A DNA stretch of 64,000 bases from Vulcanimicrobiota bacterium (GTDB lineage Bacteria; Vulcanimicrobiota; Vulcanimicrobiia; Vulcanimicrobiales; Vulcanimicrobiaceae): positions 448,001 through 512,000 of the forward strand of contig CAWGBN010000008.1 in the NCBI GenBank assembly GCA_963820825.1, written 5' to 3'. Shown one piece after another: positions 1-64,000 of the stretch (position 1 is its first letter; each line of letters begins with the position of its first letter). The position numbers and the translations under genes were made by a program. Below the pieces are notes generated by a model. That model did not search any database. It was not told the origin of the DNA and saw only the letters and a list, made by a program, of their open reading frames with translations.

Positions 1-1344
1 CGGCGATAGGAACTCCCACGCATTTGCCGGCGCCGCAGCGCCCGAGCTTCCCGGCGCATAGATCAACACGGCGTCGTTACCGCCGTTGCCGTCAAGGTTC
101 GTGGCGCCGTACGTCACCAAGTCATCGGATGTATCGAAAGCCATATACTGCGGGAAGAGCGCCGTCTTCGTCGATTTGTCGGCGGTCAACACCGCGGTCG
201 GCTGCGAGTTGCCGCTGGCATCCGGGGAGTAAATAGCCACCTCGTTGCCCGCATCCGGCTTGCCGCTCGACGGCGAGAAGCCTTCCTGATTGTCGAAGTA
301 ACCGACGTAGAGATTGTTGTTCGAATCGACCGCGATGCTGCGCGCGTAGAGCTTCGAGTCGAGTTGAAGCGTGCGTACGGGCGCGGCATTGCCTTTCGCC
401 GAGCCGTCATACTCGGTGACGGTCGCGTCTTGGCCGTCACTCGTCCCGAGGTTGAGCGCGTAGATCGTGCCGACCGGGGGCGGCGGCTGTTTGCCGCGCA
501 AGGTAAAGGGCGCCTTTGCGCTTCCCGCGCTAGGGCCATCGATCGCTGCCTGAACCGTGACCGATCCGGCTTGTTCGTAGCCGTCATACGCCAGGGTAAT
601 GCCCGAAGTTGGCTTTTCGATCGTTAGCTGCGTTCCGGAATGGCCGCCCGCGTGCAGCAGGAAGGCGTTGTTGGTGTCACCCTGGATAGAGAGCGCGATC
701 GGCGAGGCGAATTTGCTCGGGCCGATGATCTGCGCGCCGCTCGCGTCGTACGCCGCCAGCGTCACGTCTGATTTTACCGGCGTACCGCGCTTGGCGTGGT
801 TCGGTACGAGGGCTAGCCCGAGCGATGCGATGATGCCGTTGAGGGTTAGCGATAGCTTGTTGCTAATTTGCACGCCGCCGCCGCCCGCGGCGATCTGGGC
901 CCGCACGCTGCCGACTGAAAGAACTGCGCCGGTTGCGTTGGTTCCCTCATAGGTCGTCACCGAGAATACGTCGTTGCCGGGCGATCCGGACGCCGTCGCG
1001 GAGCAGACGGTACCGCCGCTCTCGAGCTTGCAGCCACGCGCCTCTGGGACGGTATTGATCGTCGTCGGATTGACGCCGGTGACGCCGCCGCCATCAACCG
1101 ACGTCAGCTGAATCACCAGGGATTGCGTGTTGACGGAAATATAATCGTGCCGGATTCCGCTTCGGCTACCACCCGATGGGACCGTGACGACGACTTTGAC
1201 GTCGACGAGTTTCGTTGGCGGCGGCCCCGAACCGCCGCCGGAGTTCACGACCGATCCGAGAGGCAGTCCGCCGCCTCCGCCACACGCTGTCAGCAGACAA
1301 ATCACGCCGGTAGCAACGGTGCGATTCATCGCAGGGCGAATCAT
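1..1344 (-). CDS. Secreted lipoprotein with Ig-like region and C-terminal NHL/beta-propeller-like repeats (3' end runs off window)
   Basis: Read manually: ATG at 1344 overlaps upstream stop (ATGA); MIRPAMNRTVATGVICLLTACGGGGG lipobox; IAVDSNNNLYV propeller-type motif; open to position 1. Confidence 0.8.
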   Translation of the reverse strand, partial: MIRPAMNRTVATGVICLLTACGGGGGLPLGSVVNSGGGSGPPPTKLVDVKVVVTVPSGGSRSGIRHDYISVNTQSLVIQLTSVDGGGVTGVNPTTINTVPEARGCKLESGGTVCSATASGSPGNDVFSVTTYEGTNATGAVLSVGSVRAQIAAGGGGVQISNKLSLTLNGIIASLGLALVPNHAKRGTPVKSDVTLAAYDASGAQIIGPSKFASPIALSIQGDTNNAFLLHAGGHSGTQLTIEKPTSGITLAYDGYEQAGSVTVQAAIDGPSAGSAKAPFTLRGKQPPPPVGTIYALNLGTSDGQDATVTEYDGSAKGNAAPVRTLQLDSKLYARSIAVDSNNNLYVGYFDNQEGFSPSSGKPDAGNEVAIYSPDASGNSQPTAVLTADKSTKTALFPQYMAFDTSDDLVTYGATNLDGNGGNDAVLIYAPGSSGAAAPANAWEFLSP

Positions 1345-2540
1345 GGATAAACCTTCGTGAGGAGGTCGGAGGTCGTGACGTCGGCTTGTCCGCTGGGGCC
1401 TTTGATCAGCGGCAGTTGCGAGAGGTTCTTGGGATAGGAGGCCTCGAAGGCGGGATAGTCGACGCCCGCCGCATAGACTTCGTACGTTTGCTTCGGACAG
1501 ATCGTCGGTGATTTCTGTCCCGATTGGGTGAGCGGTCCGATGTCGTCGGGCAACGCGAGACCTTGTGCGCCGGCCTTATGCGTAACGACGGTGTAGAACG
1601 CATCATTTTGATGGGACGACTGGACGCAGGCGGGTTGCCCGCTGCCACCCAGCGCGCGCACAACCACCAGCGCCTCGCTCGTACCAGGTGGAGCGTCGAC
1701 GTTAATGGTTCCGCCCCCCTTGCGATCGGGTGTGAACGACGGAGTCGCAAATTGCGGGAGCGGCGTCAGATTGGTGAGCTGTGCGCCGGTCGCGAGAATT
1801 CCCGGCGGGGGCGTTGGGGTGCCGTTGGGACCTGGTGAAGGCGTTGGATCTTGCGGCGTGTCGTAAGCCGGCGGCACCGCGGCGTAGAGATTGTACTTAC
1901 CGACAACCGGCGCGACGGCGAAATCGGTGAAGCCGAGCGAATACCCTTTCCATCCTAGCGCGATGACTTGCGGACCCTCGGCCGGATAGGCCGGCGGTCC
2001 GCCGTACCAAGACTCCTCGTTGTCGCCGTAGATCGGAAGATTGTAGGAAACGAACAACGGTGTCGTGCCGTTCCCCGGCCCCGAGTCGGAGTTGCACGCG
2101 CAGAGCCCGTATCCGAAGGCACCGCTTGTGGAGCGCTTCAAGCCACCGGGTGCCGGCGGAACCCATTGCGTTTGATTGAGCGTCCCCCAGGTGATATGGT
2201 TGCTGCCAAAATCCGAACCCGCCGATTGAACGTCGCTGCCGGTCTCGGTCGAGGTCAGCACGTTGAAGCTGCTGGGACCGATGATCATCGGCACGTTGTA
2301 CAGCGTGCCCGAGAGCCCGTCTTTCTGACGCAGCGTTTCGACGATATTGAGCCCGTAGGCGACGCTCAGCCCGCCATTAAACGACATCGTCGCCACCCCA
2401 ACGGCGAACTGCATCTTGCTGGTCGCTGCCGGATCGAGCGACGTCACCGTCGGCTCCGACGCACCGCCATTGCCGCAGCCGACGATGACCGCGGCAGCGA
2501 CGGCCGTGCCGAGCAGTCCAAAGCCAAGTCGTACGTTCAT
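1341..2540 (-). CDS. Lipoprotein of unknown function, partner of TonB-dependent receptor
   Basis: ATG 2540 overlaps receptor stop (ATGA); signal peptide with VIVGC lipobox; Pro/Thr linker. Confidence 0.8.
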   Translation of the reverse strand: MNVRLGFGLLGTAVAAAVIVGCGNGGASEPTVTSLDPAATSKMQFAVGVATMSFNGGLSVAYGLNIVETLRQKDGLSGTLYNVPMIIGPSSFNVLTSTETGSDVQSAGSDFGSNHITWGTLNQTQWVPPAPGGLKRSTSGAFGYGLCACNSDSGPGNGTTPLFVSYNLPIYGDNEESWYGGPPAYPAEGPQVIALGWKGYSLGFTDFAVAPVVGKYNLYAAVPPAYDTPQDPTPSPGPNGTPTPPPGILATGAQLTNLTPLPQFATPSFTPDRKGGGTINVDAPPGTSEALVVVRALGGSGQPACVQSSHQNDAFYTVVTHKAGAQGLALPDDIGPLTQSGQKSPTICPKQTYEVYAAGVDYPAFEASYPKNLSQLPLIKGPSGQADVTTSDLLTKVYP

Positions 2541-5500
2541 ATCGTCACCTGGTAGTAGAGGCGGAACGAGATCGGCGGTTCGTTGGGATAGGTCAGATAC
2601 GGCTGGTTGCCGTGCGCGGCGAGATCGGGGGGCGCATAGGGCGCCGTGGAATACGTGCACGGCGCGTTACCGCTCGCGAGTCCGGTGCTCACCGGAGATC
2701 CGTAGCAGCCGTTATAGACCGGCACGTTGTAGAGCTCGTTGAAGAGATTGACGATCTGGATTCCAAAGACGGATTGCGCGATGCTGCGCGTCGGCGGCCG
2801 GTACTCAACGGTGAGATCGGCATCGACCCGCGGCGTGGTGAGAAATCCGCCGGGTAAGCCGCGCTCGGCAATGCCGCGCGTCGCCGCGATGTTGGGCTTG
2901 GTGCAGGTGCCCGGATCGAGCGGATCGATGTAGCCGGGCGTATCGGAGTAAATCGTGGCCAGCGCGGTGTTGGGAACGATGACCGGGATCCCGTTGCAGT
3001 AGACCGCCGTGAAGTAGCCCGCGCCGTAGGGATAGCCGGAGTTGGCGTAGATGACGGGATTGAAGCGCCAGCCGTGGCTGTTCTTGTAGTTGAAGGCCGC
3101 GTTGAGCTGAAAGGGCGAAAGATCGGGCGAGCGATAGACGGTCCCCAAAGCCAGCGCCGCCGGTTGCAGGAACGTTCCCGGCGGTTCGTTGCCGAATTGG
3201 CTGATATAGGTGGCGCCGATCTGCCAAGAGAGGCCCAGTGGAACTTCCTTGTTGTAGAGTGCCTCGATTCCCATAGCCTTTTGAATGCCGAGATTGGAAT
3301 ATTGCACGTCGCCGAAAACCGGCGAGCCCGTCTGGTAGTTGAAACCAATGATCTGCGCAGTCTGCTCGATGACGTTGTAGCCGCGCCGGTAGAACGGCGT
3401 CAGTTTGATCGCCGAACCATCGCGAAACTCGTGCGCCCAAGAAAAGTCGATGTTGGTAAACGTCGCCCCCACCAACGGCGCCTCGAGCGTCGAGCTGCCG
3501 AAACGGTAGTCGCGCGTGAGCCAATAGAGTTGATCGGCGTAACTGCCGCAGGTTTGATTGGCCAGCGGTCCGCAGTACTGCGCCGCTTTTCCCGTTGAGT
3601 TGTCATACGATGGAATGGTGTTGAAGGCGGTATAGGGCGCGCGGCTGACATCGGCGCCGATCAGACTGGGCAGCGGCATCGAGAGCGTGTGCCCGAAACC
3701 CACCCGAAACGTATCGCGCTGATCGGGGATGTAGGTCGCGTCGAGATGGGGTTCGTAGAGACGCTGATGTTCGGCCGCCGGGATCGTGGCGGGAGCGCCT
3801 GCTTGCGTCGGAATCAGGAAGTTGTAGCCGTCTAAGCGTAATCCGGCCTCAGCCTTCCAGCGATCGCTCATGTCGACGGTATCTTGCAGATAGGCGCCGT
3901 ACTGTTGCTGCGTGACCGTTTGAACGTCTTCCTCAAACGGAAAGCGCACGCCGCCGGGAAACCACGCGTTCAAATATCCGCAGTTACTCGTCAAGCGCAC
4001 TTGCGCGCAAAACCCCGGCGAGAAGAAGTCTTGCTCTAGGCCTTGCTGCGCTGCCGGGTTGTTGTTCGGCAGCAGCCCGGTGTACGTATAGGGCAACGGC
4101 AGCGGCTGCAGCGGATGCGTGATCGGATAGGTGATGATATACGCCGGCGTCGTCAATGCAGTGTACGACGTAAAGTCGTAGCGATCGCCGTAGGGCTGCA
4201 CGTACTCGTAAAGGCCGCCGTACTTGAGCGTATTCTTGCTGCCGATCTGCGTCGTACCGTCGAGCTGCCCCGCCGTGCGCGAGCCGCCGTAGGGATTGGC
4301 GTAGATCCCTTGGGCCGGCATGATCTGCGACTGATCGCTCCAGGTGCGCCAGTAGCGCGTGGTCAGCAGCGTGCTGCCGCCTACGTTGATCCCGTACTCG
4401 AACTTATAGGCCAGAAACGGGCTCTTGCGCTCGTCGGCCTGCGAAACGAACGCATAGGTATTGGGCTGACCCGGAAAGAGCGGAAGCAGATTGTCGCAGG
4501 CATAGTTCTGCTGCAGGCTGTTGATCGGACCGTTGGGACCGACGATCGGGTAGGGTGCGCACTTGCCCGCGGTGGTGCCGCCCGAGATGTAGGGCAGATA
4601 CTGGAAGCCGCCGTAGTCGAGCGTCTGATCGATCGACTGGTCTTGGATGAAGAACTGCAGCCGCTGGTTGTTGTTCTTACCGAACCGGTAGATCAAGTTA
4701 TCGAGAAAGTCGTTCGACGCCAAGAACTGCGGCGAGTAGTAGACCAAGTTGGGATCGATCGTGCTGCCCAAGGTCGATGCGTTGGTCCCCAGCGTCCCCA
4801 GCGTGTTGGCCGCCGTGCCCGCAATCCCGTACTGAAAGGACCGGCGAATCCCGATGAACCCGGCATAGTTGGAGAGCCGCTGGCTGGGATCGGCCCAACC
4901 CCATTCCAAGCCCAGTTGGTGCAGGTAGGGAAAGAGCAGCGCCTCGGTATCGACGTGCAGATAGGTCGGGTAGGTGCCGTTCTTGGCGGTAAAGAGCACC
5001 AGGCCCGTGCCGGTGTCGCCGTGGGTTGCGTCGCCGGCACCCGGAATCAACTGCACGCCGCCCACCCCGTTGAGCAGGTTGAAGTTGCCGATGTTCTGCA
5101 GCGTATTCTGCAGATTGGCCGTCGGTGTCGTGTAGTCGATCCCCTCGAACTCATAGGCGGCCTCAAAAGCAAAGCCGCCCCGAATCGAGACCGTGCCGGT
5201 CTTATCGATCGTGACGCTGGGAATGCTGCGCAGCAGATCTTCCTCGCGCGCGTTGAACGATTTGCCCATCACCGTCTGAATCTGCGCGCCGGTCACCGTG
5301 TAAGTATCGATCGTCATCCCGTGCTGAAAGGCGCTCCCGGCACCGCGCGCATGGGTCGTCGCGATGATCTTGAGCGTCTTGGAGAGCGCCACCGGGATCG
5401 CTTGCTGCGAGCCGTTGAGCACGACCACGGTATTGGCGTAGGGCAGATACCCGCTGTGGGTCACCGAGAGCGAGTACGTGTCGGGCAGCACCGAGAGAAA

Positions 5501-5719
5501 GCGAAAGGTGCCCTTGGCGTCGGTGACCGTCTTATACGTGCCGCTGGGCGATTTGACCACCACCTGCGCACCTTCGATCGCCGCGTGACTCTTGTCGTCG
5601 CTGACCGTGCCCGAAATAATCCCGCCCGTCTCGGCGAGCACGCGTGCGTGGGATAGGGCCATGCAGCAGAACAGAAAAAAGAAGACGCGCTTCTTGACCC
5701 GGAGCAGGCTCTTGATCAA
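2537..5719 (-). CDS. TonB-dependent outer-membrane receptor with N-terminal carboxypeptidase-regulatory-like domain
   Basis: ISGTVSD...G.F.F.SV.PDTYSLSVTHSGY N-domain, plug (SIRGG), barrel strands (AYLQD, GLRLD, IVNLFN), C-terminal YYQVTI; TTG start at 5719 is inferred (ORF open to 5776). Confidence 0.88.
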   Translation of the reverse strand: MIKSLLRVKKRVFFFLFCCMALSHARVLAETGGIISGTVSDDKSHAAIEGAQVVVKSPSGTYKTVTDAKGTFRFLSVLPDTYSLSVTHSGYLPYANTVVVLNGSQQAIPVALSKTLKIIATTHARGAGSAFQHGMTIDTYTVTGAQIQTVMGKSFNAREEDLLRSIPSVTIDKTGTVSIRGGFAFEAAYEFEGIDYTTPTANLQNTLQNIGNFNLLNGVGGVQLIPGAGDATHGDTGTGLVLFTAKNGTYPTYLHVDTEALLFPYLHQLGLEWGWADPSQRLSNYAGFIGIRRSFQYGIAGTAANTLGTLGTNASTLGSTIDPNLVYYSPQFLASNDFLDNLIYRFGKNNNQRLQFFIQDQSIDQTLDYGGFQYLPYISGGTTAGKCAPYPIVGPNGPINSLQQNYACDNLLPLFPGQPNTYAFVSQADERKSPFLAYKFEYGINVGGSTLLTTRYWRTWSDQSQIMPAQGIYANPYGGSRTAGQLDGTTQIGSKNTLKYGGLYEYVQPYGDRYDFTSYTALTTPAYIITYPITHPLQPLPLPYTYTGLLPNNNPAAQQGLEQDFFSPGFCAQVRLTSNCGYLNAWFPGGVRFPFEEDVQTVTQQQYGAYLQDTVDMSDRWKAEAGLRLDGYNFLIPTQAGAPATIPAAEHQRLYEPHLDATYIPDQRDTFRVGFGHTLSMPLPSLIGADVSRAPYTAFNTIPSYDNSTGKAAQYCGPLANQTCGSYADQLYWLTRDYRFGSSTLEAPLVGATFTNIDFSWAHEFRDGSAIKLTPFYRRGYNVIEQTAQIIGFNYQTGSPVFGDVQYSNLGIQKAMGIEALYNKEVPLGLSWQIGATYISQFGNEPPGTFLQPAALALGTVYRSPDLSPFQLNAAFNYKNSHGWRFNPVIYANSGYPYGAGYFTAVYCNGIPVIVPNTALATIYSDTPGYIDPLDPGTCTKPNIAATRGIAERGLPGGFLTTPRVDADLTVEYRPPTRSIAQSVFGIQIVNLFNELYNVPVYNGCYGSPVSTGLASGNAPCTYSTAPYAPPDLAAHGNQPYLTYPNEPPISFRLYYQVTI

Positions 5720-5882
5720 ATTCGACTTCGACTCCCAGCAGCAACAAGAGTCTACGGTTCTACCGAAGCTCTCCATGCAAGATGCTAATCGTTAGCGGGT
5801 TATGGCTGCATCCCGGGAATGCGCGAATGGTTAAGGCATCGGCAACGCGACTTTATCGAATCATAAGGAAATTCGCCAAACC

Positions 5883-7190
5883 TTAATGTTCCTCGTTTTT
5901 CTGCGTGTCGGCGATCTGCCAGCGCGAACGTAAGCCGAGCCGCCCGAGAATCGAACTGACGTGCCGCTCGACGGTATGTTCGCTGATCTGCAAGGCCACG
6001 GCCACCTCGCGGTTGCGCGCGCCTCGACGAATCAACTGGGCGACCTGCTCCTCACGGCCCGTTAGCGTGGACCCGCTCGGGCGTCCACGCGGGCGCCGCT
6101 CGCCGGCCGGCTCTTGCGCCACGAGCAGCCGCATCGCTTCGTTCGTCCAACGGCGCAGACCCATCGCACTGAATGCTCGCGCGGCATCGCCGGCATCGTC
6201 GATCCAGCCGCCGCGTTCGCCCGATCGCGAAAAGAGATGGGCGCGCGCGAGCAGGTGGTGCGCGTGCAGATAGGGTCGAGCCGGGGCGATGACCGCCGCG
6301 AAAGCCTCGACCGCGAAGCGCGCTTCCTCGATATCGCCGCACTGTGCGGCAGTCGCGAAAAGCTCGACGGCGCTCGCCGCGCTATCTGCTTGGAAGAGCG
6401 CGCGGCGCAAAGCGATCGCGACGGGCGTTGGCGTTCCCGGACCCGGCGTCCGCGACCCGACGAGCACGGCCACCGTTGCCGCGATCGCGGACTCGGACAG
6501 ATCGCAGCGCAGCGCGGTATCGAGCATCCCGGGCGAGGTCCATTCGGGTAGCGCGGCGTCGTCGCCGAGCTCGACGGCAAGTTGCGCGCCCGTCGCTGCA
6601 AAGAGCGCGAGCTCTTCGGGCGAACGAGCGGCTGCGCGACCGCGCGCCACCAGAGCTTCGGCGCGCTCGAGGTCGCCCGCATCGAGCGCGAGCCCGGCCG
6701 CGGCCGCAACCGCGCGCAGCAGCCAACTCTGGAACCCATGCGCTTCGGCCAGGGCGATTGCGTCGTCGATCGACGTGCGCGCAAGGATCACGTCGCCGAA
6801 GAGCAACGCATGCTGCGCCAAACGTTCGCGTGCCGCGACAGCAAGGTGGAAGCGCCGCTGCGCCATCGCGCGGTCGTGGGCGGCCCGCAACGAGTCGAAG
6901 GTGCCGACGGGGCCGGCCGCCCACGCGAGCACGACACCGGCGACGATATGGTCTTCAGGGCTCGGCTCGAGGCTCGTCGCCCCATAGTAAGCAGCGACCT
7001 CGGCACCCGTTCGGCATGCAAGCAAGTCGGCATCGACGAATCGCGCCAGGCCGCGGTCGTCCCCCGCCAGCGCGCAGAGTGCCGCGCGCTCGCGTAGCGG
7101 CGCGCGGGCAAGCGTGAGCTCGGCCGAAGCTTCCCTCAGCCGGCATTGCGCGATTAAGCCGTCGATCTTCTGCTCATCGAAGATCATCAA
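5883..7190 (-). CDS. LuxR-family transcriptional regulator (C-terminal HTH, helical/TPR-like N-terminus)
   Basis: LTGREEQVAQLIRRGARNREVAVALQISEHTVERHVSSILGRLG is a canonical LuxR HTH. Confidence 0.88.
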   Translation of the reverse strand: MMIFDEQKIDGLIAQCRLREASAELTLARAPLRERAALCALAGDDRGLARFVDADLLACRTGAEVAAYYGATSLEPSPEDHIVAGVVLAWAAGPVGTFDSLRAAHDRAMAQRRFHLAVAARERLAQHALLFGDVILARTSIDDAIALAEAHGFQSWLLRAVAAAAGLALDAGDLERAEALVARGRAAARSPEELALFAATGAQLAVELGDDAALPEWTSPGMLDTALRCDLSESAIAATVAVLVGSRTPGPGTPTPVAIALRRALFQADSAASAVELFATAAQCGDIEEARFAVEAFAAVIAPARPYLHAHHLLARAHLFSRSGERGGWIDDAGDAARAFSAMGLRRWTNEAMRLLVAQEPAGERRPRGRPSGSTLTGREEQVAQLIRRGARNREVAVALQISEHTVERHVSSILGRLGLRSRWQIADTQKNEEH

Positions 7191-7266
7191 AGCCTAATCT
7201 AGCAAGCGATTCTTAAGTGCCCATTATCCCTTCCGCTACGTCATCCTAAGGACGCGCATCCCGGCG

Positions 7267-7307
7267 CCCTTCGACTGCTCTCTGCGCTCGCGCTCTGGGT
7301 GACACAT
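7267..7307. repeat. REP-like element, degenerate copy 1
   Basis: CCTTCGAC...GCTCTGGGTGACACAT; inverted partner GTCATCC at 7240-7246; same orientation as copy at 7636. Confidence 0.55.
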
Positions 7308-7363
7308 CTAGACGCGCTGCGCCCGGGCGACAAGGAGTTTGAACTGTGTCACGGCCACTACAA

Positions 7364-7393
7364 ACGAGGCGCCGCATTACTGCGACGCCTCGT
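7364..7393 (-). terminator. 13-bp hairpin with GTAA (GNRA) loop, likely 3' end of a minus-strand RNA
   Basis: Minus strand ACGAGGCGTCGCA-GTAA-TGCGGCGCCTCGT then TTG; G.U wobble and GNRA loop occur only on the minus strand; T-tract is weak. Confidence 0.55.
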
Positions 7394-7477
7394 GCGTTTC
7401 GATGTGTCGACGACCTGATACGTTGCCGACGATATCACATCTGCAGCGACTTCGCAACGGCTTTGGTCCGTTCCGGC

Positions 7478-7549
7478 TGGAGCGCCCGGGAATCGAACCC
7501 GGAGCCGATCGGCGTATCAGATCGTCGGTCGACACCATCGAAGCGCCCC
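7478..7549 (-). ncRNA. Non-canonical tRNA-like element with alanine-type acceptor stem
   Basis: GGGGCGC/GCGCTCC-A acceptor (G3.U70, A73), perfect T arm CCGGG-TTCGATT-CCCGG, 72 nt; D and anticodon arms aberrant; no encoded CCA. Confidence 0.7.
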
Positions 7550-7591
7550 AGCCCATCTCATTCACGCGGTGAAGACGCAATGACAATGCGA

Positions 7592-7621
7592 CGAAGGCGC
7601 GCTTCGATTAGCGCGCCTTCG
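7592..7621. terminator. 12-bp perfect hairpin downstream of the TIGR03803-like gene
   Basis: CGAAGGCGCGCT-TCGATT-AGCGCGCCTTCG. Confidence 0.5.
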
Positions 7622-7635
7622 CTCAAACGTCGCTC

Positions 7636-7679
7636 GTCCTTCGACACGCGCGCTCCGCGCGCGGCTCAGGATGACACAT
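7636..7679. repeat. REP-like element, copy 2 (TGTCATCCTGAGC...GTCGAAGGAC type)
   Basis: Minus strand TGTCATCCTGAGCCGCGCGCGGAGCGCGCGTGTCGAAGGAC with internal palindrome. Confidence 0.65.
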
Positions 7680-7686
7680 TTCAGAG

Positions 7687-8925
7687 CTACGGGATCAAGC
7701 GGAAGACCGTGCCGTAGTATTCGGCGGCGCCGCCCCAGAAGGTCGTTCCGTAGAGAACGCCGTTGACGTTTCGCAGACCCGCTTCGGGATTTGCACCGTT
7801 GGGATCGCCGCGGAAGCGATAGACGACGTGTTCGGTTCCGAAGTGGTCGGTGCGGAAGATCGTACCGCAGCGATAGTAGCCGTCCTTGCGAACGGCGCCC
7901 GACGAAATGCATTGGTTGGCCTTATGCGGACTATAACCGCCGCCGGTCGTCGTGCCGTAGAGCTGCCCGTTAACGTTGGAGAGGCCAGCAACGGGATATG
8001 CACCGTCGAGTTTAAAGCCGAAGCTATGGATCACGAGCTCGTGGCCTTGCGGCGTCATCTCGTAGATCGTTCCTCGCTCCTCCTCTCCGCCGCCGCGGGT
8101 CGTTCCGAAAAAGACGCCGTTGTAGTAGAGCAGCGTGCCGTTGGGCCCTTTTCCATCGCCGTTCGTGACCGCAAAACTATGCAGGACCTTCTCTTGACCT
8201 AACGCGTTGATCCGATAGACGCTTCCGCCCGATTCGGTCTTGCCGCCGGCGAGCGTCACGCCGTAAAGCCAGTTGTTGACGCGAACGAGCCCGCCGCCGG
8301 GATGTCCGCCGTCGCTCGGCGCCCCGGCAAAGCTATGGAGCACGGTCTCGTCGCCGGCTGGATCGACGGCAAAGACGATGCCGCGATCGTGTTTGCCGCC
8401 CTGACGCGTCGTGCCGTAGAGAACTCCGTTGACAACGAGCAATCGCGATTCGGGATCGGTGCCGTCGCTCGGTCTGCCGAAGTTGTAAACGACGTGTTCG
8501 CTGTCGCCGGGACTCATCGAGTAGACGGTTCCGCCGCCGTGCACGCCGCCGGCGGAGGTGGTACCGTAGAGCTGCCCGTTGAGTGAGACCAGATCCGCCA
8601 GCGGATACGCGCCGTCGGGCGTTCCGGTAAATTTGTGGACGGTGCGGAACTTGCCAAGCGGGCTGATCGCAAATACCGTGCCGTAGCCGGCGCCGTACGA
8701 CGAAGTCGTTCCGTAGAGCGTGCCTTTGACGTTGACGAGCGAGGCTTGCGGCTCCCCGCCGCTCATCTCGCCTTTAAAGCTGTAAAGCGTTACCAAGTTA
8801 GCACTCTCGGGCGACGTTCGAAACGCCGCGTCGGTAAGCGAGCCACCGGGCAGCGCCCCGCCTCCGGCGATTCGGGAACAGCCAACGATGAGAAGAGAGC
8901 AAGCAATCAATGTAAGAGTGCGCAC
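7687..8925 (-). CDS. Lipoprotein with TIGR03803-type (GloVer) tandem repeats, beta-propeller
   Basis: LIVGC lipobox; repeated DG..P.A.L....G.LYGTT..GG....GTV(F/Y). Confidence 0.85.
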   Translation of the reverse strand: MRTLTLIACSLLIVGCSRIAGGGALPGGSLTDAAFRTSPESANLVTLYSFKGEMSGGEPQASLVNVKGTLYGTTSSYGAGYGTVFAISPLGKFRTVHKFTGTPDGAYPLADLVSLNGQLYGTTSAGGVHGGGTVYSMSPGDSEHVVYNFGRPSDGTDPESRLLVVNGVLYGTTRQGGKHDRGIVFAVDPAGDETVLHSFAGAPSDGGHPGGGLVRVNNWLYGVTLAGGKTESGGSVYRINALGQEKVLHSFAVTNGDGKGPNGTLLYYNGVFFGTTRGGGEEERGTIYEMTPQGHELVIHSFGFKLDGAYPVAGLSNVNGQLYGTTTGGGYSPHKANQCISSGAVRKDGYYRCGTIFRTDHFGTEHVVYRFRGDPNGANPEAGLRNVNGVLYGTTFWGGAAEYYGTVFRLIP

Positions 8926-8991
8926 GACGACCCTCCGAGTGCCGCAGCGAGGCGGCAAAAACGTTGCTTTCCGTTCTGCGATACGGCTCTC

Positions 8992-16100
<7,109 letters not shown>

Positions 16101-16195
16101 AGTCACTCTCCTACAGGATAGCCCTTGGTTTGTTCCCACTCTTTCGGCGGTATTAACGTAAGGACTTTTGTTCAATAGGAGCTGGAGACGGAGGT

Positions 16196-17694
16196 ATGGT
16201 GCGCTCGCTCGACGCTCGGCCGAGCGCGGCTCGACCGCGTCCTCGCGTGCTGGTGCGAGCGGGCCGCGCGTTGACGCTCTCGCCGATCTGCACCAAGCTC
16301 TTACGCAGATCGCCGCAATCGGTCGTTGCGCGATTTCGGCGGACCACTGCGCGATCGAGATCGCCACCCCCGAGACGGCCTCGCATTCGCGCGAGGCCGG
16401 CGCGTGCCGGGCGACGAGCGGTGACTCGATCGTGAAGAGCCGCTCAGCGACGGCCGCGATACCCTCGGCACGATTACCTGCGCGAGTCGGCATCGGCGAA
16501 CGGCTACGACGAGGCCGCGCGTAAAGCGCTGAAAATCCTCGCCACGGAGCTCGGCATCGTCATCGCGAGCCAAGCATTGACGCGGCGCGAGCACCGCGTC
16601 GCCGACCGGCTCCAGCGCGCGCTGCTCCCCGAGCACCTTCCCGAGATTCCCGGTGCCGAGTTTCACGCCTCCTACCGCCCGGCGAGCGACGAAGCCGAGG
16701 TCGGCGGCGATTGGTTCGATGCGTTCCACTCTTCCCGACCGGCGCGTCGCCGATCTCGGTCGGCGACGTCGCCGGCCACGGATTCGAAGCGGCGGTCATT
16801 ATGGGTGAGGTGCGCCAAGCGATCCGCACCGCCGCGGTCGCCGCGCAGAGTCCGGCGGCGGTGCTCGATTACGTCAACCGGATCATCGGCTTGCGCGAGC
16901 CGGTCGAAATCGTAACGGCGATCTTCGGAATCTACGATCCCGAGACGAGCACGCTGACCTACGCCTCCGCCGGACACCCGCCGCCGCTCTTTGCGCTGGC
17001 AAACGGCTTGGTGCGACGGCTTCCGTCGGGGAGTCTCCCGCTCGGCTGCGTGGAGTCGCTGGGAAGCCGCGATTGGACGGTGACGCTCCCGGCGGGTTCG
17101 CAAGTAGTCTTCTACACCGACGGGCTGATCGAAAACGAACGCGACCTGATCGCCGGCGAGAAGCGGCTCGTCGACGCGGTTAAGGCGTTAACCCTGGAAC
17201 GCCGCGTCGCTGGGGCCGTCTGCGGCGATCCCGCGCTCGCGGTCGAAGAACGAATCTTCAACGGCGCTTCGAATCGCGACGACGCGGCGGTGCTCGTTCT
17301 CTGTCGTGAAGCACCCATTTCGCGTTACGTTTTCTCGGCAGTGGATACCGTCGCGCCGATCGCGCGCGCGATCATCGGTGACGACCTCGACGGGCTGGGT
17401 ATCGATGACGAGCGGCGCTTCGGCGTACTCGTCGCCGTCGGCGAAGCAGTTGCCAATGCGGTGGAGCACGCCTATCGCGGCGGCGACCCGGGATTGATCC
17501 GCTTCGAGATGGCGCGCGAAGAGGGTCTCTTCGTCGTGACCGTTGAGGACTTCGGACGATGGAGACCCTTCGTGCGCCGCGAGGAGCGCGGCCGAGGTAT
17601 CGAACTGATGCACGCGTTCATGGACGGCGTGCAGATCCACTCCACGCACGAATCGACTCGAATCGTGCTGAAGGCGCAGCTAGCCGGCGCTTAG
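16196..17694 (+). CDS. SpoIIE/RsbU-type PP2C phosphatase fused to RsbW-like HATPase; 5' part frameshifted
   Basis: GGAGGT+ATG 16196; LQRALLP, VGGDWFD, GDVAGHG, YTDGLIE, DDAAVL; EAVANAVEHAY, RGRGIELM. Confidence 0.85.
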
Positions 17695-18311
17695 GGATCC
17701 CAACTCGAACGGCCGGTCGGCGACGAAGTTGGCGCCGCCGTTGCCTGCTGGCCGGGCTTCGCGTACTTGCCCACGACCAGCACGTCGCGCATTCCCGAAT
17801 GATAGTGGAAGGCACAGCCGATCAGATAGATGCCGTCTTTGACCAGTGTCATCGTGACCGATTTTCCGTGAGCGATCGGGCCGCTTGCGTAACCGGAGGC
17901 GAGTTTGCCGTCTCCCTTTGCCTTGACCGAGAGAATCGGGTCCTTCGGAAAGACCGCGGGCGCCTTGGCGATCACCTTCACGACGTCGAGCGTATGCGTG
18001 TTGCTCTTCGAGAGGTTGTGAATCGTGATCTTCGTGCCGGGCGGAAAGCCGAGCGCTTGCGAGCGGGTTTGTTGCGTATAGCCGCCCAGCGTCGCCTTCC
18101 ACTTCGACGATTTTAGTTCTCCGAGCCCTTCGCCCGGGAGCTCTTCGCCGATGGTATCCTTCGGCATCGTTGCGTACATCGCGAGATCGCCGACCGGCGG
18201 CAGCATCACCGTATTCCCGCCCATGGCGCTGCCGTTGGTCATGCGTCCGCCGCAGGCGCTGATCGCAAGACCCGCGATCGCCAGCCCGACGGCAATAAGT
18301 CTCCTGGACAT
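17691..18311 (-). CDS. Cupredoxin (type-1 blue copper) lipoprotein, paralog 2
   Basis: ISAC lipobox; HTLD...GCAFHYHSGM gives H, C, H, M ligands. Confidence 0.8.
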   Translation of the reverse strand: MSRRLIAVGLAIAGLAISACGGRMTNGSAMGGNTVMLPPVGDLAMYATMPKDTIGEELPGEGLGELKSSKWKATLGGYTQQTRSQALGFPPGTKITIHNLSKSNTHTLDVVKVIAKAPAVFPKDPILSVKAKGDGKLASGYASGPIAHGKSVTMTLVKDGIYLIGCAFHYHSGMRDVLVVGKYAKPGQQATAAPTSSPTGRSSWDP

Positions 18312-18331
18312 CTTCTCCCCCTTACTGATAG

Positions 18332-18952
18332 CTATGGTTGATAGCTCGAATGTGAACTCGGCGACTGCGTCGACCGCGGCGGCGGCGTCGCCTGCGGCCC
18401 GGGGGTAGCGTGGACGGCGACGACCAGCACGTCGCGCATTCCCGAATGATAGTGGTACGCGCAGCCGATTAAATAGATGCCGGCTTTGGCGAGCGTCACC
18501 GTCACCGATTTACCCGGCTTGATCGGACCGCTCGCGTAACCGAGTTGGAGTTTACCGCCGCCTTTGGGGGGGATCGAAAGCTTTGGATTTGCCGGGAAGA
18601 CCGCGGGCGGCTTGGTGACCACCTTCACGACGTCGAGCGTGTGCGTGATCTTCGACGAGAGATTGCGAATCGTGATCTTCGTGCCGGGCGGAAATCCGAG
18701 CGCTTGCGAGTAGTGCGTCTGCGTATATCCGCCGAGCGTCGCGACCCACTTCTTGGATTTGATCGTACCGAGCCCTTCGAACGGAAGCTCCTCGCCGATC
18801 GTGTCCTTTGGAACGTTTGCGAAGAGTGCCAGATCGCTATCGATCTGCGGAAGGACGACCGTGCCTCCACCGCGGCCAGCGCCCGCGCCGCCGCACGCGG
18901 CGACGGCGAGGCCTGCAAGGGCGACGGCCAGCGCGATAAATTTCCTCACCAT
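18332..18952 (-). CDS. Cupredoxin (type-1 blue copper) lipoprotein, paralog 1
   Basis: VAAC lipobox; HTLD...GCAYHYHSGM. Confidence 0.8.
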   Translation of the reverse strand: MVRKFIALAVALAGLAVAACGGAGAGRGGGTVVLPQIDSDLALFANVPKDTIGEELPFEGLGTIKSKKWVATLGGYTQTHYSQALGFPPGTKITIRNLSSKITHTLDVVKVVTKPPAVFPANPKLSIPPKGGGKLQLGYASGPIKPGKSVTVTLAKAGIYLIGCAYHYHSGMRDVLVVAVHATPGPQATPPPRSTQSPSSHSSYQP

Positions 18953-19000
18953 TCCCCGACTCTAGGCCGGGGGCATGAAGAAAGTCTAAAAACGCCGGCT

Positions 19001-20060
19001 CTAGACGTTCAAGCGAAGGCGCATGCTCGTCTCGGTCGTCGCCCCGCTCTCCGGGTCGGTGACGACGATTCGCACGGTCACGGTCTGCTGCCCCATCAGC
19101 GTCGTCAGCCGCACCGCGAGCTGAAAGTTCCCGCGCGGGCCGGCCGTCACCGTGTCGCTGAAATTCCCCGGTCGACGCGGGAGAGGGACCGGCGGTTATG
19201 CGAACACGCCCGTTTGCGACCGTGTTTCCCGAGATGGTGAAGTTCCGGCCGACGGCCGCGTTCGGCGCCGGCTGGTAGATCGTGAGCGGCATCTCCGGAC
19301 GCAGGACCGTGAAGGACCAGGCGCGATCGAAGGTGACCCCGCCGGGACCACGGCCCGCGACGCGCACGGTATGGCTGCCGAATGCGAGCGGCGCCGGCGG
19401 TTTAAAGGAAAAGCCGGTGGCCGAGACTCCGCTCTGCATCGTTCTGTTCGCGTCGTCGAGCCAAACGCGCACGCTTGCGGCATCGACGTTACGCGTGAAC
19501 TGCGCCCTGATCAGCGCGAACCGGTCGCGGGTCTCGCCTCCCGGCGACGGCTGCTGCGCCCGCAACCGCACCTCGGGTGGCGGATTCGGCGGCGGCGGCA
19601 TCGGTGGACGCGGATTCGGCGGGGGCGGCACGGGACCCGACATTTGAATCGCAACGACACTCGTCGATGCATCGTATCCGACGTTGGCACCGAGCGATTG
19701 TGCGACGAAACGCAGCGGAACGTAGGTCGTCGCGCCTACGATGAACGGGGCGACGTCGAGGGTCTGCACTTGCCCGTTGACGGTCGCTTGCGTCGAGCCG
19801 ATGTGGAGTGAGATCGTCGTGCTCTCTTTGGTCGCATTGATCGTACCGGCCGAGTAGACGACCGCGGCGCCGAGCCGCTCGAATATTCCACGCAGTGGAA
19901 CGAAGACGCGCCCGACGCGTTCGATCGGACCCGGATTGAGGTAGAGCGGCTGACCGTTGACCGTAACCGTGACCTGCTGCGCGAGCGCCGGCGGCGAACC
20001 CGCCAGAGCGAGTGCGACGATCAGAGCCGCGGCGAGGCGGCGATGCGACGTTGCGAACAT
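19001..20060 (-). CDS. Secreted protein with copper amine oxidase N-terminal (Cu_amine_oxidN1) domain and Ig-like domains; one frameshift near 19160
   Basis: GRVFVPLRGIFERLGAAV, TYVPLRFVAQSLGANV; alternate frame ends ...SMRLRLNV* at 19001. Confidence 0.75.
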
Positions 20061-20072
20061 GAGGTGGCCTTT

Positions 20073-21350
20073 TTACCGGCCGGCTGTGGCGCCCTGCCCC
20101 TTCGCTCGCTCCTCGGCCTCCGCACGCAGTTGTGCGAGCAGCACGATGCGGACCATCTCGATTCCCGGCGACAGAAGGACCCAGTACCGTCGAAAGCGCC
20201 GGCGGCTCTGCGGATCCGTCGCGAGCGCACGCGTCTGGGTTCGGGCAATCGAGGCGTGCTCGCCGAGCGGGTCGATGCGCAAGTTGAAGGCGATCTTGAC
20301 GTACCCCGGGATGTCGAAACGCTTGAACTCGACCGGACTCAAGCCGCGAAAGACCGGTTCGCTCTCCCACGGTTTGGTGACGGCACCAAAGACCAACTCA
20401 CGCCCGGTCTCTTCGCCGACGATCCTCCATCCGAGATCGTCGAGTTGTTCGAGCAGCGCGTGACGCGGCTCGCGCTCTGGGTGATGGCCCCGCATAAGGA
20501 TTTGTCGCGCGCGAAAGAGCGCCTGAACGATCGGAGAGCGTTCGAGATCCGTCTCGCGCATCGCGTCGAATGCCAGTGCCGCCGGAGCGTCGATCTTGGT
20601 CTCATGATCGAGGCAAACGTCGTATTGCGGCATCGACTCGTCGAGCAGCGAACTCGCGCGCTTGGTGTTGCCAAAACGTGCCCACGCCACGGCGGCGTAG
20701 CTCAAATACGCCGCTGCGGCGACGAGGCCGAATCCCGCGACGACCCGGATCGGTCTTTCGCCCCACGCGTGCCGCCGCCGCATGTCGGATCGCGCGAGGC
20801 ACTCCATGCGACCCAACCATCGCGAGCAGTCCTTTTCACCCGGCGCACCGGCGTTTCCGACGAGCGTTACGCGCACTGGAGCGACGCCGATCATCCTCAA
20901 CATACGCGTTAGGCTCTTGATCATGTGGGCGCCGAAATAGCTGCGGTAGACGAGGGCGGGCATACCCATCGTCACGACCAGCCGCGCGGATTTTCCACCC
21001 AGTAGCCTTTTGCCGGAGCGATCGCCGGCGGCGACCACCAAACCCGGCCGAAAGAGTTGTTCGATCAATCCCTTGAGCAACGCGGGCATATCACCGATCC
21101 AAAGCGGAAAGAAAAAGACCAACTGATCGGCCCACGCAATGTCGTGCTGCGCCGCTTGGACTGCTTCGGGCGCGGTGCCCTTGAAAAAGTCGTCGTAGGT
21201 GCGAAGGATCGGGAACTCCAATCGCGAGACGTCGACGACGCGCACTTCACCCCCGGCCGCCGTCATCGCTTGCGCGTATCGGCCCGCAAGGACCCGATTG
21301 AGACGCTCTTCCGACGGATCGGGGTGACCGACGATGATGGTGGACTTCAA
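20073..21350 (-). CDS. Flavodoxin-2 NAD(P)H:quinone oxidoreductase fused to a TM helix and a C-terminal DUF2867/SRPBCC-like domain
   Basis: GHPD, WADQLVFFFPLWIGDMPALLKG, GKSARLVVTMG; C-terminal F.RYW..; GGAGG + TTG at 21350. Confidence 0.75.
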   Translation of the reverse strand: MKSTIIVGHPDPSEERLNRVLAGRYAQAMTAAGGEVRVVDVSRLEFPILRTYDDFFKGTAPEAVQAAQHDIAWADQLVFFFPLWIGDMPALLKGLIEQLFRPGLVVAAGDRSGKRLLGGKSARLVVTMGMPALVYRSYFGAHMIKSLTRMLRMIGVAPVRVTLVGNAGAPGEKDCSRWLGRMECLARSDMRRRHAWGERPIRVVAGFGLVAAAAYLSYAAVAWARFGNTKRASSLLDESMPQYDVCLDHETKIDAPAALAFDAMRETDLERSPIVQALFRARQILMRGHHPEREPRHALLEQLDDLGWRIVGEETGRELVFGAVTKPWESEPVFRGLSPVEFKRFDIPGYVKIAFNLRIDPLGEHASIARTQTRALATDPQSRRRFRRYWVLLSPGIEMVRIVLLAQLRAEAEERAKGQGATAGR

Positions 21351-21500
21351 GTTATGTGCCTCCGAAGCTTGACGGCGGCATCCTAGCACGCCATCGGGAA
21401 GGCCTGAGGAAGATCCTGAAAAGCGGGGGGCTACTAAGCAAGCGGGAAAAGGAGGAGCGATCTCAAAAGGGTCGGCTTTCCCAGACTTCTGTTTTACTTT

Positions 21501-23054
21501 TTGGAGGTTTGTGTGCTTCGCTTCAGCTTAAGATCGGCACTAATTACGACTGCCGCGACCTTGGCGGTTGGAGTGGCCGGATGTTCCGGCGGCCATTCCA
21601 TGCTGCCGGGTGTGTCGCAACAGACGCTTGCGACCTGGCGCCACAGCCACCCGGGGCGAATCACGCGAATGGCAAGTCCTCCGGATTACATGCAGCTAGA
21701 ATGGCTGATGACCGACGGCACCGTTCTCGCGCAGAGCGGATCGAACTGGAGCACCTTCTGGCTCCTCACGCCCGACTCGACCGGCAGCTACTCAAACGGA
21801 ACGTGGACGCAGGTCGGCTCGCTGCAGTCGGGCTACGGTCCCGACGCCGCAGCCGCGGACGTGCTCGCAAACGGCCTGTTCGTGATCACCGGCGGCGAGT
21901 ACAACGAGCCGGGCAACGGGTACGATCTTCAGCTCACCAATCTCGGCGCCGTCTACGATCCGATCAAGAAGACGTTCACGCCGCTCGGACATCCAAAGAA
22001 GTGGGGCTGGATCGGCGACTCTCCTTCGACGGTTCTCGCCGACGGACGCCTGCTCGTCGGTCAAAAGCTTAGCGAACAAGACGCGTACGTCGATCCGAAG
22101 ACGCTGACTTGGAAGGTCGTTAGCCATAAAGGCAAAGCGGACTTCAATGCCGAGGAAGGCTGGACGCTGCTCGCGAGCGGTAAGATCCTCACCGCCGACG
22201 TAAAGAACGCGCCGAACTCCGAGCTCTACGATCCGTCGACGAGCAAGTGGACGTCGGCCGGTTCGACGATCGTCGACCTGCACTCGCCGTCGCCATATGG
22301 ATGTTTGCTCTACGGCCCGAGCCTCTGCTACTACCCGCCGGGCGAGATCGGTCCGTCGATCCTGCGTCCCGATGGAACTGTCTTCTACACCGGATCCTAT
22401 TCGAGCGGGTACGGCCCGGGACACACCTCGGTCTACAATTCGAAGACGAACTCGTGGACGAAGGGACCCGACTTTCCCAACGGCGACAACGCCGGCGACA
22501 ACTTTGCGGTTCTCGAACCGAGCGGCAACGTCTTAGTCTTCGGTGGTAGCGGCACTGCGTACGAATGGAACGGCACGACGCTCACGCAGCTCAACGGCGT
22601 CAACGAGAGCGGCTCGCCGCTGCTATTGCCGACCGGCCAAATCCTGCTGCTAAGCAACTCGGCCGTTCTCTACACGCCGACCGGTTCGCCGAAGGCGGGC
22701 TGGGCGCCGAAGATCTCGACCTTCCCGTCGAGCATCAGCGCCGGCCAGACGTATAAGATCACCGGCAAGCAGTTCAATGGTTTGAGCCAAGCGGTGGCAT
22801 TCGGCGACGAGTATCAGAACGCGACGAACTACCCGCTCGTGCGAATTAGCATGAACTCGGGCGGCAAGGTCTACTATGCGCGAACGCACGATCACAGCAC
22901 GATGGGCGTTGCAACCGGAAAGAAGACGGTCTTCACCTACTTCGACGTCCCCTCGAACATCGTCTCGGGAGGGGCGACGCTCCAAGTGGTCGCCAACGGC
23001 ATCGCGTCAAAGCCGGTCAACGTGACGGTTTCGGGAGCGGGCCACCGGCATTAG
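21501..23054 (+). CDS. Kelch/galactose-oxidase-like beta-propeller lipoprotein
   Basis: VAGC lipobox; repeats LL.(D/S)G.(V/I)L...YDP....WT; C-terminal Ig-like domain. Confidence 0.75.
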   Translation: MEVCVLRFSLRSALITTAATLAVGVAGCSGGHSMLPGVSQQTLATWRHSHPGRITRMASPPDYMQLEWLMTDGTVLAQSGSNWSTFWLLTPDSTGSYSNGTWTQVGSLQSGYGPDAAAADVLANGLFVITGGEYNEPGNGYDLQLTNLGAVYDPIKKTFTPLGHPKKWGWIGDSPSTVLADGRLLVGQKLSEQDAYVDPKTLTWKVVSHKGKADFNAEEGWTLLASGKILTADVKNAPNSELYDPSTSKWTSAGSTIVDLHSPSPYGCLLYGPSLCYYPPGEIGPSILRPDGTVFYTGSYSSGYGPGHTSVYNSKTNSWTKGPDFPNGDNAGDNFAVLEPSGNVLVFGGSGTAYEWNGTTLTQLNGVNESGSPLLLPTGQILLLSNSAVLYTPTGSPKAGWAPKISTFPSSISAGQTYKITGKQFNGLSQAVAFGDEYQNATNYPLVRISMNSGGKVYYARTHDHSTMGVATGKKTVFTYFDVPSNIVSGGATLQVVANGIASKPVNVTVSGAGHRH

Positions 23055-23060
23055 ATCGAC

Positions 23061-23882
23061 GTGGCGCACGTCGTCACGCACCGCGAGTTCAAGCTGTTGT
23101 TGCAGGCGGAGTGCTTCCCAACGAAGCGCTCCGTCATCGCCTTCAACGACGAGCTCGCGCAGATCGCCACGAAACTGCACGTCGATTACGAAGAGTTCGA
23201 CGCGCTCGAGTCGGGCCTGAGGCAGGTCCGCTTCTTCGACACCCCCGACCAGCTCTTCCGTAAGAACAGCATCATTCTGCGCATCCGGCGCGATCAAAGC
23301 TCCGGCTGGCCGGACGAGACCTGGGAGGTAACCTTCAAGCGGCGCTCGTCCGATTATCAGAAGGCCGCTGACTTCGAAGTTGCCTGCTCGTTAGGCATCA
23401 AGGAACGGCGCAAGTTCAAGGAAGAGATCCTGCGAGGCGACGAGATCGGCTCCGTGCGGCGCATCTTCTCGAACAACAACGTCCTCGAATCTCCGTTACA
23501 GAACTTCAGCGCACCGATGTCGCGGATCGCCGACATCTTTCGCGGGCTAAACGATTTCGGGTTCGATCCGAACGCAACGGTCGCCCCAGTCAACGACGCG
23601 CGGGTCTTCGAGATCCAATCGAAGCTCGGTCTGCTGAACTTCGGGAAGGACGTCGCGGCGCATATGGACCTTGCGGTCTGGGTGCGTCCGACGAACGACG
23701 CGTTCAACGTGGTCGTCGCCGAGCTCGCCTTTGCCTATAAGATCTTGGGAACGACGGCAAAAGCGCAAGCCGGTCACGAAGCGGCCGATCGATTCTTCAA
23801 AGAGATTCAAGAGCCGCTGCGCGACCGGCTCGCGCAAGGTACGACGAAGACCGCGCTGATCTACGGGGTCGCCGAGGTCTGA
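23061..23882 (+). CDS. CYTH-like (triphosphate tunnel) domain protein
   Basis: N-terminal REFK, FFDTPD..F..NSIILRIR, VTFK, ELAF. Confidence 0.55.
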   Translation: MAHVVTHREFKLLLQAECFPTKRSVIAFNDELAQIATKLHVDYEEFDALESGLRQVRFFDTPDQLFRKNSIILRIRRDQSSGWPDETWEVTFKRRSSDYQKAADFEVACSLGIKERRKFKEEILRGDEIGSVRRIFSNNNVLESPLQNFSAPMSRIADIFRGLNDFGFDPNATVAPVNDARVFEIQSKLGLLNFGKDVAAHMDLAVWVRPTNDAFNVVVAELAFAYKILGTTAKAQAGHEAADRFFKEIQEPLRDRLAQGTTKTALIYGVAEV

Positions 23883-24284
23883 CTACCCCGGCGGCGGCGG
23901 AGGCTGGCCTCCGGTAATCGCCGTCGCGTAGAAGTTTTCACCCTGCCAGTAGCCGTGCGCGACAATTTGCCGGCCGACCGCGACGCGTCCGGTCGTTTGA
24001 TTGTCGAGCGCCGCGGAGTCGTCGATGACGACCTGGCGCCCGGTGAGCTGCAGCGTCACGAGATGGCCTTTAACGCTTACGATCGTGCCGGCGACGACTT
24101 CATGCTTGTACGTCGTCGTTGGACAGCTGTCGTTCGGCGTCCAAACGTCGCCCTGCCAGCTGCCGCATGCCGAATCGACATACGGCGGCGCGGCTGGAGG
24201 CGGCGGCGCTCCTTGCGCGAGTGCGGTCGCACCGGCGGTAAGCGTGCCGGCGGCCGCTATAAGGATCGTAATGAGTGCTTTCAT
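23883..24284 (-). CDS. Small secreted OB-fold-like protein
   Basis: Signal peptide; GTIVSV...V.VG..I..HG......FYATAI. Confidence 0.6.
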   Translation of the reverse strand: MKALITILIAAAGTLTAGATALAQGAPPPPAAPPYVDSACGSWQGDVWTPNDSCPTTTYKHEVVAGTIVSVKGHLVTLQLTGRQVVIDDSAALDNQTTGRVAVGRQIVAHGYWQGENFYATAITGGQPPPPPG

Positions 24285-24342
24285 AGCTCTCTGCTTTCCC
24301 AATCGCGTTTTCTTCAAAGCGCGACCGAGCGTTCGCACGCGA

Positions 24343-24379
24343 GCGGCGGTGAGCGGAGCGATCTCCGCTCACCCGCCGC
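24343..24379. terminator. Hairpin directly after hsp20 stop
   Basis: GCGGCGGTGAGCGGAG-CGAT-CTCCGCTCACCCGCCGC. Confidence 0.55.
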
Positions 24380-24384
24380 CGTGG

Positions 24385-24819
24385 TTATGCGGATTTAACC
24401 TCGATCTTTTTTGGGGCGATCGGTCGTGCCGGCGTCAAAAGAACCTTAAGCACGCCTTTCTCGATCGTCGCGGAGACGCTCTCGGCATCGAGGTCTTGCG
24501 GCAGCGTGACGCTGCGCGAGAACGAGCCGCGGCGCATCTCGCGCCGATGGTACTTGACGTCCTTCTTCTCGCTTTTTTCGACGTGCTGACCGCTGACCGT
24601 CACGGTGCCGCCGTCGACTTCCACGTTGATTTCGCTCGGATCGTAGCCCGGCGTCGCCATCTCCAACACGTACTTGCCGTCCTTTTCGTAGAGATCGAGC
24701 GGCGCAAGCACGTTCTGATACCGCGTGGCCGGCCATTGCATATCGAAGAACGAATCGAACATTTGGTCGAGTAGCGCGAGGTCGCCACCGTTACCATCCC
24801 TTGTTTTTAGCAGAGTCAT
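24385..24819 (-). CDS. Hsp20/alpha-crystallin small heat shock protein
   Basis: DLYE....Y.LE...PG, RREMRRGSFSRSVTLP, A.IEKGVL.V, KKIEV. Confidence 0.93.
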   Translation of the reverse strand: MTLLKTRDGNGGDLALLDQMFDSFFDMQWPATRYQNVLAPLDLYEKDGKYVLEMATPGYDPSEINVEVDGGTVTVSGQHVEKSEKKDVKYHRREMRRGSFSRSVTLPQDLDAESVSATIEKGVLKVLLTPARPIAPKKIEVKSA

Positions 24820-24892
24820 AACTTGAGTTTCCTTCCTTACTTACTCCATATCAATGTTATACGTGCCGATTCTAGCGCGTCGCTGAGAAAAA

Positions 24893-25537
24893 CTAGAGAA
24901 AGCGCGCGAACCATTCCCGCGCGAGCCGCGCAACTTCGGCGAGCGTCCCCGGCTCTTCAAAGAGATGCGTCGCGCCCGGCACGATTGCGATTTGCCGGGG
25001 CGCGGTCATTCGAGCCGCGGCCTCCCGGTTAAGCCGGAGAACCACCTCGTCCGCACCGCCGACGACGAGCAGCGTCGGCGCCGCAACGCGCGACAGGTAG
25101 GCTCCCGCGAGATCGGGACGTCCGCCGCGCGAGACGACGGCACCGACGTGCTTCGGTAACGATGCCGCCGCGACGAGCGCGGCTGCAGCGCCGGTGCTCG
25201 CGCCGAAGTATCCGATCGGCAAGTCGCGCACGGTCGGCTCTTCCAGCGCCCACTTGGTCGCCGCGACGAGCCGTTTGGCCAAGAGTCCGATGTCGAACCG
25301 AAGCGCCGCCGTTCGCCGGTCGACCGACTCCTCTTCGGGAGTGAGCAGATCGAAGAGCAACGATGCGATATTGCCTTCGGCGAGCGCGTCGGCGACGAAG
25401 CCGTTGCGCGGACTATGGCGGCTGCTGCCGCTGCCGTGCGCGAAGAGCACCAAACCGGTCGCCTTCGCGGGGCGTCTCAAGAACGCAGGGCCGACGATTC
25501 CCTTGCCGATCCGCACGTCGATTTCCGAAAGATTCAC
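24893..25537 (-). CDS. Dienelactone hydrolase-family alpha/beta hydrolase
   Basis: FAHGSGSSRHSPRN, GYFGASTG, VSRGGRPDLA, HLFEEPG. Confidence 0.85.
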   Translation of the reverse strand: MNLSEIDVRIGKGIVGPAFLRRPAKATGLVLFAHGSGSSRHSPRNGFVADALAEGNIASLLFDLLTPEEESVDRRTAALRFDIGLLAKRLVAATKWALEEPTVRDLPIGYFGASTGAAAALVAAASLPKHVGAVVSRGGRPDLAGAYLSRVAAPTLLVVGGADEVVLRLNREAAARMTAPRQIAIVPGATHLFEEPGTLAEVARLAREWFARFL

Positions 25538-25621
25538 GCCTTCCCATGGTATCCGATACTTGGGAAGCACCCGGGAAGCAGGCTTCCTCGGCGATTCTCG
25601 ATTTCGCGGTAGCATCGCCCC

Positions 25622-25981
25622 ATGGAAAGACGGTATGCGGCGATTGACGGCGCGGCCCCGGTATCGGTATTGCGGCTGATCGAGGTCTCGCCCGACGATT
25701 TCGAACGCCTTTACGGCGAGATCGCGAGCTTCATGAACGGTCCCGGCGCGGAATTGCCGGGCCTCATCGAGACGCAACTCTTCGGCAGCGTGGATCGTAC
25801 GCGAATTGCAATCCTCGTGCACTTCCGCTCGCACCGCGACTGGGTACACGCGCAGTGGGACGTGCGGCTCGGCGAACTCCTCGAAGAGATCGTCACCAAC
25901 TCGGCGGCGATCGACTTCAATCTCTACCGCACCGACCGGTTCCCAACGGAGACCACGAAGCAGGGTATCGCGCAGAGCTGA
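25622..25981 (+). CDS. Antibiotic biosynthesis monooxygenase-like dimeric alpha/beta barrel protein
   Basis: PGLIETQLFGSVDRTRI pattern; size. Confidence 0.5.
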   Translation: MERRYAAIDGAAPVSVLRLIEVSPDDFERLYGEIASFMNGPGAELPGLIETQLFGSVDRTRIAILVHFRSHRDWVHAQWDVRLGELLEEIVTNSAAIDFNLYRTDRFPTETTKQGIAQS

Positions 25982-27093
25982 AGGAGCGTCGAAAAGAGCA
26001 CGAGGCCGACGACGGAGCGATCGACGAGTATGCCGGAGATGACGCTGCCGGCAAACCAGGCCGCGCCGAAGATGAGGTCGTAGAGACCGAAGCTCGTCGC
26101 CCGGCGCCGATGGGCGAGCACGCCGGCAACGAGCGCCAATAAGAGCGCATCCTGCACGGCGATGCCGACGCCCCAGAGCGCGACGCCCACCCCGGCAACG
26201 GCACCGCCGCCCAAGAACGCCAACGGCGTCGCGATTGACGTCAACGCAATTGCGATCCCGACGATCTCTCTCCCACCGCGGTCGAAGAGACGCCCGAGAA
26301 TCGGCGAGGCAATCGCGCCGACCGCCATCGCAACCGCGAACCAGATCGAAATCGCCGGCGCGCTTGCGACGTGATCTCGTTGAAAGCGAAAAGCGATCAA
26401 GGCAAAATCGACGTATCCGGCCGCGACGAGCGCGCCGCCGATTGCGTAGCGGCGAAAGGCCGACCGGTCGCGGATCGCCGGCCCCGACTCGCCCGCATCG
26501 GACGGCATGAACGCACGCCCGGCCGGCGTCGCAATCGCCAAGAACGTCAGCGTAAGCAATGCCGGAACGATGAGTATGCCGAAACCCATCGTGTAGCCGC
26601 CGCGCGCAATTGCCAGCGCGACGACGAGTGGACCGACCGTCGCACCGGTTTGATCGAGAAACTCGTTGATGCCGAAGGCGCGTCCGCTCCCCAGCGATCG
26701 GCCGGCGTGCGAGAGCATCGCCGCGGTCACGGGTTTGCGGATGCCGCGCCCGACGCGTTCGCCGATCAAAAGACCCGCGGCCGCCGGCCAGCTCCCTACC
26801 AGCGCGAGCGCCGGAACGCAGAGCATATTGATCGTATAGCCGACCCAAACGTCGAGCCAATAGAGGCCCGTACGATCGGCGATGACGCCGGCAACGGAGC
26901 GGATCGCATATCCTGCAAGCTCGCCGCCGCCGGCGACCGCACCGACGACCGCTCCGTTCGCACCGAGATGACCGAGAAAGGCACCGGCAACGCCGCGTCC
27001 GCCTTCGTACGTGAAATCGGCGAACGCATTGACGACGCCGATCAGTAAGACGAACCGGAGCGCTAACGACTTAGATAATGGTGCTTGACCCAT
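25924..27093 (-). CDS. MFS transporter
   Basis: FADFTYEG, G.IADRTG, ERVGRGIR.P, about 12 hydrophobic segments. Confidence 0.88.
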   Translation of the reverse strand: MGQAPLSKSLALRFVLLIGVVNAFADFTYEGGRGVAGAFLGHLGANGAVVGAVAGGGELAGYAIRSVAGVIADRTGLYWLDVWVGYTINMLCVPALALVGSWPAAAGLLIGERVGRGIRKPVTAAMLSHAGRSLGSGRAFGINEFLDQTGATVGPLVVALAIARGGYTMGFGILIVPALLTLTFLAIATPAGRAFMPSDAGESGPAIRDRSAFRRYAIGGALVAAGYVDFALIAFRFQRDHVASAPAISIWFAVAMAVGAIASPILGRLFDRGGREIVGIAIALTSIATPLAFLGGGAVAGVGVALWGVGIAVQDALLLALVAGVLAHRRRATSFGLYDLIFGAAWFAGSVISGILVDRSVVGLVLFSTLLQLCAIPCFVVSVGNRSVR

Positions 27094-28196
27094 TTTGCCC
27101 ACGCGTTGGCAGGCGTGCCGTTGTAATCGGAGATCAGCACGCCGCATCCGCCCCACGTGTCCCAGGTCCAGGCTTCATATCCGGCGCCGTGTGCGTCGGC
27201 CCAGTTCAGGAACGTGGGGACGTAACCGCGGGTGCAGTCCGAGCCGCCGTAGGTCTCACCGGTCTCGCCGAAGATCATCGGCACGACCTTGGTGATCGGC
27301 CGCATGCTCGAGTCGAAGCACGCAGTCGTATCGCACTGATTCTTACCGTAGACGTGGGCTTCGGCAATGAGCTGATTCCGCGGATCCTTCGGCCGGGACT
27401 CGAGCCATGTCGAACCGTCGTATTTCGACCCGCCGATCTTTCCGCAGGCATTCGCGTAATTAATGCACGGTATCGAGATGACGCCGCTATAACCGGCCTT
27501 TCGCATGAGATTCACCGCTTGCTGCATCGCGGCGGTCTGATAGTAGGCGTTGCTCGGGCCGTAAGTCGCTTCGTTGTCGCAGCCCTTCTTCATGAAGCAT
27601 TTCCAATCGACGGTCGTCTCGCCCCAGGGCGCGAGAATGACGTTTGGATCGTTTTTGAACGTCGCGGCCATGCTCGTCCACATGTCCGGCGAGTGATCCT
27701 CGTCGGGCGCGGCGGGTTGGTAGGTGGCCTGATACGAGCCGGGTGCGCCCCACATCAACGACACCTCGGCGTACATTCCGTGCTGATGCAAGAGGTTGAC
27801 GTAATCGACGATCGCGTTGATGTAGTTCTTGCCGGCGTACTGCTGCTTGATGCCGTTGATGTCGAGCCAGCAATCTTCATTGAGCAGCACGCGCACGACG
27901 TTGACGTTCCAGGTCGTCATCGCTTGAACCGACGCAGCGTCGTTCGGTCCGTCGAAGATCCCCCACCCTTGCACGCACGCGTACTCGGTTCCAGAGCGGT
28001 TGATTCCGTGAAGATCGATCGCGTTGTCGCTACCGTCGACGAGATGATTTCCGGAGACGCGAATTCCGGTCAGGGTCGTCCGGTGCTGCTTTGCCGAAGC
28101 TGCCGCGCCCGACGGCACCGTGCCCGCAGCCGGATTGCCGGTACAGGCTGCGACGACGAGAATCGTGAGGAGCAGCGGAAGGCGGCGGTTCGTCAT
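27063..28196 (-). CDS. Glycoside hydrolase family 5 (cellulase-like) lipoprotein
   Basis: VAAC lipobox; G.NRSGTEYAC, WNVNVVR..LNEDCW, H.Y, FGETG, W.W. Confidence 0.85.
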   Translation of the reverse strand: MTNRRLPLLLTILVVAACTGNPAAGTVPSGAAASAKQHRTTLTGIRVSGNHLVDGSDNAIDLHGINRSGTEYACVQGWGIFDGPNDAASVQAMTTWNVNVVRVLLNEDCWLDINGIKQQYAGKNYINAIVDYVNLLHQHGMYAEVSLMWGAPGSYQATYQPAAPDEDHSPDMWTSMAATFKNDPNVILAPWGETTVDWKCFMKKGCDNEATYGPSNAYYQTAAMQQAVNLMRKAGYSGVISIPCINYANACGKIGGSKYDGSTWLESRPKDPRNQLIAEAHVYGKNQCDTTACFDSSMRPITKVVPMIFGETGETYGGSDCTRGYVPTFLNWADAHGAGYEAWTWDTWGGCGVLISDYNGTPANAWAKWVKHHYLSR

Positions 28197-28257
28197 GGCG
28201 GCGGTAGTTCTTCACACCCGGGCGGAAAGCCCGGCGAAGGCGTGATAGAATCGGCGA

Positions 28258-28773
28258 ATGGCGCTGCGCTGCGACGATGGGATAGTGCTGCGGGCCCCGT
28301 GCGCCGGCGATGCGGAAGCGTTGACGAAGCACGCAAACCATCGCGACGTCTGGATCAACCTGCGCGATGCGATGCCGCATCCATACGCTTTGGACGATGC
28401 GGCGCGTTGGATCGGCCGCATCGCGGACGAAAGGCCTCGAGTCAACTTCATCATCGACCTCGGCGGTGAAGCGATCGGGGGTATCGGCCTGATCGTCGGA
28501 ACCGACATCGAGCGCACCGCAGCCGAGGTTGGTTACTGGCTTGGCCCCGAGCATTGGGGCCACGGCATCGCGACGTCCGCGTTGCGCCGGATATGCCGAT
28601 ATGCGTTTGACGATCTCAAGCTTCTGCGACTCTTCGCTACGCCCATCGTCTGGAATCCGGCCAGCTTTCACGTCCTCGAAAAGGCCGGGTTCCAGCGAGA
28701 AGGGATCATGCGCAGCGCCTGCGTCAAGGACGGGCAGGTAATGGACATGGCGTTGTACGCCCTGACTCTCTAA
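28258..28773 (+). CDS. GNAT acetyltransferase (RimJ/RimL type)
   Basis: EVGYWLGPEHWGHGIAT, NPASFHVLEKAGF.REG. Confidence 0.9.
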   Translation: MALRCDDGIVLRAPCAGDAEALTKHANHRDVWINLRDAMPHPYALDDAARWIGRIADERPRVNFIIDLGGEAIGGIGLIVGTDIERTAAEVGYWLGPEHWGHGIATSALRRICRYAFDDLKLLRLFATPIVWNPASFHVLEKAGFQREGIMRSACVKDGQVMDMALYALTL

Positions 28774-28815
28774 GTATGGCGGTCCTCAATCCGAAAGAAC
28801 GGGTACCTATCTGAG

Positions 28816-29226
28816 ATGCCTAAGAGTCAAAGCCAAGTCAGCGAGTCTCCCTCCAAGCTGATCGATGCAAGAATCCGGGAGTATGATGACTGGCGGGGTG
28901 CGACGCTCTCCCGAGTTCGCAGTTTGATCCAGCAGGCCGACCCCGACGTCGTCGAGGAGTGGAAGTGGAGAGGCGTTCCGGTGTGGGCGCACGACGGGAT
29001 GATCTGCACTGGCGAGATTTACAAAAGCGTCGTCAAGCTGACGTTCGCCAAGGGAGCTTCCTTAAAAGATCCTGACGGTCTGTTCAACTCCAGCCTCGAT
29101 GGAAACGTCAGGCGCGCCATTGACATTCGCGAAGGCGAGCGCATCGACGAAGCCGCTCTGAAGAGGCTCATACGTGCCGCCGTCGAGCTGAACGCCAAGA
29201 GCAAGCGCAAGCGCTCGTCAGGGTGA
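28816..29226 (+). CDS. DUF1801 (YdhG-like) protein
   Basis: VVEEWKWRGVPVW, LTFAKGASL.DP.GLFNSSL.GN.RRAID. Confidence 0.88.
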   Translation: MPKSQSQVSESPSKLIDARIREYDDWRGATLSRVRSLIQQADPDVVEEWKWRGVPVWAHDGMICTGEIYKSVVKLTFAKGASLKDPDGLFNSSLDGNVRRAIDIREGERIDEAALKRLIRAAVELNAKSKRKRSSG

Positions 29227-29254
29227 CGCAGCAGGGGCGGCGAACGCTGTAACG

Positions 29255-30061
29255 ATGGTGCAGAAGTATCGTTACGGTGAGATGACTTGGCCGGAGGTGA
29301 AGGCTGCCGCGGCCCGGCCGTGCGTCGCGATCGTACCGATTGCGACGCTGGAAGATCACGGACTCCATCTGCCGATCGACACCGATTTGCTGCTCTGCAC
29401 GAGCGTCTGCGAGCTCGCGGCGTCGCGGGCGGGCGATCGCGTGGTGCTCGTTCCGCCGATCAATCACGGATATAGCCCGCACCACATGGACTTCCCCGGC
29501 GCGATTACGATCGACGCGCACACGCTCATCGACTACGGTCTCGACGTCTGCAAGAGTCTGGCGCATCACGGATTCGAGCGCATCCTCATCGTCAACGGTC
29601 ACGGAAGCAACGCCCCGTTCATCGACATCATCGCGCGGCTCTGCGTCGTGCAGACCGACGCGCTCGCCGCCGCGGTCAGCTACTGGGCCGCCCCCGGCGT
29701 GCGCGAAGCCGCCGAGTCGCTGCGCGAATCCGAACAGGTCGGCGGGATGAATCACGCGTGTGAGTTCGAGACCTCGCTCTATCTCGCGCTGCGTCCCGAT
29801 CTCGTCGACATGAGTAAGGCCGTCCACGAGCTCTCGCATCGACCGTCGCAGAGTTACTGGACCGACCTCGTCGCCGGCGACGGTCCGCTCGCGATGATGG
29901 AACACTGGAGCCAACTCAGCGAGAGCGGCGTAATGGGCGATCCGACGAAGGCGTCGGCGGAAAAGGGACGCATACTGCTCGACGCTGCCGCCGACGGAAT
30001 CGTCGAGCTCGTCGACGAACTGCTCGCCCGCGAGAGCCGTCCGCGCACCGATCATCATTGA
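29255..30061 (+). CDS. Creatininase-family amidohydrolase
   Basis: MTWPEV, EDHGLHLPIDTD, NGHGSN, HACEFETS, GVMGDP. Confidence 0.88.
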   Translation: MVQKYRYGEMTWPEVKAAAARPCVAIVPIATLEDHGLHLPIDTDLLLCTSVCELAASRAGDRVVLVPPINHGYSPHHMDFPGAITIDAHTLIDYGLDVCKSLAHHGFERILIVNGHGSNAPFIDIIARLCVVQTDALAAAVSYWAAPGVREAAESLRESEQVGGMNHACEFETSLYLALRPDLVDMSKAVHELSHRPSQSYWTDLVAGDGPLAMMEHWSQLSESGVMGDPTKASAEKGRILLDAAADGIVELVDELLARESRPRTDHH

Positions 30062-31281
30062 AGCGGTACTGGATACCGCCGCTCGGGCTTGCGTTCGGAC
30101 AGCTCTGTCACGGGCTTTCGTGGATGCTCGCCCTCTGGATCGCGCTTCGCATCGGCGTCGGCGGTCTCTCGCTCGCGGAGATCGGGTGGATCCATCTCGT
30201 CGCGCTCGGCTGGCTGACGATGACCGCGCTCTCGATCCTGCTTCACGCCATCCCGAGCTTTCTCGACGTCGACTGGCGATTCGAAAGCCTCGCGCGTTAC
30301 TCCCTGGGATTCTTCGCCGCGGCGGTTACGGCGTTCGTCATCGCCTTTCTCGCGGCGCCCGAGTTGCTCTGGATCGTGGCAATCGCCGTCGCGCTGACGC
30401 TGATCGTCTATCTCGCAACGGCGGGGCTCACGCTCCATCAAGCGTTGCGCTCGACCGATCGGATCGCTCGTGCCGTCGCGCGCGCGTTTGCGATTACATT
30501 CTTCCTGCTCTTCGTCGCAATCGTGCTCGGCGCGGCCAGCGCCTGGATCTTCTCCGAGCTGAGCCGCCCCGCGTGGCTCTTCGCGATCCCGCCGGCGCAC
30601 GGAAGCATCGCGCTCTTCGGATGGTTGACCCTTCTGATCTACGGCGTTTCGGCGCGAACGCTCCGTCCGATCACCGGCAATCGCTCGCAGCATCCCATGC
30701 TTCATATCGTTACCGGAACGGCAACGCTAATCGGCGCGGTGCTGCTCGCCGGCGGAACGGCATCGCGCATTGCTTGGCTCGCGTGGCTGGGCGGAGGCTC
30801 CATCGCGGCCGGGGCGATCGCCTATGCCGCCGACGTCGCATCGATTCTCGCCGGAGCAACCGTGCGCTATCGCGTGCCGCAATGCTTCATCGCCGTTGCG
30901 GTCGCGTGGTTGGGCGTCACCCTCGCACTGGGCGCCGGCGTACTCGCGGGAATGCCGTGGCAAGCCGCCTTCGGCTTCGTCATGCTCGCTGGTTGGGCCG
31001 GACAGATGGTCAACGGACACATCTTTCACATCGGCGTGCGGCTGGTCTCGACGATCTACCGCGGCGACGATGACGAAACGCCGCCTGAGGAGCTTCTCGA
31101 CCCCGCCCGGCCGTGGTTGGCCTTCGCCGCGATGCAACTCGCGGTCGCGTGCGTTGCCGCCGGCCTCGTATTCGAAAGCGCGCCGTTGACGGCCGCCGGG
31201 GCGATCTGCGGAGTGGCCGGATGGCTCGCAATCGTCGCCGCAATCGCACGCGCGCGCTCGAGTGCCGAGCGGCCAATTTGA
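30058..31281 (+). CDS. Polytopic membrane protein (NnrS-like, intramembrane His)
   Basis: About 12 TM segments; IHLVALGWLT, AHG..ALFGWLT. Confidence 0.6.
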   Translation: MKRYWIPPLGLAFGQLCHGLSWMLALWIALRIGVGGLSLAEIGWIHLVALGWLTMTALSILLHAIPSFLDVDWRFESLARYSLGFFAAAVTAFVIAFLAAPELLWIVAIAVALTLIVYLATAGLTLHQALRSTDRIARAVARAFAITFFLLFVAIVLGAASAWIFSELSRPAWLFAIPPAHGSIALFGWLTLLIYGVSARTLRPITGNRSQHPMLHIVTGTATLIGAVLLAGGTASRIAWLAWLGGGSIAAGAIAYAADVASILAGATVRYRVPQCFIAVAVAWLGVTLALGAGVLAGMPWQAAFGFVMLAGWAGQMVNGHIFHIGVRLVSTIYRGDDDETPPEELLDPARPWLAFAAMQLAVACVAAGLVFESAPLTAAGAICGVAGWLAIVAAIARARSSAERPI

Positions 31282-31330
31282 TAGCGATTTGAACCACGCG
31301 CCCGCTCGCGCGTGGTAAACTCGCCGAGGC

Positions 31331-33595
31331 ATGCTCTCGAGATCGCCGGTGCGACGCTTGCTCTGTCTGCTTGCCTCGGTCGCGGCGTTCCCGCTCCTCG
31401 CGGCACCCGCACGCGCGTCGGTTCCGCAAACGTTCTCCTTCACGGTAGCCCGCGCGCCGCACCCCTTGCCGCTCGACCCGAGCCTCGCCGATCCGGCATG
31501 GGGCGCCGGGCTCGTGCCGACCGGAAACGGAGCGTGGGAGAACGTGACGACCCGGTCTCCCTCGCGCTTCGCCACGTCGGCCTATCTGCTCTACGACGAC
31601 AAGAATCTCTACGTCGCCTTCAAGGCCGATCAACCCGGCGTGCCGATCGTCGCGGCGCAAACGGCGAACGACACGGGCTTCGGCCTCGATGATTTCGTCG
31701 GTATCGGCGTCGATACGAGCGGAACCGGCAGCCAAGTCTATTACTTCGAGACGACGCCGCGCGGCGTTCGATACGAACAGGCCAATGAGAACACACGCTT
31801 CCGTCCGCGCTGGAGCGCAGCCGGGACGACGGCATCGGGGTCGTGGAGCGCGGTCATGATCGTCCCGCTCGACGTCCTCCGCGTGCCGCGCGGCGGAAAG
31901 CAGACCTGGCGCTTGCAGTTCGTTCGCGGTATCGCGTCGCGCGGCGAACATCTCTCGTGGGTCTGGGATCCGATCATGTCGGACGCGCCGAGCGGCCAGT
32001 GGCCGCTCTTCTCGCCGGATACGCGTTTCTGGCCCGCGGCGCATTTCGATCTCGCGGCCTCGGCCGCAGCACGGCCGAAACCGCGCGCCGATATCTACGG
32101 ACTTGCCAGCATCGGCGAGGACCGAATGCTCGTGCAACAAGCCAACGGCACGTTCTTGCCGATGAACACGCGCTGGTACGGCGGCGACGTGAGCTACCCG
32201 CTGACCCCGACGATTCGCTTCGTCGGCACGCTGAACCCCGATTTCTCGAACGTCGAGATCGACCAGCAGACGATCGCGCCGCAAGAGTTCCAACGCCAGC
32301 TCGTCGAGTACCGCCCGTTCTTCGCCCAAGGCGCGGCCTACATCAATGCCGATTCGAGCGTCCGCGCGCCGGCCGGAACGAACGTGCAGGCGCCCTATCT
32401 CGTCTTTTACTCGCCCTCAGTCGGGCCGTTCGACAGCGGCGGCAAGGTCGAGGGTACCTTCGACGAGAGCGCCTTCGGTGCGCTCACCTTTCACGGCTAC
32501 GACGCGACGACGAACAACACGTTCAGCGATTCGGCCTACGGTTATCAGCACGCACTTCCCGGCGGCGCCTTTACCTATTGGAGCGACGGCGTCTTTGCCA
32601 ACCATAGTATCGCGGGATGGGACAACACCGTCGAGAACGGCTTCGAAGTACGCAACCTTCAGAACGGCATGATCTACTTCGGCGACTATTCGTTCGAAAA
32701 GGGCTCCTGGGTCCCGCAAGGGCACGCCGATCTCGCCCAGTTCTTCGTCGACCGCCACAAGGGAAACTTCGAACTCAACGGCGGCTACCTCGACATCTCG
32801 CCGAACTACAATCCGATCGACGGCTACACCGCCAACTCCGACATCCGCGGCCCGCAGTTCTTCACCGACTACGCCGGATCGACGCCGGCGATCAAAAACT
32901 ACTCGTTCTTCTTCACCGCAGACCGCTTCGTCGACGATTCCGGCGCGGTGCACCAAGCCGACGTCCAATATTTCATCAGTGCGGTCTTTAAGAATCAGTT
33001 CTCGCTCAACGGCGCGGGCGAGGCGGTCGGCCAACTACGTTCGTACGCGATTCCCGAAGGCCCGGGCTGCACCGGCCCGATTCTCTATCAGTCGAGCTTT
33101 ACCGGATATCCGTGCTACCTCGACGGCGTGACGCAGCCGTTCAATCTCTATCAGATTCCGGTCGGCTATCGCGACGGGACGCCCACGCCGATCGACGTCA
33201 ACTATTCGTGGGGCCCGTTCGGCGACGACTACGTGCACCTCTTTACCATCGTCACGAGCCGTCCGCTCCTGCGTGGTTTGACGCTCGGCTTGGAGTACGA
33301 CGGCACGTATCAGCGCGCATTCTCTAACGGCGCGCTCGACTCGCAATGGCTGCGCCGCATCTCGCTCGGGTACGACATCACCAGCGAGAGCACGGCCAGC
33401 CTCGAGCTGCGCGACATCAACGGCTACGGCGGCTTCGCAACGCAGATCGGCAACAACTTAGCCGTTGCATACCATCAGCGATTCGCGGCCGGCAATGAGC
33501 TCTACGTCAACTTCGGAAGCCCCGCGGCCGGCGCCACGCTAAATCGCCTCATCGTAAAGTTCGTCTTCCACGCCGGAGCCGACGCCGGAACGTAG
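31331..33595 (+). CDS. Secreted CBM9-like/DUF5916 protein
   Basis: LYDDKNLYVAF, TLNPDFSNVEID, EYRPFF. Confidence 0.8.
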   Translation: MLSRSPVRRLLCLLASVAAFPLLAAPARASVPQTFSFTVARAPHPLPLDPSLADPAWGAGLVPTGNGAWENVTTRSPSRFATSAYLLYDDKNLYVAFKADQPGVPIVAAQTANDTGFGLDDFVGIGVDTSGTGSQVYYFETTPRGVRYEQANENTRFRPRWSAAGTTASGSWSAVMIVPLDVLRVPRGGKQTWRLQFVRGIASRGEHLSWVWDPIMSDAPSGQWPLFSPDTRFWPAAHFDLAASAAARPKPRADIYGLASIGEDRMLVQQANGTFLPMNTRWYGGDVSYPLTPTIRFVGTLNPDFSNVEIDQQTIAPQEFQRQLVEYRPFFAQGAAYINADSSVRAPAGTNVQAPYLVFYSPSVGPFDSGGKVEGTFDESAFGALTFHGYDATTNNTFSDSAYGYQHALPGGAFTYWSDGVFANHSIAGWDNTVENGFEVRNLQNGMIYFGDYSFEKGSWVPQGHADLAQFFVDRHKGNFELNGGYLDISPNYNPIDGYTANSDIRGPQFFTDYAGSTPAIKNYSFFFTADRFVDDSGAVHQADVQYFISAVFKNQFSLNGAGEAVGQLRSYAIPEGPGCTGPILYQSSFTGYPCYLDGVTQPFNLYQIPVGYRDGTPTPIDVNYSWGPFGDDYVHLFTIVTSRPLLRGLTLGLEYDGTYQRAFSNGALDSQWLRRISLGYDITSESTASLELRDINGYGGFATQIGNNLAVAYHQRFAAGNELYVNFGSPAAGATLNRLIVKFVFHAGADAGT

Positions 33596-33605
33596 GCCGG
33601 AATCG

Positions 33606-34316
33606 CTACTCGAGCAGTTTGACTTCGCCGGTTCCGAGCAAATAGACGCCGCCGGCGATCAGCACGTGACCCGACTGCACGCCTTGCGCGAGGGTCGGCG
33701 ATTCCGTCTTGAGCGCCTCGACGGCGGCAAGCGTGTTTGCGTCGATGGCATCCATCATGCTGCCGCGCTTCTTGACGACGCCTTCGATGCCCGGAGCGAT
33801 GAGCTGCTCGATCGTCGAAAGATGGGGCGGAAGCGATTTACCGGTCTCAACCGCCGAATAGACGGCTTTGACCGCGCCGCAGTTCTGATGGCCGAGCACG
33901 ATCACGAGCCTGGTTCCAAGGTGTTCGATGGCATACTCGAGCGACGCGATGACGAGGTCGTCCGGGTAGTTTCCAGCGACGCGGGCCACGAAGAGATCGC
34001 CGATCCCCGAAACGAAGATCAGATTCGGAATTACGCGAGAGTCCGAACAACCGAGAACCGCCGCATAGGGCGCTTGGGTATCCGAGAGCAGCTCGCGTTT
34101 CTCGGCGGCGCGGCTCTGCGTGGGAAAGTCGTTGTTTACGAAGCGCTTGTTGCCGGCCATCAACTGCCCGAGGAGGCGCTGCGCCGAAGCCGGAGAGCCC
34201 GTCGCACTTGCGGCCGGCGCCGCCGCGACGGCACGTTCGGTGAGCCCGGCGCCCAGCGCCGCGGCGGAGCCCGCCAAAAAAGCGGCGCGGTTGAGATCGA
34301 AACGTTCGTTGCTCAT
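33606..34316 (-). CDS. Beta-class carbonic anhydrase with Tat-like signal
   Basis: CSDSRV, RVAGN, LGHQNCGAV; N-terminal NRAAFL. Confidence 0.92.
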   Translation of the reverse strand: MSNERFDLNRAAFLAGSAAALGAGLTERAVAAAPAASATGSPASAQRLLGQLMAGNKRFVNNDFPTQSRAAEKRELLSDTQAPYAAVLGCSDSRVIPNLIFVSGIGDLFVARVAGNYPDDLVIASLEYAIEHLGTRLVIVLGHQNCGAVKAVYSAVETGKSLPPHLSTIEQLIAPGIEGVVKKRGSMMDAIDANTLAAVEALKTESPTLAQGVQSGHVLIAGGVYLLGTGEVKLLE

Positions 34317-34317
34317 G

Positions 34318-35832
34318 TCAGTTCTTGTTCGGCGTCAGGAACATGCGGCCATGCGGATAGTCGAAGACGAAATCGAATCGCTTCAAGAAATCGAAGCCGA
34401 GCAGCATATAGTTCGATCCAAAATCGGCGCCGCAGACCTCTTGATCGGAGTAGGTAATCGGCCCGATCGCAAGACTTTCGAGCGCGGAACATCCCTCGGA
34501 ATATTCCATCAAATGGTGCTTCTTTGCCAGATCGACGCTCATGAAGACGACCCCGGGATTACCGGTGTCGAGCATCGCGTTGACCGGAATCGATTTGTTG
34601 AGCGTCATCGGAATTGCCGGGGCACCCTCGGAGAGATCCACGATCAACTGCAACCCGGGCTGCGCCGAGAGGTCGGTGGACGGGTCGAGGACCGTCATCT
34701 TCGAACCGTAGACGTCGAGCTTAACGATCGTGCCTGCGAAGAGATCGTAACCGATCAGACCGTCCAAACCCTCGGCATCGAGACCGCGATACGTACCGAG
34801 TACGCTCGTGTGGAAATCCTGCGAGTAGACGATCGGCGTGTGGAGAGTTGCGCCGCCAAAAGCGATCGTGTCGACGCGCCGGACGCGGGTCGGCACCGTT
34901 CCGTACATCGTGTCGAAGTCGGTGCTCGCCTTGAGCTCGGTCGCCTTCGCGCGATCGGCGAAACGGTCGTCGAGGATGATTGCGTCGGCGCCGGTGTCGA
35001 GGATGAACCGGCCTTTGACGCCGTTGACCGTCGCGTCTACCAGCATTCGCTCGTGCGTCATGGTGATTGGAAACGGATCGGTCGACGCGAACGTCCACGA
35101 TGCGGTAGGCACCGGCGGATGGAGATCTTGAGCCGAAACGGCGACGTTCGGCTCGATGGCATCGTACGAGGTGACCGCCTTGCCGTCGTCGATCGTGTAC
35201 GAGCCGATCATCTTCCTACCGGGACGGATATCGTTGTAGGATCGGATGTGGTACGTCGTCTCGTACGAGCCGCCCGGGTCGATCGTGGCTTGAACGTAGG
35301 CTCCGGTATCGGGATCGATGACGCAATCGATCGGATCCGCGTTCTCCAGCGTCACGCGCACGACTTTGAGCGCCTTTCCGTTGACGGTCTTATCGCTCTG
35401 CATCGTTGCAGGCAGCTCCGTCGTACCTTCGGAGCGGAGAATCGATAGCGAGGCCAAGTATTTGGCGTAGTCACCGTAGACCGGCGTCGGGAAGCCGTTG
35501 ACGTCGGCGCGCCAGAAGATGTTGCCGGTATATCCGGTGTGGACGGTAGCGTTCGCGTGGTCGACCAGCGTGTACGAGGTATGATACGCAACGCCTTGCG
35601 AGACCGTTACGAAGGTCTCGGTTTGCTTGCCCTTCTGATCGACGACGTGACCGGTGATGCGCATGCTGGTGAACGTTCCGTCACCGAACTGCCAGCCCAC
35701 GTACGCGCGATGTTTGGCCAGTAGCGCCGTCGCAGCGGCGTCCGGACTCGGCGCTTGCGCGCGCAGCGGCGTCGCGACGGCACCCGCCAGCGCGAGCGTT
35801 ACAAGGAGGACCGCTACCTTGCGCGTCTCCAC
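34318..35832 (-). CDS. Secreted protein with two retropepsin-like aspartyl protease domains
   Basis: FILDTGA...GLIGYD and AMLDTGN...LLGFDFL; GTG start inferred. Confidence 0.8.
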   Translation of the reverse strand: METRKVAVLLVTLALAGAVATPLRAQAPSPDAAATALLAKHRAYVGWQFGDGTFTSMRITGHVVDQKGKQTETFVTVSQGVAYHTSYTLVDHANATVHTGYTGNIFWRADVNGFPTPVYGDYAKYLASLSILRSEGTTELPATMQSDKTVNGKALKVVRVTLENADPIDCVIDPDTGAYVQATIDPGGSYETTYHIRSYNDIRPGRKMIGSYTIDDGKAVTSYDAIEPNVAVSAQDLHPPVPTASWTFASTDPFPITMTHERMLVDATVNGVKGRFILDTGADAIILDDRFADRAKATELKASTDFDTMYGTVPTRVRRVDTIAFGGATLHTPIVYSQDFHTSVLGTYRGLDAEGLDGLIGYDLFAGTIVKLDVYGSKMTVLDPSTDLSAQPGLQLIVDLSEGAPAIPMTLNKSIPVNAMLDTGNPGVVFMSVDLAKKHHLMEYSEGCSALESLAIGPITYSDQEVCGADFGSNYMLLGFDFLKRFDFVFDYPHGRMFLTPNKN

Positions 35833-35879
35833 GGCTGCATACGTTTCTACGGAAACACCAGGTTTCCGCTCGCCTGCTG

Positions 35880-36407
35880 CTAGACCGTCCGGTCGTACTG
35901 CAGCGTGCCGGTCGTAAGGATTCGCACGCCGGGCGTCGGGCGGTGCGGCTGCGGTGCGCCGGTATGCATGAGATGTACGACGTCGACCCCGTGCAGCAGA
36001 ACGAGGGCGTCGGCGATGAGCCGCCGGTGGCATCGCCACCAGAGCGTCTCCGAACACATAATCGCGGTTGCGCGATCGCCGGCCTGCGCGAGCACTCCGG
36101 CGAGCGCAGCGGCAAAGGCCGGCGTCTGCATGTAGTCGGCGTATCCGCGGAAGGCGGGATGACGCAGCGCGACGTTCGGGCTATCGGGACTCGGCTTACG
36201 GAAACCGCCGAGCTCGCGCCGCCATTCGTAGCTCGCCCCGGAGAGGTCGGGCACCCACTGCGCCATTACGTCGGCCCAGACGTGCGGATGGGCCCGGCTC
36301 TTCGGGACGCTGCGGACATCGATGACGGCCTGCACCCCGGCACCGCGAATCAGCGCCGCGAGCTCGACTTCGCCGGCGGTTCCATGGCCGAAGGTGTAAA
36401 TTCTCAC
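35880..36407 (-). CDS. DUF488 family protein
   Basis: TFGHG, DVRSVP.SR, FRGYADYM, MCSE..WWRCHRRLIAD. Confidence 0.9.
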   Translation of the reverse strand: MRIYTFGHGTAGEVELAALIRGAGVQAVIDVRSVPKSRAHPHVWADVMAQWVPDLSGASYEWRRELGGFRKPSPDSPNVALRHPAFRGYADYMQTPAFAAALAGVLAQAGDRATAIMCSETLWWRCHRRLIADALVLLHGVDVVHLMHTGAPQPHRPTPGVRILTTGTLQYDRTV

Positions 36408-36421
36408 GCGCGAATCCTACG

Positions 36422-36601
36422 TTAGATCGTTCGGCTATCGTATGCCCAATGGAACACGGCTTGACGCTGCCGCCGGCCGGGCATCGCTTTCGGCGTGAGC
36501 TGCGGAGCGAAGTCCGCAGCGGTGTTCCGGCCAACCGGCTGGGTTCGATAGTAGACGTAACCGCGTTGCATCTTGTCGTTGACGACGACGCGCGTCTTCA
36601 C
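36422..36601 (-). pseudogene. Internally deleted remnant of a conserved hypothetical protein
   Basis: N-terminus VVNDKMQRGYVY..T.PVGRN...F.P.LTPK.M joined directly to C-terminus RQRQA..HWAYDSR. Confidence 0.55.
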
Positions 36602-36672
36602 GACAACCCGCTTCTCACCTCGCGCGCCGGCCCCTGGGAGTCGACGGGCGAAGGGCGAAGGCTCGTCGCATC

Positions 36673-37788
36673 GTGAAGCCTCGGCCCTTCGCACTCGAAC
36701 GATTCTTCGCGCGCTACGAGTTTCGCGCGCGATACCTGCTCTGCGCCAGCGATCCCGAGTCGATGCCGGTACGCGAGTTGCTCGCGCTCGAGCCGGAGGC
36801 GGAGAGGCGACTGTTGCAACTGCGCCTGAACTATACCGAAACGACGGGAAGCGAGGCGCTGCGGGGCGCAATCGCATCGCTCTACGCTCACGGCGACCCC
36901 GGCACGATTCTGGCAAACAGCGGCTCCGAAGAGGCGATCTTCGTCTTCTTCAACGCCGTGTTGGAGCCGGGCGACCACGCAATCGTGCAGTTTCCCGCGT
37001 ACCAATCGCACTACTCGCTCCCCGAAGCGCTCGGCGCCGAGGTGACGCGCTGGAACTGCGACCTCGACGGATCGGGTGCGCCCGACGTCGACGAGCTGCA
37101 AGCGATGCTCCGGCCGCAAACGCGCGCGATCGTCTTAACGACGCCGAATAATCCGACCGGCTATGCCTTCGATCGCGCGCAGCTCGAGGCGATCGTCGCG
37201 ATGGCACGGCGGCACGGCATCTGGCTCTTGGGCGATGAGGTCTACCGCGGAACCGAACGCGAGGGCGAGCGCGCTCCGTCGGTCTGCGACCTCTACGAAC
37301 GCGGCGTCTCGCTCGGCGGCCTCTCGAAGGCGTACGGACTCGCCGGCTTGCGCATCGGTTGGACCGCAACGCAGGACGCCGCGCTGCGCGAGCGCATGGC
37401 CGCGTTCAAGGATTATTTGAGCATCTGCAACTCGGCGCCGAGCGAGCTGCTCGCCGAGCTGGCCCTGCGTCACAGCGAGCGGCTCGTCGAACGCGTTCGG
37501 GCGATCGTCGCGCGGAACTTGGATCTCCTCGACGAATTCTTTGTACGGCGCGCGCGGTTCTTCGCCTGGCGGCGCCCCCGTGCCGGAACGACCGCCTTTC
37601 CGCGCTATCTGGGCGGCAGCAGCGAAGCGTTCTGCCGCGAGCTCGTCGAACGCGCGGGCGTTCTGCTGCTGCCGAGTGCGCTCTTCGATGCCGGCGACGC
37701 GCACGTGCGTTTCGGATACGGCCGAGCGAATCTCCCCGAAGCGCTCGGCGCGCTCGACACGTTCCTGACCGAAAAGGAGCCATCGTGA
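36673..37788 (+). CDS. PLP-dependent class I/II aminotransferase
   Basis: PNNPTG, DEVYR, SKAYGLAGLRIGW. Confidence 0.9.
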   Translation: MKPRPFALERFFARYEFRARYLLCASDPESMPVRELLALEPEAERRLLQLRLNYTETTGSEALRGAIASLYAHGDPGTILANSGSEEAIFVFFNAVLEPGDHAIVQFPAYQSHYSLPEALGAEVTRWNCDLDGSGAPDVDELQAMLRPQTRAIVLTTPNNPTGYAFDRAQLEAIVAMARRHGIWLLGDEVYRGTEREGERAPSVCDLYERGVSLGGLSKAYGLAGLRIGWTATQDAALRERMAAFKDYLSICNSAPSELLAELALRHSERLVERVRAIVARNLDLLDEFFVRRARFFAWRRPRAGTTAFPRYLGGSSEAFCRELVERAGVLLLPSALFDAGDAHVRFGYGRANLPEALGALDTFLTEKEPS

Positions 37789-38381
37789 GAATACTTATCG
37801 TCGGTGCGAACGGCACCATCGGCAAGGCCGTCGCCTCGGAGCTCGCGCAACGCCACGAGATCGTCACCGCCGGACGTTCCAGCGGCGACCTGCGGGTGGA
37901 CATCGCCGATCCGCAGAGCATCGCCGCGATGTTCGCGCAAACGGGAAGACTCGGCGCGGTCGCCTGCGCCGCCGGCAACGTGCACTTCGGGCCGCTCGAC
38001 TCGATGACGCCCGAGCAATTCGACGTGGGCCTGCGCGACAAGTTGATGGGGCAGGTCAATCTCGTGCTCGGCGGACGCGCGTTCGTCGAAGCTGGCGGTT
38101 CGTTCACGCTGATCGCGGGGATCCTCTCGCGGGATCCGATACGATTCGGCGCCTCCGCATCGATGGTCAACGGCGCGATCGAGAGCTTCGTGCGCGCTGC
38201 GGCGATCGAGCTTACGCCGCATCGCGTCAACGCCGTCAGCCCGACGGTACTCGAAGAATCGATGGACGCGTACGGTTCGTACTTTCCCGGATTCGAAGCC
38301 GTGGCGGTGCATCGCGTCGCGCTCGCCTACTCCAAGAGCATCGAGGGCGCGCAGACCGGCCAAGTCTACCGCGTACCTTAG
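37785..38381 (+). CDS. Short-chain dehydrogenase/reductase
   Basis: GTG overlaps upstream TGA; VGANGTIG, KLMGQVNL, RVNAVSP. Confidence 0.88.
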   Translation: MRILIVGANGTIGKAVASELAQRHEIVTAGRSSGDLRVDIADPQSIAAMFAQTGRLGAVACAAGNVHFGPLDSMTPEQFDVGLRDKLMGQVNLVLGGRAFVEAGGSFTLIAGILSRDPIRFGASASMVNGAIESFVRAAAIELTPHRVNAVSPTVLEESMDAYGSYFPGFEAVAVHRVALAYSKSIEGAQTGQVYRVP

Positions 38382-38409
38382 ATGACACCGGCGGCGACGT
38401 GGCGTAAGC

Positions 38410-39414
38410 ATGCTTATGAACGGTAGAACGATCGGCAGCGGCGCGCTGACGTGCTGCATGTTACTCTTGGCCGGGTGTGGCGGATCGAACGCAACGGCGA
38501 GTACCGGCGCGCTCGTGCCCGCTTCCGCGAACGCCGGAGGCCACTTCCGGAGCTGGATTTCGCCCGAAGCGAAACGCGCGAAAGAGCTGCTCTACGTCGC
38601 CGATCCCACGGGAAGTCCGTCGTTCAGCGGACACATCGACATCTTCGAGATGCACGGCGTCACGTCGTCGTACGTCGGCTCGATCCTCGATACCGAGGAT
38701 CCCAACGGTATGACCACCGATGCCGCGGGCAATCTCTACGTAACCGACCTCGGGGTCGCGACCGAAGGCCCGGGCATCGGTGACATCAAGGTCTATCCGA
38801 AGGGTTCGACCAGCTACTCGCGCCTGATCGTACCGGCCGACTGGGTTCCCTTCGACATCGCCGTCGGCCGTGACGGAACCATGGACGTTGCGAATATCGC
38901 GCCGGTCGGCTACTTCAATCCCGGCTCCGTCTCGGTCTATCCGCCCGGCGCGAGCCAGCCGAAGCGCGTGCTGCAGCTCAATAACTTTCAGGTCGACGGC
39001 ATAACGCGTCACGCGCAGACATCGACGATCTACATCTCGTATCAGACGAATTCCGGTAACGGACGGATCGCCGAGTTCAAGCGCGCGCGCGGCGAAGCGG
39101 TCGATTTGGGCGTCTCGTTTCCCGAGCCGTGGGGGCTACTCGAAGACGGCAACGATAATCTGCTTGCCGCCGTCGGCAGCGGCACGATCGACGTCTACTC
39201 GGAGGCGACGAAGCAGCTCGTTTCGCAGATCGCCGTTCCCAACGGCGCGATGTGGGAAGCCTTCAACCGCAAACGAACCCATCTCTTCGTTTCGAACTTC
39301 GACCAAGTCGAGATTCTGAGCTATCCGGCCGGGAGAGTCATCGGAACGGTCAACCACGACTACAGCAAGTCGAACTATCCGACCGGAGTCGCCGTTTGGC
39401 CGCCGCCGCAGTAA
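38410..39414 (+). CDS. NHL/beta-propeller lipoprotein
   Basis: LAGC lipobox; LLYVAD, P.GMTTDAAGNLYVTD, PTGVAV. Confidence 0.78.
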   Translation: MLMNGRTIGSGALTCCMLLLAGCGGSNATASTGALVPASANAGGHFRSWISPEAKRAKELLYVADPTGSPSFSGHIDIFEMHGVTSSYVGSILDTEDPNGMTTDAAGNLYVTDLGVATEGPGIGDIKVYPKGSTSYSRLIVPADWVPFDIAVGRDGTMDVANIAPVGYFNPGSVSVYPPGASQPKRVLQLNNFQVDGITRHAQTSTIYISYQTNSGNGRIAEFKRARGEAVDLGVSFPEPWGLLEDGNDNLLAAVGSGTIDVYSEATKQLVSQIAVPNGAMWEAFNRKRTHLFVSNFDQVEILSYPAGRVIGTVNHDYSKSNYPTGVAVWPPPQ

Positions 39415-40970
39415 TGCCGCCGCGATCCGCAACGCCCGGTTTGAGCCGCGGCGCGCAGTGGGCGGCGTGGAGCGTCGCCGCCATCGTCGCGATCGTCCAT
39501 CTCGCGGTCGCGCCGCAGTACGGCATCTTTCGCAACGAACTCTACTTCATCGTCTGCGGACGCCATCCGGCCTTCGGCTACGTCGATCAGCCGCCGCTCG
39601 TGCCGTTGCTCGCGGCGCTCACGCAAGCTGCCGGCGTCAACGCGTGGCTGCTGCGGATTCCGGCGATCCTCGCCGCGGCATTCTTGGTGCCGGTCACCGT
39701 CGCGCTGGCACAGCTGCTCGGCGCGACCACGCGCGGCGCATGGCTCGCCGCCGTCGCCGCCGCGAGTGCAACGCTCGTCACCGCGATGACCGCGACGCTC
39801 TCCACCGCAACCTTCGAGCCGATTGCCTTCACCGCGATCGCTTATTTCGTCGCACGCGCGATGCTCTACGACGAACCGCGCTCGTTTTGGTGGGCGGGCG
39901 CGATCCTGGGCGTAGCCTTCGAAGCGAGGTACGGTGCGCTCTTTTGGTACGTGGGAATCGCCATCGGGCTCTCGCTCGCCGGTCCGCGCGCGCCGCTTCG
40001 CTCGCGCGACTTCTGGATCGGCGTTCTAATCGCGGCGGTCCTCGCGCTGCCGAACGTCGCGTGGCAACTCGCCCACGGTCTGCCGTTTCTCGAGCTGGTA
40101 CGTAACGATAATAGCGGTAACTTCACCGGATCGCCGATCGCATTTACGATCGGACAGATCTTCTCGGTAAACTTCTTGCTCGCGCCGCTCTGGATTGCCG
40201 GGATCGTCGCACCCTTCGTATCGGCCCGGCTCGCCGCGTTCCGATTTCTGGCTATCGCCTTCGTTTTCGAGGCGCTCGTCATTCTCACGACGCACGGCAA
40301 GAGCTACTACATGGCCGGCGCCTATCCGGCGATGTTCGCGCTCGGCGCGGCCGCGTGCACGCGCCTTCCATCGATCCTGATCGCACTCTGGGCGGTTCTC
40401 ACAGCCGCCAACGGCGCGCTCGCGCTTCCGCTGGTCTTGCCGGTTCTTCCGCCGGCTCGACTGCAGCACATGCTCGATACCATGTCGTTCCGGCCGCCTC
40501 CGGTCGAAGCGGCGGGGATTGGGGCGCCGCTCATGCAGATGCTCTCCGACGAGTTCGGATGGCCGGAGCTCGCGCGCGACGTCGAGGCCGCATACGCGGC
40601 GCTGCCCGCCGCCGATCGCGCGAAGGCGGCGATTCTCGCATCGAATTACGGCGAAGCCGCGGCGATCGACGTCTACGGCACGAACCTTCCGCCCGCGCTG
40701 AGCGGGAATAACCAATACTACCTCTGGGGACCGCGCGGCTACGACGGATCGGTCGTCCTCGCGGTCAACGGCGACCCGAAAGGGCTATCGGCAATCTGCA
40801 ACTCCGCAACGGTCGTCGCGCGCTTCGGAACGTCGCCGTATGCGATGCCCTACGAACGCGAGCGCCCGATCGTTCTCTGCCGCGGCATGCATCCGCCGCT
40901 GCCGCAACTCTGGCCGTCCTTCAAGGTCTACGGCATCGAACGGCTCGGACGAGCTACATTTCCACCTTAA
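39414..40970 (+). CDS. GT39/ArnT-like membrane glycosyltransferase
   Basis: YGIFRNELYF, AFGYVDQPPL, NYGEAAAI, NQYYLWG. Confidence 0.85.
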   Translation: MPPRSATPGLSRGAQWAAWSVAAIVAIVHLAVAPQYGIFRNELYFIVCGRHPAFGYVDQPPLVPLLAALTQAAGVNAWLLRIPAILAAAFLVPVTVALAQLLGATTRGAWLAAVAAASATLVTAMTATLSTATFEPIAFTAIAYFVARAMLYDEPRSFWWAGAILGVAFEARYGALFWYVGIAIGLSLAGPRAPLRSRDFWIGVLIAAVLALPNVAWQLAHGLPFLELVRNDNSGNFTGSPIAFTIGQIFSVNFLLAPLWIAGIVAPFVSARLAAFRFLAIAFVFEALVILTTHGKSYYMAGAYPAMFALGAAACTRLPSILIALWAVLTAANGALALPLVLPVLPPARLQHMLDTMSFRPPPVEAAGIGAPLMQMLSDEFGWPELARDVEAAYAALPAADRAKAAILASNYGEAAAIDVYGTNLPPALSGNNQYYLWGPRGYDGSVVLAVNGDPKGLSAICNSATVVARFGTSPYAMPYERERPIVLCRGMHPPLPQLWPSFKVYGIERLGRATFPP

Positions 40971-41340
40971 CCAAGCCGACGGTATGGCCTTGGGGATCGC
41001 GGAAGAGACCGATCACCGGACCGTCGGGCACTTGATCGGGGCCCATCATCCGCGCTCCGCCGAGCTTTTCGATTCTCTTGAGCGCAGCAGCAACGTCGTC
41101 GACCGCGATATAGAACGTCACGTGTCCGTCGTAGCCGGCCGGCGCGCCACCGAATCCGCCGTTGATGCCGGACTTCGGCGGCTGTTCGCCGTCGGGGCTT
41201 ACCAAGTAATAATCGGGAACCCGGGCGCCACCGCGGACCGGCTGCTCGGGAATTTGCCAACCGAAGGCCTCGCGGTAGAAGCCCGCGAGTCGCTTGGGGT
41301 CGCCGCCGAGAATCTCAAAGTGAACGACTGGATTTGGCAT
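40954..41340 (-). CDS. VOC/glyoxalase family protein
   Basis: PVVHFEI, FY..AFGW, YIAVDDV, F.DP.G. Confidence 0.9.
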   Translation of the reverse strand: MPNPVVHFEILGGDPKRLAGFYREAFGWQIPEQPVRGGARVPDYYLVSPDGEQPPKSGINGGFGGAPAGYDGHVTFYIAVDDVAAALKRIEKLGGARMMGPDQVPDGPVIGLFRDPQGHTVGLVKVEM

Positions 41341-41392
41341 GATGCGCAAGATTCGGATACTTTGGCGGCGCGTTCCTCGCTAGAATTGCCCC

Positions 41393-41863
41393 ATGAACGA
41401 TTTTCGCATCACCGGACTCTCACCGGAGCCGTTTTCGCACCTCTTTGGACTCCACGACGCGCAGCTCGCCGCGCTCGGCGTTGCGCGGTACGTCGTGGAT
41501 GCGACGCCCGGGTTTCCCGACCGAATCGAGATGCGCGATCTCGAGCCGGGCGAACGCGTGCTGCTCCTCAACTACGTCCACCAACCGGGCAACTCGCCCT
41601 ATCGCTCGAGTCACGCGATCTTCATCCGCGAAGGGGCGACGGAGCGTTACGATCGCGTCAACGAGATACCCGAGGTCATGCTGATACGCCCGTTGAGCTT
41701 ACGCGCGTTCGATCGCGACGACATGATGGTCGACGCCGATCTCGCCGAGGGAGCGCAGGCCGAATCGCTCGTTCGGCGATTCTTGAGCGACCCTGGCGTC
41801 GCATACATCCACGCGCACAACGCGAAGCGCGGGTGTTACGCGGGGCACATCGAACGCGCCTAG
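41393..41863 (+). CDS. DUF1203 protein
   Basis: PGFPDR...D..PGE..LLLNY, YIHAHNAKRGCY. Confidence 0.88.
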   Translation: MNDFRITGLSPEPFSHLFGLHDAQLAALGVARYVVDATPGFPDRIEMRDLEPGERVLLLNYVHQPGNSPYRSSHAIFIREGATERYDRVNEIPEVMLIRPLSLRAFDRDDMMVDADLAEGAQAESLVRRFLSDPGVAYIHAHNAKRGCYAGHIERA

Positions 41864-41864
41864 G

Positions 41865-42911
41865 ATGCGCATCAAACCGCTCCCGTCGATTCTCGGCGCC
41901 GTGCTGCTGCTCGGCACGGTGCCCGTTCCGGTGACGACGACGCCGCAGCCGGATAATGCTGGCCGGATCGCCGATCGTCAGCTTCTCGTGCAAACGCCGC
42001 TCGGCAGAGGCTACGCGCGGTACTTCGGGACGGCCTCGCTCGACGGCGATTCGACCGTAACGCGAGCGCTCATCATCGTGCACGGCGTCTTGCGCGACGC
42101 CGATTACTACTACGATACCGGCGTTATCGCTGCGAATGCCGCCCACGATCTCGCGCAGACGTTCGTCATCGCGCCGCAGTTCGTCGAGCAAAGCGAACTT
42201 GCCGGGCAGCACGTTTCGCCGAAGACGCTCTACTGGAGCGGCCGCTGGCCGGGCGGATCGGACGCGATCGCTCCCGCGCCGATCAGCACGTACGACGTCT
42301 TCGACGCGATGATCGCACGCCTCTCGGATGCCCGCCGCTTTCCGAAGCTGCGCGAGATCGTGATCGCCGGTCATTCGGCCGGCGGACAGATCGTGCAGCG
42401 TTACGCGGTGGCCGGCAAGGCGACGCAGCTCGATCCGGGAGCGCGGGTGCCGGTGCGTCTGATCGTATCGAATCCGTCGTCGTACTTCTACTTTACCGAC
42501 TGGCGCCCCAAGCCGCAGCCGAAGTGTTCGGACGTCGATCGCTGGCGGTACGGACTCGACGGCGCGCCGCGATACGTCACCGGCACCGCAGCCGAGCTCG
42601 AAGCGCGTTACGTTCGCCGTCGCGTCGTCTATCTTATGGGGACGGCCGACACGAATCCGCACGAAGACGATCTCGACCAGAGTTGCGGCGGCGAGGCACA
42701 GGGGCCCTACCGTTTCGCCCGCGCGAAATACTTCATCGCGTACGTCGCGCGCCGCCACCCGGATGGAACGAACCAAGAGTACGCCTTCGTGCGCGGCGTC
42801 CCGCACGACAACCGGCGAATGTTCACATCGGAGTGCGGGCTCGGCGCGATCTTCGGCGGCAGCCGGTCGAGTTGCGCCGCCGCCGGTCCCGTTCGCGCCG
42901 GAGCGCCGTAG
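41865..42911 (+). CDS. Secreted alpha/beta hydrolase
   Basis: HG..RDA, GHSAGGQ nucleophile elbow, signal peptide. Confidence 0.85.
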   Translation: MRIKPLPSILGAVLLLGTVPVPVTTTPQPDNAGRIADRQLLVQTPLGRGYARYFGTASLDGDSTVTRALIIVHGVLRDADYYYDTGVIAANAAHDLAQTFVIAPQFVEQSELAGQHVSPKTLYWSGRWPGGSDAIAPAPISTYDVFDAMIARLSDARRFPKLREIVIAGHSAGGQIVQRYAVAGKATQLDPGARVPVRLIVSNPSSYFYFTDWRPKPQPKCSDVDRWRYGLDGAPRYVTGTAAELEARYVRRRVVYLMGTADTNPHEDDLDQSCGGEAQGPYRFARAKYFIAYVARRHPDGTNQEYAFVRGVPHDNRRMFTSECGLGAIFGGSRSSCAAAGPVRAGAP

Positions 42912-42918
42912 CGAATCG

Positions 42919-43890
42919 CTACTGCTCGACGAGCTTCAACATTTCGGGCGCGTAGCGCTCGCCGGCGGTCAGCGAGGCGAGCCCTTCGAGCCGCGCGATT
43001 TGATCGGCAGTGAGGTTCACGTCGAGCGCGCGAACGTTCTCTTCGAGATAGCGCACGCGCTTGGTGCCGGGAATCGGCACGACGTCGTCTCCACGTGAGA
43101 GCACCCAGGCGAGCGCGACCTGCGCCGGGGTCGCGCCGCACTCGAGAGCGACGGTGCGAACCACTTCGACGATTCGTTCGTTCTTGGCGGCGTTCTCTGC
43201 CGAAAAGCGCGGATGGTTGCGGCGGGCGTCGTTCTCTTCGAGGGCGTGGACTTTGATCGCTCCGGTAAGGAAACCGCGCCCGAGCGGACTATAGGGCACC
43301 AACCCGATGCCGAGCTCGCGTGCCGCCGGCAGCACCTGTTTCTCGACGCGCCGCTCCCAGAGCGAGTACTCGCTCTGCAGCGCGCTGATCGGATGGACGT
43401 CATTCGCGCGCCGCAGCGTCTCCGCGTTCACCTCGGAGAGTCCGAGGTAGCGCACTTTCCCTTCGTCGACGAGCTCCTTCATTGCACCGACCGTCTCTTC
43501 GATCGGCACCGACGGATCGCGGCGGTGTAAGTAGTAAAGGTCGATTCGATCGATTCCCAGGCGCGCGAGCGACTCGTCGGCGACTCGTTTCGCGTTCTCG
43601 GGCCTTCCGTTCACGCCGCGCGCGTCTTCGCCGACTCGAAATCCGAATTTCGTCGCAACGACGACGCCGTCGCGACGGCCGCGCAAGGCTCGACCGACGA
43701 GACGCTCGTTCGTGTACGGTCCGTAGACCTCGGCCGTATCGAGAAAGTTGATGCCGAGTTCGAGCGCGCGATGGATCGTCGCGATCGCCTCCGATTCGTC
43801 GGCCTTGCCATAGGCAAACGACATGCCCATGCAGCCGAGGCCCATCGCCGAGACGGCTAGCCCTTGCGTTCCCAGTCTGCGCTCTTCCAT
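42919..43890 (-). CDS. Aldo/keto reductase
   Basis: [30 protein letters not shown]. Confidence 0.95.
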
Positions 43891-43928
43891 AGGTGCTCTT
43901 CAACGCGCGCGCGCCCCGCGCGGTTGCG

Positions 43929-44837
43929 CTACCCGCTCGCGATCGACTCTTCGGCCGCCGAACGGCTTCCGATCAGAATGAAGACGACGGAGACGATCAC
44001 CGCGGCTCCGCCGGCGAGGATCCGCCAGGTTACCGGTTCGCCGAGCACGACCGCGCCGAGAATAACCGCGACGACCGGATTGACGTAGCCGTAGGTCGCG
44101 ACCGTCGTGGTCGGCAGCATGCGCACGGCATACGCGAAGGCGCTGTAGCCGGCCATCGCGCCCCCGCCGATAAGCCAGAGCATTCCCCAGAGCGATGCCG
44201 CCGTGATCGCCCCGAGGTGCAGGCGCGATCCTTCGCCGATCGCCAAACCGACGAGGATCGAGCAGGCGCCGCCGATCGTCATTTCGAGCGATGCGGTAAG
44301 CGGATGATGCGACGTCCCTCGCGCGTAGACCGATCCCGCCGCCCATGCAAACGACGAGAAGAGAATCAGCCCGGCCATCAGCACGTCGGCATGGAGCGAG
44401 CTCTTACCGACGAGAAAGACGATGCCGATGCTGCCGAGGACGATGCCGGCAAGAGCGAGCGCGCTCGGCATCGTACGCGCGCGAATCGCGTCGAGCACGA
44501 CCATGAAGATCGGCGAGCTCGCAATCAGCAAGGCCGCGGTTCCCGATTCGACGCGCGTCTCGGCCAAGCAGAGTAGCCCGTTGCCGACGACGAGCAAGAG
44601 CACGGCGATAATGCCGATGCGCATCAGTTGCGCGCGGTCGGGCCACGACGGCTTCTCTTTTGCAACGAGCCACTGCAGCGCCAGAAGCAATCCGCCGGCG
44701 ACGACGTAGCGGCAACCGGTCATAAGGTAGGGTGGAATCGTCGCAACCGCAACGCGAATGCCGAGATAGGTCGAGCCCCACAAAAAATAGACCGCGACGA
44801 GCGCGATCCACGGCAAAGCGTTCTCCCGGCGCGTCAC
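43929..44837 (-). CDS. EamA/DMT transporter
   Basis: WGSTYL.IR, YVNPVVAV.LG. Confidence 0.92.
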   Translation of the reverse strand: MTRRENALPWIALVAVYFLWGSTYLGIRVAVATIPPYLMTGCRYVVAGGLLLALQWLVAKEKPSWPDRAQLMRIGIIAVLLLVVGNGLLCLAETRVESGTAALLIASSPIFMVVLDAIRARTMPSALALAGIVLGSIGIVFLVGKSSLHADVLMAGLILFSSFAWAAGSVYARGTSHHPLTASLEMTIGGACSILVGLAIGEGSRLHLGAITAASLWGMLWLIGGGAMAGYSAFAYAVRMLPTTTVATYGYVNPVVAVILGAVVLGEPVTWRILAGGAAVIVSVVFILIGSRSAAEESIASG

Positions 44838-45244
44838 CCGCGAGCGAAGTCGAGACTGAAACCGATGGTGCGCGCCGCGCCCAGATAGGCGTAGCCGAGG
44901 TAGAGGTTCGGCGCGATGCTGCGAATCTCGTCGCGGACGAACCGTGCGAGCGTCGACGTCTTCGAGTAATCGAGCACGATGCAGGGTTTGCCGTCGAGCA
45001 GGCTCGGCCCCGGGTAGACCTGCGCGACGATCGCGTCGATGTGAAACGGGGTAATGCGATTGACGAGACGGCCGCGCGCGGCGTCGAACGTCTTACCTTG
45101 CCAGCCGAGGAGATTCGTCCATTCCGCGAGCAGCTTGCTCACCGGACTCCCCGGTGCGATCAGTGCGAGACCGCGCGCTGGGCCGTCGGGAATCGGACCC
45201 GGTGGGCTTTCGGCATAGAGTGCGACGAGCTCGCGGCCGCTCAT
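44834..45244 (-). CDS. Conserved hypothetical protein
   Basis: WQGKTFD, S.LDGKPCIVLDYS, RDEIR; start uncertain. Confidence 0.7.
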   Translation of the reverse strand: MSGRELVALYAESPPGPIPDGPARGLALIAPGSPVSKLLAEWTNLLGWQGKTFDAARGRLVNRITPFHIDAIVAQVYPGPSLLDGKPCIVLDYSKTSTLARFVRDEIRSIAPNLYLGYAYLGAARTIGFSLDFARG

Positions 45245-45279
45245 CGATAGCAGCCGCTCTTGATGAAGTGCGCTAGCGT

Positions 45280-45471
45280 TCAGGCGGGACTGCCCTCCTT
45301 CACCGCCGAGCGCAGCATCGTTCGCAACTCGGGTGAATCGGCGTGGCGGTGAACCGCGACGGCATGCTGTGCGGCAGCTTCGACGACTTCGTCTTCGTTG
45401 TCCGCGAAGATCGCGATCGTGCAGTTCATTTCGCTGGGATACTCGCGGCAATCGATAAATTTGCGCGCCAT
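45280..45471 (-). CDS. DUF1059 small metal-binding protein
   Basis: RKFIDCREYPSEMNCT...HAVAVH; AAGGAGG RBS. Confidence 0.8.
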   Translation of the reverse strand: MARKFIDCREYPSEMNCTIAIFADNEDEVVEAAAQHAVAVHRHADSPELRTMLRSAVKEGSPA

Positions 45472-45522
45472 AACGTCCTCCTTACGGGCAGTCGTATCGT
45501 TCCGGCGCCTTCAGCCTCCGAA

Positions 45523-46083
45523 TCACCGCTTCCCCTCTGATTCGCGCAGCGCTCCGAGCGTATCCACGTCGAAGAACGCGCCCTCCTCGGCGGTCTCGAC
45601 CGCTCGGCAGCGAAGCTCCGGATCGGCTCGCAGCCGGCGCAGCGTATCGCCGGGCGGCAGTGCGCCGATGCGATCTCGGGCGCGCGGCGATAGCGCGACG
45701 GGATGGCCGGGTTCCCCGTTGCGAACCGGATAGACGACGTCGTCCCCATCCTCGGCCGCGCCGGCGATCGTTTCGACGAGCGCCGTGTCGGCGAGTGGTT
45801 TGTCGCCGAGCAACACGAGGATCGCGCCGTCGCGCGCGACGGCCCGATTCGCCAGCGCCAACGAATGCGTCATGCCCAGCTCGGGCTCGTCGTTCTGAAC
45901 GACCGTGAGATCGGCGCGACCACGCAGATACTCGGCGACCTCCGCTCCGGCGACGACGACGGGCTGCCATCGTGCCGCCGCCGCGATGGCGTGCTCGACG
46001 AGCGGCTTGCCGCGAAACGGCATCAGGAGCTTCTGCCGTCCGACTCGCGACGAGCTGCCCGCGGCGAGAATTACTGCACGCAC
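45523..46083 (-). CDS. mocA: Molybdenum cofactor cytidylyltransferase-like (MocA family)
   Basis: VILAAG.SSR.G..KLL, LGDKP, GHPV, DVDT; cox context. Confidence 0.8.
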   Translation of the reverse strand: MRAVILAAGSSSRVGRQKLLMPFRGKPLVEHAIAAAARWQPVVVAGAEVAEYLRGRADLTVVQNDEPELGMTHSLALANRAVARDGAILVLLGDKPLADTALVETIAGAAEDGDDVVYPVRNGEPGHPVALSPRARDRIGALPPGDTLRRLRADPELRCRAVETAEEGAFFDVDTLGALRESEGKR

Positions 46084-47018
46084 TCGGCGCGATGGATCGC
46101 GCCGAGCCCGGCGCGAAGCGGAGCGCCCTCGCCGCCGCGGCGCACCGCGACGATCTCGGCGAGAATCGAGAGCGCGGTCTCGGCAACCGTTACGCCGCCG
46201 AGATCGAGCCCGACCGGACCGTGGATCCGCGCGAGCGCACGCTCGTCGAATCCTTCGTCGCGTAAGGTCGCGCGCCGCGCCGCCTGCGAGCGGCGGCTCC
46301 CCAGCAATCCGATGTAGGGTGCGCTGGAGTTGAGCGCGCAGCGCAGCGCCGGAAGATCGAACTTCGGATCGTGCGAGAGGACGACGATCGGCGTGCGCTC
46401 CGAGATCATCTTCGGAAGAACGTCCTCGGGCCACGCACGCACGATCTCGGAAGCGTCGGGAACCCGCTCGTCCGTCGCGTAGGACGGCCGCGGGTCGATC
46501 ACGGCGACGTCAAAGTCGAGACGCCGTCCCAGCATCGCCAGCTCGGCGGCGACCGCAGTTGCGCCGACGACCACGAGCTTCGTCTTCGGCTCGAAGACGT
46601 GCTCGAACGCGACGGCCGCGCCATCTTCTCGATCGTACTCGAGATATAGGCGCGCTTCGCGCGCTCCCGAGGCGATCGCGCGTGCTTCATCGGCAAACTC
46701 CGGCTGCGGCCGCCAAACGACGAGCTGCATCACCGCGCCGCATGCCGTGCCGTCCAGCACCTCGTCCTCGCTCGTAAGATTGATGCCGAGACGGCGCACT
46801 TGACCGTCGTGGGCGGTCTTTAGACACGCCTCAACGATCTCGCCTTCGTAGCACCCGGCGCCGATGTTTCCAAAAACGTGGGCATCTTCGTCGACGGCCA
46901 CCGTCGTCCCGATGGGAGCGGTGGCCGCTTCGCGCAGATCGACGAGCGTCGCGAGCGCGAAGCAACGGCCTTCGCCGAGCCATCGGGCCGCGACGCCGAA
47001 GACGTCACGCATCGGCAA
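46071..47018 (-). CDS. XdhC/CoxI family Moco insertion chaperone
   Basis: G.IGAGC.E, CG..M, SHDPKFD, YIGLLGS, GP.GLDLG. Confidence 0.88.
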   Translation of the reverse strand: MPMRDVFGVAARWLGEGRCFALATLVDLREAATAPIGTTVAVDEDAHVFGNIGAGCYEGEIVEACLKTAHDGQVRRLGINLTSEDEVLDGTACGAVMQLVVWRPQPEFADEARAIASGAREARLYLEYDREDGAAVAFEHVFEPKTKLVVVGATAVAAELAMLGRRLDFDVAVIDPRPSYATDERVPDASEIVRAWPEDVLPKMISERTPIVVLSHDPKFDLPALRCALNSSAPYIGLLGSRRSQAARRATLRDEGFDERALARIHGPVGLDLGGVTVAETALSILAEIVAVRRGGEGAPLRAGLGAIHRAECVQ

Positions 47019-48147
47019 CCGCCTTCGACCCGCGACCGAGACGCGTCAGCGCATCGATCCGTTCCAGTGAGCTCAGCTTGCGTACGAACGGCAAGGCCGC
47101 GCGCATGCCGCGCGCCGAGGGCCGGTAGCCGGGACGCGCCGCGTCGGGGTTTAGCCAAGCGATCGCTGCGGTGCGGCGAGCAATCTCGCCCATCGCCCGC
47201 TGCAGCCGCGAAATCTCGCCGACGTCGAGGCCGTCGCTGATGACGATCACGAAGGTCTGATCGCTCAAGCGCGCGCCGTACTTGCGGAGAAACTCGTTCA
47301 GACTCGCGCCGATGCGCGTCCCGCCGCCCCACGCTTCGCCGAGATCCTTTAAGCGAAAGGTGCGATCGCGACCCGCTTCGCGCAGCTTGTGCGTGACCTC
47401 TTGGAGCTGCGTGCTGAACAGAAAGGCACTCGCACGACGGGTGCGGGCGCAGAGCGCGTAGGCGAACTGCAGCATCCGCGGCGCGTGCTCGCTCATCGAG
47501 CGGCTCCCGTCGATCAGCACGACAAAGCGCGGGTTGCGTAGCGGATGGCCCAGCGTCCGCGGCTCGAGCAGGTCGCCGCCGGTGCGCAGGCTCGCGCGCA
47601 ACGTTCGCCGCAGATCGAAGCGCGGGCCGCGCGCTTGCGGCTTCCAGCGGCGCGATCGCCCCAACTGCAGACGCGCGATGAGACGCCCGGCCTCGCGCAA
47701 TGCCGCATCGAGTCCCTCGAGCGGAATCGCCGGCGCACTCGACGCCGCCGCGTTCGGACTATAGCGCGCGAGCAGCGCCCGCCACGCCTCGCCGAGGCTC
47801 TCCGATTCGGGCTCTCGTTTTATCTCGGCATTCTCCGGCGGCGCAAAGCTCTCGTCGCGCATCGGGCGGGTGCGCCGGCGCGCGCGGCTTCGATAGGCCG
47901 ATCCGGGCGCGGCGCTTGCGAAGAAGGCATCGAACGCGTGATTGAAGAGCTCGATCTCTTCGGGTTTGCCGCAGCAGATCGCCCGTAGCGCGGCCGCGAC
48001 GCGGCGGCGTTGCCGCAGGCCGACGATCTCGACCGCGCGCACCGCGTCGAACGCCTCGCGCGGACCGATGTTGAAGGCGTGAACGGAGCGAAGCCGCTCG
48101 CAGAACTCGACGACCTTCTCGGAGAGATTCGCCCGCGCTTCAGGCAT
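47005..48147 (-). CDS. coxE: CoxE VWA-domain protein
   Basis: DGSRSM MIDAS, WGGGTRIG, SDGLD, WLNP. Confidence 0.88.
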   Translation of the reverse strand: MPEARANLSEKVVEFCERLRSVHAFNIGPREAFDAVRAVEIVGLRQRRRVAAALRAICCGKPEEIELFNHAFDAFFASAAPGSAYRSRARRRTRPMRDESFAPPENAEIKREPESESLGEAWRALLARYSPNAAASSAPAIPLEGLDAALREAGRLIARLQLGRSRRWKPQARGPRFDLRRTLRASLRTGGDLLEPRTLGHPLRNPRFVVLIDGSRSMSEHAPRMLQFAYALCARTRRASAFLFSTQLQEVTHKLREAGRDRTFRLKDLGEAWGGGTRIGASLNEFLRKYGARLSDQTFVIVISDGLDVGEISRLQRAMGEIARRTAAIAWLNPDAARPGYRPSARGMRAALPFVRKLSSLERIDALTRLGRGSKAVADA

Positions 48148-49012
48148 GGGCGAGCAGTGGTTCGTACTGCGGACGCAGCGTGCGAAGCAGTTCCCAATCC
48201 TCTTGCACCTTCAAGATGCATCCGGTCGTCGCTTCGAGCGTGCGTTCGTCGAGCGCGTCGCGATGGAGCCGCACGAGCGCGAGTGCCCAGTCGAGGCTCT
48301 CCGCCGTGCCCGGCACCCGCTGGAACGGCTGCGCGCGCAGAAACTCCATGAAACGCGCGATCTGGCGCGCGAGACGTTCGTCGATACCCGGCAGCCGCGC
48401 GCGCAGGATCTCGAGCTCACGTTCGAAGCTTGGATAGCCGATCCAGAGATAGAGGCAGCGCCGGCGCAGTGCGTCGGAGAGATCGCGGGTACGGTTCGAG
48501 GTAACGACGACGATCGGCCGAGCTCTGGCGCGCAGCGTCCCGATCTCCGGAATCGTTACTTGAAATTCGCCGAGCAGCTCGAGCAGAAAGGCCTCGAAGG
48601 CTTCGTCGGCGCGATCGATCTCGTCGATGAGCAGCACCGGCGCGCACTCTTCGCCGATCGCGGCGAGAAGCGGACGCGCGAGCAAGAACTCGCGGCCGAA
48701 AATCTCCGCCTCGCGCGCTTCGACGCTCTCGCCTCGCTGCTCGGTGAGCCGAATGTGGAGAAGCTGTTTGGGATAGTTCCACTCGTAGAGCGCGCTCGCC
48801 GAATCGAGACCCTCGTAGCACTGCAGCCGGATCAGCTTGGTCTCGAGCACGTCGGCGAGCACCTTCGCGCTCTCGGTCTTTCCAACGCCGGCGGGACCCT
48901 CGATCAGCAACGGCTTTTCGAGCGCGAGCGCGAGTTCCAACGACGTCGCGACGTCCTCGTCGGCGATGTACCCTAGCTGCGCGAAGCGCTCGCGGATGCG
49001 TGCCGCGTTCAC
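48140..49012 (-). CDS. coxD: CoxD MoxR-type AAA+ ATPase
   Basis: GPAGVGKT, RLQCYEGLD, LLIDEID, LSDALRRRC. Confidence 0.92.
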   Translation of the reverse strand: MNAARIRERFAQLGYIADEDVATSLELALALEKPLLIEGPAGVGKTESAKVLADVLETKLIRLQCYEGLDSASALYEWNYPKQLLHIRLTEQRGESVEAREAEIFGREFLLARPLLAAIGEECAPVLLIDEIDRADEAFEAFLLELLGEFQVTIPEIGTLRARARPIVVVTSNRTRDLSDALRRRCLYLWIGYPSFERELEILRARLPGIDERLARQIARFMEFLRAQPFQRVPGTAESLDWALALVRLHRDALDERTLEATTGCILKVQEDWELLRTLRPQYEPLLAHA

Positions 49013-49824
49013 TGCGGTTCCTTCGCGGCGATCGTGGAAACGATCTCCGCCAGAATCGAGACGGCGACGTCTGCGGGACGCCGCGCGCCGAGGTCGAGGC
49101 CGGCGGGATTGTGGACGTTCGCGAGACGCTCGCCCGCAACACCGCGGCGCTTCGTCTCGGCAAAGACGTCGGCGGCGCGCTTACGGCTGGCGAGCAGTCC
49201 GATGTACACCGGTTCACTTCCTTAAGTAACGCTTCGAGGGCGGTTTCGTCGTAGTGTCCTTGCGACGCGACGACGGCGACGAGGCGCGCGCGGTCGACCG
49301 GCTCGATTCCCGGCGAGAAAGTCGGGAACGCATCGAGTGCGACCGCGTGTTCCTCTTCGGATTCGGCGCGCTCGTGCAGGCTCCGGCGCGTCGACCACGC
49401 GGATGACGCGATAGCCGTCGAGGGCGGACGCCAGACGCGCGAGCCGTCGGCAACCGGCGTAGCGCCGGCGACGACGAGCAGATCGCGCCGGCAGATGCGG
49501 CTCGACGTAGACGTCGACCGCCCCTTCCGACTCGCAGCTCATCGGACGACGACCGTGCCGGCTCGGAGTCGTCGGCGCGACCGGCGCGCCGGGTCGGATC
49601 CGACTGCGCGGATCGCCGTGCGCATGGCAGCCTCGTCGCCGCACGATGTCGCGCGAACACGAGCCGCCGACGAAGCCGTGCATGCGTCCGTCGGCCAGAA
49701 CGATCGCGTGGTCGCCTATGTGCGAGCTGATCGGTCCATCGCGCTGACGACGGTTGCGAGTGCGAAGGGTGTGCGCGCCCGCTCGAGTTCGGCGACGCGC
49801 TCGAAGAACTCGCGCGCAGTTCAT
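49009..49824 (-). CDS. coxF: XdhC/CoxF family chaperone, frameshifted
   Basis: GFVGGSCS, MSCESEGAVDVYVEP, YIGLLAS, PAGLDLGA across frames. Confidence 0.75.
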
Positions 49825-50291
49825 GGAGTTAGCACCGCGCCGCCCAACGTTTTCTTCACGTTCTCGAAGGTCGTCTCGATCACGCGCCGCGCTTGCGCGT
49901 CGACCACGCGTCCGCCGATCGTCGCGATCGGTCCGCGCAGCGATGCCGTGCCCTTCCAGTTCAAAATCGTCGTGGTATCGTTCTCGCGCGATAAGATCGG
50001 CGCCCGCGAGTAGATCGACGACGCTGCCCGAAGCCGCCGCCGTTGATCTTCATGTCCATGTGACTTGCCGCCGGCATTCGGCTCGAGCACGATCTTGAAC
50101 GTTGAACTTGCCGCGCACCGGGCCGACGGCGACGCCGACGACCGCGTCGAAGCGTGCGCGTCGACGATCGTCGTCTCGCGCACGTCGGGCAGGCACGTGG
50201 CGATCTTCGCCGGGTCGTTGATGAACGCCCAGACCGTCGTCCTTAGTCGGCCGCGATCGTCTCCTGCCCGTTCCACTTGAGGTTCACTCAT
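49821..50291 (-). CDS. coxG: CoxG (SRPBCC) protein, frameshifted
   Basis: VWAFINDP..IATCLP, A...G.IATIGGRVVD. Confidence 0.78.
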   Translation of the reverse strand: MSEPQVERAGDDRGRLRTTVWAFINDPAKIATCLPDVRETTIVDAHASTRSSASPSARCAASSTFKIVLEPNAGGKSHGHEDQRRRLRAASSIYSRAPILSRENDTTTILNWKGTASLRGPIATIGGRVVDAQARRVIETTFENVKKTLGGAVLTP

Positions 50292-52680
50292 GAAGCCTTC
50301 GCTTCGCGTCGCGGATCGCGCGCCAGACCTTGTCGCGCGTCAGCGGCATGTCGATGTGCGTGCACGCCCAGCGGCGACAGCGCATCGATGACGGCGTTGA
50401 CGAACGCGGCGGGACTGCCGACGTTCGGACTCTCGCCGACGCCCTTCGCGCCGATCGGATGGTGCGGGCTCGGCGTGACGGTATTCGCCGTCTCCCAGTG
50501 CGGCGTCTCGAGCGACGGTCGGCACGAGGTAGTCGGTGAAGTTGGTGTTGAGGTTGTTGCCGTCGGCGTCGTACTGGATCTCCTGCATGAAGGCCATCGC
50601 GAAGCCCTCGGTCAGGCCGCCGTGGATCTGCCCTTCGACGATCATCGGGTTGATGACGACGCCGCAGTCGTCGACGGCCACGAAGCGGCGCACCTTCACC
50701 TCGCCGGTCTCGCGATCGACGTCGACGACCGCGATGTACGCGCCGTTCGGGAACGTCATGTTCGGCGGATCGTAGTAGTAGGTCGCTTCGAGACCCGGCT
50801 CGTTCTGGCGCCATGTTGGTGTAGGCGGCAAACGCCACTTCCTTCATCGTGACGCTCTTGGCCGGCACGCCCTTGACCTGGAACTTGTAGTCCTTCCACT
50901 CGACGTCGTCCTCGCCGACCTCGAGCAGATGCGCGGCGATCTTGCGCGCCTTCTCGCGAATGCGGCGCGCCGCCATCACGATGCGCGCCGCCGGCGACCG
51001 GCGTGCTGCGGCTCGCGTAGGTGCCGAGGCCGTAGGGCGCGGTGTCGGTGTCGCCTTCTTCGACCATGATGCTCTGCGGGTCGAGCCCGAGCTCTTCGGC
51101 GACGATCTGCGCCCAGGTCGTTTCGTGGCCCTGGCCCTGCGACTTGCGCGTCCCGGTGCGCACGATGCCCGCGCCGGTCGGGATGGATGCGGATCTCGGC
51201 GCTGTCGAACATCTTGATGCCGAGGATGTCGAAGTGCTTCGACGGGCCGGCGCCGACGACCTCGGTGAAGGTCGAGAAGCCGATGCCCATCAGCTCGCCG
51301 CGGGCGCGCTTCTCGGCCTGCTCCTTGCAGCAGCGTCGTCGTAGCCGATCTTCTCGAGCGCGACGTCGCAGCGTCTCGTGGTAGTCGCCGCTGTCGTAGG
51401 TGAAGCCGAGCGCCGACGGATACGGGAACTGCTCCTTCTTGATGAAGTTCTTCCGGCGCAGCTCCACCGGCATCCATGCCGAGCTCGTCGGCCAGGATGT
51501 CCATGCCGCGCTCGATCGCGAAACTCGCTTCGGTGACGCGGAACGAGCAGCGATAGGCGATGCCGCCCGGCGCCTTGTTCGTGAAGTACGCGTCGACTTC
51601 GGCGTGGGCCGTCGGGAAAGTCGTAGCTGCCGGTGACGATGCCGAACATGCCGGCCGGGATACTTGCGCGGATCGGCGGCCGCGTCGAACGCGCCGTGGT
51701 CGGCGGTCGTCGCGACGTGCAGCGCGGTGACCTTGCCGTCGTGCGGTCGCGCCGATCTCGACGTCCATGTGGTAGTCGCGCGCGAAGCCGGTGCTCGTGA
51801 GGTTCTCGGTGCGCGTCTCGATCCACTTCACCGGCCGTCCGATCTTGAGCGCGCCGACGATGGCGCACGACGTAGCCGGGATAGACCGGCACCTTGTTGC
51901 CGAAGCCGCCGCCGAGGTCCGGCGAGATGACGTGGATCTTGTCCTCGGGAATGCCGGTGACCAGCGACAAGCGCCGTGCGGTAGCACGTGCGGCGCCTGC
52001 GACGTCACGTGGAACTGCAGCCGCCCCATGCGTGTCGAAGTAGGCGACGCAGCCGCACGGCTCGAGCGGCGCCGGGATGGCAGCGCTGGAACCAGATGCG
52101 CTGCTTGATGCGCTTCGGCTCGAGCCGCCAGCGCGCGCTCGGCCTTCGCCTTGTCGCCGACTTCCCAGTGGATAGATGTGGTTCGTCTTGCTCTCGCGAT
52201 CGTCGCGCAGCAGCACCTTGTCGGTCTTCGCGCGTGGAACGGATCGGCGACGACGGGTCGAGCGGCTCGTACTCGACCTGCGACCGCTTCGGCGCCGTCG
52301 GCGGCGCGATCTCGCGCGACGTCGGCGAACACGGCGGCGACTTCCTGATACTGGAAGAGCACCTTGCCGATCGCCAGCACCATCTGCTTGTCGAAGCCGT
52401 GGAAGGTCGGCAGCCATCCGAGCCCGGCGGCCTCGAGGTCCTTGCCGGTGATCACGGCCTTGACGCCGGGCACCTTCAGCGCCTCGCTCTTGTCGATGCT
52501 CTTGATCTCGCGCGTGCGGATAGGGACTGTGCACCAGCGCGAGGTAGAGCATGCCGGGAAGCGAGATGTCGTCGACGTAGTGTCCCTTGCCCTGGATGAA
52601 GCGCGGATCTTCCTTGCGCTTCATCGACACGCCGATCGAGTGCCGCGGCTTGGCCGGATGCTCAGTCGTCGTTCGCTCAT
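50284..52680 (-). CDS. coxL: Aerobic CO dehydrogenase large subunit, form I; many frameshifts
   Basis: [30 protein letters not shown] (51538-51558), [20 protein letters not shown]. Confidence 0.92.
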
Positions 52681-53182
52681 GACGTCAGCTCCCTGGCGGC
52701 GGCGGCCGGCTCGGCCGCGAGCGTCGCTGGCCGCCTGCTGCACGGCTTTGACGATGTTCTGATAGCCGGTGCAGCGGCACAGGTTGCCGGCGAGTCCTTC
52801 GCGGATCTCGGCTTCGCTCGGATTGCGGCTGGTGCTTGAGCAGCGCGTACGCCGTCATCAGCATGCCCGGGCGTGCAGTAGCCGCACTGCAGGCCGTGCT
52901 GATCCCAGAAGGCCTGCTGCAGCGGGTGCAGCTTGCCGCCCTGCTGCGAGCCCCTCGACGGTCGGATCTCGTGGCCGTCGGCCTGCACCGCGAACATCGT
53001 GCACGACTTCACCGCCCGGTCGCCGTCCATGCACGACGACGCAGCAGCCGCAGCTCGACGTGTCGCAGCCGACGTGCGTGCCGGTCAGCCCGCAGTCTTC
53101 GCGCAGGAAGTACGCCAGCAGCGTGCGCGGCTCGACGTCGCGTTCGTACGGCGACGCCGTTGACCGTGACGTTGACCTTCAT
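52677..53182 (-). CDS. coxS: CO dehydrogenase small (2Fe-2S) subunit, frameshifted
   Basis: [41 protein letters not shown]. Confidence 0.9.
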
Positions 53183-54077
53183 TAGCCTCGCACCCCCAGA
53201 CGCGTCGAGCGCCTGACGCAGACCGCGCGACCGACGAGCACGCCGGCCAGATGCTTCTTGTACTCGACGCTGCCGCGCAGGTCGGCCTGCGGATCGGCGA
53301 TGCTTACGCGGCGTCGCGCATCGCCGCCCGAATCAGCTCCTCGTCGGCTTCTGCGCCCGCGAGCAGCTGCTCGGCCGCGTCGACGCGCAGCGCCGTCGGA
53401 CCGAGCGCGCCGACAGCGCGATGCCGGCCGCCGGCGATCGTGCCGTCGGCGTTCAGCGACATCTGCACGGCCGCCGCGGCGGTGGCGAAGTCGCCGACCT
53501 TGCGTTCGATCTTCTGATACGAACCCGGCGGTGCGATCGTCGGGCATCGGGAAATCGGACGCTCGAGCGCCATCTCGCCGGTCGCCGACCGCGGTCGTGA
53601 AGCTGTCGACGAGGAAGTCGTCGATGGCGACCGTGCGCGTTCCGGCCTTCGCCGCGCACGACGACGGTGGCGCGCGACGGCGAGCGCGATCGACCGGCCA
53701 GTCGCCGGCCGGGATCGTTGTGGCACAGGCTGCCGACGACGGTGCCCATCTGCCGCACGACCGGATCGGCGACCACGCGCGACGTGTCGGCGATCAGCTC
53801 GGTAGCGCTCGCCGATCCACGGCGCGCGTCTCGAGGGCGCTGTCGCGCGTCGTCGCGCCGACCGCGAGCGCACCGCCCGACTCGCGCAGGTACGTCCAGG
53901 TCGTCGATCGGATTGATGTCGACCAGGACGGACGGGACGCGCGAGCCGAAATCGCATCGCCGGAATGAGGCTCTGCCCGCCGGCGAGCACGCGCGCGTCG
54001 TCGCCGTAGCTTGCCAGCGCCGCGATCGCTTCGTCGACGGAGCGGGCCGGCCGGTAGTCAAACTGGGCTGGAAACAT
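53182..54077 (-). CDS. coxM: CO dehydrogenase medium (FAD) subunit, frameshifted
   Basis: GGAGGAG+ATG; MFPAQFDY, LAGGQSLIP, ERKVGDFA, DLRGSVEYKKHL. Confidence 0.9.
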
Positions 54078-54226
54078 TCGCTCCTCCAAACCGTGCGGAA
54101 GAACGTTTACGTCGGTGCGTTTGGGGTTCGACGGCGCCTAGTAGGAAGACTCCTAAGCCCGGCTGACCGTCGAACGTCGTACGATTTATGAAGGAAGTGT
54201 GAATCGCCCGCCTCGTACCTAGGCGT

Positions 54227-54578
54227 ATGGTCGACGCACAGCTTATCGCTCACCATGCTCGGCTCGAGCGATCTCGACCGCGCCGTCGCGTTTTACACCG
54301 AGGTTCTCGGATTTCGGGTCGCCGGTCGCTTCGGCGAATTCGTCTTCTTCGACACCGGAGCGACGACGCTGGCGATTACCAGCGAGCTTGCGCCCGCGCA
54401 GGCGCTAGCCGCGACGCACGAATGCGTCTTTGGCGTCGCGAGTGTGACCCAAGCGTACGCCGCGTTGAAAGATCGCATCGACTTTCTTAACGAGCCCCGT
54501 CCGATTAACGCCGATCGCTGGGCGGTGAACTTCCGCGATCCCGACGGACATCAATGCTCGCTCTACGGACCGGAGTAA
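54227..54578 (+). CDS. VOC/glyoxalase family protein (probable 1-nt indel near start)
   Basis: DLDRAVAFYTEVLG, FRDPDGH. Confidence 0.85.
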
Positions 54579-54580
54579 CG

Positions 54581-56765
54581 ATGAGGCATGCAATGCTCGC
54601 TGCGCTAATTCTTCGGCTGCGCCGGCGCAGTTGCCGCCAGCGCGGCGATCCGCGTCCTGCCCAACGGGTGGATCTTGCGCGGCACGAATGGCTCTTTCGT
54701 ACGGACCGGCACGATGCCGCAGGGCGCGGCCCTATCGCCCGACGGGTCGACGCTCGCCGTCGTCGAGTCGGGCTTCAATCCGCCGGCGCTCGTGTTCTAT
54801 GCAACGGCAAACCTGCGCGCGACCCGCCGCGTTGCGCTTGCGGGCGCGTTCGGACGTCCGGTCTGGTTTGGCCGTTCGATACTCGTCGCGGGTGCGAATG
54901 CCGATGCCGTATTTGCAATCGATTCGGCGAGCGGCGGCGTACGAAAGTTCGCGTTGCCGCACAACAGCTATCCGATCTCGGTCGCGGCCGATCGCGGGCT
55001 CGTCGCCGTCGTGACCAACGGCGACGAGAGCCTCCGCATCGGCAAGCTCGATGCGCTGAGCGGCGCTCGCGCGATCCGTGTCGGACGCCAACCCGGGAGT
55101 GCCGCGTTCTCGCAAGACGGAAAGCGAGTCTTCGTCGCGGTGCGTTCGGCAAGCTACGTCGCGAGCGTCGACGTGCGCACCGGCACGGTGCGGCGCATCG
55201 TCACCGATTTGCATCCGAGCGACGTGCTCGTCGCCGGGCCGGCGCTCTACGTCGCGCAGACCGACGCCGATACGGTCGGTATCTACGACGCCGCGACGGG
55301 AGAGCGCCGCCAAGACGTTTACGTCGGCACCGTTCGCGGCCACATCGGCTCGTCTCCCAACGCGCTCTCGACCGCCGGCGGCGCGATCTACGTCACCTTG
55401 GGCGCGGCAAATGAAGTCGTCGTGCTGCACGGCGCCCAAATTGCAGCGCGGTACCCGACGGGATGGTATCCGACCGCCGCGATTGCGCTGCGCAACCGGC
55501 TCTTCGTCATCGACGGCAAGGGCGAGGGTACGAAGCCGAATCCGCATTTCAACGTGATGAGCCGCAGTAACGTCGATTACATCGCCGCCGTTCAGTTCGG
55601 CTCGATTCGCGCGCTCTCGCTCGACGGCGCGCCGCCGCCGTTAAATCCGCAAGGCGCACAGGGCGCACCATCACCGCCCGCTCAGACGGTCCTACGCGCC
55701 GGCGGTCCGATCGAACACGTCTTCTTCATCCTCAAAGAGAACCGGACGTACGATCAAATTCTCGGCGATCTGCCGCAAGGCAACGGCGATCCGAAGCTCG
55801 TCTACTTCGGCGAGCAGGTAACGCCGAACCAGCACGCGATCGCGCAACGTTTCGGACTCTTCGATAATTTCTACGCGAGCGGCGAAGTGAGCGATTCCGG
55901 CCATAACTGGGCCGACGGCGCCTTCGCCAACGACTACGTCGAGCGCACGTGGCCGTCAGTCTACGGCGGGCGCAACGACGACGACGAGGTCCTCGCCGGA
56001 AGCGGCGCGGCCGTTGCCTCGGGCGGTTACATGTGGGACGCCGCGCGGCGCGCCAACGTCAGCTTTCGTGACTACGGCGAGATGGCGCTCATGCCCGCGA
56101 TCGAAGGGCACGTCGCCTCGACGGCACCGAGCATAGGCGACCGCTTCGATCCGAACTACGTCGGATGGGATCTCGATTACAGCGACCTCAACCGCTATAA
56201 AGAATGGAAACGCGAGTTTGACGGCTTCGTCGCAGCCGGCACGACGCCGCAGCTCGAGTGGATGTGGCTGCCAGGCGATCACACCGCCGGGATCAGAGCC
56301 GGAACGCTCACGCCGGCGGCATACATAGCGACGAACGACTACGCCGTCGGGCTCATCGTCGATGCGATCTCGCATTCGAAGATCTGGCCGTCGTCGGCGA
56401 TCTTCATCACCGAGGACGACGCACAGGACGGCGCCGATCACGTCAGCGATCAGCGGACCACGCTCTACGTCGCTTCGCCGTATGCAAAGGGCGGAACGAT
56501 CCACCAGCACTTCTCGACGGTGAGCGTCTTGCGTACGATCGAGCTAATGCTCGGTATGGAACCGCTCTCGGCCTACGACGCGACGGCGGCGCCGCTCTAC
56601 GCCGCCTTCGGATCGACGCCCAATCTCGCGCCGGTCGACGTCATCGCGCCGAAGATCGATACTACGACGCGCAACTCGAAGGTCGCCGCCGCCGCAAGCG
56701 TCGGCGTGCTCTACGATTTGAGCCGCCCCGATACGTTGCTGCCCGAAGCGACTGCTCACCGCTGA
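54581..56765 (+). CDS. Secreted YVTN beta-propeller plus phosphoesterase (alkaline-phosphatase superfamily); indel near 54608
   Basis: Propeller repeats; ILKENRTYDQILGD, EDDAQDGADHV. Confidence 0.85.
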
Positions 56766-56766
56766 C

Positions 56767-57108
56767 GTGGCAACCAAAGCACAAGTTGAAAAGGCTATCT
56801 TCGAGCGCGAGGGCTTTCGCGTCGAGCTCGAACCCTTTGAAGGCAAACGTCCCGCGTTGCCGCCCTACGAGTTCTCGGTGATGGCGCCGCAGCGCTGGAA
56901 GGTCTCGGATTGGAAGAACGAGCGGCTCGCGGCGTACCGGTTACTCGTAAAAGGCGCGACGGTATACCGCGGCGATGGGACGCCCATTCCGCGAGACGTG
57001 CAACTCGGGAATCTACGCGATACCTACTACGAGGCTGCGTATGGAGCGTCGCCTCCACCCGCAGATGCCGGCGACGAGAAGGTGATCAAACTTACTCGTC
57101 GACGTTGA
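56767..57108 (+). CDS. Conserved hypothetical protein
   Basis: Clean ORF 1 nt after upstream stop; VE..IF..EGFRV, LRDTY. Confidence 0.65.
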   Translation: MATKAQVEKAIFEREGFRVELEPFEGKRPALPPYEFSVMAPQRWKVSDWKNERLAAYRLLVKGATVYRGDGTPIPRDVQLGNLRDTYYEAAYGASPPPADAGDEKVIKLTRRR

Positions 57109-57556
57109 TCGGCACGCCCTCGAACGAGGTGGAGAGCACGACGAGCGTGACGATGTGCACCGCCGCCGGCTCGAGGTGGTTGAGCAGTTCCTCGAGATGC
57201 GTTACGTCGCGCACGACTGCCTGTGCGATGAACGAGAACTCGCCGGTGACGCGATGGCAGGCGAGTATCTCGGGCCGCTCTTTCGCGACTTTGACGAAAC
57301 GCGCATCGGGACCGTTCGGTCGCGCGAGAATGAACGCGGTAACGGGATAACCGAGCTTCGCGCTCGAGAGCCGAACGCCGTATCCTTCGATCACGCCCGC
57401 CTCTTCGAGACGGCGGATGCGCTCCGCGACGCTCGTCGCAGAGAGACCGATCGCCTTACCGATCTCGGCGAACGAGTCGCGGCCGTTGCTCTGGAGCGAA
57501 CGCACGATCGAACAGTCGATCCGATCGAGAGCGTGAAAACGCGGGCTCTTTGCCAA
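57092..57556 (-). CDS. Lrp/AsnC family transcriptional regulator
   Basis: LDRID..I...LQ.NGR.S..EI...GLS...V.ERIRRLE..GVI.GY; AGGAGGAGG + TTG. Confidence 0.92.
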   Translation of the reverse strand: MAKSPRFHALDRIDCSIVRSLQSNGRDSFAEIGKAIGLSATSVAERIRRLEEAGVIEGYGVRLSSAKLGYPVTAFILARPNGPDARFVKVAKERPEILACHRVTGEFSFIAQAVVRDVTHLEELLNHLEPAAVHIVTLVVLSTSFEGVPINVDE

Positions 57557-57641
57557 CGAAACCTCCTCCTTCGAGGCAGCGGCCAGGTTTTTCGTTGGAA
57601 ACTTGCTGTCCTCCGCCGGCGCGGCGCGATACGATACCGCC

Positions 57642-58542
57642 ATGCCGGTCGATTGCATCGTCGCAACGTGCGAATTCGTCTCGGAGCTCGATCCCGACGA
57701 CCAGATGCTGGTGGAGGAGCTCCGCCGGCGCGGCCTTACGGTCTCGGTCGCGGTCTGGAACGACCCGCGCGTCGCTTGGGGCTCGGCTCGCCTCTGCCTG
57801 GTGCGCTCGACCTGGGATTATCACCGTCGCTACGACGAGTTCCTTGCGTGGATCGAGCGGATCTCATCGCTCACCGTGGTGAAGAACGATCCGCATCTGC
57901 TGCGCTGGAACGCCCAGTAAATCGTACCTGCTCGATCTGGAGCGGATCGGCGTGCCGATCGTTCCGACGCTCTGGATCCGCCGGGGCGAGCGGCGAGCGC
58001 TTCGCGAGATTGCACGAGCCCGCGGCTGGCGCAGCGTCGTCCTAAAGCCGGCGCGCGGCGCCGCCGCGCACGGCGTGACGCTCGTTCGCGAAGACGAGGC
58101 TTCGCTCACCGCCGGGCAGGCGCGGTTCGCCGAGCTGCTCGCAGACGAAGACGTGCTCGTTCAGCCCTATCTCGACGGCGTCGTGAGCTATGGCGAACGC
58201 GCGCTGATCGTGATCTGCAGCCGCTACTCGCACGCGGCGGTGAAGAAACCCTTCGACCGGATCCTCGCCGTCAGCAGCGAGCCGTCGTCCTACGTCGAGG
58301 CGACGCGCGAAGAGATCGCGGTCGCCATCGAAGCCGTTGAAGCGGTCCCGGGCGAGCCGCTCTACGCGCGCGTCGATCTGCTCAAAGACGACGACGGACG
58401 CGTACGCGTCAGCGAAGTCGAACTGATCGAGCCAACGCTCTACTTCGCGCTGCACGAGCCGGCACGGCGCGAGCTCGCCGACGCGATCGAGCGCGAGCTC
58501 GAGCTCGTCGCAAGGTCCGGGGCGCTAACGATTAGACCGTAA
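57642..58542 (+). CDS. ATP-grasp ligase (RimK/glutathione synthetase-like), single +1 indel near 57914
   Basis: RSTWDY, WN..K.YL.DL, VLKP, YARVD, EVELIEP. Confidence 0.82.
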
Positions 58543-59173
58543 ACGAAGCGATCTCGTTCGCGTCGCGCAGGGACGTCCACCAGCGCGTTCCGTCGTACGC
58601 GAGCGAGCGCGCTTCCTCAGGCAACGGCCGGATGCTCTCGAACTGCGGCTCGCGGCTGCCGATGTCGAACCTGCCGAAGACTAGATTTTCGAACTCTTCG
58701 TCGGCCGAGGTCATGTAGAAGCCGTCCGGACCGAAACCGAATCCGGCACAGCGCGTGGGTAATGCGATCTCGCGCTCGATCGTTCCCTCGGCGTTGAGCT
58801 CGAGAATTCGGCGGAAGCCCATCTGACCGAGATAGATCGTCGTGCCTTTCGCCGCAATATAGGATCCGGTGAGGTCGGGACACGGCGTTTTGCTCGATAG
58901 ATCGAATCCGCGATCGGGCAACAGGCGGTAGAGATAGCGATCCTCTTCTTCGCCGTGCGCGATGACCGCGCGCAGCTCGTCACCGTAAACGGTAGTTCCA
59001 TACGGTCTTCCGGGCGCTTCGATCTCGTTGCGCACGCTCTGCGTCTGCGGATCGATCGTATAGATGCGGTCGGTATCCCACGAGCCCATCCAGAGCAGCC
59101 CGTCGCGATACGCGAGCGGATGGGGGCGCGTCGCCGGCGATGGGAATCGATTGAGTTCTTGCGTTGTCTGCAT
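58532..59173 (-). CDS. Cytoplasmic beta-propeller protein of unknown function
   Basis: Repeats LAYRDG.LW, LAYDGTRWW. Confidence 0.65.
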   Translation of the reverse strand: MQTTQELNRFPSPATRPHPLAYRDGLLWMGSWDTDRIYTIDPQTQSVRNEIEAPGRPYGTTVYGDELRAVIAHGEEEDRYLYRLLPDRGFDLSSKTPCPDLTGSYIAAKGTTIYLGQMGFRRILELNAEGTIEREIALPTRCAGFGFGPDGFYMTSADEEFENLVFGRFDIGSREPQFESIRPLPEEARSLAYDGTRWWTSLRDANEIASFTV

Positions 59174-59259
59174 GCCCGCAGAAAGGCGCCCGCACCAGCG
59201 AAGGTTGCAGCGCCGGCGCAAGCCGGGAATCCAAGGAAGCGGCCAGAAGAAAACCGCTC

Positions 59260-59919
59260 ATGAACGTTTCGGCAAACCGCCCCGCAGTCGCCGTTTGGAT
59301 CGCCGGAGCCGCGATCGTCCTGAGCGCGCTCGGCGCCTCGCCGGCGCCGTCGCAGATCGCCTCCCTTTCGCTGCTCGCGCGCGCGACGAATCCGAATCCG
59401 ACGCTGAACTCCTACACCGCGACCGCACAGCTCTCGGCGTTGCTCCACGCCGTCATTCCGATTCACAAAACCTTAAATGGTACCGTCTACTATCTGCGGC
59501 CAACGCGCAAGATCGAGTTCCAAAACGTTCCGGGTGAGCTGAGCCGGTTCAAAGACCTCGCTTCGTCGACGCCAACCTACGAACAGGCGATGCAGCAGTA
59601 CAACATCACGCCGCTGACCGACAACGGCACGGTATCGACCTACACGCTGGTTCCGAAGAATACCGGCAGCCGCGTGAAAAGCATCACCGTCACGATCGAC
59701 GACCGATCCACGCTGCTGAGCAAGGCCCAGTGGAACTATACCAACGGCGGCACGCTGAACTTCGGTCAAACGTACGCGAACGTCGGCACGTATCGTCTTC
59801 CCTCGAAGGCCACGATCGCGGCGCGATTCCCCGGCTATAGCGTCGACGGCACGCTCACGTTTTCGAACTATCAGCCCAACGCAACCGTTTCGCCGTCGGT
59901 CTTCGCCTCGCCGCATTAG
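59260..59919 (+). CDS. Secreted LolA-fold-like protein
   Basis: Signal peptide; Y.LVPK, Y.LP, F.NY..N. Confidence 0.6.
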   Translation: MNVSANRPAVAVWIAGAAIVLSALGASPAPSQIASLSLLARATNPNPTLNSYTATAQLSALLHAVIPIHKTLNGTVYYLRPTRKIEFQNVPGELSRFKDLASSTPTYEQAMQQYNITPLTDNGTVSTYTLVPKNTGSRVKSITVTIDDRSTLLSKAQWNYTNGGTLNFGQTYANVGTYRLPSKATIAARFPGYSVDGTLTFSNYQPNATVSPSVFASPH

Positions 59920-59928
59920 CGCGGCGTC

Positions 59929-62196
59929 TTACCGGGCGGGTCGAAGCGTCAACACGGCGGCCGCATTTGCGTCGACGGCCGCGCGGCTGAACGGCAGCGG
60001 CTGCAGCGTGCCGGCGACCCACGCGCCGGTTAAATCGGTGTAGTGTCCCGAGCCCGGCTCGCCCGACTCGCCGCTGGGAATCGCAATTCCGCCACGGTCC
60101 CAAGCGCCCGCGTCCCAGACGGCCCGGAAGCCCTGCGCGACGCCCGGCTCCTGCAGATGGATCGTATACTCATCGCCCGCACCGGGTAACCACGCACCGT
60201 CGAGAAACCCGAAATGCATCGGCGCGAGCAGATGCTCGATGCGCGTCGCACCCGCCTCACGCCACGTGCCGCTCGCGTCGCCGGTCAGCGACGAGAGCGT
60301 CGCACCGATATCGTCGAGGAGTTCGTGCGGCGCACCGCGCTCGTCGCGCAGTTCGTTTAGGCGCTCCCCGAGCGGAGCGCCATCTTGGAAGAGGGCGAGT
60401 CGCAGTGAATGCTCGACGACGGCACCGCGCGAGGCCGGCCGGTAGCGGCCATCCCAGCGGCGCAACAGGTCGAGCGTGCTCGACCAGTCGCTCGGCGTCG
60501 CATCCATGCGCGCGAGTCGCGCGACGTCGCGCGCGATCTCCAAGTCGATCGGTGAGAGCGTATCGAGCTGCATCCGCGCAAAATAGGGCGCATCGTACTG
60601 CAGGCGCAGGCGAAGCAAGGCCGCGATTCGATAGGCGCGATAGGGCGGCTCGAACTGCGCCGAGAGCCGATAGGGATAGCCGGACCCGTACGTCTTGTTG
60701 TTCGCGGCAACGAGGATCGCATCGCGCGCGGGAGCCTGCCGCGGAAGCCGATCGAACGGAATCGGCGCATAGGCACGGCGCAGTTCGCGCGCCGGATGGA
60801 CGTAGCGCCCCCACGCGGGATCGTCGGGGACGAGTCCGGCGACGTGATACGCGACGCTGCCGCCGCGATCGGCGAGCATGAAGCTCTGCGGCGAGCCGCG
60901 GTATCGCGACAGAACGCGCAGCGCGCCGGCGACGTCAGGCGAACGATCGAGCGCCAGCGCCGTCGCGATCGTCGATTCTCGCTGCGCGTAGACGGGCCAG
61001 CGAACGAGCACGAGTCCCGGCGGGTCGTTCTCGTCGGGAATCGCATACTCGGACGGCGTGCGATAGTACGCCGCCGATACGTCGCGCGAAAAGCGCACGC
61101 CGAAGCGCTCGGTCACCCACCGCCCGCGGTCGAGCCGGCCTGCCTTGAAGAGGCTCGTCGTCGCCATCTGCGCGTTCGCCGACGCCCACGCAACGCGCTC
61201 GTTGTGGCCGAGCACGACACCGGGGATGCCGGGAATCGTCGCGCCGGCGGCGTGGAAGTGCGGCGACTCCATATCGATGAGATACCAAATGCCGGGAATC
61301 GTCAGATCGAGGTGCGGATCGTTGGCCAGCAGCGCGTCGCCGTTGACGCTGCGCCGCGCTCCCGCCGCCCACGCGTTGCTGCCGATCGCGGGGCGATGCG
61401 CGTGCAGCGCGAGCTCCGGCGCATCGCAGGCTTTCGTTCGCACGCGCGCGCGTCGCCCGTCGCGTGCTCCCTCGACGGTAACGTCGTAGCGCGGATCCGA
61501 TAGCGGAAAGAGCTCGTCGAAACAACGCGCTCCACGTTGGTGCCAGATCGCGTCGCGGATAAAGATCTCGTGCCACGAATCGGCGAGCTCGAGCGAGGCG
61601 ACGATCGCGACGGCGAGCGAATCTTTCGGCGTCCACGGCGCGGGCCGGTAGAGCAGCATGCGAAACTCGACCGGCAACGGCTGGGTTGCAGCGGCGGCGT
61701 TCACGCCGTCGCTAAAAGCAACGAGCGCCGCCCGGTCGCGCGGAGCGAGCGCGACGAGCTGCCGCCGGGCGATGCCGTCGATGTCGACGGCTCGCTGCAC
61801 GCGATCGTAGGGAAGGGCCTTGGCGCCGAGCACCTCGGCAAGCCGCCCGTACGCATAGCGCCGGCTCAAATCGAGTTGAAAGAGCCGGTCTGAGCCCTGC
61901 ACGTATCCTTGCGAGAAGAAGAGATCGTGCTCGTTGGCCGCGCGGATGTGCGGAATGTCGCGCCGATCGCGAACGATCGTGACCGGCGCGTACAATCCAG
62001 CCGCTACGACGCTGCCGCGCGCCGCCGCAGCGGCGTGCAGTCCGGCCGCCACGTTCGCAGTGTAGAGGGTTGCCACCGCAACTAGGCAGACGAGCAACCC
62101 GAACGCGTGGCGCTTCAGAGCGCCGGCAACTGCCGCGATCGGAGTCGGATCGGCGCTCTGGGCGAGCCGCGGATCGGGTCGCTCGAAAAAGCCCAC
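59929..62196 (-). CDS. Penicillin acylase family Ntn-hydrolase
   Basis: RD...IPHI.A, DRLFQ, GSNAWA, LANDPHL, GESG.PGSGHY.D. Confidence 0.92.
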   Translation of the reverse strand: MGFFERPDPRLAQSADPTPIAAVAGALKRHAFGLLVCLVAVATLYTANVAAGLHAAAAARGSVVAAGLYAPVTIVRDRRDIPHIRAANEHDLFFSQGYVQGSDRLFQLDLSRRYAYGRLAEVLGAKALPYDRVQRAVDIDGIARRQLVALAPRDRAALVAFSDGVNAAAATQPLPVEFRMLLYRPAPWTPKDSLAVAIVASLELADSWHEIFIRDAIWHQRGARCFDELFPLSDPRYDVTVEGARDGRRARVRTKACDAPELALHAHRPAIGSNAWAAGARRSVNGDALLANDPHLDLTIPGIWYLIDMESPHFHAAGATIPGIPGVVLGHNERVAWASANAQMATTSLFKAGRLDRGRWVTERFGVRFSRDVSAAYYRTPSEYAIPDENDPPGLVLVRWPVYAQRESTIATALALDRSPDVAGALRVLSRYRGSPQSFMLADRGGSVAYHVAGLVPDDPAWGRYVHPARELRRAYAPIPFDRLPRQAPARDAILVAANNKTYGSGYPYRLSAQFEPPYRAYRIAALLRLRLQYDAPYFARMQLDTLSPIDLEIARDVARLARMDATPSDWSSTLDLLRRWDGRYRPASRGAVVEHSLRLALFQDGAPLGERLNELRDERGAPHELLDDIGATLSSLTGDASGTWREAGATRIEHLLAPMHFGFLDGAWLPGAGDEYTIHLQEPGVAQGFRAVWDAGAWDRGGIAIPSGESGEPGSGHYTDLTGAWVAGTLQPLPFSRAAVDANAAAVLTLRPAR

Positions 62197-62243
62197 GTCG
62201 TTAGCGTTATTTCAGCGCACGACGCGGCCGATCCGTGACCTCG

Positions 62244-63248
62244 CTACCGCGTGGCGATACGCCCGATGCCCGAGGTCACCTCAGACGACGTGAACCACAT
62301 CGCGCGCCGCGGGCCGGAAGCGATCTGCAACCCGGCCGCCCCGCTCGGTACACGATAGAAATGGAGTCTGCCCGCGGTGGTGATGCGCCCGATCCCGAAG
62401 TCGCCCGTGAAATCGGTGAACCAGAGCGCGCCGTCAGGTCCCTTCGCGATCCCGGAAGGCTCGCCGTATTTCATCGTCGTCGGAAACTCCGTGTATTTAC
62501 CGGCGGTCGTAAGCCGCCCGATCGCGTTGGCATCCTCTTCGGTAAACCACAGCGCTTTATCCGGCCCCACGCAGATCCACGCCGGGCCCGAACCGACCGT
62601 AAACGTCTTTATCTTGCCTTTCGGAGTTAGACGGAACAACTTGTTGGCGAAATGGCTGCCGCCGGTGATGTTTTGCGTGACCCAGAGGTTTCCGTCGGAT
62701 CCGGTGACGATGCCGAAGAGTCCGGCATTCGCCGCCGCCACGGTAACGTGCGTGACCGTTCCGCTCGTGGTGATTCGGCCGACCGTGCCGTTCGATTCCG
62801 CGAACCATAGCGCGCCGTCGGGGCCGGTCGTGATTCCCTGCGGAAACGATCCGGACGGGTCGGTAAACAACGTCACCGTACCCGCGGTCGTGATGCGTCC
62901 GACGCCGTCGAAGGTCGTGAACCAGAGATTCTTGTCGGGCCCGACGGTAATTCCGGTGGAGACCTCGGTGCCGGCCGGCGCTTCGAGCGTATAGGTTCCC
63001 CCGGCGGTAATGCGGCCGATGACGTCCATGCCCGGGTCGGTAAACCAGAGCGCGCCGTCGGGCCCGGCGGTGATTCCGTCGGGGGTCGGATCGCCGTACG
63101 TGTCCGGAAAGAACTTAACGCTGCCGCGCTTGTCCGGAACGATCCGGCGCGCATCCGCGTACGAGAGGCCGCGCGGCACGGTGCCAACGCCCGGCGCCGC
63201 GCACGCCGCGACGATCAGAAGCAGTATTACGCTAAGGCTGGAGCGCAT
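62244..63248 (-). CDS. Virginiamycin B lyase (Vgb)-like beta-propeller lipoprotein
   Basis: VAAC lipobox; repeated GIT.GPDGALWFT...IGRIT. Confidence 0.85.
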   Translation of the reverse strand: MRSSLSVILLLIVAACAAPGVGTVPRGLSYADARRIVPDKRGSVKFFPDTYGDPTPDGITAGPDGALWFTDPGMDVIGRITAGGTYTLEAPAGTEVSTGITVGPDKNLWFTTFDGVGRITTAGTVTLFTDPSGSFPQGITTGPDGALWFAESNGTVGRITTSGTVTHVTVAAANAGLFGIVTGSDGNLWVTQNITGGSHFANKLFRLTPKGKIKTFTVGSGPAWICVGPDKALWFTEEDANAIGRLTTAGKYTEFPTTMKYGEPSGIAKGPDGALWFTDFTGDFGIGRITTAGRLHFYRVPSGAAGLQIASGPRRAMWFTSSEVTSGIGRIATR

Positions 63249-64000
63249 GCCGAACACCTCGTTTCGTAGAATCGCCGTTCCTCGGAGTTACGCGCCGTGG
63301 CGACCGCGGCCGCAAAGTGTTCGCGCGCGGCCGCGCCGTTCCCGCGGCGCAGTTCGAGCTCGCCGCGCGCCGCGTGGTAGAACGGATACCGTCGAGCCGT
63401 TCGCGATCGCCGATTGCCTCGATCGCCTCGCAGGCCGCGCTGCGGGCCGTCGCAGTTGCGCGACCGCGATCGCGCGATTGAGCGCGACGATCGGCGAGGG
63501 CGCGATCGTGCATCAGCGTGTCGTAGAGCGAGACGATCTGCCGCCCAGTCGGTGGCCTCGAACGAAGGCGCGCGCGCGTGCACCGACGCGATCGCGGCTT
63601 CGACGTGATACCGGCTCACTGCCGTACCGGTTGCCGAACGTTCGAGCCATTCGACGGCCGCGCGATCATCGCGCGGTTCCAGCGCGAGCGATCTTGATCG
63701 AACAGCGAGCTGAGGTTCCCGGACGCGTCGAGGCGCGCCGGCAGGCGCGCCGCGTTGAGATACATCAGCGCGCACAGCGCGAGCGTCGACGGCGTGTCGC
63801 CGAGCGGATGCTCCGCGAGCAAGCGCGTGAGCCGAATCGCTTCGCGACAGAGGTCGCTGCGCACGACGGACTGCGCCGACGCACCGTGATAGCCTTCGCT
63901 GAAGATCAGATAGAGCGCGCGCTGCACGGCGGGCAAGCCGCTGCGCGAAATCGGCGGCGTCGGCAATATCGAAGAGCGCGCCCGATTCCGGCGAGCGTCT
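63227..64000 (-). CDS. ECF42-type sigma factor C-terminal part (DUF6596 + TPR), frameshifted, 5' end outside window
   Basis: LYLIFSEGY, LCREAIRL, QDRSRW, EAAIASVHA.A.SFEATDW, LNRAIA, YHAARGEL. Confidence 0.8.
   Translation of the reverse strand, partial: RRSPESGALFDIADAADFAQRLARRAARALSDLQRRLSRCVGAVRRAQRPLSRSDSAHALARGASARRHAVDARAVRADVSQRGAPAGAPRRVREPQLAVRSRSLALEPRDDRAAVEWLERSATGTAVSRYHVEAAIASVHARAPSFEATDWAADRLALRHADARSRPRRSSRSIARSRSRNCDGPQRGLRGDRGNRRSRTARRYPFYHAARGELELRRGNGAAAREHFAAAVATARNSEERRFYETRCSACAPALA

Follow-up and report, generated by a model that had tools for sequence, protein, structure and literature searches.

A conserved tRNA-alanine look-alike with a covarying downstream antisense segment: a candidate two-RNA locus of Eremiobacterota

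The locus described here lies on the minus strand of a window of 64,000 nucleotides (the whole stretch of DNA that was analysed; adding 448000 to window positions gives contig positions). Its neighbours in the window are a LuxR-type regulator and an unannotated protein. An earlier note, made from the sequence alone, had pointed to an alanine-type tRNA mimic at 7478-7549, and the minus-strand sequence quoted there is exact. This tRNA-like element is the 5' module, and the first third, of a larger conserved unit that continues into a 3' domain and a terminator-like hairpin (Table 1). The whole unit matches our covariance model R1 with 195 bits over model positions 1-193 (G000:C8:455359-455552). 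A simple promoter and terminator scan reported nothing at its thresholds within 7250-7750, and the candidate promoters P1 and P2 and the terminator are thus unlisted by it.

Table 1. Features of the unit and of its upstream region, in window coordinates
Feature	Position	Strand	Remarks
Whole conserved unit (tRNA-like module, 3' domain, terminator)	7359..7552	-	about 194 nt
P1 -35-like hexamer TTGTCA	7581..7586	-	putative promoter
P1 -10-like hexamer GAATGA	7558..7563	-	17 nt past the -35; upstream column consensus
Leader GCU	7550..7552	-	pairs with A73-G-C, giving an acceptor helix of 10 bp
tRNA-like module	7478..7549	-	72 nt; sequence, ARAGORN, covariation
Acceptor stem	7543-7549 / 7479-7485	-	U8 at 7542; A73 at 7478
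D arm	7529-7541	-	
Anticodon-like arm	7505-7528	-	loop CUGAUAC at 7514-7520
CU connector	7503-7504	-	
T arm	7486-7502	-	
Target segment CGACGAUCUGAUACG	7513..7527	-	5' strand and loop of the anticodon-like arm; complement of 7408-7422
Hairpin H1	7453..7475	-	directly 3' of the extended acceptor helix; 3' strand overlaps the P2 -35
P2 -35 hexamer TTGCGA	7452..7457	-	conserved motif
P2 extended -10	7429..7437	-	TG 7436-7437, n, TATCGT 7429-7434; TGnTAnnnT conservation
Antisense segment CGUAUCAGGUCGUCG	7408..7422	-	predicted 5' end of RNA-2, +1 at about 7421-7423
Conserved linker ACACAUCGAAACGC	7394..7407	-	after the antisense segment
Terminator-like hairpin (7365-7392) and U-rich tail	7358..7392	-	covariation

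The module has the four-arm shape of a tRNA, and several of its traits are those of canonical tRNAs: the 7-bp acceptor stem (GGGGCGC/GCGCUCC), the 5-bp T stem with its T-loop and a D stem with GG in the loop. As the note had read them, G3 (7547) stands opposite U70 (7481), and the T arm (CCGGG-UUCGAUU-CCCGG) is canonical. Connectors measure 1 nt and 2 nt, the variable region 2 nt. Only 24 nt separate the D arm from the T arm and the mRNA-like domain is absent, the latter as the note had said. Of two folds that had been offered for the middle part, covariation backs the one presenting the 7-nt CUGAUAC loop on an 8-bp stem with one bulge. The D region had been likened to the 5' end of tmRNA; its UCGA/UCGA is in fact a true 4-bp D stem, which changes on both sides in distant members. 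In the gene, A73 is followed by GCC and no CCA is encoded.

Folding of the single sequence is unexceptional (z = -0.92), so the case rests on comparison. Over the alignment of 89 sequences, pairing across all helices amounts to 88.7%; shuffles give 80.8%, and displacing the partners by 1-3 columns lowers it to 34-45%. None of 500 shuffles reached the observed value on any measure. Covariation backs the acceptor, D and T stems together with the 8-bp anticodon-like stem. The T stem is 99.1% paired and its loop is UUCGAUU in 110 of 118 copies. The D stem (98.4% paired, two-sided change at 4/4 pairs) closes a 5-nt loop, UGGUG, and occurs in the variants UCGA/UCGA, UGGA/UCCA, CCGC/GCGG and CUCC/GGAG; the anticodon-like stem, with eight pairs and a bulge, changes on both sides at 7/8 of them. 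Leader bases G, C and U are retained in 97, 90 and 91% of 117 units, and the 10-bp extended acceptor helix is 98.8% paired, with two-sided change at pair -2:74 in 7 of 89 sequences. Further downstream, hairpin H1 is 79.6% paired (two-sided change at 5/8 pairs), and its pairs over the TTG of the P2 -35 vary only on the 5' side. Linker bases CACAUC (7401-7406) are able to pair with GAUGUG (7436-7441) in a long transcript, forming helix H3, which is 89.1% paired; the linker itself is conserved in the main subfamily and missing from a distant one. The terminator-like helix has 11 bp, is 92.6% paired and shows two-sided change at 9/11 pairs, and its U tract is weak in the window copy. Homologue search and covariation analysis, along the lines that the note had suggested, found a conserved element with compensatory changes, which is not a decayed pseudo-tRNA.

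The alanine marks hardly vary. G3.U70 is present in 117 of 118 unique copies and in 89/89 sequences of alignment A1, and A73 in 117 of 118. The search pattern does not account for this: with the 3' strand left free in the pattern, 117 of 118 copies still had U70, and with the 5' strand left free, 61 of 62 still began with GGGGCG. Judging from these copies, the identity set (G1-C72, G2-C71, G3.U70, G4-C69, A73) is under strong purifying selection. The acceptor set of G3.U70 and A73 carries the marks that AlaRS reads (PMC3968760), and charging of the tRNA-like RNA with alanine is plausible.

The note's inference that this RNA differs from both a standard tRNA and a full tmRNA is borne out by ARAGORN and Rfam, two of the checks it had suggested. 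ARAGORN makes no normal call and reports 'tRNA-???' with a 4-base anticodon at 7475-7550, and across the window every Rfam family stays below its gathering score. In permissive mode the best member of clan CL00001 is tRNA-Sec, with 24.8 bits against a cut-off of 47. The anticodon-like arm departs from the canonical combination of a 5-bp stem and a 7-nt loop with invariant U33 and purine 37: in the 25 most frequent loop types, which cover 112 of 118 copies, position 2 of the loop is U in 81 copies and C in 27, so that U stands there in about 81 of all 118. A YUNR U-turn motif is carried by 68 of 118 loops. YrlA, a bacterial Y RNA, is a noncoding RNA that contains a tRNA-like module with a T arm. 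Our element has no Rfam match to it beyond a local one of 14.2 bits on the T arm only, and it ends at the acceptor, not at the anticodon side; a gene for Rsr/TROVE was not found in the 85%-complete genome. A match to isrJ (RF01393; 30.5 bits at 7366-7445, gathering score 37) we take as a chance likeness of hairpin plus terminator. A peptide gene was rejected as well, both a 69-aa ORF at 7377-7586 and the frame that opens at an AUG in the D loop being unconserved (the latter ends after 4 to 59 codons across the copies).

More than 170 loci belong to the family, almost all of them in Eremiobacterota, with one to about ten copies per genome, often several and sometimes in tandem arrays. A pattern scan returned 110 stretches in a collection of species-representative genomes and 63 further ones in metagenome contigs. 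Within the same genus, 23 of 36 genomes contain full-length homologues, with 31 full-length relatives in all. Neighbouring genes vary from locus to locus (radical SAM 7/23, acyl-CoA dehydrogenase with sucC 5/23, phosphorylase with GTPase 3/23), which looks like synteny of paralogous sites and no functional link; a constant protein partner next door was rejected because neighbours differ by locus type. Phage origin was discarded after 0 matches in viral contigs. In one large-genome family of the phylum, hits of the model are real pairs of tRNA-Asp and tRNA-Phe genes, and weak matches of 20-40 bits are therefore not counted as members. Literature on tRNA-like RNAs or noncoding RNA of Eremiobacterota, and on tRNA-like sRNA sponges with anticodon-stem antisense, was searched and leaves the family undescribed; neither the tRNA-like RNA nor the antisense pairing of its anticodon arm has been described there before.

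The note had seen neither the larger unit, with its promoter motif and terminator, nor a downstream partner of the anticodon-like arm. The 5' strand and loop of this arm covary with a segment of about 15 nt located 100 nt downstream (columns 28-41 with 155-167): 94.4% of cells are paired and 12/12 pairs show two-sided change. The main non-Watson-Crick pair is G.U (at columns 32:163, for example, UG in 23/89 sequences), and the pairing is therefore one of RNA made from the minus strand. The longest contiguous complement has a mean of 14.3 nt and a mode of 15. Cognate duplexes reach -32.7 +/- 4.9 kcal/mol compared with -17.6 +/- 6.0 for non-cognate ones in 118 units, and -31.9 compared with -19.0 in an independent metagenome set. 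Seeds differ between paralogues, each matching its own tRNA-like partner, and the cognate partner is the best in its genome in 7/8 rows tested. The anticodon-arm helix and the long-range helix are mutually exclusive, and both covary. Genuine tRNAs and tmRNA were rejected as targets of the downstream seed: the best real tRNA of this genome gives -19.6 against -26.8 kcal/mol for the seed's own partner, and tmRNA gives -16.0, worse than the shuffled-seed mean of -22.8.

A second pattern precedes the downstream segment. Of 117 units, 111 show the arrangement TTGNNN-(16-18)-TAnnnT at this site; the spacer measures 17 nt in 98, and TG is present in 109/111. The arrangement recurs in 61 of 62 independent metagenome units. 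TGnTAnnnT is found in 85/89 aligned units: its first T is kept in 89/89, its A in 87/89 and its final T in 87/89, and the n positions are degenerate. Counted over 89 units, the sense strand has 98 occurrences of the motif and the opposite strand 13. In 145 of 159 units the complement of the anticodon arm starts 5-8 nt past the final T of the -10, and its first base is G in 111. In the divergent subfamily, which belongs to another family of the class, TTGCAT, TTGCAG or TTGAAA is followed after 17 nt by TATAAT or TACATT and then at once by antisense stretch and terminator. P2 is best read as a candidate near-consensus sigma-70 promoter. Upstream of the unit, TTG lies 32-48 nt before G1 in 89 of 117 units, most commonly at -37, and the -10 of P1 has the family consensus GATGGA, a weak match to TATAAT.

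We hypothesize that the tRNA-like RNA is under dedicated antisense and in-cis fold-back control by a small RNA of ~60 nt; we regard the chances of this model as evenly balanced. The locus would then be an Eremiobacterota-specific pair of RNAs. RNA-1 would begin about 3 nt before G1 and fold into an L-shaped, four-arm tRNA look-alike with the full alanine identity set, its 8-bp anticodon-like arm presumably too long to decode. P2 (TTGCGA-17-TGaTATCGT), about 45 nt downstream of A73, would launch the ~60-nt RNA-2, which is predicted to be complementary, over its first ~15 nt, to the anticodon arm in its 5' strand and loop and which would end at the shared terminator. Pairing might start at the 7-nt loop, often a YUNR U-turn, and then invade the stem; opening of the arm would destroy the tRNA shape and possibly create a substrate for RNase III. 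Read-through RNA-1 carries the segment in cis and may mask itself by fold-back, and each paralogue has its own matching pair. A gene for RNase III is present in the genome, and a 15-bp duplex is short for this enzyme; Hfq was not found in the 85%-complete assembly.

At sequence level, the predicted layout, a P2 motif followed by the complement of a hairpin loop, resembles the hok/sok type. There, loop-linear recognition brings the antisense RNA, by its 5' tail, onto a hairpin loop of its target, and a YUNR U-turn in such a loop accelerates pairing (PMC4485353, with Thisted 1994 among its references). Common to both systems would be this mode of contact with a YUNR-type loop in many copies, a predicted strong antisense promoter next to a weak target promoter, and a 3' element of the target that competes for the same site as in fold-back inhibition. 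The hok/sok target encodes a toxic peptide, whereas the target here is no mRNA and has no conserved ORF. Furthermore, both RNAs would come from the same strand and share a terminator, so their complementarity stems from an inverted repeat and not from overlapping transcription. The type VIII pair SdsR/RyeA likewise has an RNA effector masked by an antisense RNA, but these two are encoded on the opposite strands of a single locus (PMC8610362), and neither resembles a tRNA.

Several points count against the two-RNA model. P1 is a poor consensus match, P2 by our own count has 8/12 hexamer matches in this copy, neither is listed by the simple scan, and only 68 of 118 loops have YUNR. TGnTAnnnT and TTG are possibly motifs of the RNA, since the TG falls within helix H3 and the TTG within hairpin H1. 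Moreover, no terminator lies between the tRNA-like module and P2, so that RNA-1 holds the antisense segment in cis and a separate RNA-2 becomes partly redundant. The unit may accordingly be one structured noncoding RNA of ~194 nt with no internal promoter, its long-range helix acting as kissing interaction or pseudoknot, or as one state of a two-state switch, and its TTG and TGnTAnnnT as RNA or protein contacts. We consider this possible, if somewhat unlikely. Besides the missing terminator, it gains from covariation of both helices, from the choice of the long-range helix by RNAalifold on the whole alignment, from the 10-bp terminal helix adjoining H1, from H3 enclosing the downstream segment, and from the kept leader-trailer pairing, as would be seen in a mature RNA that retains its 5' end. 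The two helices cannot coexist, however, which rules out a single static fold. T-G-n-T-A-n-n-n-T at a fixed 17 nt from TTG, with the complement at the expected +1, is what a promoter predicts, and this pattern has no known counterpart among RNA motifs; the distant subfamily even has a plain TATAAT there despite different surrounding RNA.

A bolder version of the two-RNA model is an RNA-only addiction or regulatory module, which we put forward as unlikely speculation. Its effector would be an alanine-chargeable, non-decoding tRNA mimic, loaded by AlaRS after 3' trimming, that disrupts translation or ribosome rescue or donates alanine off the ribosome, and is silenced by fold-back and by a paralogue-specific sRNA from a stronger promoter. 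The genome, 85% complete, yielded no domains of FemAB or of aminoacyl-phosphatidylglycerol synthase, which use Ala-tRNA off the ribosome. If the proposal were true, toxin-antitoxin-like systems would gain a new class, one with a tRNA mimic at its core.

The roles might also be reversed, RNA-2 being a working regulator of mRNAs and the tRNA-like RNA its co-encoded sponge or decoy. In E. coli, the tRNA-precursor spacer 3'ETS-leuZ reportedly sponges sRNAs. RNA-2 as predicted has the layout of a classical sRNA (5' seed, linker, terminator), its nt 1-14 have a mean unpaired probability of 0.57, and the main subfamily conserves the linker. The distant-subfamily RNA-2, however, would be little beyond antisense stretch and terminator, and seeds differ between paralogues yet always fit their own tRNA-like partner. 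In this genome the seed has no strong match to real tRNAs or tmRNA. A mere decoy also leaves full tRNA shape and alanine identity set unexplained, and we find this reversal quite improbable.

We give similarly little credence to a role in translation, in which the 72-nt RNA would be trimmed, receive CCA, be charged by AlaRS and act either with SmpB as a message-less tmRNA head or as a mis-decoder inserting alanine at Ile, Val or Asp codons. These were the 'mini tmRNA-TLD' and 'mis-decoding tRNA' of the earlier note. In their favour, the alanine identity set is nearly invariant, SmpB is present, and the genome has both tRNA genes without encoded CCA and a gene of the CCA/poly(A)-polymerase family. 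With tRNA-Ala and the tRNA-like domain of tmRNA the element has in common the 7-bp acceptor starting with GGGG, G3.U70, A73, the 5-bp T stem and the UUCGAUU loop; it differs by its bulged 8-bp anticodon stem, 5-nt D loop, D stem unlike tmRNA, and lack of a message domain and of encoded CCA. Mycobacteriophage DS6A carries a TLD-only ssrA, also a short alanine-type tRNA-like RNA without message, and a TLD-like molecule is reported as an inhibitor of tmRNA that perhaps titrates SmpB (PMC4131195; Hudson, Lau and Williams 2014). By that description, DS6A ssrA is a single phage gene, whereas our element belongs to a family of many chromosomal copies and has D and anticodon-like arms and a putative antisense partner. 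Against the tmRNA head, the D loop of tmRNA has no stem and leaves room for SmpB (PMC3968760), while here a covarying 4-bp D stem and a full anticodon-like arm fill that place; the matches listed for the tmRNA model do not include the element, and the genome has its own tmRNA (C7:205945-206298, 112.8 bits). Against mis-decoding stand the 8-bp stem, a loop position 2 that is C in a quarter of copies, and a loop that covaries with its downstream partner. Allo-tRNAs with G3:U70 from soil bacteria are likewise non-canonical cloverleaves bearing the alanine mark, but their acceptor/T branches are of the 8/4 or 9/3 kind, their variable arms are long, and they take part in decoding (Mukai et al. 2017, PMC5389517); the element has a 7/5 branch, a 2-nt variable region and seemingly no decoding. 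As to maturation, the trailer reads GCC instead of CCA and is paired to the leader, a score of 39 bits falls short of the 293 of the equivalog model for RNase Z, and the CCA-ended form had 0 matches in metagenome contigs, weak evidence given that assemblies rarely keep such ends.

A DNA-level explanation, with inverted repeats for recombination or protein binding, or a decayed pseudo-tRNA or integration scar, is hardly credible: although the segments are inverted repeats about 100 bp apart and truncated copies occur at array edges, it is already contradicted by covariation of six helices including the D-stem changes, by mismatches that are mostly G.U on this strand and would be A.C on the other, and by conserved syntenic intergenic sites in many species, and the presence of both acceptor strands means no att duplication.

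Few RNAs are known to mimic tRNAs outside translation, among them tmRNA, Y RNAs and viral tRNA-like ends. In the present case a whole little-studied phylum of soil and peat keeps a tRNA-alanine look-alike whose marks are as conserved as those of real tRNA-Ala, which suggests that some factor other than the decoding system reads the alanine identity set. Under the two-RNA model, opening of the anticodon arm would give bacteria a means of controlling a tRNA-shaped RNA. The 194-nt unit yields clear predictions, namely two transcript starts at about 7551-7552 and 7421-7423 with a common 3' end near 7358-7364, a 15-bp duplex, and possible CCA addition and alanylation. For annotators, the loci that ARAGORN reports as tRNAs with 4-base anticodons may be mistaken for frameshift-suppressor tRNAs.

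The minus strand at 7478-7549 reads exactly as quoted in the earlier note. ARAGORN calls this element 'tRNA-???' with a four-base anticodon. Across the whole 64-kb window no family reaches its Rfam gathering score; the top matches in permissive mode are tRNA-Sec (24.8 bits, cut-off 47) and mascRNA (22.2 bits, cut-off 42.5). Alone, the element folds no better than its shuffles (z = -0.92), and the case therefore rests on comparison with relatives.

Such relatives are numerous. With an 86-nt blastn query, 27 of 61 genomes gave matches (a count that includes the window's own), as did 23 of 36 of the same genus. Several copies per genome are common, and one genome carries a head-to-tail array of units with a period of ~310 nt. 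A degenerate pattern (5' part and T loop) retrieved 110 stretches from a species-representative genome collection; among the matches listed, most are titled as Eremiobacterota/Vulcanimicrobiota lineages, including Ca. Cybelea, Baltobacteraceae, Elarobacter, Aquilonibacter and Tyrphobacter, and a few are labelled otherwise. With a second pattern, metagenome contigs yielded 63 stretches; viral contigs yielded none. Our covariance model of the unit (193 positions, 55 pairs) finds a single copy in the window's genome, at 7359-7552 with 195 bits. Within the same family its strong matches (> about 100 bits) cover many genera; in another family of the class, true members score lower, at 42-63 bits. 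The model's 40-50-bit matches in one family of the phylum with large genomes are actually tRNA-Asp and tRNA-Phe gene pairs, so its count of 106 of 151 genomes overstates the spread. Genes flanking the units vary with locus type, yet recur between species, and those compared include no constant protein neighbour. The loci are several old paralogous intergenic sites.

The common structure was judged on an alignment of 89 sequences with pairwise identity <88%. It is 88.7% paired, versus 80.8% after shuffling and 34-45% when partners are slid by 1-3 columns, and none of 500 shuffles matches the observed value on any of five measures. We regard the family and its structure as secure. The acceptor helix is 98.8% paired and reaches 10 bp because the GCU leader pairs with A73-G-C; pair -2:74 changes from CG to UA or GC in 7 sequences, four versions of pair 7:66 occur, and pairs 1-6 are nearly invariant. 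G3.U70 is present in all 89 sequences and in 117 of 118 unique copies retrieved by a pattern that excluded the 3' acceptor strand, while 5' GGGGCG occurs in 61 of 62 metagenome copies whose retrieval pattern excluded the 5' strand. A wobble pair that is never replaced by G-C, next to a pair that does covary, suggests that something reads it, and AlaRS is the known reader (PMC3968760). The alanine marks are thus under selection. The T stem is 99.1% paired, and its loop reads UUCGAUU in 110 of 118 copies. Within the main group the D stem does not vary; distant members carry UGGA/UCCA, CCGC/GCGG and CUCC/GGAG instead (98.4% paired, 4/4 pairs changed on both sides, in a model-fitted alignment biased towards structure). 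The middle, anticodon-like arm has a 7-nt loop on a stem of 8 bp with a single bulged base (87% paired, 7/8 pairs changed on both sides). By our count from these pairs, the stack between the four-way junction and the loop is about two bp longer than that of tRNA; the connectors measure 1, 0, 2 and 0 nt.

Features of the unit in window positions (P2, putative internal promoter)
Feature	Sequence	Position	Strand	Remark
Acceptor	GGGGCGC / GCGCUCC	7543-7549 / 7479-7485	-	G3 (7547) opposite U70 (7481)
A73	A	7478	-	
Connector	U	7542	-	
D arm	UCGA-UGGUG-UCGA	7529-7541	-	
Middle arm		7505-7528	-	24 nt, then CU
T arm	CCGGG-UUCGAUU-CCCGG	7486-7502	-	
Target segment	CGACGAUCUGAUACG	7513-7527	-	pairs with 7408-7422
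Antisense segment	CGUAUCAGGUCGUCG	7408-7422	-	pairs with 7513-7527
P2 -35	TTGCGA	7452-7457	-	
P2 TG	TG	7436-7437	-	
P2 -10	TATCGT	7429-7434	-	

The observation made in the earlier note thus stands, and its interpretation is supported in part. It proposed that the RNA is neither a standard tRNA nor a full tmRNA, which agrees with scores below Rfam cut-offs, absence from the tmRNA-model matches and a separate genomic tmRNA. In the window's genome (85% complete, 2.98 Mb in 9 contigs) there is an ordinary tmRNA at C7:205945-206298 (112.8 bits, covariance-model search), whose tag frame ends ANHEYALAA in our own translation, along with SmpB and three tRNA-Ala genes (anticodons TGC, GGC and CGC). The 11 weak matches of the tmRNA model include all three tRNA-Ala genes, but not the element. 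The D region, previously likened to tmRNA, instead holds a stem with both sides changing in distant members; the element is therefore a cloverleaf with a D stem, unlike tmRNA with its stemless D loop. The alternative of a mis-decoding tRNA fares no better. The arm is longer than that of tRNA, the second loop base is U in 81 and C in 27 of the 112 copies (out of 118) that carry one of the 25 most frequent loop types, and the 'anticodon' across these types reads GAU, GAC, GUC, GAG and others; the element does not look like a decoder. Very probably, it is neither a decoding tRNA nor a tmRNA. A decayed leftover is ruled out by the conserved family with its covarying structure.

The genomic tmRNA was missed by ARAGORN and found by Infernal; its T loop is GGCGGUA, the usual type being UUCGAAU. 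Three weak tmRNA-model matches of 18-23 bits lacking an ARAGORN tRNA call (C6:691205-691272, C8:652498-652583 and C6:697770-697802) may be other tRNA-like fragments. Over-long ARAGORN 'tRNAs' of 86-95 nt in the same genome (Ala-cgc C6:283103, Arg-ccg C6:424655, Pro-cgg C7:371763, Gly-ccc C8:437553) look like false calls.

The conserved unit continues for another 120 nt beyond the tRNA-like module, with a hairpin abutting the extended acceptor helix, then GUUGCGAAG and GAUGUGnUA (both conserved), a segment that varies, ACACAUCGAAACGC and a terminator-like hairpin that is again conserved. Mutual information and pair counts link this variable segment to the anticodon-like arm, with whose 5' strand and loop it covaries: columns 28-41 with 155-167 are paired in 94.4% of cells, 12/12 pairs are changed on both sides, and two further pairs continue the helix (87%). 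This antisense helix draws on bases that also form the anticodon-like stem, so the two are mutually exclusive; sequence comparison argues for both. Where cells depart from Watson-Crick pairing, the pair is mostly G.U as read on this strand (UG in 23 cells at 32:163, for instance), which argues for pairing in RNA rather than a DNA repeat. Cognate duplexes reach -32.7 versus -17.6 kcal/mol for non-cognate ones in 118 units, and -31.9 versus -19.0 in an independent metagenome set. Within a multi-unit genome, the own partner is the best that this genome offers in 7/8 rows. A full-length duplex taking in the 3' strand of the arm is weakly supported (60% paired).

Two conserved 'single-stranded' motifs have the form of a sigma-70 promoter, the putative P2. 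Of 117 unique units, 111 share TTGNNN-(16-18)-TAnnnT in a common position, 98 of these with a 17-nt spacer and 109 with TG at -15/-14; the independent metagenome set has the motif in 61 of 62 units and TG in all. Around the -10 the columns (n=89) read T 86, G 88, any base, T 89, A 87, three variable, T 87. Complementarity to the anticodon arm, taken as the longest uninterrupted stretch (mean 14.3 nt, mode 15), sets in 5-8 nt past the final T of the -10 in 145 of 159 units, its first base being G in 111, and this start coincides with the expected transcript start. A divergent subfamily has a longer, dissimilar stretch of RNA between the modules; three of the four sequences examined have TTGCAT, TTGCAG or TTGAAA, 17 nt, TATAAT or TACATT, an antisense stretch and a terminator, and the fourth has a 19-nt spacer. 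An internal promoter with a separate antisense sRNA is thus a reasonably probable reading. The predicted sRNA is ~60 nt in the window, its 5' end mostly open, and in the divergent subfamily shorter, barely more than antisense and terminator. Upstream of the tRNA-like module lies a weaker promoter-like pattern, P1 (TTG at ~-37, 17 nt, GATGGA), which would begin the tRNA-like transcript at the GCU leader. We infer P1 and P2 from motif form; a simple promoter/terminator scan at its thresholds reported neither kind of signal at the unit.

We suggest that the locus encodes a tRNA-shaped RNA whose anticodon arm could be opened by a dedicated antisense sRNA or, in cis, by the antisense segment of a read-through transcript. 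That would disrupt the D/anticodon stack, and with it the L shape, leaving the acceptor/T minihelix intact. The arrangement fits loop-linear antisense recognition as in hok/sok, where the free 5' tail of the small RNA pairs with a target hairpin loop, YUNR loops accelerate pairing (PMC4485353) and the Hok mRNA 3' end competes for the same site (Thisted 1994, cited in PMC4485353). Among 118 copies, 68 have a target loop that starts with YUNR.

Selection on the alanine marks hints at contact with AlaRS. With CCA-less tRNA genes and a CCA-adding-type enzyme in the genome, maturation of the element is conceivable. Given the conserved leader-trailer pairing, the encoded GCC trailer and an RNase Z equivalog model not reached in this 85% complete genome, its 3' end may never be freed. 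Alanylation is possible, if rather doubtful. A TLD-like RNA is reported as a tmRNA inhibitor, perhaps by SmpB titration (PMC4131195); in our element, by contrast, D and anticodon stems fill the place of SmpB.

The family is absent from Rfam 15, and we found no description in open-access papers and preprints, though a report elsewhere is possible. The nearest known kinds are tRNA mimics and antisense-controlled RNAs; of the closest known systems, none has both a tRNA-Ala-shaped RNA that is chromosomal and multi-copy and, encoded with it, an antisense partner specific to the paralogue. With modest probability, the unit is a new kind of RNA-only toxin-antitoxin-like module.

Directly upstream, a gene at 7687-8958 (-) encodes a 423-aa protein (C-terminus ...AEYYGTVFRLIP) with no match in Pfam. 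GC-rich inverted repeats at 7587-7663, between this gene and the unit (e.g. GAAGGCGCGC-UAAUCGAA-GCGCGCCUUC at ~7593-7620), are probably that gene's terminator; a permissive Rfam match to CC1840 there (16.4 bits, cut-off 50) is meaningless. A 69-aa open frame across the whole unit, 7377-7586 (-), shows no conservation among relatives; calling it a gene would be false. The Salmonella sRNA isrJ gives a sub-threshold match (30.5 bits, E 6e-4, cut-off 37) at 7366-7445 (-), spanning the P2 -10, antisense segment and terminator; we take it as chance likeness.

A decayed unit borders a five-unit tandem array in another genome (locus L010, G032:C3, ~2280-2600, -). Its acceptor 5' strand is fused straight to the T arm, a natural 'minihelix' without D or anticodon arm, followed further 3' by an intact P2-like motif, antisense-type segment and terminator (model match 69 bits). 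Three loci of the distant subfamily (L198, L199, L205) have an additional hairpin between module and P2, whose loop repeats most of the antisense sequence (e.g. ACAGGUCUG); a long transcript would thereby gain a separate in-cis kissing partner besides the sRNA copy.
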